From contig JBHGNT010000003.1 in assembly GCA_043228905.1 (NCBI GenBank), forward strand, positions 13,888,001-13,952,000: 64,000 nucleotides of DNA. The letters are read 5' to 3'. Numbering within the stretch: position 1 is the first letter of the stretch; each line of letters starts with the position of its first letter. Shown one piece after another: positions 1 to 64,000 of this stretch. The notes beneath the pieces were generated by a model that had not been told where the DNA came from, searched no databases, and saw nothing but the letters and a program-made list of their open reading frames with translations. The position numbers were made by a program, and so were the translations under genes. This DNA comes from Azolla caroliniana (taxonomy: Eukaryota; Plantae; Polypodiophyta).

Positions 1-3000
1 CTAGTTTTGGAACAGTGGTCGGATTCACCAGAAATACAGAAACTGGCAGATATCTATGAAGACCTTATCAAGTGCTGTGTAGCAGATGCTATTAGTGAGG
101 TATGAGGAAAAAGATTTTGAAATAACCCTTAACTCTGCTCATTGCTAATGTTTCTGACGATGTGAAGGTTTTTCTACATATGACATGATCAGAGTCTACT
201 ATTGTACTGATGTACACTTTCATGCTTCTGAAGGTTCGTTCTTCAGCACGGGTATGTTACCGGGTATTTTCCAAATGTTGGCCTGATCGTGCACGCAGAT
301 TATTTGCAAGTTTTGATTCTGTAATCCAGAAGGTATGTGAATCTCAAAAAATCTTTTATGGCGCCTGTGTCAAGTCAAGTAATTTTGTTCATCATAATGA
401 GTAACATGCATAATATTGTTATTCAATGCAATATGAATGTTCTATCTTTAAGTATGATTCAACATCCATGAAATATGTCCTTTTATGTAACCGGTGTGTA
501 ATATGCTACCACGATCCACAATAACAATGTAGATTGATTGATTGCAGCTCCTCAATGAGGAGGATGGGGGTATCCACAAAAGATATACATCACCTTCCTT
601 GCGTGACAGGGGTGTTCAACAGCAACACCATTCAACATCAGCTACAGCTGGTGCTCAATCTGCATCTGCTGGAAGTCAGTTAGTATCATTGAGATCTGCT
701 CCTATTGTTCCAATAGAAAAACCTGGTAGCATTTTGACCACTCAGAAAGAACCTTCAGGGAGAATCTTGGAGAGTGTACTACAGGCTAGTCAACAGCAGG
801 TGAATGCAATTGAGACGATTCTTGAGGGAATGGATATGTTGGAGAAGAATGATTTATTAAGTGGTCGATCTAATGGAAAAGAACAAGGTAAATATTTTCA
901 AAGAGTTTTGTGAGTTGCTAAATTTTATAACAGTTATTTTGATGATTTCGCAACCGCTTTACAGAAATTGAAACAAGTTTAGTGGATTACATAATTTCTC
1001 CCTAAAATTCATGGTGTGGGTACAGCCAGTAGAAGTTACACAAGAATACATGCTTCAACCACTGCATCACAGGTTAGTGTTGATCCTCCTTCAGCACGAG
1101 ATCCACCTTTTCCAGCATCCACTCCAATGATTCAACAGGTTGATATCCGCAATTCTTTCACTGCTAATCCAACAAGTTACCTGAGAGGCATTCAAGCTGG
1201 CAACCCTGTACCACCTAGTGCTAATAATATAGGAGCCATACAAACCAGCACTGCTGATATTGTTAGGAGTACATTCTCAAACGGAAACACTACAGCATCA
1301 ATTCTCCCGTTGCATTCTTCCAAATGGGTGCCCATCAATTCAGACGCCTATTACAATGAAAATTGTCATAATTCAATGCCAGGTTTTCAAAGATCTTCAT
1401 TAAGGAACACAACATCAACACGATCTTCTAGCAGGAACAGTTTGGAAGAGGCACAGCTTCCATTTAGTGATGCATATAACTACATGGATAGTTTATTGTC
1501 TATGAATGATGCTTTGTCAGAAGGTTCCAGTCCAAATGCAGACTGGTCCGCAAGAGTTTCCACATTCAGTTATTTGAAGCAACTTCTACAGCAAGGTCCA
1601 AGAGGTGTTCAGGACATACTGCAAAACTTTGAGAAGATTATGAAACATTTTTCAATGTATTTAGATGATCCACATCATAAAGTTGCACAAGCAGCACTAA
1701 CTACTCTAGCTGAACTTATGCCTGCTTGCTGCAAGCGTTTTGAGTGTTACTTAGAAAGGATAGCCCCTCACATTTTCTCACGTTTGGTAGACCCTAAAGA
1801 GTCCATTCGGAAATTGGCTACTGTTGCACTAGAAACTGTGGGCAATCTCTATAGCATTGACTCTTTGTTGCCTGCTCTATTGAGATCAATTGATGAACAA
1901 AGGTCACCCAAAGCAAAGATTGCTGTTATTGAATTTGCAGTAGCTACTTTTGCTAAGCTCGCGATTAACGGTGAAGCTGCAGCTGGAAATAACTTATTAA
2001 AGATGTGGCTTGCTAAACTTTCCCCCCTTGCGAATGATAAGAATGCTAAACTCAAAGAAACAGCTGTTAATGGCATTATATCTGTCTATACACACTTTGA
2101 CTCTTCCACAGTTCTGAATTTTATCCTTGGTCTTACTATTGAAGAGCAAAGTAGCCTTCGGCGAGCTTTAAAGCAATACACTCCAAGGATAGAAGTGGAG
2201 CTGATGAACTTTTTGCAAACTAGAAGCCAGAGATCTAGGTCAAAGATGAACCACGATCAATTTGATGCTTCTCCTACTTCAGATGATAACTATGGATTAT
2301 CATTGGCAAGCAAAAATCCTTCTGCCATTCAAAATCAACCGCGAGGAAGTTACTCGTCTTCTATTGGTAATGAGGGGATGAGGAAGTGGAGTAGTGTGAA
2401 TCTTGGAGAATCTGCACAATATGGAGTAGTTACTGATTCACATGAATCAATGATGCCTGCCAGGTCTAAGAATGATAGAAATGTTCTTGATTTAAGTCCA
2501 GAGGGTAGGCTTGGTCAACCATCAACTATGGTGCATAACAGTATCGAGGCAAAACAAGAGTATGGTAATGCCACGTTGACACAGGTAATTGCACAACATC
2601 ATCCAAATAATATCTGTCCTGGTGCAGCTGCACAACAAGGGAAAAAGATGAATGAACAAACTCTTGACAATGGTTTTCAGCAAAAATCCAGTAAAAACCT
2701 CTCTCCAGAAGGTATAGCTGCAAGCATACCAGCGTGGTTAGACCAGGTATATTGCTTTATTCATTGCTAATGGAAGCATTAGTTTATGCACTAACCTTCT
2801 CTGTACCCTGTGCAGTTATCATCTGGATCTGATGAGAAGGCAGTTGGAAAAAAATGGTCTGCCTTGCAGGAATTTCTTCGACTATCCAAGGCCAATGCAG
2901 CTTCCATATGGACACAGGTTGACCCATTTATAATATTCTCTATTTCTACCATCGATGAACTATCATAAACAGTTGAAATTTTGGTCTTTTAGAGGTTACG

Positions 3001-4728
3001 TGTACGTGTATGTGCATGTGTATATGCATGTGCATACAATCTGGTATATACAAGCTACAGTCTGTAGTAGGGTGGTAGCTCTATAAGTAGGGCGATAAGG
3101 TATGCAATGAACCATTGAGGTGTGACCGTATATAGAAGTACATGTGTCATACTCAAGGACTCTATGGAAGTATCTGACCAGCTCCATGGAGTATGGATCA
3201 ACACGGTTTAGATGACAGATTTCATTATGTGAAAAGTGGGTGGTTGTCAGGTATATGTGTAGTGAGCCTTCCAAATGCTATGTTTTAAGTAAAACACTCT
3301 GCCAACCAAACTCTGTTTGTAGGAGGCACCAATTTTACTAGCTGAACATCGTAGGGAAATTTCAACTCGGCTTAATCATAGGTTTCCCATGCCTTCATCT
3401 CAATCCCGTAAGCCGAGTAAATGTGTGATGGTTCTTTGTGCACATAGTTGTATATCAAACCCGTTGAACTTTTGAAAAGTGTACTAATTATATGCAGGAA
3501 GTTCATTGGAAAGGCTGACTTTAAGATAATGTTCGCAGTTTCTTAATCAAATTTTAACAGGCCTGATTGAGGCTATTGATGATGTGGATCCATCAGTTAG
3601 GGAGCTTGCCCTACTGACTGTATTGGAGATGTTAGGAAATCAGGTTGCTACATATTGTTATTTTTCTCCCCATTTTTTATATACTGTTCTTCTTATTTTT
3701 TAATTGCATTTCTTCAGAAGGAGATGCTGGAGGATTCTGTAGAGGTGATGCTTGAGAAGCTGCTTCATAGTACTCGAGATCTAGTAACCAAGGTATGTCT
3801 TTATTTTGCAAACCTTGACACTGTTTTGTAATCATTGTTGGGATGTCACCTAACTAGTAGTGGACACTGGATACATGCTGGAGCAGGTTGCTGCAACTGC
3901 TGAACGTTGCCTTTCATTGGTTCTATCTCAGTATGATCCATATCGTTGTCTTTCGGTTAGCTTTCTTACCTGTGTTCACTCATTGGGAATGTGACGTGTA
4001 CTGCAATTGAAAGCTAACCAGGGTTTATGCTGCATCAGGTGGTGACTCCACTTTTGAATAGTGAAGATGAGAAGACACTTGTAACATGCATCAGATGTAT
4101 CACAAAGGTTGTATTCTCATATATTTACATTTCCCTAAAACAGCATTAGTCTTGATTGATTGTGTAAGATTACATTGAAGAAGGGAATAGAAAGCTTCAT
4201 TCCACATCAAAGTGAATGAGATAGATAAAAAATTAGGTGTTGCATTATGAATCAAGATAAATAATGAATTTCTGGATTGAACTTTTTTCCATTTCTCTCT
4301 ATTCTCAGCTTGCAGGCAGACTTCCATCCAAGGATTTAATGGAACAATTGCCATCTTTTCTACCTGCACTGTTTGATGCTTTCGGCAACCAAAATGCAGA
4401 TGTGAGGAAGGTAAGTCTTTCAAAATCTAGCCATCTTACTTCCGTTCCTCTATAGCTTAAGATCAATTCTAGTCTTTGCATATGCAGACCGTTGTATTCT
4501 GTCTAGTAGACATATATATTGTCCTCGGAAAAGCTTTCTTACCCTACTTGGGGCGGTTGAGCAGTACACAATTGCGGCTTGTTACTATATATGCTAACCG
4601 CATTTCAAAGGTATTAGGTTATTTCGGTTACAGAATTGATTTTGAATATCTATCTGATTGTATTTCGTTTGTGTTGATAAATGTGAACATGAAAGCAGGC
4701 CCGATCTGGAGCACCTCTGGATGCGTAG
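1..4728 (+). CDS. CLASP: CLIP-associated protein (CLASP), 3' part of a spliced gene; 5' end lies outside the window
   Basis: GT-AG exons read by hand: <1-99, 234-332, 548-887, 1026-2746, 2816-2917, 3539-3643, 3718-3792, 3887-3955, 4039-4107, 4309-4410, 4488-4610, 4699-4728 (TAG). They splice in frame to plant CLASP motifs: YEDLIKCCVADAISEVRSSARVCYR, NEEDGGIHKR, LDDPHHKVAQAAL, FLPALFDAFGNQNADVRKTVVFCLVDIY, LRLVTIYANRISKARSGAPLDA*. Confidence 0.95.
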
Positions 4729-5479
4729 CATGGTCATAGAAAGCCAGCACGTCATTTCTATTTCTGCACTGATTCTCTAAAATCCCTTAGCATTGTCATT
4801 CGATGATTTTGCGCATTAGATAGAATGGCTCATAATCCCTGCATGACTTTGGACATTTGTATACTATTTTTGCATACATAATTGTACTCGTAAGGCATGT
4901 AATTGAAGCGGTTTGAAAGTAAAGTGTATATACAAATGAGGTCAACAATATTCCTGAGAATCTCAATTCTAAATGTACAGCAAACAATGATATTTTTGAA
5001 GTTTGTTTGTTAAAGGGGGTATGTGGGTTCGTTTATTTTCTGACACATTGATGTCCCAAAGGTAAAATCTGCACCAAAGTTTTTATTGTGTTAAAACAAG
5101 TTTTAGTCCATATTGCATTTTTTGGATGGTTACTCCATGCAATTCAGGTGTACAGATGCTTTAAATTTGTTGTGAATGTTGCAAATAGTGCTTGTGTATT
5201 GTTGAGTAATGTTGTAACTGTTCACCACCTACCAACTTAAATTTCTTCCCTTTATTTTTGTTTTTATTTCATCTTGTTTTTGTTCTTGATTATTTTAATT
5301 GGATTACCATTAGTGAATCTTACTTGCTCATATTTAACCTTTTATTTTTCTATTTCTCAATTAATCACACTAATGACCATTCCATGTGATGCTAATTATC
5401 CATTATTGCTAATCGATCATTATACATCTTAAATTTATTCTCTTCCCAATATAATCCAGATATAATCCAGTCATTCGAA

Positions 5480-6300
5480 GAGAATATAAATACCATTTAA
5501 GAGCTTCAAGTGCATCTCGAAGAATCTCATAAAAACTCTTCAAAGTTTGCATAAACCACATTTAATGTCAACTAATTGATAATTGATTCTCTTAGAACCT
5601 TTTAAGAGACACTTTTTGGTTTATTCATTCATCAACCGGAAGAAGTGGTAAATAGGGTTGCAAGAGAAGGATTAGATGTGGCAAAACTCATGTAACATGT
5701 TATCACATTGATTTTATATGCAAATGATTTGGTTGATAATATACAATGTTTACTTAGAGCATCATAAGCACTTTGCCAAACATTGGGCAACTCTAGATTT
5801 TGATAGCCCAAAATTGATACCAATTTGGATGATCTAAGTATCTTGGTGTTGATGTACTATCCACAAAGTTATCATCTATTGGAGAATCAATGCAACCAAA
5901 GTAATACTCATGGATGGTAAGTGAAACTATTGTTATTTGATGTCTGCCATTCCGAAATGGTGATTTGATATCTATATGATAAATCAACCAAAGGTTTCTT
6001 GTACATCGAACCCTTCAACTTCATAGGATCTCTTGCATTACTAGCCTACCCTTGAACTTCTCTGAAGAATTGTAGGATTTATATTTTACTTCACACCCAA
6101 TTCCCATGTGCCATTCTTCATGATGTTGTATTCTAAAAGCATCGCCTCTTTCCACTTTAGGTCGGAGATGGCTTTCTCCACCAAGTTTGGTTCGCTCACA
6201 AAGCCTATGATGTTGACCATCAAAGCCATGTTGACGATGTGTGGTAGGTTCTTCATTGCACCTCGATTCTTCCTTATCTTTGAAATCCATCATTCAAAGT
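5480..6300 (-). pseudogene. Very decayed Ty1/Copia reverse transcriptase remnant
   Basis: Fragments VKYKSYNSSEKFKGRLV and IYHIDIKSPFRNG resemble the Copia RT motifs KxKARLV and HQMDVKSAFLNG. Boundaries are approximate. Confidence 0.6.
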
Positions 6301-6369
6301 TTTAGGAAACTTGATTCGAGGATTAAGATCATCAAAAAGTTGTTTAGCACACTTAGATAGTTTCTTTGT

Positions 6370-6712
6370 TTGTGGAACTACAATACCCGTTACAGCAGTG
6401 AACCTGATGTTGAGGCTCACACACGATCTTTTCTTAATGTCTGGAATGCGAACCATGTGTCACAGCGGCTCCCGGAGGCCAACGTCAATGCCTCTAAGAT
6501 TGTGGAGTTTGGGCATACTCTCGACGGACAAGCAACGTGGTGGCATTCACAGCTCGATCTCTCGACTTTCACGACTTTCGACCAGCTCCGCACGACGTTC
6601 CTTCGACTGTTTCACCGGAGTGTTCCACAACGCGAAATGATTGGTCAATTCTACTCTAGCCAGTTGTTCAATCAGGAATCTATCACCGATTTCGTCATCC
6701 GGTTCCAGAACT
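6370..6712 (+). pseudogene. Gypsy gag fragment (left half of the target into which element A inserted)
   Basis: YSSEPDVEAHTRSFLNVWNANH...SKIVEFGHTLDG...FVIRFQN is homologous to the gag ORFs at 59339-59680 and 62881-63228. It continues at 31226. Confidence 0.8.
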
Positions 6713-6713
6713 T

Positions 6714-6732
6714 TAAACCCTAAACCCTAAAC
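6714..6732 (+). repeat. Short interstitial plant telomere repeat (TAAACCC)2-TAAAC
   Basis: taaaccctaaaccctaaac at the junction of the gag fragment and a truncated LTR. Confidence 0.8.
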
Positions 6733-7093
6733 TTAGACTGAACTATTAATGAAACCCTAATCGGTTACTAATCGACAAGATCATTAGTCACAATACACGT
6801 GTAAGATGAATTACACTTAGCATAGAACGGTAATTAACACTGATTAAGATACAGAACAACAACACTCTATTAATTATCCGCTATTTCATTATAAATAGAC
6901 CCGGTCCTTTTATAGGTCACCGGCTCTAGGTACAAACCAGTGCCAACCGGCAACCGGCGACGAACCGGTCCAGATCCGGATCGTCATACCGATTCCGGGT
7001 CCATCCGTTCGCTTCTCAAAATAATAATTATAGATTAATTATCCCTTTCCCATTCTGGACTTTATCCGGCTTTCAAGTCTTTGCCGGCCAACA
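6728..7093 (-). repeat. 3' LTR of Gypsy A (outer end truncated)
   Basis: Aligns with 30860-31225. Begins TGTTGGCCGG on the - strand. TATA-like CTATAAAAGG on the - strand. Confidence 0.88.
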
Positions 7094-7095
7094 CA

Positions 7096-7112
7096 TGGCA
7101 CGCTTGTGGGAC
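7096..7112 (+). other. Inverted PBS-like (tRNA-Arg) sequence at the position of the PPT
   Basis: tggcacgcttgtgggac lies 2 nt from the LTR end. It resembles the PBS TGGCACGCCCGGT of elements B and C. Confidence 0.6.
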
Positions 7113-7146
7113 AGTACCTTGTACGTCGAATCCCAAGGTTCGCCCT

Positions 7147-10100
7147 TCACTCTTCCTCCAAAATGTCCAGAATGCTCTTGTCCAAGGGTTCTAAAGGCTC
7201 ATTGGGTAGCCGCTCCGACGTCTGTTGCTGCTCCTGCTCCCGCTCCTACTGTTGCTGCTTTTGCTCCTGCTCCTCTGGTCTCTCCGGTTCCACTTGTTTC
7301 TCTGGTTCCACTGGTCTCTCCGGTTCCGCTAGTGTCTCCGGTTCCACCAGTGTCTCCGGTTCCACCAGTCCCGAGGCTTCCGATTCTAGTTCTATTGGTT
7401 TGGGCTCCTCCTGTTGATGGTTTCCTATGTGTAGGTTTCCATTTTTCGGCTGCTCCTCCGGAGTTATGTTCGGTTGGCTTCCCCGAACTTCGGCTTCATT
7501 TGGCGCCTGCTCCGAAGACTGCTCCTCATCACTTATATTGATCGCCGCAATTCTTCTGACCACTTCTTTCCGTCGCCGTTCTCGTTCATACCGCTCGAGC
7601 TGGAGTTGGGTATCCAACTGGTCGTCGTCCAATTGTTCAACCAATCGCCTCACTGCCGCCAATTGGTCCCCGGCTAATGATAGGAAGTCGTCCGACAATT
7701 CCTCCCTTATGGCTACAATGTTTTCTTCGTCCAGTTTATAGAAATCGTCGTCCTCCTTCTACCGGTTCTCCGCATCCGCTTGCAACAATTGTAACTCCGC
7801 TGCCTGCTTAGCCCATTGAGACCACCATTGAGCCGAACTTTCTTCCACCAGTCGCTTCGTCCGGTCTCTCCATGTTTGCACCAGATCACGTATTCGCCCT
7901 AGCCCCATCTTTGATTTGATCTCTGCGACTTGTTTTTCATCCTTCAATTGTTTGATCAGGCTCGCGGTTGCCACTTCTTGGCTTCTGTAGTGCATGAGAT
8001 GGGTCTGATAGGTCGTGTGAACTTTGTTCAGAGCCATTGTAGTGCGCTCTGTTGCCTCTGAGTGCTACCGGGTCTGCTCTACCCATTCTTTCACCGCTTT
8101 CGTAGTTGCTTCGCTGCTTCAACCCCCTTTGACTCTTCTTCTACCAAGGCTACCACGATCCGGTTAACCTCATCCCGAAGTTCCCGTAACTTCTCCTGCT
8201 TCCGGTCACTTTCAGTGATCAATTTCTTGTGTTCTGCATCCAAGTGTTTGTGATCCCGGTGTAGCCGATCAAAGTTCTCCATTTTCTATTTCAGTCGTTG
8301 GTTGATCAGACGGTGAGCACGTTCTTCCTGGTCCTTTTGTTGCCAGAGTTCTTCCTTGAGTCGCTCGATCTCTACTTCCGCCGAGCGCCGAAGTTTGTCC
8401 TTTTCCTGTAGGAGTCTTTCTTTTTCTTCCTTCAGCCAGTCATATGCTTGATGACCTTTTCTCAAGCTTTCCTCTGCTTGGCGGAGGCTGTGGGCCATCT
8501 TCCTTTGTTCCTCCTCCGCCGCTTTTTTCAATTCTCGCTCCCTAGCTCGTAAGGCTTCTTGTGCTGCCAAGTCTTCCAGTAATGTGGCGAGCTCTTGTGC
8601 TGGCGTTTTATTAGTATCCGGGCTTGATTTAGTCACCGGGGTCTTATTGTTCTGTAAAGATACCGGAGCCACCGGTTCCGATTGCTATGGTCCTTCTATG
8701 ACGAACTTGGCAATTTCTGTTCTGGCCTTCTCTATGTCTTGCTCCATGCTCCGGATTTTTGACCGGGCCGTCTCTAATTCCTCGGTTGTGGCTAGCAACA
8801 AGTCTTCATGCGCTCTCTCTTCCGCTTCTAACTGGCAGACGACCCCGACCACTTGTTTTGCTATCCATCGTAGCCATTGACTGCCGGTGCCTTGTTGTCG
8901 TGCCGGTTCTGGTCGTGGGATGGTTTCTTCACTGGCCATGAGCCTATTATGGATGGTTACGTCAAGCGGCCACTTCGGTTCTGGCTGTTGCTGCTGCAGA
9001 GGCGACACCGACAATTCAATGTCCGATTCTTGATCCATCGGTATTGCCGTGTCCTGGACCGCTGATTTTGCTATGTCCTACCGCACCAATTGCTCTATCA
9101 CCGATTCTTGTTGAACCAGTTTTGACGTCTTCCTTGGTTGCGACTCCTTAGGGAGGGGTTCCAGTATAATGTCCTCCATCAGACTTGATTTGTACCCTTT
9201 GTGGTCCTTGTCACTTGTCTGTCGACGATGTATCAAAGTCTCGGTAGGCTCGTCTTCCTGCTCTTCTTCCTCCAGGGTCTTGCTATTGATTAACGCCGCC
9301 AAGGGGTCCTGCCCCTGTGGTTTGTCCGGTTGCTGTTCTGCTTGTTGTTCCGTCTGGCGCAACTTGATTTTCACAGGTCTCACCAGGGTGTCCACCAATG
9401 CCTCCTTTGCAGACCGCTTCCGGTTAGGCCACTTCTTCGCCTTTTGTGAAGTGTCGGCCTCCTTCCAGCCTATTGCCTGGGTAGCTAGGAGTTGCTGCCG
9501 TTTTGAAGCTGTTTTGGGGGTCGATTCTATCCGTCTTCCTCGCTTCCTTTGTTTCATGGGCTCCACCGGCGGTGCTAACAGAGTGAGCCATTGTGCCACC
9601 GTTGTCCACATCTTTTTGCCATCTTTTACTAAGATGATGGTAGTGCTCAGGCCGTCGACGATGATTACCGGCCAATCCACCTGTACTCCCTTGTAGGTGG
9701 CTATGATCAAACCGTCTCTATTCCTGGGCATAACCGGTGGTCGGGGGTATACATGACCATACTCGTGGAGTACCCGAGCAATTTCTTGAAACAATAGGTC
9801 TTCACGTGCGGTACGCCTTGCTGCCTAAGGAGTATTCTCTGAAATACTTCGTCAGTAGCTCTTGTGAAGGGTTGTCGATTGAGTATATTCCCCCTTCTGG
9901 TAAGCTGGTCAGGGCTCGAATGGCTTCTTCGGTGATGACCTCTGTGTCGATGTCTTTGACGACATTTTCCACATCTCCGTGCGGCGGTGCTTCAACTATC
10001 CTCAAGAATCCCTCCAGGTCGTGTTGCTTAAGCCATTTCTTGGCCGCTTTTGAGAGTACCATGCATTCCATGTTGTCGTTGGAGTCGGTAGGTTGTGGTA

Positions 10101-10224
10101 GGATTAGTGCACCTGTGTGTTCTGCTTGCTGTCGCCTGATCACTCGTAATCGCCTGTGTGCGTTGAGAACTCTGTGTTCGCGAAATGAAAGGGACTCTGT
10201 GCGGTGGAGGTTTTCTTTCTCCAT
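7147..10224 (-). pseudogene. Extra ORF of Gypsy A (~1000 codons: conserved N-terminal domain, basic region, long coiled coil, PE-rich repeats), disrupted
   Basis: ORF pieces 10224-9802, 9794-9078, 9038-8685, 8672-8286, 8282-8091, 8037-7759 and 7698-7246 are joined mostly by in-frame TAGs plus two frameshifts. The frame stays open to TGA at 7147. The N-terminus is homologous to 53393-54088. Confidence 0.75.
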
Positions 10225-13024
10225 GCGTGGCGTCTTTTCTCAATTCCCACGCATGCACGTCTTGTACTATAATAGCAGTCGGTTGACACCTGGTGGGCTT
10301 TTAAAGAGGCTTTAATTAGCCACCTACCACACCTTTTCAAAGTGCCTGTTCGCTCCTCGCCTATGCATGATGACTTTTTTTTTTTGCAAGTTGAGTTTTA
10401 GTTAACTGGAAGCATTGGTCCGTATCCCGGTTTTTTCCCATATTCACGTTTGCTGGCCACCTCTTTGTCGCTATTCGGTAACGCCGGCTCCGCTTGATTG
10501 TCGGGTACTTGTTTACCGCTTCCTAATGTTGCATCATCCTCCGTCTGCTCGAACGGATTCTGTGGCATGGGTCCACAATTGATACCAGATTGAAAGGAAT
10601 ACGGTTTCCTAAGCTATGCTCGGCCACAACCGAGACGTCGGATCAAGCACAAAAAAATAGGGATGTGGTGAGATGTATTAATGCACGGAACAGTAAAGAA
10701 GAGAGTGCACTGGATGTTAACGTGGAAACCCAAATTTGGGAAAAAACCACGACAACTCTTAGACTGCAAAATATCACTATATCAAGATTACAACAATGGG
10801 GCACAGAGGCAACGACCTCTTCCTCTCTCTCTCTCTCTTCTCTGTACGCAGTTACACTCTAAATTATCGCAACAACGATAATAATACAACCAGCTCTACA
10901 TCATCATCATTAAGTTTTCCCTAGGTCATATTTATACTAATATGACTTTCGGCTATTTACAAAATATAGCCCCAGTGGGCTCTCTGGAACATATTTACAT
11001 ATATGTCCCTTCATCCGATGAGAGGTTCTCACCGGGCCTGCAACATCCGGTTCTCACCGGGTCTTCCTTGTCGGGTACTTGTCATTCGGTTCTCATCGGG
11101 TCTTCCGTTGCCGGGTACTTGTCATCCGGTTCTCACCGGGTCTTCCGTTGTCGGGTACTTGTCATCCCATCCGGAGGGACCGAGATCCTAACAAACTCCC
11201 CCTTCACTCCGGCATGGGATGCCAAGTCAATCCGATCCGCTTCCGACATGCATCCAGCTTGTCGGGTATCAATACTTTGGTCAGCATATCTAACCCGTTC
11301 TCGGCCGTGTGGATCTTCGTCAGCGCAAACTCTCGATCTTCTACTCGCTCCCGGATCCAGTGATACCTACACTAGATGTGCTTCGTCCTGGAATAGTACG
11401 CTGTGTTCTTAGCAAGGTGGATGTCACTTTGATTGTCGCAATAGAGCTGATATTCATCTTGCTGGATACCGAGCTCTCCGATGAAGTCCTTCATCCATAG
11501 TATTTCCTTGCCGGCTTCCATAACCGCCATGTAATCCGCCTCCGTGGTTGACAACGCAACCGTCTTCTTCAGCCTCGACTGCCATGAAACAGCTCCCCCT
11601 GCATATGTCATTACATACCTGGATGTAGACCGCCTAGTATCCACATCAGCCGACATGTCCGAATCGGTAAAACCGTCAAGTTGAGGTTTACCGGAGCTGA
11701 ATCAGAGACACATACTTGAGATGCCTTTCAAGTATCGGAGTATCCATTTTACTGCATTCCAATGCTCCTTGCCGGGATTGCTAATAAACCGGCTCACCAC
11801 TCCGACTGCATATCCGATATCCAGTCGGGTACACACCATTGCATACATTAGGCTCCCGACGGCAGACACATATGGTATCTTCATCATATCCGCCTTCTCT
11901 GCCTTCTTCTTCGGGCTTTGCTTACCGAATAACTTGCAATTTTCCGGAAGTGTTTATCCGACCGGTTTTGCATCTAACATGTTGAACCGTTGAAGCACCT
12001 TTGTCACGTATTTTGCATGTGACAACCACAATTGCTTCTTTGACCAGTCCCGGATGATGTGCATCCCAGTATCTGCATAGCCGGGCCCAAGTCTTTCATT
12101 GAGAAGGTTTGGTTGAGAGCCTTCTTCACCATCCGTATTTTGGCTTGGTCCCGTCCAACGATCAACATGTTGTCCACGTACAGAAGGAGTATCAGGAAGT
12201 CGCCTCCTACAAACTTCTTCACAAACACGCAATGATCGGTTTGCGTTTTGTGATACCCTTGGTCGGTCATGAAGGAGTCAAACTTCCGGTACCATTGTCA
12301 GGGAGCCTGCTTCAATTGGTACAGGCTCTTCTTCAACCAGCAAACCAGGTGCTCCTTCCCTTTCTCCACGAATCCTTCCAGTTGCTGCATGTAGATCTCT
12401 TCTTCGAGGTCACCGTGAAGGAATGCCGTCTTCACGTCCACCTACTCTACCTCGAGGTCCATGCTTGCCGCTATGCTCAGCACCGTTCAGATGGAAGTCA
12501 TCTGTACTACCGGGGCAAATATCTCGTCGAAGTCCACACCCTTCTTCTGCTAGAACCCCTTCACCACGATCTTGGCTTTGTATCTCGGGGGTTTGCCGGC
12601 ATCTCCCGGTTTCAACTTGTACACCCACTTATTTCGGAGTGCCCGCTTTTCTTTCGGCAACTCCACCAATTCATACGTATGGTTCTCATGCAGGGAATCC
12701 ATCTCATCCTGCATGGCACTTAACCATTTGCGGTTGTGGGTGTCATCCTTCGCTTCTTCGAAGCTTTCCGGCTCTCCCTCATCGGTCAGCAACACATGCT
12801 CTACATCCGAAAATCTTCGGGGGGCCCTTCTCTCTCTGAGAGGATATCTCTGTCTTTGGCCTTCGGCAACCAACTCCACTATTTGTTCTTCATCTGAATC
12901 CGATTCGGGGTCTTGGCCGGTTCCGATTCCAGCTTCCTCTACTTCTTCTTCTACCGGTTCGGTATCCTCACCGTAACTGGTTGGTTCCTCGATTGTCAAC
13001 CGGCTCTTAGCCGGGTGGGTCAAT

Positions 13025-13818
13025 TGTTGGAATTTCGGTCCCTCCGGATGGGATGTCCGGAGATGAATGACGGCAAGCCCGGAGGCTGTTACGGAACCGT
13101 AGGATGATGAAGACCCCGGTTACGGAGCCGGATGCTGAAGACCCCGGTTACGGAGCCGGATGCTGAAGACCCCGGCTACGGAGCCGGATGCTGAAGACCC
13201 CGGTTTCGGAGCCGGATGCTGAAGACCCCGGCTACGGAGCCGGATGCTGAAGACCCCGGTTTCGGAGCCGGATGCTGAAGACCCCGGCTACGGAGCCGGA
13301 TGCTGAAGACCCCGGCTACGGAGCCGGATGACGAATGTACCCGGTGAGAGAGATCCGGATGCGGGGACATATTTGTGAATATGTTTGCCAAGAGCCCTTG
13401 TGGTTATATTTGTAAATAGCCCGAAAGTCATATGCGTATAAATATGACTTAGGGCAAACAGTTTTACTGTTGTTGCTCATTTTCTGTTTTTCCACTTAGA
13501 GGGAGCGAAGTGAGAGCAGCCGAGAGAGAGAGAGAGAGAGAGAGAAACGAAGAGGTCGACGCCTCTGTGTAATACCGTCGCCTGTGGCGAGGACAGCGAG
13601 CTCAAGGTCGTCGCCTTGCAGCTCGCCATTGTATGTTCCAGTGTATAGTGGTAGTTGGAGTCGTGCACTCCCGTGGTTTTTCCCGTTTAGGGTTTTCCAC
13701 GTTATACCCTGTGTATTCATCTCTCTGTGTCTTTGTTTTTATTTTTCCTGCTGCATTGATCCGTGTTGTCTCGGTTGTGGCCGAGAGGCGAAAGATTTGA
13801 TAGCGTCAATTCTTTACA
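13025..13818 (+). repeat. 5' LTR of intact Copia (794 bp)
   Basis: Matches the 3' LTR by eye except for two extra 28-bp units. TATAAATA at 13437-13444 and a (GA)n tract. Confidence 0.96.
13102..13325 (+). repeat. U3 tandem array, 8 x 28 bp
   Basis: Unit GGATGCTGAAGACCCCGG(TTA/CTA/TTT)CGGAGCC. Confidence 0.95.
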
Positions 13819-13821
13819 AAG

Positions 13822-13833
13822 TGGTATCAGAGC
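13822..13833 (+). other. Primer-binding site (tRNA-iMet)
   Basis: TGGTATCAGAGC, 3 nt after the LTR. Confidence 0.95.
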
Positions 13834-13849
13834 GACGATAACACAGAAG

Positions 13850-16800
13850 ATGGAAGGCGGCGGTAGCGGGCAGCCGGGAATGATGGTGCTGAATGCGCAG
13901 AATTACGCCGACTGGAAGATCAAGATGGAGGATCTTCTGATTGTTCGGGACCTGTACGAACCGATTGACAGGTCGGAAATACCGAAGGGAGTACTTGAGT
14001 CGGAGTGGAAGCTCCTGAACCGGAAAGCAGTAGCGACGATCCGGCAATATGTCGATGTAAGTGTCCTGCAACATGTGGCGAACGATACGAACGCCTATGA
14101 GATGTGGAAGAAGCTGTCGGGCCTCTATGAGAGGAAGAATGCGTTGAACCGGACCTCCCTGATGAGAAAGATAGTGAACCTCAAGTACCGGGACGGCGAG
14201 AGTATGGTGGAACACGTAAGCACGTTCATGGGATTCGTGAACCAGCTTGCGGCGATCAAGTTCCCGTTGGAGGATGCAATGCAAGCCATCATCCTGATGT
14301 GTACATTGCCGGACAGCTGGGAGAATTTGGTGGTGACTCTCAGCACCTCCTCCACGGAAGACAACTTGTCCCTACAAACGGTAAAGACAAGTATTCTAAA
14401 TGAAGAAGCGCGTCGGAGAGATAAAGAACCGGCCTCCGACTCGAAGGCGCTGCTTACCGAATCGGAACGGGGAAGACACTGGAACCGGAGTCCGCAAAGA
14501 CGGGAGAAGTCGGGGACCCGGTCGCAGTCAAGAGGAAGACCCATTTGCTTCCACTGTGGGAAGCCGGGGCACTTCCGGAAGAATTGTCGGCATTACCGAA
14601 AGGACAACGGAGCCGACGACGCCGATTCGAAGAAGTCACCGGAGAGAAACGGTGCATACCGGGGAGCCACGGACCGGAGAGGTCCGGATCGGCGAGGGCA
14701 GGACCGGAAAGGAACGACGGCACTCGCGGCAAGTGAAGAAGAGATAATGCTCATTACCGAAGAGAGGGAGCTGAACCTTGCCGGCGTAGAGATGACCTGG
14801 GTGGTCGATTCCGGAGCGTCGTTCCACCTGACCCCGGAGAAGAAATACTTCTCATCCTACACAGCCGGTGAACATGGCTGTGTCCGGATGGGAAATGAAG
14901 GCACATGCCGGATTGCCGGCATAGGAGACGTGTGGCTGATGACATCAACCGGATGCAAGATGCTGCTGAAGGATGTGCGACACGTTCCGGAGGTCCGATT
15001 GAACCTGATCTCGGCCGGGAGGCTAGATGATGAAGGCTACACGGGTAGCATCCGGAACGGTGTCATGAAGTTCAGCAAGGGGAGCCTGATAGTGGCTCGG
15101 GCCCGGAAGGTCAACACACTGTACCTGATGAATTCCCGGCTATGTCCGGAGGAGCTGAACGTGGCAGCCGACACTGCCGGTGAGCTGTGGCACAAGAGAC
15201 TGTGCCACATGAGTGAGAAGGGGATGAAGAGGCTTGTAGAAGACAACCTCATTCCAGTGAAGCATGTGCACCTGGAGAAGTGCACCGATTGCCTGGCCGG
15301 TAAGCAGAACCGAACCTCCTTCCACTCAAGGCCACCGACGAGACGTAGCGCACCCTTGGAGCTGGTGCACACTGATGTGTGTCAGGTAGAAACGAAGTCA
15401 CATGGCGGAGCCCAGTACTTCGTGACATTCATTGATGATCACAGCCGGAAGCTGTGGACGGCACCGTTGAAGACAAAGGACCAAGTGTTGTCCGTCTTCA
15501 GAGAACTCCACGCGAGAGTGGAAAGAGAATCCGGCAAGAAGCTGAAAGCGATACGAGCGGATAACGGAGGGGAATACCGGGGGCAGTTCCAGGAGTACTG
15601 TCGCTCGAAGGGAATCCGGCTCGAGTTTACTGTGCCGAAGACGCCGGAACTGAACGGGCTGGCCGAGAGGATGAACCGGACCATAATGGAGAGGGTCCGG
15701 AGTATGCTAGCGCATGCGAAACTACCCAAGGGATTTTGGGCTGAGGCAATGTCGACGGCGACGTATGTGATAAATAGATCACCCTCAGTACCTTTGGACG
15801 GAGACACGCCGCAGAAAGTGTGGACCGGTAAGGAAGTGTCCTACCGGCATCTGAAGGTGTTCGGGTGTCTCACATACGTGCATGTGGCAAAGGACCGGAG
15901 AGGAAAGTTAGATCCAAAGACCCGGCCATGCATATTCCTCGGTTACGGCGACGACGAGTTCGGCTACCGAGTATGGGACCCGGTCGACAAGAAGATATTC
16001 AGGAGTCGAGACATCATCTTCATGGAGGACAAGACACTCGCCGACTGGGAGTCGGAGAAGAAGATGAAGAGCTCCAAGTCGACCGGTGAGGATCAACTCT
16101 ACGAGGAGCAGTCCCGACCGGCAAGGGACCGGTTAGCACTCGAGGATCCGGCCGAAGACGGTGAAGAAACAGAACCGGCCGAAGAAGATGAAAACGATAC
16201 CGGAACCGGCCCCGATCCCGAAATAGATTCGGATGAAGAAGAATCGGAAGAACCGGTTACCGAAGTTCCGGAACGGAGATATCCTCTAAGAGAGAGAAGG
16301 GCCCCCCGGAGATTTCCGGAACCAGAGCACGTGCTGCTAACCGACGAAGGGGAGCCGGAGAGCTTTGAAGAAGCAAAGCATGACACCCAGAGCCGCAGGT
16401 GGTTGAGTGCCATGCAGGACGAGATGGATTCCCTGCATGAGAACCACACATATGAACTTGTGGAGTTGCCGAAAGGAAAACGGGCACTCCGTAACAAGTG
16501 GGTGTTCAAGCTGAAACCGGGAGATGCCGGAAACCCCCCGAGATACAAAGCCAGGATCGTGGTGAAGGGGTTTCAGCAGAAGAAGGGCGTCGACTTCGAC
16601 GAGATATTTGCCCCGGTAGTGAAGATGACCTCCATCCGGACGGTGCTGAGCATAGCGGCAAGCATGGACCTCGAGGTAGAACAGATGGACGTGAAGACGG
16701 CATTCCTTCACGGTGACCTCGAAGAAGAGATCTACATGCAGCAACCGGAAGGATTCGAGAAGAAAGGGAAGGAGCACCTGGTATGCCGGTTGAAGAAGAG

Positions 16801-17923
16801 CCTTTACGGACTGAAGCAGGCTCCCCGGCAATGGTACCGGAAGTTCGACTCCTTCATGACCGACGAAGGGTACCTCAAAACGCAGTCTGACCACTGCGTG
16901 TTTGTGAAGAAGTTCGAAGGAGGAGACTTTCTAATACTCCTCCTGTACGTGGACGACATGTTGATCGTCGGACGGGACCAGGTAAAGATACGGATGCTGA
17001 AGAAGGCTCTTCACCGAACCTTCTCAATGAAGGACCTGGGTCCGGCGAGGCAAATACTAGGGATGCACATCATCCGGGACCGGAAGAAGAAGCAGTTGTG
17101 GCTGTCACAGGAGAAGTACGTGACGAAGATGCTTCACCGGTTCAACATGTCGGAAGCAAGACCGGTCGGATCGACCCTCCCGGCAAACTGCAAGCTGTCC
17201 AGCAAGCAATGTCCCAAGACAAAAGCTGAAAAGGAGGATATGATGAAAGTACCGTATGCCTCAGCCGTCGGGAGCTTGATGTACGCCATGGTGTGTACGA
17301 GACCGGATATAGGATATGCAGTCGGAGTGGTGAGCCGGTACATGAGCAATCCCGGCAAAGAGCATTGGAACGCGGTCAAGTGGATACTCCGATACCTGAA
17401 GGGCACAGCGAATGTGTGCCTCCGATTCGGCTCCGGTAAGCCCGAACTCGACGGCTTCACCGATTCGGATATGTCGGCTGATGCAGATACCAGCCGGTCC
17501 ACATCAGGGTATGTGATGACGTATGCAGGGGGAGCCGTTTCGTGGCAGTCGAGGCTGCAGAAGACGGTTGCGTTGTCAACCACGGAGGCGGAGTACATGG
17601 CAGCTGTTGAAGCCGGCAAGGAAGTAATATGGATGAAGGACTTCATTAGAGAGCTCGGTATCCGGCAGGAGGAGTACCGACTCTACTGCGACAGTCAGAG
17701 TGCAATCCACCTTGCGAAGAACGCGGCCTATCACTCCCGGACGAAGCACATCCAGCGAAGATATCACTGGATCCGGGAAAGGATAGAAGACAAGGAGTTC
17801 GTGCTGACGAAGGTCCACACGGACGAGAACGGGTCGGATATGCTGACCAAGGTGCTCACACCCGACAAGCTGGAAGCATGCCGGAAGAGGATCGGGTTGG
17901 AGAGACATCCCATGCCGAAGTGA
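13850..17923 (+). CDS. Copia Gag-Pol polyprotein (Gag, zinc knuckle, PR, INT, RT, RNase H), 1357 aa
   Basis: CFHCGKPGHFRKNC, WVVDSGAS, LWHKRLCH/CTDC, HTDVC...DNGGEY...[40 protein letters not shown]. First ATG after the PBS is at 13850. Confidence 0.96.
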   Translation: MEGGGSGQPGMMVLNAQNYADWKIKMEDLLIVRDLYEPIDRSEIPKGVLESEWKLLNRKAVATIRQYVDVSVLQHVANDTNAYEMWKKLSGLYERKNALNRTSLMRKIVNLKYRDGESMVEHVSTFMGFVNQLAAIKFPLEDAMQAIILMCTLPDSWENLVVTLSTSSTEDNLSLQTVKTSILNEEARRRDKEPASDSKALLTESERGRHWNRSPQRREKSGTRSQSRGRPICFHCGKPGHFRKNCRHYRKDNGADDADSKKSPERNGAYRGATDRRGPDRRGQDRKGTTALAASEEEIMLITEERELNLAGVEMTWVVDSGASFHLTPEKKYFSSYTAGEHGCVRMGNEGTCRIAGIGDVWLMTSTGCKMLLKDVRHVPEVRLNLISAGRLDDEGYTGSIRNGVMKFSKGSLIVARARKVNTLYLMNSRLCPEELNVAADTAGELWHKRLCHMSEKGMKRLVEDNLIPVKHVHLEKCTDCLAGKQNRTSFHSRPPTRRSAPLELVHTDVCQVETKSHGGAQYFVTFIDDHSRKLWTAPLKTKDQVLSVFRELHARVERESGKKLKAIRADNGGEYRGQFQEYCRSKGIRLEFTVPKTPELNGLAERMNRTIMERVRSMLAHAKLPKGFWAEAMSTATYVINRSPSVPLDGDTPQKVWTGKEVSYRHLKVFGCLTYVHVAKDRRGKLDPKTRPCIFLGYGDDEFGYRVWDPVDKKIFRSRDIIFMEDKTLADWESEKKMKSSKSTGEDQLYEEQSRPARDRLALEDPAEDGEETEPAEEDENDTGTGPDPEIDSDEEESEEPVTEVPERRYPLRERRAPRRFPEPEHVLLTDEGEPESFEEAKHDTQSRRWLSAMQDEMDSLHENHTYELVELPKGKRALRNKWVFKLKPGDAGNPPRYKARIVVKGFQQKKGVDFDEIFAPVVKMTSIRTVLSIAASMDLEVEQMDVKTAFLHGDLEEEIYMQQPEGFEKKGKEHLVCRLKKSLYGLKQAPRQWYRKFDSFMTDEGYLKTQSDHCVFVKKFEGGDFLILLLYVDDMLIVGRDQVKIRMLKKALHRTFSMKDLGPARQILGMHIIRDRKKKQLWLSQEKYVTKMLHRFNMSEARPVGSTLPANCKLSSKQCPKTKAEKEDMMKVPYASAVGSLMYAMVCTRPDIGYAVGVVSRYMSNPGKEHWNAVKWILRYLKGTANVCLRFGSGKPELDGFTDSDMSADADTSRSTSGYVMTYAGGAVSWQSRLQKTVALSTTEAEYMAAVEAGKEVIWMKDFIRELGIRQEEYRLYCDSQSAIHLAKNAAYHSRTKHIQRRYHWIRERIEDKEFVLTKVHTDENGSDMLTKVLTPDKLEACRKRIGLERHPMPK

Positions 17924-17931
17924 AGGGGGAG
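17921..17931 (+). other. Polypurine tract
   Basis: TGAAGGGGGAG immediately before the 3' LTR. Confidence 0.9.
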
Positions 17932-17933
17932 TT

Positions 17934-18671
17934 TGTTGGAATTTCGGTCCCTCCGGATGGGATGTCCGGAGATGAATGACGGCAAGCCCGGAGGCTGTTA
18001 CGGAACCGTAGGATGATGAAGACCCCGGTTACGGAGCCGGATGCTGAAGACCCCGGTTACGGAGCCGGATGCTGAAGACCCCGGCTACGGAGCCGGATGC
18101 TGAAGACCCCGGTTTCGGAGCCGGATGCTGAAGACCCCGGCTACGGAGCCGGATGCTGAAGACCCCGGCTACGGAGCCGGATGACGAATGTACCCGGTGA
18201 GAGAGATCCGGATGCGGGGACATATTTGTGAATATGTTTGCCAAGAGCCCTTGTGGTTATATTTGTAAATAGCCCGAAAGTCATATGCGTATAAATATGA
18301 CTTAGGGCAAACAGTTTTACTGTTGTTGCTCATTTTCTGTTTTTCCACTTAGAGGGAGCGAAGTGAGAGCAGCCGAGAGAGAGAGAGAGAGAGAGAGAAA
18401 CGAAGAGGTCGACGCCTCTGTGTAATACCGTCGCCTGTGGCGAGGACAGCGAGCTCAAGGTCGTCGCCTTGCAGCTCGCCATTGTATGTTCCAGTGTATA
18501 GTGGTAGTTGGAGTCGTGCACTCCCGTGGTTTTTCCCGTTTAGGGTTTTCCACGTTATACCCTGTGTATTCATCTCTCTGTGTCTTTGTTTTTATTTTTC
18601 CTGCTGCATTGATCCGTGTTGTCTCGGTTGTGGCCGAGAGGCGAAAGATTTGATAGCGTCAATTCTTTACA
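17934..18671 (+). repeat. 3' LTR of intact Copia (738 bp; 6 x 28-bp array at 18011-18178)
   Basis: Direct repeat of 13025-13818, followed by TSD TCAAT. Confidence 0.96.
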
Positions 18672-20543
18672 TCAATTTCATTAGAGTTCATTATCTTCTT
18701 CTCCGACTCCCAGTCGACAAGAGTCTGGTCCTCCATGAAGATAATATCTTAGCTCCGGAAAACCTTCTTGTCAACCGGATCCCACACTCGGTAGCCAAAC
18801 TCATCATCGTCGTATCCGAGGAATATGCATGGCCGGGTCTTTGGATCCAACTTTCCTCTCCGTTCCTTAGCAACATGCACGTATGCGAGACACCCAAACA
18901 CCTTTAGATGTTGGTAGGACACTTCCTTACCAGTCTACACCTTCTGCGGTGTGTCTCCATCCAAGGGCACTGAGGGTGATATGTTTATCACATACGTCGT
19001 TGTCGACAGTGCCTCAGCCCAAAACTTCTTGGGTAATTTTGCATGCACCAGCATACTCCGGACCCTCTCCATGATGGTCCGGTTTAGCCTCTTGGCCCGC
19101 CCATTTAGTTTCGGCGTCTTCGGCACGGTAAATTCGAGCCGGATTCTCTTCGAGCGACAATACTCCTCGAACTGCCCTCGGTATTCACCTCCGTTATCTG
19201 CTCGAACCGCCTTCAGCTTCCGGCCGGTTTCTCTTTCCACTCTCGTGTGGAGCTCTTTGAAGACAGATAACACTTGATCCTTCGTCTTCAACGGTGTGGC
19301 CCACAGCTTCTGGCTGTTGTCATCTATGAACGTCACGAAGTATTGCGATCCAGCATGTGACTTCGTGTCCACTTGACACACATGGGTATGCACCAACTCT
19401 AGTGGTGCATTACGTCTCATCGGTGGCCTCGATTAGAAGGAGGTCCGGTTTTGTTTACTGGTCAGACAATCAGTGCACTTCTCCAAGTGCCCGTTCTTCA
19501 GTGGAATGAGGTTGTCGTCTGCAAGCCTCTTCATCCCCTTCTCGCTCATGTGACACAACCTCTTGTGCCACAGCTCACCGGTAGTGTCGGAAGCCACATT
19601 CACTTCTTCCGGGCATAACCGGGCATTCATCAGGTACATCGTGTGGACCTTCCGGGCCCGAGCCACAATCAGGTCCCTTTGCTGAACTTCATAACATTGT
19701 TCCGGATGCTACCTGTGTAGCCTTCATCATCTAGCCGACCGGTTGATATCAGGTTCAGACAAACCTCCGGAACGTGTCAGACATCATTCAACAATAGCTT
19801 GCATCTGGTTGGTGTTGTCAACCACACGTCTCCTATGCCGAGAATTCGGCATGTACCTTCATTCCCCATCCGGACACAGCCGTGATCATCGGTTGAGTAG
19901 GATGAGAAGCATTTCCGGTCCGGGGTAAGGTGGAATGACGCTGCAGAGTCGACCACCCAGGTCATCTCGTCGCCGGCAAGGTTTAGCTCACCCTCCTCAG
20001 TGATGAGCATAAACTCTTCTTCACTTGCTGCAATTGCCGTCATTCCCTTCTGGTCCGTTCCCCTCCGGTCTTTACCGTTCCGATCCGGTGTCCGCTTCGA
20101 ATCGGTATCATCGGTTTCCTTGTCTTTTCGGAAGTGCCGACAATTCTTTTGGAAGTGTCCTGGCTTGCCGCAATAGAAGCAGGTAGGCCTCTCCCTTGAC
20201 TTTGACCGTGTCCCCAACTCTACAACGATAATAATACAACCAACTCTACATCATCATTATTAAGTTTGCCCTAGGTCATATTTATAATAATATGACTTTC
20301 GGCTATTTACAAAATATAGCCCTAGTGGGCTCTCTGGAACATATTTACATATATTTCCCTTCATCCGGTGAGAAGTTCTCACCGGGCCTGCAACATCCGG
20401 TTCTCACCGGGTCTTCCTTGCCGGGTACTTGTCATCCGGTTCTCACCGGGTCTTCCGTTGCCGGGTACTTGTCATCCGGTTCTCACTGGGTCTTCCGTTG
20501 TCGGGTACTTGTCATCCCATCCGGAGGGACCGAGATCCTAACA

Positions 20544-22470
20544 CCTTCGTCGCTGCTCCAGTTCCAACTACATGAGATTCGCTATCCGATGCTCTTCTTG
20601 TTCGCATAATGCGGCTAACCGGATTTTTTCCGATTCCTTTTCACTTACTCGTTCTCTAACCTGTATCCGCAAACTCAGAACCTGAAATTCGATCGGCATT
20701 ACTACTTCCAGCCCAAATGCTAACCGGAATGGTGTTGACCGGATACTCGTTTTGTATGTCGTCTGGTATGCCCATAGTGCACTATGCAGCTTCGTGTCCC
20801 AATCGATCTAATTTTCATTGACGATCTTTCGCTGGATGTTCTGGAGCGTTTTGTTTGTGGATTCTACCAGTCCATTGGCCTGTGGATAATAAGGGGTACT
20901 GCGCTTGTGTACCACTGCATAGAATGTTGTTAAGCTCTCCACTACTTGACTGAGAAAATGTCCGCCTTGGTCACTAATTAACTCGATCGGGCATCCATAC
21001 CGGCACGAGATGTACTCATATAAGAACTTTGTCGTTGATGCCGCAATGTTGTCCCGCAAAGCCTTGACTTCTACCCACTTGGTACAATAATTTGTGGCGA
21101 CTATAACATATCTGTTGCCGGTTCTCATTGCCGGAGGTTTAAATGGCCCAACAAAATCCAACCCCCATTCCTGAAATGGCTCTAAGGATAGCACCGGTTG
21201 GTGAGGCATCTTGCCTGTTCTGTTGTTTGGCCGATCCGTTGACATAAATCACAGTCTTTTGCGTACCGGACCAGGTCCTTCAATGTCGTCGTCCACCATA
21301 GCCCGTCGTGCCATATCTTTCTTGCCGTAGCATCCCCGACATAGTGCCCTCGTAATATTGTGTCCTTTTCGTCGCTTCGCACTGCTCACCGCCATATGCC
21401 GTCCGCACCTTTGTGGTACAGGGTATCCTGTAGTAGACAAAAATGTCGGATTTGTACCGCTAACCGCTTCCGCTCATCCCGGTTCATCTCCTCCGGTGGT
21501 AGTCCCGTGCTTAGGAATTGATGCATGTTGGTTAGCCACTTGTCTTCGTCGACTACCGTGCTATTTGTTGCCGTTTTTGCTGTTACTTTAAACAACTCAG
21601 CATCCGGAAACTCATCTGGGACTCCATCGACGGTCTCGCCGGGTCAGATAATCAGCAACCGCATGTTGTATTCTCGACCAATGATGTATTTCGAACTCAA
21701 ACTCTTGTAGCAACAATGTCCATTGGGCCAGCTTACCGGTGAGCGATGCCTTTGAGAACAAATATAATAGCGCTGAGTGGTCGACATGAAATGAAAATTT
21801 CCTTCCCAATAATAGTGCTTGAACTTGGTAACATTGTAAATCATCCCTAAGGCTTCTCTTTCCGTTGTTGAATAATTTCGTTCCGCCTAGGATAGCTTCC
21901 GACTGGCATAATAAACCGGTCGGTACCATTTCGGTTCAGTCAGTTGCATTAGTGCGCTGCCGATTGCTATGTTGAACGCATCGACGAACACGTGGAACTC
22001 TTTTGACCAGTTCAGTGGTTGCACCACCGCTGCTTGTGATAGCAGTACTTTTAGTGCCCAGTAAGCCTTATCCTCCGTATTTGTCCATTGAAACAGTGTC
22101 CGGTGAACTGCGGCATGCAACGGTGTAGCAAGATTGGCCAAATACCAGAGCATCCGGCTATGCCACCGGATTTGCCCTAGAAACCGACTCAAAGCTTTGG
22201 CGGTGGATGGTGCCAGTGCTTCTAAGATTGCTTTGACCTTATCGGGATCTACTGCGATCCCATCCTTGCTAAAGATATGGCCCAACAATGCACCGCTTGT
22301 TACTCCGAACACACACTTTGCTGGATTCAGACTTAACCTATAACTCCTGCATTTCTCAAGACATAGTCGGAGGTGTTGGAGATGTTCTCTTTCTCGGCTA
22401 TACACAACAATGTTATCCAGGAATACCTGCATAAATGCCGGGATGAACTCACCAAATATTTCCATGATTA
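20544..22470 (-). pseudogene. Gypsy A pol: RT end, RNase H, integrase (disrupted)
   Basis: [48 protein letters not shown], with frameshifts and stops. Confidence 0.88.
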
Positions 22471-25400
22471 TGACGAGAAATATGCAGAATAATCTCCGGC
22501 CACAACTGAAGCGTAGATCACTTGATGACAATCAAACACAGAAGAAATGGGAATGAAGGTAAGTACACAAAACAAAAAGAGAGTACATAGGATATTAACA
22601 TGGAAAACCCTAAGAGGGAAAAACCACAGGAGTCCACAGACTCCAAACTATCACTATGTCAAGTAATACAACAAGGAGCACAGAGGCAACGACCTCTTGC
22701 TAACAATCTTCGCCTAGTGACAGTTACAACAGAGACACAATCTTTGTATTTCGCTCTCTCTCTCTCTGTCTTACACATTGTACAGGAGTTACACCAATAA
22801 CTCTATCATCCCCTACATTGAGTTTGCCCTAGGTCATATTTATACTAATATGACTTTAGGGCTATTTACAAATATAGCCCCAATGGGCTCTTTGGAACAT
22901 ATTTACATATATGTCCCTTCATCCGGTGAGAGTTTCTCACCGGGCCTGCAACATCCCGTTCTCTGTGGGTCTTCCTTGCCTGGTCTGCGTCATCTGGTTC
23001 TCACCGGGTCTTCCTTGCCGAGTACTTGTCATCCGGTTCTCACCGGGTCTTCCGATGTTGGGCCTTCGTATCCCATCCGGAGGGACCGAGATCCTAACAA
23101 ACTCCCCCTTCACTCCGGCATGGGATGCCGCGTCAATCTGATCCACTTCCGGCATGCATCTAGCTTGTGGATGTCAACACCTTGGTCAGCATATCCGACC
23201 CGTTCTCCTCCGTGTGGATCTTTGTCAACACGAACTCTCGGTCTTCTACTCCCTCCCGAACCCAGTGGTACCTCCGTTGGATGTGCTTCGTCCTGGAATG
23301 ATACGCTACGTTCTTCGCAAGGTGGATGGCACTTTGACTGTCGCAATAGAGCCGTTATTCCTCTTGCCGGATCCCTAGCTCTTCGATGAAGTCGTTCATC
23401 CATAGCATTTCCTTGCCGGCTTCCACAGGTGCCATGTACTCCGCTTCTGTGGTTGACAACGCAACCGTCTTCTGCAGCCTCAATTGCCACGAAACAACTC
23501 ACCCCCCATATGTCATGACATATCCGGATGTTGACCGGCTGGTATCCGCATCAGCCGACATATCCAAATCAGTGAAACTATCAAGTTGAGCTTTACCGGA
23601 GCCATATCGGAGACACATACTTGAGGTGCCTTTCAAGTATCAGAGTATCCATTTTACCGCATTCCAGTGCTACTTGCTGGGATTGCTCATAAACCGGCTC
23701 ACCACTCCGACTGCATATCCGATATCCGGTTGGGTACACACCATTGCGTACATTAGGCTCCCGTCGGTAGAGGCATATGGTATCTTCATCATATGCGCCT
23801 TCTCTGCCTTCATCTTCGGGCTTTGCTTACCGGATAACTTGCAGTTTGCCGGAAGTGTTGATCTGACCGGTGTCGCATTTGACACGTTGAACCGTTGAAG
23901 CACCTTTGTCACGTACTTCTCTTGTGACAGCCACAATTGCTTGGTTGGCCGGTCCCGGATGATATGCATCCCCATCATCTGTCTTGCCGGACCCAAGTCT
24001 TTTATTGAGAAGGTCCGGTTCAGGGCTTTCTTCAGCATTCGTATCTTGACTTGGTCTCGTCCGACGATCAATATGTCATCCACGTACAAGAGGAGTATCA
24101 GGAAGTCTCCACCTTTGAACTTCTTCACAAATACTCAGTGATCGGCTTGCGTCTTGTTGTACCCTTGATCGGTCATGAAGGAGTTGAACTTCCGGTACCA
24201 TTGCCGGGGAGCCTGCTTCAACCCGTAGAGGCTCTTTTTTAACCAGCAAACCAAGTGCTCCTTCCCTTTCTTCACAAATCCCTCCGGTTGCTCCATGTAG
24301 ATCTCCTCTTCGAGGTCGCCGTGGAGGAACGCCGTCTTCACGTATAACTGTTCTACCTCGAGGTCCATGCTTGTCGCTATGCTCATCACCGCCTGGATGG
24401 AAGTCATCTTTACTACCGGGGCAAATATCTCGTCGAAGTCCACGCCCTTCTTCTGCTGGAACCCCTTCACCACGATCCTGGCTTTGTACCTTAGAGGGTT
24501 GCCGGCATCTCCTAGTTTCAACTTGTACACCCACTTGTTTCGGAGTGCCCTCTTTCCTTTCGGCAACTCCACCAACTCATATGTGTGGTTCTCATGCAGG
24601 GCATCCATCTTGTCCTACATGGCACTCAACCACTTGCGGCTATCGGTGTCATCCTTCGCTTCTTCGAACCTTTCTGACTCTCCCTCATTGTCTGCAACAC
24701 ATGCTCTGCATCCGGAAATCTCTAGGGGGGCCCTTCTCTCTTTGAGAGGATATCTCCATCTAGGCCTTTCGGCAATCGACTCCTCTATTTGTTCTTCATT
24801 CGAATCCGATTCGGGGTCTTGGCCAGTTCCGATTTCAGCTTCCTCTACTTCTTCTTCTGCCGGTTCGGTATCCTCACCGTAACCGGTTGGTTCCTCAAGT
24901 GTCAACCGGCTCTTAGCCGGGTTGGTCCGAATCTCATCGGAGTTCATTATCCTCTTCTCCAACTCCTAGTCGGCAAAGGTCTTGTCCTCCATGAAGATAA
25001 TATCTCGGCTCCGGAAAACCTTCTTGTCAACCAGATCCTTGAGATGATGCCCAACATATAAGATTCGTGATACACCATCCAAATTTATTAGGTGTTTGGA
25101 TATCTACATATAGGTGCAAATCCAACCAATCTCACAATCTCTTGATCCAAAATGCCAATATCATAATTACTCGATTCCAAAATGCTAATCTCACAATTTC
25201 TTGATCCAAAATGCCAATCTCACAAATTCTCCATCCCAAATGCCAAGCTCACAATATGTGGATACAAAATGGAAACCTTAAAAAGCACAAGCATTAGAAC
25301 AATCCTTGTCTTGAGTGACGGGTTAAAATAAATATGTCCATATAATTTTTTTCCACCAAATTTCTAGGCAAGAGAGAACAATCCAATGTTGTTATAAAAA

Positions 25401-28205
25401 TAGTACAGAAATAGGCATTCGTACATTGTATATAGAATGGGAGGATGTGAATTGTGGAAGGAACTATAACAAATGTTTGAAAGAATATAGAATTAAGAAA
25501 CACATTGAAAGGGGATGTAGAGAAAAGAAGGGATACTAGATCCCACACTCGGTAGCCGAACTCATCATCGCCGTATCCGAGGAATATGCATGGCCGGGTC
25601 TTTGGATCCAACTTTCCTCTTTGGTCCTTAGCAACATGCACGTACGCAACACACCCGAACACCTTCAGATGCCGGTAGGACACTTACTTACCGGTCCACA
25701 CCTTTTGCGGCGTGTCTCCATCCAAGGGCACTGAGGGTGATCTATTTATCACATACGTCGTTGTTGACAGCGCCTCAACCCAAAACGTCTTGGGTAGTTT
25801 AGCATGTGCTAGCATACTTCAGATACTCTCCATTATGGTCCGGTTCATCCTCTCGGCTAGCCTGTTTAGTCCAGCGTCTTCGACACGGTAAATTCGAGCT
25901 GGATTCCCTTTGAGCGACAATACTCCTCAAACTACCCCCGGTATTCCCCTCCATTATCTGCTCGAACCGCCTTCAGCTTCCGTCCGGTTTCTCTTTCCAC
26001 TCTTGCGTGGAGCTCCTTGAAGACGGATAACACCTGATTCTTCGTCTTCAACGGTGTGGTCCACAACCTCCTGCTGTGGTCATCTATGAATGTCACGAAG
26101 TATTGCGCTCCGGCATGGGACTTCGTGTCCACTTGAGACACATCGGTATGCACCAACTCCAATGGTGCAGTACGTCTCATCGGTGGCCTTGATCAGAAGG
26201 AGGTTCGGTTTTGCTTACCGGCTAGGCCGTCGGTGCACCTCTCAAGATGCACGTTCTTCACCAGAATGAGGTTGTCATCGGCTAGCCTCTTCATCCCCTT
26301 CACGCTCATGTGACACAGTCTCTTGTGCCACAACTCACCGGCAGTGTCAGAAGCCACATTCACTTCTTCCGGGCATAACCGGGCATTCATCAGGCACAAC
26401 ATGTTGACCTTCCGGACCTTGTCTCGTCGCCGACAAGGTTCAACTCACTCTCCTCAGTGATGAGCATCAACTCTTCTTCACTTGTCACGATTGCCGTCAT
26501 TCCCTTCTGGTCCGGTCCCCTCCGGTCTTTACCGTTTCGGTCTGGTGTCCGCTTCGAATCAGTACCATCGGTTTCCTTGTCTTTTCGGAAGTTCCGACAG
26601 GTCCTCTGGAAGTGTCCCCAGCTTGCCGCAATAAAAGCAAGTAGGCCTCCCCCTTGACTTTGACCGTGTCCCTGACTTTTCCTGGTTTTGGGGGACTACG
26701 GTTCCTTTGTCTTCCACGTTTCGATTCGGTAAGAAGCGCTTTCGAGTCGGAGCTCATATCCTTGTCTTTCCGACGCGCCTCCTCATCTAGCAAGCTCGAC
26801 TTGACTCTTGCTAGGGGTAATCGTTTCCCTTCCGGCCCAGTGTTGCCCAAAGTGACAACCAACGTCTCCCAACTATCGGGGAGGGAACCGAGCAGGAGTA
26901 GTGCTAGTACCTCATCGGCGAGAGGTACTTCCAATGATGTTGCCTGGTGGATTAGCTCCTGGAAGGCATTCTTGTGCTCCGCCATGCTGGAGCCATCTTG
27001 GTACCGTAGACTTACTAGCTTCCGAAATACCGAAACCTGATTAACAACATTTTTTGTTCTGAAACATAATGTCGATCTTCTCCCAGAGCTCATGAGCTTT
27101 GCTCTCTTCATTGAAGTTGTTGTATAGGCTCATGTCGATGAAGCACCGTATGTACGCCGTTGTCTTCATGTGCATCACCTCCCATATCAAGGCATCGATC
27201 TTGTCCGGTTTCTTGTCCCCGAACTGAACCGTCAACCAAAGATCTTAACCACGAGCATATCCCTCATCTTCGACTTCCACACGGAGTAGTTGGAGCCGGT
27301 GAGCTTGAACATGCCCTCCCAACAAATTGTCCATTTTTCTGTGTCGTTTCGCTCTGATACCAATTTGATGAGAAATATGCGGAATAATCTCCGGCCACAA
27401 CCGAAGCGTAGATCACTTGATGACAATCAAACACAGAAGAAATGGGAATGGAGGTAAGTACACAAAAACAGAAAGAGAGTACACAAGATATTACTGTGGG
27501 AAACCCTGAGAGGGAAAAACCACGGGAGTCCACAGACTCCAAACTATCACTATGTCAAGTAATACAACAGGGAGCACAGAGGCAACGACCTCTTGCTAAC
27601 AATCTTCGCCTAGTGGCAGTTACAACAGAGACACAATCTTTGTATTTCGCTCTCTCTCTCTGTCTTACGCACTGTACATGAGTTACACCAATAACTCTAT
27701 CATCCCCCTACATTGAGTTTGCCCTAGGTCATATTTATACTAATATGACTTTCGGCTATTTACAAATATAGCCCCAGTGGGCTCTCTGGAACATATTTAC
27801 ATATATGTCCCTTCATCCGGTGAGAGGTTCTCCCCGGGCCTGCAACATCCGGTTCTCACCGGGTCTTCCTTGCCGGGTAGTCGTCATCCGGTTCTCACCG
27901 GGTCTGCATCATCTGGTTCTCATCGGGTCTTCCTTATCGGGTACTTGTCATCCGGTTCTCACCGGGTCTTCCTTGCCGGGTACTCGTCATCCGGTTCTCA
28001 CCGGGTCTGCATCATCTGGTTCTCATCGGTTCTTCCTTATCGGGTACTTGTCATCCGGTTCTCACCGGGTCTACATCATCCGGTTCTGGGTACTCCACAT
28101 TCGGTTCTCACCGGGGCTTCCGTTGTCGGGTACTCCACATCCGATTCTCACCGGGTCTTCCGATGTCGGGCCTTCATATCCCATCGGAGGGACGAGATCC
28201 TAACA
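22471..28205 (-). mobile_element. Full-length but decayed Tnt1/Tork-like Copia (F) inserted in Gypsy A RT
   Basis: LTRs 22471-23099 and 27366-28205, TSD GATTA/AATTA, PBS 27351-27362, PPT after 23099. gag-pol has stops, a protease-region deletion near 26420 and a 0.5-kb insertion. Confidence 0.9.
25039..25537. other. AT-rich ~500-bp insertion with ~29-bp tandem repeats inside Copia F
   Basis: Flanked by AGATCC direct repeats (25033-25038, 25538-25543). Absent from the homologous site near 18780. About 5 units of AATCTCACAATYTCTTGATCCAAAATGCC. Confidence 0.65.
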
Positions 28206-28621
28206 AATTATTCGTTGGAAGGTCACCGGTGCGGTCTTGAGTCCGAACATCATTAGCACTGCGACGAAAACTCCCCATTCGGTGATGAACGTCATCTTGT
28301 CTTGGTTGTCGGGGTGCATCCTTATTTGATTGTAGCCACTGAACCCGTCTAGGAAGCTATACACTTCATGATCGGCTACCGCGTCCAACACTCCATCCAT
28401 AAATGGAAGTGGAAAGGCGTCAGTCACTGTTGCCGCATTGAGTTTCCGGTAGTTGATGCACACCCGGATCTTACCGTTCTTTTTCTGCACGACGACTATG
28501 GGACTTAACCATGTAGCTTTTTTCATTGGTCGGATAAAACCGACCTATAGCAACTGGTCAATTTCCTGTTTGACCTTTGCCGCATGGTTAGGGTTCATCC
28601 GGTAACGCCGTTGTGCTACGA

Positions 28622-28721
28622 NNNNNNNNNNNNNNNNNNNNNNNNNNNNNNNNNNNNNNNNNNNNNNNNNNNNNNNNNNNNNNNNNNNNNNNNNNNNNNN
28701 NNNNNNNNNNNNNNNNNNNNN
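28622..28721. other. Assembly gap (100 N)
   Basis: Run of n. Confidence 0.99.
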
Positions 28722-28859
28722 ATTAAAAACGACGCTCATCAAACAAAACAGGCGGAAAAAACATGATTACCTTCCGGCGAGGAAAGGCTAAAGTAAGGGT
28801 ACCTACCCACCCTCAATCGAATACCGGCAAGGAGCTGACTCCTGTGAAGAAGCCACATT

Positions 28860-30420
28860 CCATTCATTTGCTTTCGGATTGCCTCCTGTGTTTCCCACTC
28901 CGTTGTTTGGCCTTTTGACATGGTGGTGACTTGTTGTATGTCAGCGACTTTTGCTACCACCATATTTATTGTTGGTCGTTTCTCGTAACTTTTAACCAGA
29001 CATTGATTACTGTAATGTCCTTCTTGCTGGCAATAGTAGCAGTACGCTTTCCGGGTGTTGCTGGATTCGGCGTTCGCTCCGTTACCCGGTTGAGGTCCTA
29101 TTGGCGGTCGGTTAAGTGCTTGGCCTTGGTCCAGTTGGGTACTTGGTGTGCCCTTGTATGGCTGCCATTGGTGGTCCTCCTTTCTAGCGTTCCGTTTTTT
29201 GTTGAAGCATTTTTTGTTCCGGTAACCCTGTCGGGGCCGGTTTTCATAATTGCCTTGATCCTCCCTCCGTTGGTTGTAACCGGGGGAGTGATCCCGGTTG
29301 TATCGCTCATATCAATCACCGTTGTAATCCCGGTAGCTATCCTACTGGTCTCGGTCGTAAGCGTCTCTTCTGTCGCTGTACCGGACATCTTGCGCCGAAC
29401 GGTAACGTTCATCTCGCCGCCAACGTTCTTCTTCCTCCTCCCGGTTACTCCGGGGTTCGATTTGCCGGACCGGTGCCGCTTGCCGATTCAACAAGTTATA
29501 TTCACAACGATCCATTGTGTGCGTTCTAGAATGGCATAACATGCACTATGACCGCATGGTACATTCTATTGCAGAGTGCTTGGCATTGAGATAAGTCGTA
29601 CATTGTATGGCTTGCCGAAAACTTAGGTCTTCGTTCATCAGGAAGGCACGCTGGAGTGCCCCCATTGTTAGCCACGAGCTTGTTTCCTCCATCTCCCTGA
29701 CCCGGTCTATGACCTGGTCAATCGTGCTGGTGAGGAAATCAATGATTGTGCACACCATACGTAGGGGTTCTCGGAGTGCTGCGAGGAATATTGCTTTAGC
29801 CTCTGCTTCCGGTGGTGCCCGATTTAGCTGGTTGTGCATTCGTTGGAACCAGATTATGAATTGTTGAATGGTTTCCATAAGTTCCTACCGTATGGTGTAG
29901 AATAGGCCGACCATCTCCCGTTGATCCACGTCCTTGTTGAAGACTTGTAAAAATTTGTTTTTCAAATCTTCAAACGTAGTGATGGTGCCGGGCATGTGCA
30001 TCAAGCGCCATCACGCAGCTGGTTCTTCCAAAGTCATGCCGAATTCGGCAATCTTTGAGTGTTCTGCTTTGGCAGTGTTTAAGCGCTGTGACACATGGTT
30101 CGCTTCCCAGGTTTGTAGAAATGCATACACATGGGCTTCTGCATCTGGATCATCCTTGTACTTGGGATATTGGAATGGCATGTCGTCGTCCGGTGTCGAA
30201 ACACAGGTTGGTGGTGTTGGAGGTTTCCCCTCCTCTTCTGTCGGTGTCAGAGGTCTTTCCTCCTCTTCTTTCGGTCTTTCACATGGCGGTGTCAGAGGTT
30301 GTTCCGCCGCTTGCCGGTCTGGGGCTTCTAGTTCCGTTAATTCCGGTTTTGGTGTCCGTAAGGTGTCCGACTGCTCGTCCTCCGGTCCGTCTGGGGTGTC
30401 CTGGATGCTATGGTAATTCG
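28860..30420 (-). pseudogene. Gypsy A gag (disrupted)
   Basis: KYKDDPDAEAHVYAFLQTWEANH, AIFLAALREPL, CCHC-like knuckles and an RD-rich region. Homologous to the B and C gag. Confidence 0.8.
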
Positions 30421-30777
30421 AATGGGCATTGCATTTGTCCGAATCCGATTCGAAGGTTGAGAACGGTTCCGAATCGCCTTCCCCTGTCGCTAATGCCTAC
30501 AGAATGGATTCCGCGTCCCGCAGACTGCTCAAGCTGCTTCCTTCGTCCGGGTGGGAATTCTGCTGCACGCGGAGTGACTCCGCGGCCACTCACCAGATTA
30601 CTTTCGAAAATGATCGATCCACACGGATCTCTTCTGCCGCCTGATGGAAAGCCTCTCGCTTCCGCAATCATTCGGAAAGTCTTCTTGCTCGCTCTGTAAC
30701 TGGGTCGTTTGTTGGTCTAGTCATCCATTCCCACCGTTGTTCGTTGCGTTTGAGCAGGAATCGTGGTCGACAAAAAC

Positions 30778-31225
30778 TGTGTTATCCCTAGGGGCCGGAC
30801 AATGCCCTAACACAAAGTGTCCCCTTTAGACACTTCACCTAAGGGGTGTTGCGGTGAGATAAACTTAGAACGAACTATTAATGAGACCCTAATCGATTAC
30901 TAATCGCCAGGATCATTAATCACAATACACGTGTAAGATGAATTACACTTAGCACAGAACGGTAATTAACACTAATTAAGATATAGAACAAAAACACTCT
31001 ATTAATTATCCGCTATTTCATTACAAACAGACAGGGTCCTTTTATAGATCATCGGCTCTAGGTACAAACCGGTGCCAACCGCCAACCGGTGACGAATTGG
31101 TTCAGATCCGGATTGGCATACCGATTCCAGGTCCGTCCGTTCGCTTCTCAAAATAATAATTGTAGATTAATTATCCCTTTCCCATTCTAGACTTTATCCG
31201 GCTTTCAAGTCTTTGCCGGCCAACG
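30778..31225 (-). repeat. 5' LTR of Gypsy A, with a degenerate PBS at ~30762-30772
   Basis: Matches 6728-7093. On the - strand it ends ...ACACA, then GTTTT-TGTCGACCACG (cf. tRNA-Arg PBS TGGCGACCAC). Confidence 0.85.
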
Positions 31226-31339
31226 CTACCGAGGACGAGGCTAAGGAAACCTTCCTTGCCGTTTTGCGCCGACCCATGTGAACGACGCTGGGCATGCTCG
31301 ATTTTACAAGCCAGACAACGGACAGAGTCATCGACCCGG
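31226..31339 (+). pseudogene. Gypsy gag fragment (right half of the element A target)
   Basis: PTEDEAKETFLAVLRRP follows FQN of 6370-6712 after roughly 8 missing residues. Confidence 0.7.
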
Positions 31340-31576
31340 TGATGGGAAATCTGTCCCTCCGGATGGGATCCGGTGATGAATGAAGAGGACCCGGTGAGAA
31401 CCAGAAGAGACCTGGAAACCGAGTTGGATGGACTCGGTGAGAACCGGAAGAGATCTGGAAACCGGATCGGTTGGACCCAGTGAGAACCGGAAGAGAAGAA
31501 ATATTTGTAAATATATTTTGAGTAAGCCTATTGAGCAATCACTTCGAGAGTGTTGTTGTCATATTGTTATATGTGC

Positions 31577-31612
<36 letters not shown>

Positions 31613-31770
31613 TGAGAAGAGCTACGAGCACTTTCTGTTGTATAGTGACATAGAGAGAGAGAGAGAGAGAGAGCGTGAGAAGAGCTACGAGCACTTTCTG
31701 TTGTAACCGACGTCTGGCGAAGATCGTGAGCACGAGGTCGTTGCCTCTGTGTTTCCACTTTGTATTACTA
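31340..31770 (+). repeat. Truncated Copia LTR with a duplicated (GA)n block
   Basis: GTCCCTCCGGATGGG start motif and GACCCGGTGAGAACC units shared with the other Copia LTRs. Confidence 0.7.
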
Positions 31771-32732
31771 TGGCAGAAAAGGATTACAGAACACGGCCTA
31801 TGGCCGGTGACCTTACGAGTTTATCTACTTCAAATGACTAAGCTAGTGCTTCCGCCTATAATTTTCTTCTCTCTCCTTTTCTGAGGTACTGCTCCTCGTT
31901 TAAATAACTTTTCCCCTAACATACAGCCGAGCCATCGGTGGCCCGTGATACTCGGACTCGGCGTTTGCTAATTTCCTAATTTTACATTTCTGTCCTCTAG
32001 ACAACATGCGGTGCTTTGTACATTGTGCCTTTCGTTGTCTCTGTCGTCGTGGTGCCGAGGAGCTCCAGGTGCGCATCTTCCATTGCGTTCGGTGGTGCCG
32101 TGGTGACTTCCGGAATTTCTTCTTCCGGGTGTAGTGGTCCTTCTATTATGTGGTCCTTGGGGTCGTTGTCAGGGAGTATGATTGAGACTGCTCTTTTTTC
32201 CTCTTCTTCCTTTTGCTTGTTTTCGATTTCCTGGTGAGCTTTGACCTCTTCTTGGAGCTTTTGTAGCTCGGGTGTGTGGCCGACCGTGGTGGGGTTTGAG
32301 GCTGTGGCTTCTTGGAGTCGGTGCTCCAATTTGGCGATTATCTTTTGGGCCTCCTCAAGTTGTTCTTTTACGTAATTTTTGGTCTTGTTCGCTGTCTCGT
32401 TCTTGCGGACAATATCTTTTGCTCCGTTCCGCATTGTGGGAAGCCCCTTGTGTACTTCGACTAAAGCTATGTTTAATGGGGGCAACTCGATTCCCATACG
32501 GCCCTCATCCACGTTCCTCATTCGGCCGATCTTGCTTAGAGCGCGTTCTTCCTCACATTCGATCATTCCGGCCAATGTTCGCTTGATCATTTGTCTTTCC
32601 TCGTGCTGCTCCACCATGCGTTGTGAGACCTAGATTTGTTGCATGGGCAAGAATTCCATTATTTCGAAGGAGGTACTGAACTAGAGTAGCGCTGCGAATT
32701 CATGGGCCACGACTTGCATCTCCGGGTAAGCC
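31771..32732 (-). mobile_element. Gypsy B-family fragment: partial 3' LTR (to 32006) plus C-terminal part of the extra ORF
   Basis: LTR end TTTCTGTCCTCTAGACAACA resembles 60470-60489. ORF 31997-32617 is homologous to 52671-52900. Confidence 0.7.
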
Positions 32733-34513
32733 TGTCAAAGTTAATATGCAGAAGCTTTGATGAACCAGTTTATCAGGATAGCAACATAAAGCAGAGAATG
32801 AAGGTTTAATGGAAGCTTAAGAACAAAGAATACACAGGAGAGATAGAGAGAGCATAAAGCATAAACTCAATTCAAAAGAATAACACTCTGTACATACAAT
32901 GTGCTCTGTGAGCACTTTTATACAAGTTCTTAAAAGGACTGACAAGTACTTCAATGCTCATACGAGTGACTCACACTTACTCCCAAAAATATGCCTACGT
33001 ACTAGACTAGATTCATAGGCCTCTAACGGTCTACCAGTTAAAATTCAATCCAGTTCTTGGTTCCGTATACTATCCGGACACCAATCCGGATACTGATCCA
33101 GCTTTGGCTTATTCAGCTGATCCGGATCCGGTTGTGCTTGTCCGCTCAACATTCCCATTCAAGCTCAAATCACGGTCGGATGGCAGTGTCTGTGGTAGTC
33201 GGTTGTTCTTTCCGGCCCCTCCTAGGGTCCTCCCACCTGGCTCGAGCTCCTCGACCCGTCCGATCCCACTTTCCACGACCCGTCCGGTCTTGCGCCTCTC
33301 GACCTTCTCTGTTGGCTTGTCTGCTCATAAGGCCCTTCTCAGCTCCTTCGCTGTTGCGGCTTCGGCGATTCTCGACCCGTCGGTTCCTCCGTGTCGGTGT
33401 CGACTTCCGTTGCCTTCTCGTCCGTTTGGCCTTCAGTTGATTTGGCTCCTCCGAATCAAACACCTCTTCTGAACCAGGTGCATCCGATTCGTTCCAGCTC
33501 TTGTCCAAATTGGTTTTCTCCAATTCGTCCTCAATCTTTAGGCCCTTCACCACATCGGACGATGTCTGTGTCTTGGCCTTCTTGGCTCTGCCTTCTGCTT
33601 TTTCGGTTGGCTTCGACTTGGGCTCTCTATTCCGGTGGCTCCCCCTACATCTGATCTTGGATTCTTTAGCCATCCCATGCACTCCGACATCTTCGGTCGG
33701 GCTGAAGTCGAAATTGGTGTCTGACTCGGTTTTTCGATCATCTTCCTCATTCCTCCTTTCATTCCTCCCCCTCAAGTTCGGCATATTGAGGTATTGCACA
33801 CCCAGTGCACCAGAAAATAGCTACAACTTGTCTAAGCCCAGGGGTTTGGTGAAGATATGGGCCACCTACTGATCTGTCGGAACATACAACAATTCCACTT
33901 CACTGGAGAGAATGCGCTCTCAGACAAAATGGTAGTGCACCTCAATGCGCTTTGTCCGGGAATGAAAGAGGAGGTTGTTTGCCAACTAGATGTTGTTGAG
34001 GTGGTCTCCGTAGATTGTCGTCGAATCAAACACCTCTACTCGCAGATCCTTTAGGAACCGCTTCAGCCATATGGCTTCGCACATTGCGACAACCACTCTC
34101 AGTATTCAGCCTTAATTGCTTCTTACTACTCTAGGCGAACATGGCGTGTCCAAGGGAAAACGCATATTCGGATGTAGATACCTATGGTTGCCAATATTTC
34201 CAGCCCAATTGGCATCCGTGTAGCCGGCAAGTTGTCCGGCTACACCGGTCTGATACAACAACCCCCTGTCCTTAGTGTTGTTAACATACCTGAGTATTCG
34301 GTGCGTGCAATGAAGGTGCTCCACGGTCTGATGTGCCATAAATTGACTAATCAATGTGACTGGATAACTGAGGTCCGATCAAGTGATGGTCTGATAGATA
34401 AGGATTGATAGAAGTACTGACAGGTACTTCCATGCTCATACAAGCGACTACCACTGACTCCTAAAATTATGCCTATGTATTAGGCTAGATTCATAGGCCA
34501 CTAACAGCCTACC

Positions 34514-34532
34514 GGTTTAGGGTTTAGGGTTT
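34514..34532 (+). repeat. Short interstitial telomere repeat GGTTTAGGGTTTAGGGTTT
   Basis: Sits at a deletion relative to the homologous LTR (33030-33225). Confidence 0.75.
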
Positions 34533-35124
34533 CTAGGGCCCATCCGATCAGGCGCACCTCGACCTTCTCGGTCGGCGTGTCTTCTTAGAAGGCCCATCTT
34601 AGCTCCTTCTTTGTTACGACTCTAACGCGTCTCGACCCATCAGTTCCTCTGTGTCGGTGTCGACTTCCGCTGCCTCCTTGTCCATTTGGGCTTCAGTTGA
34701 TCCCGCTCCTCTGAATCAAGCATTGCTTCCGAATCGGGCGACTCCTATTTGTTCCAGCTCTTGTCCAAATTGGTTGTCTCCAATTCTTCCTCAATCTCCA
34801 AACCCTTCACCACGTCGGACCTTGTTCGGGTCTTGGTCTTTCAGGCTTTGCCTTCCACTTTTTCAGTTGACTTCGACTTGGGCTCTCCATTACGGTGGCT
34901 CCCCTGTGTCTGGTCTCGGCTTTCTTATTTGTCCCATGCACTCTAATTGGTTTTCGACTCGGCTTTTTGGTCGTCTTTCTTATTCCTCCTGTCATTCCTG
35001 CCCCTCAAGTTCAACATATCAAGGTACTACAAACCCAATGCAACGGAAAAATGCCGCAACTTGTCTAAGCCAAGGGGTTTGGTGAAGATGTCGGCTACCT
35101 GCAGATTCGTCGGAACATGTACAG

Positions 35125-35902
35125 TGTTGGGAGATAGGTCCCTCTGGATGGGAAGGGAGAAGAACAGTGCCGATGAACAAACTCGGCCGAGGCTGATAGG
35201 CCGAGGCCGAAACCGGATGAGGAGTACCCGGCTACGGAGAGCCGGATGATACAGACCCGGTATGAACCAGATGAAGAGTACCCGGCTACGGAGAGCCGGA
35301 TGGTGCAGACCCGGTATGAACCGGATGAAGAGTACCCGGCTACGGAGAGCCGGATGATGCAGACCCGGTATGAACCGGATGAAGAGTACCCGGCTACGGA
35401 GAGCCGGATGGTGCAGACCCGGTATGAACCGGATGAAGAGACATATTAGTAAATATGTTTCTGATAGTCCATCGTGGCTACATTTGTAAATAGCCGAAAA
35501 GTCATATTAGTATAAATATGACTTAGGGCAAACCTTTTAGGAACTGTTGTTGGAGTGTTGTCATTTTCTTGTTGGTGCAAGAAGAAGAGAGAGCACGTAA
35601 TGTTGTACAGAGAGAGAGAGAGAGAAAGAGGTCGTTGCCTCTGTTGTAACCGCCGCCTGTGGCGAAGATCGTGAGCACGAGGTCGTTGCCTCCGTGAACT
35701 CACTGTTTTGTACATTCTTACATAGTGACAGTTTGCAGCCTGTGGGCTGCCGTGGTTTTTTCCCCTAGTTTGGGGTTTTCCACGTAAACCTCCTGTGTAT
35801 CTTCCTCTTCTTTGTGTCGTGTTCTATTTCCCGTTTTCTATGTATCATTCTAAGCTCGGTTGTGGCCGAGCGTTGCGCATAAGGAACGACTAGTTCCCGT
35901 CA
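35125..35902 (+). mobile_element. Copia solo LTR (778 bp) with a 4 x 54-bp U3 array
   Basis: TG...CA ends, perfect TSD TACAG, array at ~35213-35440. Confidence 0.92.
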
Positions 35903-37444
35903 TACAGTTCCACTTCACCGGCAAGAATGCACTCTCAAACAAAATGAGAGTGCACTTCGATGTGCTTAGTCTGAGCGTGAAAGATGGGGTTCTTTGCTAA
36001 CTAGATGTTGCAGAGGTTGTTGCAATAGATCGTCGTTGGATCAGACACTTCTACTCGTAGATCGTCCACGAGTCGCTTGAGTCATATGGCTTCACCCGTT
36101 GTGATAGCCGCTCCTCGGTACTCGGTCTTCGTGCTCGATAGTGCAACTGTCGGTTGCTTTTTTCTGCTCCAGGCGACTGCCCAATCTGGTTGTAGCCCTA
36201 CGGTCCCCAACATTTCTAGCCCAATCGACATCCGTGTAGCCAACAAGTTGTCCGGCTACACCGGTCCAATACAACAACCCCCTGTCCCTAGTGCCGCTAA
36301 CATACCTAAGTATTCGGTGTGCGCATTTAAGGTGCTCACTGGTTTGATGCACTATAAATTGACTAATCAATCTGACCAGATAGCTGAGGTCGGGTCGGGT
36401 GATGGTCGGATATATAAGGCTTCCGACTATGTGTCAGAAGCTTTTCGGGTCGCATGTCATTTTGGAGTCACGGTGAATCTTCACATTCCGGTCCAGAGGT
36501 GTCGAGACGGATTTGCATTCCGTCATACCGAAGTTGAAGAGCATACTCAACACATAGTGGCGTTGACTGATCAATATGCCTTCCGGGGTGCGGATCACTT
36601 GGATCCTAAGGAAGTAATGAAGGTCCCCAAGATCCTTCATGTCAAATGATGCCGCAAGTTGGGATTTGATGCGGTCAATTTCGTTCAAGTCAGCACCGAC
36701 GATGAGAAGATCATTCAGATAGAGCAGTATGTTGCCGGCCCGTTCCGACCTTACCAGATGAAAAGTGAAGAGTCCGATTTCGACGGACAAAACTCCATCC
36801 AATGCAGTCGCTGCGTGATCTTCGCGTTCCAGGCACACGGGGCTTGCTTGAGTCCGTAGGGGGACTTTTTCAATCGGCACACCGCCGATGTATTCACTCC
36901 AGACTGAAATCCAAGGGGTTGAACCATAAACACATGTTCCTCGAGATCACCTTGTAGGAACACGTTTTTCACATCCATTTGATGTAGATGCCACCCGTTG
37001 TCGTGCAAATCCGCTAGCTAGTGCGGATCGTGAGGCAAAACCGTCGGGGTTCTGGACCGGAAGGATTTAGGGCTGAATGATTTATACACTTTAAGTTTTC
37101 AGACGAGATATTTCCGTCAAATAAGAGTAAGATAGTATGAGAAATTGAATAATACTTGATTATATTAATGCATAAACAAATCTTCGAGTAAGAGAGTATG
37201 CAAGATCAAATAATGATTAATTATGCTGATGAGTAGGAGCGTATGAATAGCACTAAACTATATCTATACGTAAGCAAAACCATTAAGAGAGTATGAGAGA
37301 GGAAACATAGAGAGTTTTTATCACTAAATCATCCATATAATGGACTTATTTTGATACATGATTTTTTTATATCCCCCTTTAGGGTTAAGAGTATGAGAGA
37401 GGAAACATAAATCATTTCTTCTTCAAATCCCTATCCATCTCCCC

Positions 37445-37909
37445 TATTAGAGATTAGGTACTAAAGTAAGCATAAAATAAGGATATATCAATGATAGATC
37501 TAGAAAGAATAGAGAGAAAAGAGAGAAAGAAGGGTGCCGATCCACCCGACCACCCCCGAGCGAAGGGATCGAGACGGACTCGAGCCTCGATCGGCGTCCC
37601 ATACCACCGCCTTGGCGTCGAGTCGTACCTGGACGATAGCGCGCTTGCTACAAGAGTCGTTCCACTCACGGACAGAGTCTCGACGTAGTCAATGCATGCC
37701 CAAATGAGGGTAGCTAGGCCTCTTATTTATAGTAATTCTCAAGGCCCCCAGCCATGTTCACACTTGGCCTCATGGGTTGTCTCAATCCCGAGGATTAAAA
37801 GTAATCCTCCCCTTCTTTAGACTCTTTGTTTAACCCTCACACTTATCCACGTGTATAGAATACTACGACAATTCTCACCACGGGATATTATATGGTCATG
37901 CCCGTAACA
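37445..37909 (-). repeat. 3' LTR of element D
   Basis: Direct repeat of 44028-44492. Confidence 0.96.
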
Positions 37910-40900
37910 TACTCCCCCTCTTTAAAACATTGCACTCTTGCAATGGAAACTTAGGGAAGTTAGTTGTTAGAGTCGTTTCGCGTTCCCATGTGGCATCTTT
38001 GATTGATTTATCCATCCATTTTATTTTAAATTCTCGGATTTCCTTAGCACGTAATTTTTTTGTTTTAACATCGAGAATTCTTTCTGGTACATGTGGTTTA
38101 GAAGATAAATCTTCAGAAGTAACCAGAGTTTCAGTTGTAACTGTATTGTCGCCAGAACCTAGAAGTTCTTTTAGACGACTTACATGAAAGACTGGATGGA
38201 TTCCAACACCATCGGGAAGAGCGAGACGATAGGCTGATGATCCAATGCGTTTGAGGACTGTAAAAGGTCCACAAAACCGTGGGGCTAACTTAGCGCACTT
38301 ACCCGTAGACAATGTCTTAGAATTGTGAGGTACACGTAAAAATACCTTCTGTCCAGGGCTGAATACACGAGGTTGCCTGTGATGATCGGCATAAAAACGC
38401 GCTCTATCTTGAGCTGTTTTTATATTATCCCGTGCAATATGCAACATATCTTGCATATCCCGAAGAAAGTTTTGCGTACTTCGCAACTCATCATGATGTA
38501 TATTAACATCAATCGGGGCTCGTGGCTGAAATCCATACATCAACATAAAAGGACTATATCCCGTCGACGTATGCTTGGAGCTGTTATAAGCAAACTCCAA
38601 AATTGGGAGGTAACGTTCCCATTTTGTTGGTTTTGCACCAACGTATGCTCGAAGCATGTCCTCAATAATTTGATTTACTCGTTCTGTCTGTCCATCGGAT
38701 TGAGGATGATCCGTGGAGCTCATGCTCAACGTGGTTTCTAACTTCTTAAAGACTTGCGTCCAGAAGTCACTAGTAAACTTTGGATCTCGGTCACTCACGA
38801 TATCCATCGGTAACCCGTAAAAACGAAATAACTCATCAACGAATTGGTAAGCCAATTCAGGAGCTGTTACCGTGGTTTTAGTAGCAATAAATCTGGCCAT
38901 TTTAGTTAGTCTGTCAACCACAACCCATATGGCATCATGACCTTTTTGGGTGCGAGGAAGGCTAACAATAAAATCCATGGATATACTTTCCCACTTATTA
39001 TTGGGAATGTCCAAGGGATGTAAAAGTCCTGCGGCTTTAAGTCGCTCGGCTTTGTTAACTTGACATTGGTGACATTTAGTCACATAGCTATGTATGTCAG
39101 GACGCATCTTAGGCCAATAAAATTGAGTGGAGATGAGAACGAGTGTACGATGTATTCCAGGGTGCCCTGCTGAGGGTGCATCATGGCATTAAAAAAGAAT
39201 TCTCTTTTTGACCTCAGGTAAATCTGGAACACAAACCTTCCCATTACGGTAGAGCAGACCGTTAGCAATGTGGAAGTATTCCTTCGAGGGTGTGGTGGTG
39301 TCTGTTCCAGACTCGACTCTTGCCCAGTATTTTGCAAAATAATTGTCATCAGGATACTTTCCTCGAAGGTGATCATAAAGATCTGATGTTATTTCAGTGA
39401 AGCTAAGCATGTTAACTTCACGGATGCGACTTAGTGCATCAGCGACAGTATTCATGGAACCTTTACGATATCGTATGGAAAAATCAAAGTCCTGGATGAG
39501 ATCAGCCCATCGTGCCTTACGACCTTTCAGGTCTTGTTGGTCACAAAAATATTTCAAGGACTCGTGGTCCGTAGTTACCACAAAGCGATTTCCATAAAGA
39601 TAATGGCGCCATGTTTTGAGCGCATGTATAACCGCAAATAATTCCTTTTCTTGAACGGTATACCGACATTGAGCAGAATCAAGTTTCTTACTCTCGAATG
39701 CTATTGGTTTACCATCTTGATACAAGACAGCACCTATAGCATAATCGCTTGCGTCGGTTTCAACCTCAAAAGGTTTTGAAGGATCGGGTAAAAGAAGTGA
39801 AGGAGCCTTGCATACCAAGTCCTTGAGTTCCTTAAAGGCGAGGTCTAGTGTAGCATTCCACACAATAGGTTTTGTAGACTTACGCGTTTGACCTTTTAGA
39901 AGATCAGTAAACGGCGTCGTCAATTGTGAGTAATTACGAAGAGATTTTCGCAAAAATCCGACAAAACCAAGGAATGATCGAACTTCTCGAATATTCCGAA
40001 GAGTGGGCCAAAGCTTGATTTTCTCGATGCGAGAAGGATCAATTTCAACTCCTCGTTCGGTTATGAGATGTCCAAGATAAGTAATTGATTTCTTGAAGAA
40101 CTCACATTTTGAGATCTTCGCGTAAAATTGTTTGTCACGCAATATTTGTAAAACAAAGCGGACATGTCTAGCATGTTCTTGTAATGTACGGCTATAAACT
40201 AAAATATCATCTAAGAAGATAACGACAAATTTTCCAAGTTGTTCTCGGAAAATGTCATTCATTTCTTGTTGAAATGTAGCCGGAGCATTGGTCAAACCAA
40301 AAGGCATAACCAAAAACTCATAATGGCCGTAGCGCGTACGAAATGCTGTTTTAGGAACATCGTCCTCACTTATTCGTATTTGATGGTAGCCAGTACGGAG
40401 ATCAAGTTTCGTAAAATACCGAGCTCCCTGGAGACGGTCAATTAGATCGTCAGCCCGGGGCAATGGGTACGAATTCTTGATCGTCACTTTATTCAAGCGT
40501 CGGTAATTAATACACATACGCCATGTGCCCTCTTTCTTTTTAACCAAGAGAACTGGTGCACCCCATGGAGATTTACTATAACGTATATAACCCATTCGTA
40601 AATAGTCCTTAAGTTGCTTAGCTACCTCATCCTCTTCAGATCGACTTAGGCGATACAGAGGTATACTAATGGGTGCAATGCCAGGTACAATATCTATACG
40701 ATGGTCTATATTACGTTTAGGAGGTAAACCATCGGGTAGTTCACTCGGAAAAACATCACGAAAATCGTTTACGATTTCATCAAGTTGTTTTTGTTCAAAA
40801 TATGTTAATTGACCCGAGACATTATCGATATTGTAAACGTGAATGTCCGGATCAAGTACACAATAAAATAACGTAGAACAAGACAACTCGGATATTGATG

Positions 40901-42329
40901 GACACGAGGAAACAATCGAGAGGGATTGTTTTGTTACACATTGAATAAAATGCGTACAATCGTTGAGTACAAAAGAAATGGAATGGCGAACCCAATCAAT
41001 AAATAAAGAAGAGCTTTTATTATAAAACCAGGGATAACCCAGTATTACATCGGTGGTACTAAGATTCATTACATGGAAGTCTACTTCCTCTATATAGGTA
41101 TCAATAGAAATTCCTAAAGAATGAATCGCCCCGTTGATGTGTTGTACTCTTCCATCAGCCAAGTGCACCGTGTAGGTGTGATCACTTACGGTGGGTTGGA
41201 TTCCCCATATCTGTACCAAACGATCATTCACAAAATTGTGTGAGCTTCCCGAATCAAATAAAAATTGTACGGGAGATCCATTGATATACCCGTTTGCACG
41301 TAGTAAATCATTGGGACCCAATACATAATGAGGGAAAGAACATTGACAATTACTCAAATGATGTGTATAGACCTGAAGGACATTAGGAATCTGACCTTTA
41401 TGGTCTGTAGCTTTAGGTTTGGCGTCGTGCTCTTTTCGTTGGAGCTTACGACATTGCTCTTTTGTATGACCCTTCTTTTTGCAGAATACGCAAAAAGGAT
41501 GTTGTCGCTTATAATCGCGATCCATGAATTCGTTGGGTGTCTTGCGTTTCCCAACGAATTGCGACTGCTTAGTCCCGGGCGCTTCGTTGGGTTTGTTATG
41601 GTCCTTCTTCGAAGTGCGTTGATAGCGAAGAACTATCTCAACGGCCTCTTCGAAGGATTTTGGATACTTATCGTGCACTATCCAGTGATAGTCCGAATTG
41701 GGGATGCCATTGACAAAACAAGCTATTAACCAATTGTCCCCTTCTAGACCCGATTTTTGGATTTGGGTTCTAGCATGGTGGACATAGTCTTCTAGCGAGG
41801 AAAACTTCCTGCTAGAGAGGTTCATTAAAGCTTGTGCTGCCTCGGTTCGAGAGGGAGGTTGTAGAAATTGACCCTTGAAAACTGTGACAAAGTCTGTCCA
41901 GGTCTCGGGCAATCTCCCCAAAGTTCGGAGCCCACGCCACCAAGCGGCGGCCTTACCCCCTAGTTCTCGGCCGACATATGCAATCTTCGTACTATCTGGC
42001 GTGGGATAGAGCTCAAAATGAGACTCCCATCGGCCCAGCCACGTGCAGATTGCTTCTTCGGTTCTTTCCTTTTTATCTCCCGTAAATGGCTTTACGACAA
42101 ATGATGGTTCACCCTGACGCTCATCAGGTCTATTAATCTCATTTTGGAGACTAATGACTCGTGCCTCGAGAGCACTTTGAGATTGCCGAAATTCGGTCAA
42201 CTGCTGCGCGGTTGAACTAAGGAAATGTTGTACTTGTAAAATATACGCCTCAATGGACATTGTCCCAGGAGGATTTCCTTGAGGTCTTTCCGCTTGAGCG
42301 GAGGGCATCGGGTCGTTATTCTGAGCCAT
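37896..42329 (-). CDS. Gypsy Gag-Pol (Gag, zinc knuckle, PR, RT, RH, INT, chromodomain) with one in-frame TAA at 39189-39191
   Basis: [39 protein letters not shown]...[19 protein letters not shown], chromodomain ERILD...KW...DATWE. ORFs 42419-39189 and 39107-37896 are in the same frame. Start codon is uncertain (42329 or 42419). Confidence 0.88.
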
Positions 42330-43524
42330 TGAATGATTATTTCTGGCAAAGAAATAAGATAAGGTCAGACAAATAGTCATAACATATTGTCGTGGTGTAA
42401 ACATATCATGGGCAAACATTAATCGATATCATGATCTCACGTCAATACCCCTCTAGACGTATGAGATGAGGTTCAAGATCAGGTTACTATGGTAACACAG
42501 AGGTGTTTTAAAAACCATGGGGGTGACAAATGAATGCCTTTCCCTGATCTCTATATCGATTTTTTTCATGGCGGCTCCCCGAGGCTCAACCATGTATGTT
42601 CGCGTCATGAATAGTTTATACACGAAAAAAATGTTAACAATAACTATGTTTCTGTGCCCACATATGTGGTTTCGGCTCTTTAAGTCCTATTACGAGGACC
42701 CCGAAGTGCACTTAGACCTAAAGTCTAAACATGTATTATAGTCATATGTATCAACGATGTTGTATGGTGTTGGTCATATTTGAACTCGAGACCTCGAGGA
42801 CAAATACATTAAACACTTGAGCCAACCAAGTAGATTGCGCGTCTTGAATGTTTAATGTTTGAGGCGTATTCGAGATATGCGAGGCATTTGCCCCTATATG
42901 TTTTTTTTAAAAGAAACATATAGGTCAAGTGGCCTTATTTCTCCCTCATTTATTACCCACTATGGTTGTACGCTACCTACCCTCAAGCCTCGTAAGTACA
43001 ATGGCATATGCCAAAGTGTAACCTAATGGTCAAGCCGAATGAGCCCTTGTGTCTTCGTAGGCTCATGTGGCCCATCACATGGTCACGTCATTACGAATGG
43101 CGCTCGTAAGAACGAGCTCATGGTGGCATCGTATCCATGTAACGAGGGGAGATGTTGGATACGTGTGTCATTAGAGCGACCCTACTTAATGTGGATCAAG
43201 CCCGACGTATTCAACATCATTTTGGCTATACGAGGTTCGTTACGTAACGAAAGATCAAAGTGACCAACGAGAATTTCAACAATAAAAATTGTTGATAAAA
43301 GGGATGGTGACAACGCCATTCTCACAAAAATGTGAGGACGGCCACCAAAATCCTCTCCCCAATTAGGAAAACATTTGATATTAATCACGTAATCTAAAAT
43401 ATACACATATGTCAATATATCACATATATACGATCAGAGACGTATATAAGTGACCACATATGCGTATACTAAATGAATCGTTTTTTTTATATAGCCAACA
43501 ATGATGTATTCGGGATACGTAATC

Positions 43525-43766
43525 GAGGCATATACCTCTACGCACACGAAACATCCGAAAATAAGGTTAAGCGTAATTCGCAATTGAGGTATTGACCTCT
43601 TACGCATAGTAAATCCAACGCATATCATTTCGAACGAATCGAGGTATTGACCTCGTACGCGAACGTAACATATGTTCGTGAACGTAATATGCAATTGAGG
43701 TAATAACCTCGTACGCATACGACACTCATCACATATGATTTATATGTCAAACGAGGTATTGACCTC
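43525..43766. repeat. Periodic palindromic array in the 5' leader of element D
   Basis: GAGGTATTGACCTC-like cores at 43525, 43586, 43641, 43697 and 43753. Confidence 0.75.
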
Positions 43767-44027
43767 GTGGACATATGTAAACGTTTAAGATAACCAATTA
43801 AATACCACGTCAACATCATTGAATATATGAAAAAAAAACTACATATTAAGTATACACATGTATAGAAGGGAGAAGAGAAATTAGATAAAAAATTAAGGAA
43901 AATTTACCGAAGTTCTTTCGCTAATCCTTGTCTGCATGAAGGCGACCGCACAACGATCAATCGCCATCCCACGCGAAGACAAAAAGAAAACCAAAAGAAA
44001 CGTTAGTACATAGGCTCTGATACCAAA

Positions 44028-44492
44028 TATTAGAGATTAGGTACTAAAGTAAGCATAAAATAAGGATATATCAATGATAGATCTAGAAAGAATAGAGAGA
44101 AAAGAGAGAAAGAAGGGTGCCGATCCACCCGACCACCCCCGAGCGAAGGGATCGAGACGGACTCGAGCCTCGATCGGCGTCCCATACCACCGCCTTGGCG
44201 TCGAGTCGTACCTGGACGATAGCGCGCTTGCTACAAGAGTCGTTCCACTCACGGACAGAGTCTCGACGTAGTCAATGCATGCCCAAATGAGGGTAGCTAG
44301 GCCTCTTATTTATAGTAATTCTCAAGGCCCCCAGCCATGTTCACACTTGGCCTCATGGGTTGTCTCAATCCCGAGGATTAAAAGTAATCCTCCCCTTCTT
44401 TAGACTCTTTGTTTAACCCTCACACTTATCCACGTGTATAGAATACTACGACAATTCTCACCACGGGATATTATATGGTCATGCCCGTAACA
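44028..44492 (-). repeat. 5' LTR of element D
   Basis: Adjacent to PBS TGGTATCAGAGCC on the - strand. Confidence 0.96.
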
Positions 44493-44933
44493 TCCCCCCT
44501 CTCCTTCTTAAGAATAGCTCTTATTTATAAGGTTTCAATGGCTTGCTTTATTTTTCTCCTAAACAAAAGCTTGTCTATATGAGTCACATTTTATTTCCAT
44601 CATTATTTAATTTTTTTAAATCCAAATTAGACATACAAGTTATGTTTGGAAAGACATTTGAGTTAGCTTTCTTATGGACATTTTCTTGTCTAATTCAGAC
44701 ATCAGATGAGGAAATTGTGAGTTTTTTTCTCTACCTTGCTCCTCAATTCCATGCCTTGCATTTTTTTTTCTCTTACTTTTTCTATTTTTACCTAATTTTG
44801 AAAAACCGCTTCTACCTTACTATCTTTTCATCATTTATTACAAAACTTGACTTTGCAATATTAGTTTATTTGGACCACTACTTTATTCTCTTTTGAGGGT
44901 GGTTTCGCACTATGTGTCAAAAACATCACAACA

Positions 44934-45460
44934 CTGTTCGTCGTTGCCATTGCTAGTTGGACATAAACGGTCGTCATCTTCACAACCGGCGCAAATGTCT
45001 CATCATAATCGATGCCGTGCTGTTGTGCATAGTCGTTTGCCACTAATCGGGCCTTGCACTGGTGGATGGAGCCGTGGCTGTTGTATTTGACCTTGTATAC
45101 CCAACGACAACTGATTGGCTTCACTACTTTCGATACGTCCACCAAAATCCCACGTCTCATTTTCCGTGAGTGCGTGCATCTCTTCCTCCATAGCAGCATG
45201 CCAATTTGAGTCTTTTGCCGCTTCTGCGTAGCTCTCCAACTCACGCAGTTCCGCCACCTTCGTCATGTACGCATAGTGATGCGCCATGTACTCATTATAA
45301 GCATACCGTTTGACGGGGTTCTTCTAGCGGGTCGATCGGCATAACTTCGCGTTAGCCGATTTTAAGGCCCTTTTAGCCGACTCAAACTTCTCTTCCGAAG
45401 GTCCGTCTTTGTTCTTCTTGGAATCAGTGTAGCTTCAATTTGTCTCGTCTCTTCCAGTGT
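44934..45460 (-). pseudogene. Copia RT N-terminal part (continuation of 36998)
   Basis: WHAAMEEEM...ENETWD, RWVYKVKY, KARLVA, GIDYDETFAPVVKM. Confidence 0.85.
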
Positions 45461-45582
45461 CATATTGTCTTGTTACCATAGTAATCTGATCTTGAACCTC
45501 ATATCATACGTCTAGAGGGGTATTGATGTGAGATCATGATATCGATTAATGTTGGCCCATGATATGTTTACATCACAAGATG

Positions 45583-47687
45583 TGTTAGGAATTGATCGGC
45601 CACAACCGTTTTCCCGTTTGTATTCGTGTGCAAAAACCAAGAACTAGTACACAGACAAGAAAAATGTGAAGGTACAGAGACACCGATATTTTACATGGAA
45701 AACGCGAAATGGGAAAAACCATGGGGGTCCACAAACCCTAAAATGCAGATCACTATAGTAGAGAGGAAGTACAAAAAATACGGAACTCAGAGGCAACGAC
45801 CTCGAGTTCTCCTTCGACTGACTGACGGCTATAGAGTTACAGTCTCATCTCTCACTCACGGTTACAAAGGCAACTACCTCGTTATAACTTTACAATAATA
45901 ATCATTGCACTCTCTATAAGGTTTTCCCTAGTTGCTTATAAACCAAAGCAACTTTCTGGCTATTTACAAGTATAGCCCCCAAGAGGCGTTTTTTATTATT
46001 TACAATTATAGTCTTTTGAAACGATTTCAGTTTTCGATTTCGCCTCAGCCGACATACTTACCAACATGGTACTTCTCTTCTTATCCGGAGGGACATGTTT
46101 CCCAACAAACTCCCCCTTCACTCCGGCATGGGGTACTTCACCAAACCGACTCTCTGTCGGCACGTGTTCAGCTTTTTGGTTGACAACACCTTCGTCAGCA
46201 TATCCGATCCATTTTCAGCCTTGTGGATCTTCATTAGAGCAAACTCCTTTTCTTCTACTTGCTCTCGGAGCCACTGATATCTTCTTTGGATGTGTTTGGT
46301 GCTCAAGTGGTAGGCGACATTTTTTGCAAGGTGGATGACACTCTATTATCGCAATGGAATTGGAATTCCTCCTGCGGAATTCCCAGCTAATTGATAAACT
46401 CCTTCATCCATATGATTTCTTTGCTGGCTTCCACTGCGGCCATACATTTGTCTTCCGTGGTCGACAACGCCACGACCTTTTGCAGCCTCGACTGCCATGA
46501 AACGGCTCCCCCTCATAAGTCATTACGTACCTAGACGTGGATCGGCTGGTATCCACATTAGCTGACATGTCCGAGTCAATATAACCTTCTAGTGGGGGGT
46601 TACCTGAACCGAAACGGAGACACACGTTCGAAGTGCCTTTTAGGTACCGAAGTAGCCACTTCACAGCGGCCCAATGTTGTCTTCTGAGGTTGATCATATA
46701 TCGACTAACCACGCCGACTGCGTATCCTATGCCCGGTTTGGTACATACCATCACATACATCAGGCTTCCGACTGTCGGGGCATAAGGAACCTTTCACATC
46801 TCAGCCTTCTAGGTTTTCGATTTCAGACGTTGTTCTTTGCTTAGCTTGCAGTTCGTCGGCAATGTCGACCTGACCGGTTTCGCGCTTTCCGTGCCGAATC
46901 TTTGGAGCACCTTTGTCACGTATTTTTCTTGTGACAACCACAACAAATTATTTGTTCAATCCTGAACAATGTCCATCCCCTGACTTTGCTTTGCCAGACC
47001 CATATCCTTCATCGAAAACAATCTTCTCAAGGCCGTCCTCAGCACTTGGATATTCATATGGTTCCGTCCGACAATTAGCATGCGTCCACGTACAACAGAA
47101 GAATGAGGAAATATCCTTTGTCAAATTTCTTCACAAATACATAGTGATTGGCCAACGTTTTCTAGTACCCGTTGTCGGTCATGAAGGATTCAAATTTTTG
47201 GTACCATTGCCGAGGTGCTTGCTTCAACCCGTACAGGCTCTTCTATAATCAGCATACCAAATTCTCTTCTTCGAGATCACCGTGCAGAAACGCCGTCTTG
47301 ACATCCAATTGCTCGACTTCGAGATCCATGTTGGCCGCAATGCTCAACACGGTTTGGATTGACGTCATTTTTACGACTGGGGCAAATATTTCGTCGAAAT
47401 CGACACCCTTCTTCTGTTGAAATCCTTTCGCGACGATTTGTGCTTTGTACCTAGGTGGATTCCGGCCATATCCCGGTTTCAACTTGTATACCCATTTATT
47501 CCAAAGTGCCCTCTTTCCTCTTCGCAGTTTGGTCAGTTCATATGCATGGTTCTCATGCAAGGAATCCATCTCCTCTTGCATGGCACTCAACCACTTTTGG
47601 TTTTGGGTATCTTCCTTGGCTTCTTCAAAGATTTTCGGCTCCCCCTCAGCGGTTAGTAGTACACGCTCTTTATCAGGAAATCTTCGC
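45583..47687 (-). mobile_element. Decayed Tnt1-like Copia 3' half (H)
   Basis: LTR ~45583-46107, PPT 46108-46120 and disrupted RH/RT. Confidence 0.8.
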
Positions 47688-50520
47688 GAGAGCACTTTGA
47701 GATTGCCGAAGTTCGGACATCTGATGAGCGGTTAAACTAAGGAAATTTTGTATTTGTAAGAAATACGACTCAATGGAGGATTTCCTTGAGTTCCTTCGGC
47801 TTGAGCGGATTACATCGAATTGTTATTATGAGCCATTGAATGATAATCTTTGACAAAGAAATACCTTTATGAGTTCTTGGTTATGCCTTTTGTTTAACTA
47901 ATGCTCCGACCACATTTCAACAAGAAATAAATGACATTTTCTGAGAGAGCACTTTGAGATTGCCGAAGTTCGGACATCTGATGAGCGGTTAAACTAAGGA
48001 AATTTTGTATTTGTAAGAAATACGACTCAATGGAGGATTTCCTTGAGTTCCTTCGGCTTGAGCGGATTACATCGAATTGTTATTATGAGCCATTGAATGA
48101 TAATCTTTGACAAAGAAATACCTTTATGAGTTCTTGGTTATGCCTTTTGTTTAACTAATGCTCCGACCACATTTCAACAAGAAATAAATGACATTTTCTG
48201 AGAACAACTTGGAAAATTTGTCATTATTTTCTTGGATGATATTCTAGTTTATACTCGTACATTAGAAGAACATGTTAAACATGTCTGCTTTGTTTTACAA
48301 ACACTGCGTAACAAACAATCTACGCAAAGATTTCAAACTACGAGTTCTTCAAGAAATCAATTACTTATCTTGGACATCTCATAACTGAATGAGTTGAAAT
48401 TGATCCTTCTTGCATCGAGAAAATCAAACTTTGGCCCACTCTTCGGAATATTCGAGAAGTTCGATCATTCCTTCATTTTGTTAGAGTTTTGCGAAAATCC
48501 CTTTGTAATTACTCCCAATTGACGACGCCGTTTACTGATCTTCTAAAAGGTCAAACGCGTAAATCTACAAAACCTATTGTGTGGAATGCTACACTAGACC
48601 TCGCCTTTAAGGAACTGAAGAACTTGGTGTGCAAGACTCCTTTTTACCCGATCCGTCAAAACCTTTTGAGGTTGCAACTGATGCAAGCGATTATACTATA
48701 GGTGTTGTCTTATATCAAGATGGTAAACCAATAGTATTCAAGAGTAAGAAACTAGATTCTGCTCAATGTCGGTATACCATTCATGAAAAGGAATTATTTG
48801 CAGTTATACATGCGCTCAAAACATGGCACCATTATATTTATGGAAATCGTTTTGTGGTAACTGAGAACCACGAATCCTTGAAATAATTTTGTAACCAACA
48901 AGACCTGAAAGTTCGTAAGGCACGATGGCCTGATCTCATCCAGGACTTTGATTTTTCCATACGATATCATAAAGGTTCCATGAACATTGTCGCATCCGTG
49001 AAGTTAACACGCTTAGCTTCACTGAAATAACATCATATCTTTATGATCACCTTCGAGGAAAGTATCATGATGACAGTTATTTTGCGAAATACAGGGCAAG
49101 AGTTGAGTCTAGAACAAACAACACCACATCCTCGAAGGAATCCTTCCACGTTGCTAGTGGTTTGTTGTATCATAATGGGAAGGTTTGTGTTCCAGATTTT
49201 CCTGAGGTCAAAAAGAGAATTCTTTTTTAATGCCATGATACAGCCTCATCAGGGCACCCTGGAATATATCATACGCTCGTTCTCATCTCCACTCAATTCT
49301 ATTGGCCTAAGATGTGTCCTGATATACATAGCTATGTGACTAAATGTCACCAATGTTAGGTTAACAAAGTCGCGCGGCTTAAAGCCGCAAGACTTTTACA
49401 TCCCTTGGACATTCCCAATAATAAGTCACAGGACGTTGTCACGAAGATTCGTGCGTGCGTGTGCTACTCGAGCGACCACCGGGGTCTTGGACTGGGGAGG
49501 ACATTCCCAGAATTATCGAAGAGATGACAATCAATGTAAGATTGGATGAAATTTGTTCAATTGAGAAGAAGAAAGATTGTACACTTGAGAAGTAGAAAAA
49601 TATGAAGAAGATAAAGAAGAATATAATTATATTGATGATAGTGGTGTTGGTGATATCACATATTGAGCCCCCCTTTACACAAGCTCCACTAGGGTTTTAA
49701 TAGCTCTCTTCATGCACAAAACCATGGGTTTAGAACCATGGTTTTGGGGACACGGTTTTGCTTATGACATGCACAATCCATGGGTTTAGAACCATGGTTT
49801 TGTGCACATGGTTTTCTATGGTTGTTTCGTCTATAATTCGTATATGAAAAGGAAATACATAAAATCTACACTATATGATAGTTGTCCTAGTGGTAAGGCA
49901 AACATATTGTATCTTAGAGGTGCAAGGTTCAAACCTTGCTTGCACCCCTCTGTATGAACTGAAGTGTCACTAGACATTAGGCTTATTTGCTATTTGCTAA
50001 GTGCATGTGTAATGTTGCACATCCTTGGTTTATTCGTCTCACTCGGTTTCACACTGTAGCCGAAAATCGTCACGACAACGTTGAGCATGAGCTCCACGGA
50101 TCATCCTCAATCCGAAGGACAGAAAGAACAAGTAAATCAAATTATTTAGGACATGCTTCAAGCATACGTTGGTGCAAAACCAACAAAATCGGGACGTTAT
50201 CTCCCAAATTTGGAGTTTGCTTATAACAACTCCAAGCATACGTCGACGGGATATAGTCCTTTTACGTTGATGTATGGTTTTCAGCCATGAGCCCCGATTG
50301 ATGTTAATATACATCATGATGAGTTGCGAAGTACGCAAAACTTTCTTCAGGATATGCAAGATATGTTTCATATTGCACGAGATAATATAAAAACAGCTCA
50401 AGACAGAGTGCGTTTTTACGCCATCCGAGAATTTAAAATTAAATGGATGGATAAATCTATCAAAGATGCCACATGGGAATTTAAAATTAAATGGATGGAT
50501 AAATCTATCAAAGATCCCAC
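47688..50520 (+). pseudogene. Older, rearranged copy of chromovirus D (RT-RH-INT-chromodomain pieces; leader piece at ~45470-45580)
   Basis: High nucleotide similarity to the reverse complement of 37980-40320. Contains a 257-bp tandem duplication (47688-48203) and a 48-bp duplication (50429-50523). Confidence 0.88.
49437..50077. mobile_element. Solo LTR K2 (641 bp)
   Basis: TGTC...GACA ends flanked by ACGT. Ends resemble K1. Confidence 0.7.
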
Positions 50521-52177
50521 ATGAGGTTGTCGTCTGCAAGCCTCTTCATCCCCTTCTCGCTCATGTGACACAACCTCTTGTGCCACAGCTCACCGGCAGT
50601 GTCGGAAGCCATGTTCACTTCTTCCGGGCATAACCGGGCATTCATCAGGTACAGCGTGTTTACCTTCCGGGCCTGAGCCACAATCAGGCTCCTTTTGCTG
50701 AACTTCGTAACACCGTTCCGTATGCTACCCATGTAGCCTTCATCATCTAGCCGACCGACTGATATCAGGTTCAGACGAACCTCCGGAACGTGTCGGACAT
50801 CCTTCAGCAGCAGCTTGCATCCAGTTGGTGTTGTCAACCACATGTCTCCTATGCCAACAATTCGGCATGTACCTTCATTCCCTATCTGGACACAGCCGTG
50901 ATCACCAGCTGAGTAGGATGAGAAGCATTTCCGGTCTAGGGTAAGGTGGAACGACGCTCTAGAGTCGACCACCCAGGTCATGTCGTCGCCGGAAAGGTTT
51001 AGCTCACTCTCCTCGGTGATGAGCATCAACTCTTCTTCACTTGCCGCGATTGTCGTCGTTCCCTTCCAGTTCGGCCCCGTCCGGTCTTTACCGTTCCGGT
51101 CCGGTGTCTGCTTCGAATTGGTACCGTCGGTTTCCTGGTCTTTTCAGAAGTGCCGACAGTTCTTCTGGAAGTGTCCCAGCTTGCCACAATAGAAGCAAGT
51201 AGGCCTCCCCCTTGACTTTGACCGTGTCCCCGACTTTTCCCGGTTCTGGGGGCTACGGTTCCTTTGTCTTCCGCATTCCGATTCGGTAAGGAGCGCTTTG
51301 GATTCGGAGCTCGTATCCTTATCTTTCCGACGCGCCTCCTCATCTAGCAAGCTCGACTTCACTCTTGCTAGGGATAACCATTTCTCTTCCGGCCCAGCAT
51401 TGCCCAAAGTGACAACCAACGTCTCCCATCTATCTGGGAGGGAACTGAGCAGGAGTAGCGCTAGTACCTCATCGGCGAGAGGTACTTCCAACGATGTTGC
51501 CTGGTGGATCAGCCCCTGGAAGACATTCATGTGCTCCGCCATGTTGGAGCCATCTTGGTACCGGAGTCTTACTAGCTTCCAAAATACCGAAACCTGATTA
51601 ACAACATTTTTGTTTTGAAACATAATGCCGATCTTCTCCCAGAGCTCATGAGCCTTGCTCTCTTCATTGAAGTTGTTGTATAGACTCATGTCGATGAAGC
51701 ACCGTATGTAAGCCGTTGTCTTCATGTGCATCACCTCCCATATCGTGGCGTCGATTTTGTCCGGTCTCTTGTCCCCAAACTGAACCGGCAACCAGAGATC
51801 TTTAACCACGAGCATGTCCCTCATCTTCGACTTCCACACCGAATAGTTGGGCATGCCTCCCAACAAATCATCCATTTTTCTATGTCGTTTTTGCTCTGAT
51901 ACCACTTTGACAGGAATACACGCTCCCTAAGCACAACGCTCGGCCACAACCGAGTCTAGGATCAAACACAGAAAACGGGTAAGGTACGCACGACACAGTG
52001 AAGAGAAGAGTACACAGGATGTTAACGTGGAAAAACCCAAACTAGGGAAAAACCACGGCAGCCCACAGACTGCAAACTATCACTATATCACAATGTACAA
52101 TAATAAAGCACCGAGGCAACGACCTCGAGCTTGCTATCTTCGCCACAGGCGGCGGTTACAACAGAGGCAACGACCTC

Positions 52178-52215
<38 letters not shown>

Positions 52216-52603
52216 CACGGTTACACACAGAATTATCGCAACCAACTAGAATGACAACGACACAACACTAAGTTTTCCCTAAGTCATATTTATACTTATA
52301 TACTTTTCGGCTATTTACAAATATAGCCCCGATGGGCTCTCAGAAACATATTTATGAATATGTCCCTTCATCCGGTGAGCACTCCTCATTGGGCATGCAT
52401 CATCCGGCGCTTGTCGGGCACTCGTCATCCGGTTCTCACCGGGTCTTCCATTGCCGGGTACTCCACATCCGGTTCTCACCGGGTCTTCCGTTGCTGGGTA
52501 CTCCACATCCGGTTCTCACCGGGTCTTCCGTTGTCGAGTACTCCACATCCAGTTTCAACATTGTTCTTCTCACTTCCCATCCAGAGGGACCTGTTTCCTA
52601 ATA
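50521..52603 (-). mobile_element. Copia 5' half (G): 5' LTR 51908-52603, PBS 51893-51904, gag, PR
   Basis: NYSVWKSKM, CFYCGKLGH, WVVDSRAS, LWHKRLCH. 40-bp U3 array. Confidence 0.88.
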
Positions 52604-54088
52604 GTTGCTCTAATGACGCCAATTTCTGCTTGGCGGCTTGCCGTAGCTCGGTGGCCCGTTTGGCTTGTTGCTATGTCATTTTGACACGTCGGACCATGTC
52701 CTTGGCTGCCCGAGTTGTGTGGTGCAGATTGCGATATGCCTCGACTAAGGCCGTGTTCAGATCAGGTAACTCCATGAGGAGGGAAGCATTCTGTGCTTGC
52801 TTCTTCCGCCCTATCTTCTGTAAGGCACGATCCTCGTGAGGTTCGATTTCTCCCATTAGAGCGCGTTGGATCATCTTTGTTTCCGCGTGCTCCTCGGCCA
52901 TACGAGCTGCAGCAGCTACTTGGGCACGCGCGAGGAAATCCATTAACTCATATTTTGTGCCTAGTGGAAGTAGTGCACTGAACTCGTATGCCTCCGCAAG
53001 AAGATCTTTGTAACCGAGGACTTCCTCCTCTGATATCTGCGTGGTTTGTCCATGCTCGATCCTACCGACTTGGAGCCATGACTCCATTGGTACCATGGTC
53101 GTGGAGGTCGGGCTGGCCTCTTTTGATTTCTGATGTTGGGTGCCCTCAGTTTCTGCGGTTGACTCTCGATTGATGCGTCGTCTTGTTTTCGGTTGATCCT
53201 GTGAGTCTGAGGCCTGTGGTGTTGGCTCCTCGGCTTGTTTCCTTTTTTGTTGCCATATGCCCGAGGGCTGCTGGTTTGTGGGGCGTGGGTTCGGTTGTGG
53301 AGAGGGCATCGATTTCCTTGGTGTCTTCTGTCGTATGGTGACATCCTCAGTGATGGGCTCCTCGGCCTCGTCCCATTCGACACGGGTCGCTGTTAACACC
53401 CGTTGCTTTGTGTTTTTGCTGGGGGTGGTGTCGAGGCGGAAGTAGAGTTCCAAATGGCCGAGGGAAGTGGAGAAGGCGCGGGGTCTTCCCATTCTTCTTG
53501 GGTTAACGCCAAAATCTTCTCCCGTTGTTTCCGTGGTGGTGGTGGGGAGGTAAGGATGCGGCGAGGGGAAACCGAAGGAGGTGGGTAGAGGACTGTGAGG
53601 AAATGATTAATCACAGGCAGTAATCGCTTACCGGTTTGAAAATATTCGAGCATCGCATGGATTCCTTCGCCGGTGATGATTCCCCAATCGATTTTGTCGC
53701 CTTTGAATGCCCTGATGATGATGGCAACTTTATTCTGTGGCATACTCGTGGGATTTGTATGCACAAAGGCGTATTGCATCAAAATCCGGGCGATCTCACC
53801 AAAAGCCTTGTTTGGCCCTCCGTAAGTGCGGTGAGCTTTACCCGACATTGAATACATCCCAAAATATTCCTTGAGGGTCGAGTGGGGAGGAATTTTGACT
53901 TCATGGCCTCTGCCTCGCGCAAGGTCCGGAGCAACGCGAATCATGTTGTTTGTTACTGTGTCAGGGTGGATTCTGCGTGCTATTGTTGGGGCGTCAGGGT
54001 GCGTTGGGGTGTTGATGACCCGTAAGTACCCGCCCAGTCCTCGTTGTTGTAGCCAAGAACGGGTTTCCTGCGATGCTGAAAGAGGCAT
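52604..54088 (-). pseudogene. Extra ORF of Gypsy B (frameshifted, truncated)
   Basis: 53393-54088 is homologous to the extra-ORF N-terminus of A. 52671-52900 is homologous to 31997-32617. Confidence 0.72.
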
Positions 54089-57000
54089 GGTGGACTCGAA
54101 GGTTTGTTGATAGGAGGCGTGGGGGGAAGCGATGACACGAGGGCGAGACAGAGAGCTGGAAGAATATGAGTGGAGAAGACATCGGTGGTCAATGCAGGGG
54201 CTACGAGGACGAGAGGAAGCCTATTTGTAGGAGCGATTAGAATGAGAGAGAGCTTGGGAGCTTGAAGGCGGTGAAGGCAAGAACGTTGTTGTGTGAGTGA
54301 GCGCGTTGTGTGTGGGGTAGTTTCTTTTATGTGACTGCCTAGGGTTTTGTCCAAGGCGAAGATCCTTTAGATTCTTGGTTGTGGCTTCCATAATAAGGTA
54401 TTATGGCCATGCGTCCCAGGAGTGCTATGTCTGGTGTGCATGCTCCTTAAATATTCTAATTTAAAGTAAAGGTGACTAGTTGGTGCACCTAAGAAAATGT
54501 CATGATTTGGGGTGATTAGTTAGGTAGTTTTAGGTAAGGCTAATTTAACTACTAAAAACCATTGCTACTATATACATTTGGTGGGTAGGTCATTATTTTA
54601 CCGATGGGGACACGTGGCCTCCTTCGTGACATCGTCCGTGCACTAGTCCGTGTCGTGGGGCTCGGCGAAGCGATTATCTAGGGTATTCCCGTGGTAAGGT
54701 CGAAGTCGGAATCCATTTACCCAGCTTTTGACGATGTCTCCAGCAAGTGTGCCAAGTTGGAATGTGTCGTTAAACTCGTCAATTATCTAGAAGGAGCCTG
54801 TCCACCGGAATCGTAATTTCCCTGGCATAGCACCGAGTCGTGTTTGGAAGACCAGTACCGGTTTGCCGATGGTCAGTGTTTTCTCCATACCTTTCCGGTG
54901 ACGATTGACAAAGGCTTTGCGTTGTCGTTGGCATTGCTCCAATTGAGCCATGCTGGTCACTCGATGTTCGCTGAGTTCGAGGAGTTGCTCGAGCCAATAT
55001 TGCTCTGATTGGGCCTCGGGTAGCCTTTCCTTAACCTGAACTCGGAGACTCGAAACTTGGAACTCGATCGGCATGACTGCTTCCAAACCAAAGGCCATCC
55101 GAAAGGGTGTAGATTGAATGCTAGTTTTAAATGTGGTGCGATACTCCAATAATGCACTCTGGAGCTTGTCATCCAAATTGGTGTGGTTCTCATTGACTAT
55201 CTTTTTCAGGATTGTTTGCAAAATTTTATTAGTAGACTCCGCCAATCCATTTGCCTGAGGATAGTACGGTGTACTTTTCTTATGTACGACCGTGTAGTGT
55301 GTAGTGAGTTCACGAATTATGTGGTTTATAAAATGCCGGCCTTGGTCACTAATGAGCTCGATTGGGCATCCATATCAGCACCATAGATGTTCGTATACGA
55401 ATTTTTCTGTGGATGCAATTGTGTTGTCCCGCAGTGCCTTAGCCTCGACCCATTTTGTGCAATACTCCGTGGCCACTATTATGTATTTGTTACCGGTGCG
55501 GGCCGCGGCTGGTTTGAAAGGTCCCACAAAATCTAACCCCCACTTTTGAAATGGCACTAACGGAAGAATGGGTTGGTGCGGCATCCGGGCTTGCTCGGTT
55601 GATTGTCCCATGCGTTGACACAGATCGCACTGTCGACAGAATTCATGAGCATCTTTTTCTTTCTGGGCCACCATAAGCCACTCTGCCATATTTTCTTGTT
55701 GTGGCCTCTCCAACGTAATGTCCCCCCGAGATTCCGTGATGTGCCTCCTGGAGGATTGCGTGTTTCTCGAATTGATGGATTGCACGGTGCCATATGTCGT
55801 CCGAGCCTTTGTGGTAGAGGGTGTCAGAGACCAAACAAAAGTTTCGGCTCCTAACCGCTAGTCCTTTCCGAGAGTCGAGGATCAAGTGGTCGGGAGGAAG
55901 GCCGGTGCTAAGAAAATAGGTCATCTCCGTGATCCATTCATCTTCATGTTCATCTGGCACCGTTGCGAGACTAAAAAGGGCGGCGTCGGGTAGATCATCG
56001 TACGTGGACTCGGCTGGTTCTCCTGACTCGAGACGGCTCAGGTAGTCAGCTTCAGCGTGTTGGACTCCGGGCCGGTGCTGGATCTGAAAATCAAACTCTT
56101 GTAGCAAGAGCATCCATCGGGCCAGGCGACCTGTGAGAGCCTGCTTATCAACCAAGTAGAGGTAATGTCGGAGAGGTAATGCCGGAACTTGTTGATATTG
56201 TAGACCATACTAAGGGCCTCGCGTTCTGTTGTTGAGTAGTTTTTCTCCGCGGCCGAGAGTCGTCGGCTAGCATAATACACTGGCCGGTACCAATTTGGTG
56301 GTGTGCGCTGCATGAGCGGCTACCTATGGCTATATCTGATGCGTCTACGAAGACGTGAAAAGGTTCCGGCCAAACTGGTGGTTGTACAACAGGGGCGTGG
56401 GAGAGCATTAATTTCAAGGCTTGGTAAGCCTCGTCTTCTATTGAAGACAACTGAAATGGAAGTCCGTGCACAACCGCATGTAATGGAGTCGCGAAATCGG
56501 CCAGGTGTCGTAACATCCGGTTATGCCATCTGATCTGGCCCAGGAATCGGCTGAGAGCTTTCGCAGTAGAGGGCGCGGGAGCATTCAGAATGGCATGCAC
56601 TTTATCCGGGTCCATGGCGATACCTTCCTAGTTGACTATGTGCCCGAGTAGGTTGCCGCTTGTCACCAAGAATGCGCATTTTGCCGGATTTAATCTCAAT
56701 TGAGCTTGTCGACATCGCTCGAGACAGAGGCGTAGCTGGGTCATATGCTCCAGCCGTTGGCCATACATGGCAAAGTCGTAGAGGAACACTTGCATGAACG
56801 TTGGGATATACTCGTTGAAAATCTCTGTGATGATGCGTTGGAATGTGGTCGGTGTCATTTTTAATCCGAACATCATTACCTCGTCCACGAAGACACCCCA
56901 TTTCGTGACAAACGTCGTTTTCTCCTAATTGTCTGGGTGCATTCTGATTTGATTATAGCCACTGAACCCATTGAGGAAACTGTAGCATTCATGACCAGCC

Positions 57001-60000
57001 ACCGTGTTGAGGACACTATCCGTGAACGGGAGAGGAAACCCATCCGTGACTGTCGCGGCATTGACTTTGCGGTAATCAACGCAAACGCGGATTTTCCCGT
57101 TTTTCTTGGGGAAGACTACAATTGGGCTAACCATGTGGCTCTTTTTACTAGGCGTGTAAAACCTACTTGAAGGAGTTTGTCGATTTCCTCTTTGACCTTA
57201 GCCGCGTAGTTGGGGTTCATACGGTACCGTCGTTGTTGGACCAGCCGAGTGTCAGGCAGGAGGTGTACTTGGTGTTGGTAATATTGGGGATCCAATCCCT
57301 TCATATCAGTGTAAGACCATGCAAATACATCCTGATACTCTGTGAGCAGGCGTATCAGGGTTTAGCGTTCGTTGGCTGGTAAGTTGTTAGCGATTTGTAG
57401 AGTACGTGGGTTCTCGTCGGAGCCGAGGTTCAGTGATTCAAGCGTTGATGCTTTGACTCGCTGGGAGATGGCGAGTTCTCGTTCAAATCCGTCCCAAGCT
57501 TGTCGTAATTCTGCAATAGTTGTGGAATCAGCCTCGTCCTGGGAAAGTGAATCTGTCGTGACATCCTCGTCCGGTGGTGTGCTGAAACCCGAAATGGCGT
57601 TTATTTCGAAGAGGGGTATGATAGTGGGATGATCTTCCAGGAATTCATCCACCTCTTCGTCGGCTAGGCCGTTGAGCATGTGTACCCCTTCCGCATATAA
57701 GGGTGTGGTGTTGTGGGGTGTAGTTAGGCGTTCTTCTGTTATTACCCATACCTTGGTCTTTCCCCGACGGAAAGAGATCATATTCTGTTGCCAATTTTGT
57801 TGAATATTTGCTATGCGAAGCTAGGGTCGGCCAACCAGCATTGGGTAAGAGCCAGGAGCTTCGAGGCATAACACGATTGCCGAGATAGTGAACATGTGGG
57901 CGCCTAACGTGAAATCAAGGTAGCGGATTAACCCGATGGGGTGAACCGATCGCGTATCGACCATCCGAAGCCAAAATTGGCAAGGTTCCCATTGGTTCAA
58001 GCCGAGTGTGTGACATGTTGCCTCGCTGATGACATTCACGCCGGAGCCACCGTTGATTATGGATCCATGAAGGTCGCGTCCTTTAATCATGATTTTCACG
58101 GCTGGATTCTGGGAATCCATGATGGGTGGGCTCGTCCCTGGCTCTGGCAGGTTCATAGGGGTGGCGACCAATTTGTCGTTAGTCGTGAGTGTAGCCAAGG
58201 TATCCTGAAAGCGCGGCATGAGCGGTAAAAGCTTATGCAATGGCAGCGAGATCCTAGAACTGGTAAGGGCTTCCCATAGATGGTCATCTTCTTCCGCAGT
58301 GGATGGTCCTGCGAGCGGTGGGGTGTCGATGGTCACGTCATGCATCTCTGTGTGCATCCGTTCCACGTTGCTTTTATTGGTGGTCTCAATCCATTCCTTA
58401 GTTGCTTGTCGGACGTCATCTTGTTCTTGCCATTGGCTGGCTTGCTACGTGTAGTGACGTGTTGAACGTCGGCCATAATATGTATTCACGGCCGGGGCCT
58501 TGCCACGGTCCGTGGTTGGGCATTGGGTAGCGTAGTGGCCGGGTTGGTTACACTTAAAGAAGGTAACGGATGCCGAGTTGCTGGTGTCATTGTGCTTAGT
58601 GTGTGGGAAAGGTTGTGAGTGGTTCTCGGCCGCTTGTGTAGGCGTGTTGGCCCGTGCCGCGTTGTGCAGGACGTTTGGAGGAGGCTCCCGACGACGATTG
58701 TCGTTCTGCCATCGATTGTTCCGCGAACCTCTGTAAGAGTTTCTTCTATCGTTTCGTGAATACCGCTGATCGTACCGGTCATCCCAGTCATCATCGTACC
58801 GGTCATACTCATCGTTTGCTCTATGTTGGTCATTGCGGTCTTGGTCACGGCGGTTGTCCGATCTCTTGCGATTGTCGTGGCAGTAGCAGTCGTCGTCGCG
58901 GCGGTATGACTGACGTTCGTCCTGCTGTGAGTAAGTATTTCGAGGCTCGATCTGGCAAACCGGAGTCGTCGTTCTGCGGTTGAGCATGTTGTATTCGCAT
59001 TGTTCGACCGTGTGGGATCGGGACTGACAGATTGGACAATGTGGCCGGTGAGGGCACTCAAGAGCCAGATGGCTTGGGCCCGAACAAGCTGTGCGTTGGA
59101 GGGCTTGTTGGAACCAGTTGTCCTCCTGAGGAAGAGTTCTTTGCAAAGAGCCCATGGAGAAAGTCGTGGTATGTTGTGTCTGATCGATGGCAAGGACGTA
59201 TGCGATGACTTGCTCGATTGTCTGGTTCGAGAAATTGGTAAGTGCGAGAGTCGTCCGTAGAGGCTCCCATAGGCTGGAAAGGAAGGTATCCGGAATGTGA
59301 TGAGCGGAGACATCATCGGCCAGTTGTCGGTAGAGATCCTAAAACTGGATCGTGAATTGGGCAACCGTCTCGTGAGGTTCTTGGCTCGTGGAAAACAACT
59401 GCCAGAGCAGTTCGCGCTTCGGAACTTCACGGTGAAATAATTCTAGAAACTTTGTTTGGACGTCCTGGAACGTTGTGACCTCCCCCACGTCGAAGCGGGA
59501 ATACCATCGAACAGCTGGTCCATCGAGGGATAGAGAAAATTCTGCGATTTTGGAGGACTCGATTTCGGCAGCTGATACCCGCTGTGTCGAGTGGTTGGCC
59601 TGCCATCTGGAAACGAAAGCACGGGTGTGTGATGTCGAGGCCGTCTGTATATCGTGGGTAAGGGTAAGGCATGGTATCAAGATCCGGGTCTTCAGGTAAA
59701 GCTAGAAAAGGGTTAGGGTCAGGTTGGGTGACCTCTGGAGGGCTTGGCAGGGAGGTCGGTGCGGAATCAACTCGCGACTGGGTATCGGGTGGCGAGGATT
59801 GCAACCGGTGAGCTTCTGATAGTTCCTAGAAAGATTGGTCAGTGACCGCCGAGTCGGAAGTTCCTTCGACTAGTTCAGGGCATCGGGCAGGTGGCCGAGA
59901 CCGCGTCATGCGATTAGGCGCCGTAATGGCGACTGGGGTTTGCCTCCTACGTAGTTCGTCGTGACCTTACAACTGTAACCGGGCGTGCCAAATTGTGTTA

Positions 60001-60489
60001 ACCGTTTCTAGGGAAATACCTTCGATGAGCCCACAGGCTATCAGTATCAAGGGGTCATGTTACGTCGAAGCCTCTTCTACACTGAGAAGATGATATGAGA
60101 ACGAGGAGTGTACACGGGCTACAACTCGTTAGGCATAGACGTAGCTCGATTGCGAGTACCGGGGAGAATACGCAGATGAAGGAACAGTAAGAGCGAGATG
60201 TATATTAAATGAAAAGCTCCCAGCGATTATAGTACACAGCTCTCGACCAGAAACAGGTTGTGCAAAGCTCAATGCTACGATAGTAATCTTACTAAATAAT
60301 CTAGGTGCTCTCCCTTGAAGTATGCAGATCTCAATTTATATAGTTTCCCTCTTTAGACAGAGCCGAGCCATCGGCTCATTGTGAGGGCTACAAACTCAAC
60401 TATTTCTAGTTCTACCTATTTCCTCACCTACTATTCTACCTACCGGCGAGTTTACATAATGTATTTATATTTCTGGCCTCTGGACAACA
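52604..60489 (-). mobile_element. Gypsy element B (non-chromovirus), 3'-truncated and decayed
   Basis: 5' LTR 59994-60489, PBS TGGCACGCCCGGT 59978-59990. gag ~58440-59700, PR ~57800-58100, RT/RH ~56000-57300, INT ~54650-55900, extra ORF 52604-54088. Confidence 0.88.
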
Positions 60490-60534
60490 CTCTCCCTCAC
60501 ACGTAATTCCCATTTGAAGGGGGATGAAACCATT

Positions 60535-63500
60535 CTAGGCTTCACCCCTCACCATTAATAGGTTGTCTTGTAAGTATTCCTCTTCCTCCTCCTCATCCAA
60601 TCCCTCCAACATGTGCACTACCTCCACATGGATTGGTAAACATTGACGAGGCATGTTAACTTTTTCTTGTGTCGACACCCAAAATTTGTTCTTGCCTTTC
60701 CGGAATGTCAGAGTGTTCTTATGCCAATTTTGTTTAACCTTGGCCGTTTTCAGCCAAGGTCGGCCCAATAATAAGGGATATGGACTGGTTGCATCTAGGT
60801 GAAGAACTACTGCTGAGATCTAGAATGTGTGGCCACCTATAACAATATCCAATTCACGAATTAGACCAAGTGGTCAAACCATGCTTGTTTCAACTATTCG
60901 TAACCAGAACAGGCATGCATCCCATTTGGTAATACTGAGCCAGTCACACGTAAGTTTATTAATTACATTGACCCTCGAACCACCGTCAACAATGCTTCCT
61001 GTAACATCTTGGCCCCGTATTGTCACCTTAATTAATGAACTGTACTCGTCCATCAGAATCACACCATTCACCGTATTACTCTAATTTACCGACATCTTTT
61101 TTAATGAAGATTCAACTTGGTATTAATGGAAAGATGCCAAACGGCTATAATGAATTCATACAATATATTACAACCCTCATATCCACATCAACCAACATAT
61201 CAAGTATCAAAAGCCCTCATGTAGAGTTGTTCCAAGATGGGGGATGGAAAAAGCCATCTTGGTAGAGCATATCTCTAGTTTATTCTCTCTCTAAAAGAGG
61301 TGAAGACCTCTGATTTTCTCCAAATTTCTCAAAACTGCTATTGTTTATGTATCACAACCTCAGGCTCACCAGTTATTGCTTCATATTGACCTCTTAAAGT
61401 ATGTAAGAGCATTAACCACATCTCTTTGACTAACTCAACCGCATTCTATTTAACTTTCTGAAATTACTTACACTTTTTCTACCCCATTGTTCGCAATAAT
61501 TACGGCGACCTTCTTATTGAAGCGAGGCACTAATTTTAATAATCCTATCAAAGTTAATAATACTTGACAATATGCCAAGACCTTCCATGTGTTCATGTCT
61601 GCAAGTATTAGAGTCAGCTCTGACTATTCGAAGAGTCAACTGTTCTCCTTGTCAGTTGATATAGCATTTTCATGCAGCATTCGGACCACATTGCTATTGT
61701 TAGCCTCCTCCACCCATTGTTTAGCCGCTTTCCTTACAGCCTCCTGAACTTACCACTCTGATTAATTCCCCTTAGAGCGAATGGTTACCTATTGTACTTC
61801 CGGCACGACCATATTTAGCGCTAGTGCATTGCCTTTATGTTTTGTTGGGCACTGATTAGCATAGTGGCCATATTTCCTGCAAATATAACAAGTCGGCACT
61901 GAGGAACCACTCGATTCTTCGTTTTCATATTGAGTTTGACGCTCATCTTGAGATTCAAAGTTATCTCTATCTTTAGAATCATGATGCAACTCTCAAGATC
62001 CTTTCGACTTCCTCTTATCATTGAATTGACGATTTCATTGTCGATTGACATCATTCTTCCTGTGATTATTGGACCTTCTATCGTCTTGATATCTACCACC
62101 CCTATAAGGTTGGTTATTATTGTTATCCCATCGGAGTGAGTAATCCCGATCATAATTGTTCCGACTATCATGGCAGTCATCTTCCCGATGACACTCATCA
62201 TATCAGTCATTACGCTGATAGTCGTCGCGTCGAGAATCATCCCTCTGATTATCATCCCCGCAGCCCTCATCTCTGCGGCGATCATCGTGCAGAGTATCAT
62301 TACCCTGGTCTTATCTATACCGATCATCATAACTTGGTCGATCTTCTTCTTGCGACCAATATGCTGACTAATTCCGATCCTCATGAAAATTCGTCTCAAG
62401 ATGAATCCGTCAAACTAGTGCGGTTGTTTTGTTGAGCAAATTATACTCACATTGCTCGACCGAATAAGCCTTGGAATGGTAGATCGTACAATGAGTGTGT
62501 AAACTGCATTTCATCGTCGAATGCTCTATGTTGAGACAAGTGGTACATTTCACCGCTTGTTGGAACCTCAACTCCTCTAATGTAGGTAAATTTTTGTGCA
62601 ATACTGACATGTTCATACTATTATTATTGTGAGTACGATCCATTGCCAAAGCTTTGTCCATCACTTGCTCCAGTGATTAATTTCGTAAATCGCGTAACAC
62701 GAGAGTTGTTTGGAAAGGCTCACATATTGCTTCCAAGAAGATATCCTTCAGTTCTCCTTCTGGAATTGGGCATGAAATTTGGAGTCGCAAATTTTTAAAC
62801 CTAATCACAAATTGCGACATCGTTTCATGAGGCTCCTTATATGCCACATAAAATTGGCTAATGAGATCCTTCTATGGGATTTACCGATGAAATAATTGTG
62901 TAAACTTTGTAGATAATTGTTCAAATGTGCCGAACGCCTTTGGCCTGTTCTGGGCATACCAATTCACCGACGGTCCGTCGAGCGATAATACGAACTCATC
63001 GATTTTAGATTTTTCTTCAGAAGTAGCCGACAGCCGTTGTGCCACATGGTTCACTTCCCATGTCGTCAGAAAATCACGCACATGTGCTTTCGCATCGGCT
63101 CCCTCCCGATACTTTGAATAATGGTATGGCATTGTCACCTCCTCCCAAATCTCAAAAGAATATGGTTGATCGGACTGCTCCTCGTCCGAGTGACTATCTT
63201 TTAGATCGGGAATTTCACTTCTCTCCATTTTAACTTCTTGTTGGATTTAGTTAAGAACTTCCGAACCCTCCGCAATCCCACCTTCTACACTTCGTGTTTC
63301 TGATCTCGTGTGTGGTCTTTTGCGGCTTACAGGTGTCTCCGGACTAGATGACATCCATTCCCCTGGATTGTTACCTATAGCAGATGTAACCGGGCGTGCC
63401 AAAATATTGTGTCGATCTGCCGACAACTGACTACTGTAACCGACTAGCACAATATGTCCAACGTTCTTTCTCGAACGTTCTATCAAGATAATTGTGGTAG

Positions 63501-63985
63501 AAAATTGGATGGCTAGTAATAGTCTATACCCATACTTGACCTATAGAGACGCTGCTCTGTTTACATTGTACCTGTGATCGTCTATTTATCTTAATATAAT
63601 TAATTAGCAAACATCATACTCAAAGTTTGACACAGATAGGAATACAAAATAGTAATAGTAAAATCGACACAGTGATATACCCTAACCACTAACTTATATT
63701 AATTCAAAATAGAACAATAGGATTACAATGCTCTCGGTCACTTTTTATAGATGATCCAAGTGTCTGTATTCAAGATTTACACTTGCCATGTTCTGCAAGA
63801 ACTACGACAAAACTGTCGAACCTAAATAACTCTACTATTTTTTCCTACTTGGCAAAATTATATTTCATTTCTGATTCCTCGATCCGACTCCGACACTTCC
63901 ACACTTTGTTCGACTCGGAACCTTGCTGACTCCAACTTCCTTTCACATCTATCTGACTCCGACCCTGGTAGTCAACCGGCTAACA
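60535..63985 (-). mobile_element. Gypsy element C 5' half (LTR 63408-63985, PBS 63389-63401, gag, PR), decayed
   Basis: PBS TGGCACGCCCGGT, gag KYREGADAKAHVRDFLTTWEVNH, zinc knuckles, PR IVDGGS. LTR end CCGGCTAACA resembles that of A. Confidence 0.82.
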
Positions 63986-64000
63986 ATCGACCCCATGTTC

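Follow-up and report, generated by a model that had tools for sequence, protein, structure and literature searches.

A lineage of Ty3/gypsy retrotransposons in the fern Azolla caroliniana lacks a polypurine tract (PPT) and carries instead, just before its 3' LTR, a split and inverted site for tRNA-Arg(UCU), at which a second host tRNA probably primes the plus strand. Judging from sequence comparisons, we think it likely that the whole lineage has exchanged the PPT for a second primer-binding site (PBS), that both DNA strands are started by host tRNAs, and that the genome keeps fossils of primers that were not removed. The lineage was recognized in a window of 64,000 nucleotides (the whole stretch of DNA analysed; contig JBHGNT010000003.1, positions 13,888,001 to 13,952,000), a region of plant repeats in which copia and gypsy elements are nested.

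Element A and the tRNA motif before its 3' LTR

The gypsy element that we call A, and the PBSs of its relatives B and C, are laid out in the window as follows.

6728-7093, minus strand: 3' LTR, its far end missing from 6728 at a telomere-like junction
7094-7095, minus strand: 2-nt spacer between CCA and 3' LTR (TG in family A; GG, AG, or TATG elsewhere)
7096-7112, minus strand: copy of the tRNA-Arg(UCU) 3' end including CCA, 17 nt, with two decay changes here
7114-7124, no strand assigned: hairpin of 4 bp and a 3-nt loop, at the tRNA nt 59/58 boundary
7126-7135, minus strand: match to tRNA nt 49-58 (5' strand of the T stem and T loop), second half of the split site
7141-7161, minus strand: purine-rich stretch where the extra ORF ends, separated from the LTR by ~48 nt
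7522-10239, minus strand: 3' extra ORF, broken remains
20544-22486, minus strand: part of reverse transcriptase (RT), RNase H, and integrase region, broken, with nested copia insertions on both sides
28206-30181, minus strand: gag and first part of pol, broken
30760-30772, minus strand: 5' PBS of A, in this copy a 12/13 match to host tRNA-Arg(UCG)
30773-30779, minus strand: 7-nt spacer between 5' LTR and PBS
30780-31225, minus strand: 5' LTR, ~446 nt, boundary taken from related copies
59978-59990, minus strand: 5' PBS of relative C, 13-nt match to tRNA-Arg(UCU)
63389-63401, minus strand: 5' PBS of relative B, 13-nt match to tRNA-Arg(UCU)

The placement of A on the minus strand, already proposed in the preliminary description, agrees with its gag-pol pieces (30181-28206 and 22486-20544) and extra ORF (10239-7522). 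The opposite orientation, with a PBS at 7096 and a PPT near 30847, was rejected: the G-rich stretch lies inside the LTR, and the proteins are read from the other strand. The inner boundary of the 5' LTR (30780) was set by the flanks of 30 related loci, the pairwise LTR alignment having begun at 30860, and the two LTRs of this copy are 92% identical over 365 nt. The cut at 6728 was made by ~2.5 units of plant telomere-like repeat (6708-6727), which link the 3' LTR to a plus-strand gag fragment (6361-6723) and resemble a healed break. Beside the repeat block, a long open frame at 995-2770 has CLASP/HEAT-repeat matches and is a host gene exon.

On minus-strand DNA, 7096-7112 reads as a PBS. It had been described, relative to the 3' end of plant tRNA-Arg(UCU), as a 15/18 match with one gap and two C-to-T changes; the end assumed there is borne out by the host tRNA-Arg(TCT) genes (found by pattern search, with ARAGORN confirmation in 8 of the 10 loci scanned), the match is right, and other copies reveal the two changes as decay and the gap as a family feature. 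The intact family motif equals the last 18 nt of host tRNA-Arg(TCT) with CCA, minus one C, which is missing at the boundary between T stem and acceptor stem; the gapped form has no match among the host tRNA genes found. Within the window, the 17-nt family motif matches once at two or fewer mismatches, against no match in 100 shuffles. The genome also has a cluster of partly decayed tRNA-Arg(TCT) genes in tandem (L039-L042; G000:C4, 19.55-19.59 Mb).

The absence of a PPT from the 3' LTR in the window, also noted earlier, is confirmed: 8 of the last 15 bases before the LTR are purines, in contrast to a copia and a chromovirus element also present in the window, both of which have purine tracts adjoining their 3' LTRs. 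Among related copies, the most purine-rich 15-mer with its end no more than 5 nt from the LTR holds 8-9 purines in all 40 family A copies and all 30 copies with other spacers (both sets picked by the motif), and in all 10 family H copies (picked by the LTR). Farther upstream, 39-53 nt from the LTR, families A and H do have a purine-rich 15-mer (11-14 purines); in the C-type sample, the best 15-mers (10-13 purines) stand at 25 or at 82-85 nt, with no fixed place.

The preliminary description was limited to one old copy, a limitation that has gone. The LTR end joined to the motif by the TG spacer has 1,076 exact matches in the genome, and with other 2-nt spacers a further 208, the control pattern giving 0 in both searches. 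We examined family A in the first 40 copies listed, all from contig C1 and picked by the motif: element proteins lie on the strand on which the motif precedes the LTR in 38 of them, the other 2 being without such a match, and gag directly follows the motif in none of the 40. Young copies, such as L057 (100% identical LTRs, a 5-bp target site duplication [TSD], and open ORFs of 1744 and 964 aa), have no PPT at the motif position either, and the motif is neither unique nor foreign to the host tRNAs. The 5' PBS matches tRNA-Arg(UCG) in 18/18 A copies in which the inner end of the 5' LTR was within reach (out of 40), and the 3' motif stays Arg(UCU). The motif is independent of the 5' PBS, the two ends of family A corresponding to different tRNAs.

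Families C and H were sampled by LTR sequence alone, to avoid a choice based on the motif. The 20 family C loci comprise 9 with the motif before the LTR, 9 with a PBS after it, and 2 with neither; the 20 family H loci divide evenly, 10 with the motif before the LTR and 10 with a PBS after it, and no purine tract precedes the LTR in either sample. The motif is also present in family B (L120, the only locus with the 5' flank in view) and family D (L367 and L371). Full-length H and C elements have the order LTR, PBS, gag-pol, extra ORF, 3' LTR; across families, 13 nt of the 5' PBS match host tRNA-Arg(UCG) or tRNA-Arg(UCU), and elements of B, C, D, and H have 11 nt of complementarity between the motif and their own 5' PBS. 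The U5-end spacers of these elements range from 5 to 11 nt. A short family, E (L354:125-2900; ~2.5 kb), has both tRNA sites and no gag-pol match and is likely a nonautonomous partner of the lineage. In a metagenome scan, we found 119 motif stretches, judged from motif and LTR start only, nearly all from one assembly series and with many further LTR starts; two of the contexts look like chance. No relative was found in the viral contigs searched.

The split site and its hairpin

Conservation with other families stops sharply at the segment matching tRNA nt 49-58, beyond the hairpin. We collected 137 distinct variants of the site, 25 of them found in two or more loci; 6 of the 25 were dropped as one decay-like change away from a commoner variant, and the remaining 19 were aligned. 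The check on covariation came out in favor of the hairpin: pairing holds in 75 of 76 cells, and in three of the four pairs both sides have changed. The covariation score is 0.518, compared with 0.209 in shuffles, with the rows related and the structure read from the same rows, and is not to be taken as a probability.

In cofolding, for which RNA parameters were used in place of those of the hybrid, the 3' 28 nt of the tRNA pair on both flanks of the hairpin, with one bulged C. The hairpin stands at the tRNA nt 59/58 boundary, at the m1A58 modification known to stop RT. The "T-arm-like hairpin" of the preliminary description is better read as a split site for the 3' 28 nt of the tRNA, with the hairpin looped out; the T-arm reading is weakened because the T-loop letters differ between families and the fold, on either strand, is not unusually stable relative to shuffles. 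The direction of substitutions (6 tolerated in trans, 2 the reverse, 7 transversions) does not separate pairing in trans from pairing in cis. The same split pairing at the 5' PBS of A was also considered and is unsupported, cofolding giving 10-13 pairs in 18/18 leaders; extended pairing at the 5' PBS is seen by cofolding in some H, C, and D leaders.

Copies of tRNA at LTR ends and the proposed priming of the plus strand

CCA is absent from the host tRNA genes, and an exact tRNA end followed by CCA therefore marks a reverse-transcribed tRNA. This exact 18-mer has 55 matches in the genome, all of which (55/55) were inspected. Most join U5 ends, as a 5' primer predicts (12 placed on the U5 side by a reversed U3 start downstream and the others by likeness to LTR ends). 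The other 9 matches, from 6 loci, join the U3 end of an LTR via the spacer of its own family, and in 4 of the 6 loci, the tRNA copy lies outside a 5' LTR that is then followed by a PBS. These four loci are a full-length A element with LTRs 99.8% alike and 57 nt of tRNA plus TG outside the 5' LTR (L140/L387, whose neighbors L139 and L141 belong to the same duplicated locus); a second full-length A element with 18 nt of tRNA plus TG (L294/L355); a member of short family E with 56 nt of tRNA plus TATG (L142/L354); and a full-length H element (L290/L389) with two head-to-tail junctions, each of U5 spacer and tRNA 18 nt joined by AG to U3. The two remaining loci are an inner 3' position of a chimeric element, not outside a 5' LTR with a PBS (L145), and a U3-side junction not followed by a PBS (L279).

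All four junction loci contain the C that the element motifs lack. Within the same stretch of DNA as the junction, the element's own 3' motif has the gapped hairpin form (L387, L355, and L354), and the usual motif of family H differs from the L290 junction at three places. The 5' primer of families A and E is another tRNA, so the junction copy does not come from their own PBS. The long U3-side copies end at 56-57 nt, and among U5 read-through copies, 3 end at 56 nt and another at 54.

Other joins of tRNA and element sequence are recorded in the same genome. Read-throughs of the 5' primer tRNAs at U5 ends extend over 28-70 nt, several ending at 54-56 nt (L136, L151, L155-L157, L159, L278, L283, L288, L291, L295, L046, L047, and L051), and their stops are possibly a record of tRNA modification sites. 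Six chimeras (L143, L144, L149, L161, L284, and L289) combine the 3' hairpin, the exact tRNA 18-mer, and a U5 end, and fit a second-strand transfer that landed on the 3' motif, not on the PBS. At L296 (G000:C21), the exact tRNA-Arg(UCU) 18-mer stands between the family A U5 spacer and pol, which could be a wrong internal priming site or a microhomology join. A pair of family E LTRs (L376:1110-8716; 99.3% alike, 5-bp TSD) encloses an antisense piece of a family A element, whose 3' motif has the exact tRNA sequence and occupies the place of the PBS; the flanks look to us like halves of a tRNA gene, for which ARAGORN made no call.

On these observations, we propose the following route. A tRNA-Arg would prime the minus strand at the 5' PBS, a step that we infer from the PBS match and from the tRNA read-through copies at U5 ends. 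Once RT had copied U3 together with the motif and the RNA had been cleared by RNase H, the exposed minus-strand DNA would offer 11 + 6 nt complementary to tRNA nt 76-59, the hairpin, and a further segment, of up to 10 nt, with complementarity to nt 58-49; the complementarity to both tRNA segments is read directly from the sequences, and annealing is predicted. The CCA end of the tRNA, 2-4 nt from the LTR, would start plus-strand DNA, and in family A, two different host tRNAs would thus start the two strands. In retroviruses, RNase H removes the primer and integrase trims the DNA ends; in the same manner, RNase H would here remove the tRNA, and integrase would trim the short overhang. Where removal fails, the minus strand would run onto the tRNA still in place and end after 18 nt or near nt 20, and we presume that the tRNA copies observed outside 5' LTRs arose in this way. 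A tRNA paired to DNA should be a substrate of RNase H, and the primer may for this reason be a cleaved piece of tRNA.

The main alternative to this route is that a nascent minus strand switched template to a tRNA annealed at the motif and that the product later recombined with a 5' LTR. Such an origin could account for the junctions, which on the U3 side are rare accidents, but it needs the same annealing and still puts the tRNA 3' end at the plus-strand start, with routine priming not required.

Two mechanisms had been offered in the preliminary description, a second tRNA annealing to minus-strand DNA and a mimic encoded by the element; we favor the first because real tRNA sequence lies outside the 5' LTRs. 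A self-encoded primer, in which RNase H would spare the element's own tRNA-like RNA ending in CCA and this would prime in cis as a PPT does, is attractive in that the motif sits at the exact PPT position with a 2-nt spacer, that the sense RNA can form a T-arm-like stem, and that no trans-acting step is needed. It nevertheless appears unlikely, since the copies outside 5' LTRs have the sequence of the tRNA and not that of the element, the T-loop letters vary, and the folds do not stand out from shuffles (z -0.9 to +0.3). A search for short remnants of the element's own gapped motif outside a 5' LTR (LTRs of 420-450 nt, exact anchors, hence a lower bound) yielded none in two candidates; both are family A LTRs that lie between the motif and the U5 spacer, and both carry >250 nt of the internal 3' region. 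Likewise, when families A and H were searched for LTRs joined head to tail (exact anchors, again a lower bound), only the two L290 junctions were returned, and both of these matches, from one locus, hold the exact tRNA 18-mer.

We regard it as very unlikely that the motif has another job (as a tRNA dock for packaging, in pairing of RNA ends, or in strand transfer) and that the plus strand begins at another site. Such a site might be the purine-rich stretch of A and H (39-53 nt upstream); also in favor are the 11-nt complementarity of motif and 5' PBS in B, C, D, and H and the tolerance of 5-11 nt spacers at U5 ends. Against this, the 3' motif is unchanged in family A, where the 5' PBS belongs to a different tRNA; the position of the purine stretch is not constant in the C-type sample; on RNA, the motif is identical to the tRNA, which excludes docking of the tRNA there; and the junctions place CCA directly at the spacer. 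That the motif is a neutral relic, an old captured piece of tRNA without function beside a priming mechanism we do not see, is hardly credible: read-through capture of tRNA does occur in this genome, but the motif is kept across families whose LTRs and flanks do not align, with compensatory changes in the hairpin and a sharp boundary of conservation, and no other plus-strand signal adjoins the LTR.

Classification and comparison with known systems

The elements have the Ty3/gypsy organization, with the order gag-PR-RT-RH-INT, TG...CA LTRs with TSDs, and a PBS after the 5' LTR; unlike in canonical PPT-primed elements, no purine tract adjoins the 3' LTR. In L057, Pfam finds gag, zf-CCHC, RT, RH, and integrase in this order, and the protease region was placed by likeness among copies, without a Pfam call. 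Among the nine A copies with both flanks reachable, the TSD is an exact 5 bp in 6, has one mismatch in 2, and is unclear in 1. As in the OTA/Athila group, Pfam finds no chromodomain and one RNase H, and a sense ORF of 964 aa follows pol. This extra ORF (L057:657-3551) is coiled-coil-like, rich in Glu and Gln, and without a Pfam match, its N-terminal part being conserved in families C, D, and H (26-37% identity). The ORF-1 domain of Athila (PF03078) was absent from it, with no Pfam family at E ≤ 0.1, which is a weak test because most Athila elements lack the domain (it is present in 16% of them; PMC6317226). The additional archaeal RNase H typical of Tat/Ogre/Retand was not found by Pfam in the 1744-aa polyprotein, and the 2.9-kb extra ORF after pol departs from the short Phygy/Selgy elements, in which the polyprotein fills nearly the whole interior. 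In a quick RT-RH tree of 89 rows, in which one unrelated RT (M_L202) was kept, families A, C, and H share a clade with SH-aLRT support of 100; it lies among proteins labeled Riccia (a liverwort) and Adiantum (a fern) or unnamed and stands apart from the seed-plant matches. The lineage is a nonchromovirus member of Ty3/gypsy, by its traits putatively on the Athila side of OTA.

Priming of the plus strand by a PPT is, to our knowledge, taught as common to retroviruses and LTR retrotransposons. We found no description of a tRNA-primed plus strand in the literature searched, most subscription papers lying outside its scope, and the lineage likely represents a new, lineage-wide mode of plus-strand priming within Ty3/gypsy. 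If this is true, an active, high-copy lineage using a second tRNA would add a priming mode to those of RTs and make it possible to test directly how a plus-strand primer is selected or spared by RNase H. Both DNA strands would be tied to the host tRNA supply and to silencing by tRNA fragments, and annotation tools that seek a PPT or orient elements by their best PBS can miss or reverse such elements.

The yeast element Ty3 shares with the present lineage two LTRs, the order gag-PR-RT-RH-INT, a tRNA-primed minus strand, and a plus-strand start just upstream of U3, and differs in the PPT, in place of which we find an inverted tRNA site. Ty3 primes its plus strand from an element-encoded PPT, its bipartite PBS being used solely for the minus strand (PMC5371799). 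The bipartite PBS of Ty1 and Ty3 consists of two separated segments, to which the primer binds by its acceptor stem and T arm, and in Ty1 a small internal loop divides them (PMC5371799). The predicted split pairing to acceptor stem and T arm is the same here, whereas the PBS segments of Ty1 and Ty3 have their complementarity to the tRNA at the RNA level and function in minus-strand priming, and ours is complementary on minus-strand DNA only and is oriented toward the 3' LTR. On the sense strand, the motif has the sequence of the tRNA itself, which sets it apart from the 3' PBS segment of Ty3, and in family A, its tRNA (UCU) also differs from the 5' primer tRNA (UCG).

In the REXdb survey (Neumann et al. 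2019; PMC6317226, as excerpted), PBS and PPT are usual features, three kinds of minus-strand primer are distinguished, and the PBS was sought in the 50 bp after the 5' LTR. Our lineage resembles the Athila side of OTA as portrayed there in having no chromodomain, no second RNase H found, a sense 3' ORF, a 5-bp TSD, and a tRNA-Arg PBS; it differs in grouping with proteins labeled liverwort and fern and in its second PBS, which goes unmentioned in that part of the survey. Helenus and TRIMp3 (Kojima 2024; PMC10886601, in the portion available) are likewise LTR elements carrying tRNA-derived sequence, noncoding, with the tRNA-like part inside the LTRs as a promoter and with both PBS and PPT present, whereas here the tRNA part lies outside the LTR, in place of the PPT, and the elements are autonomous, with full gag-pol.
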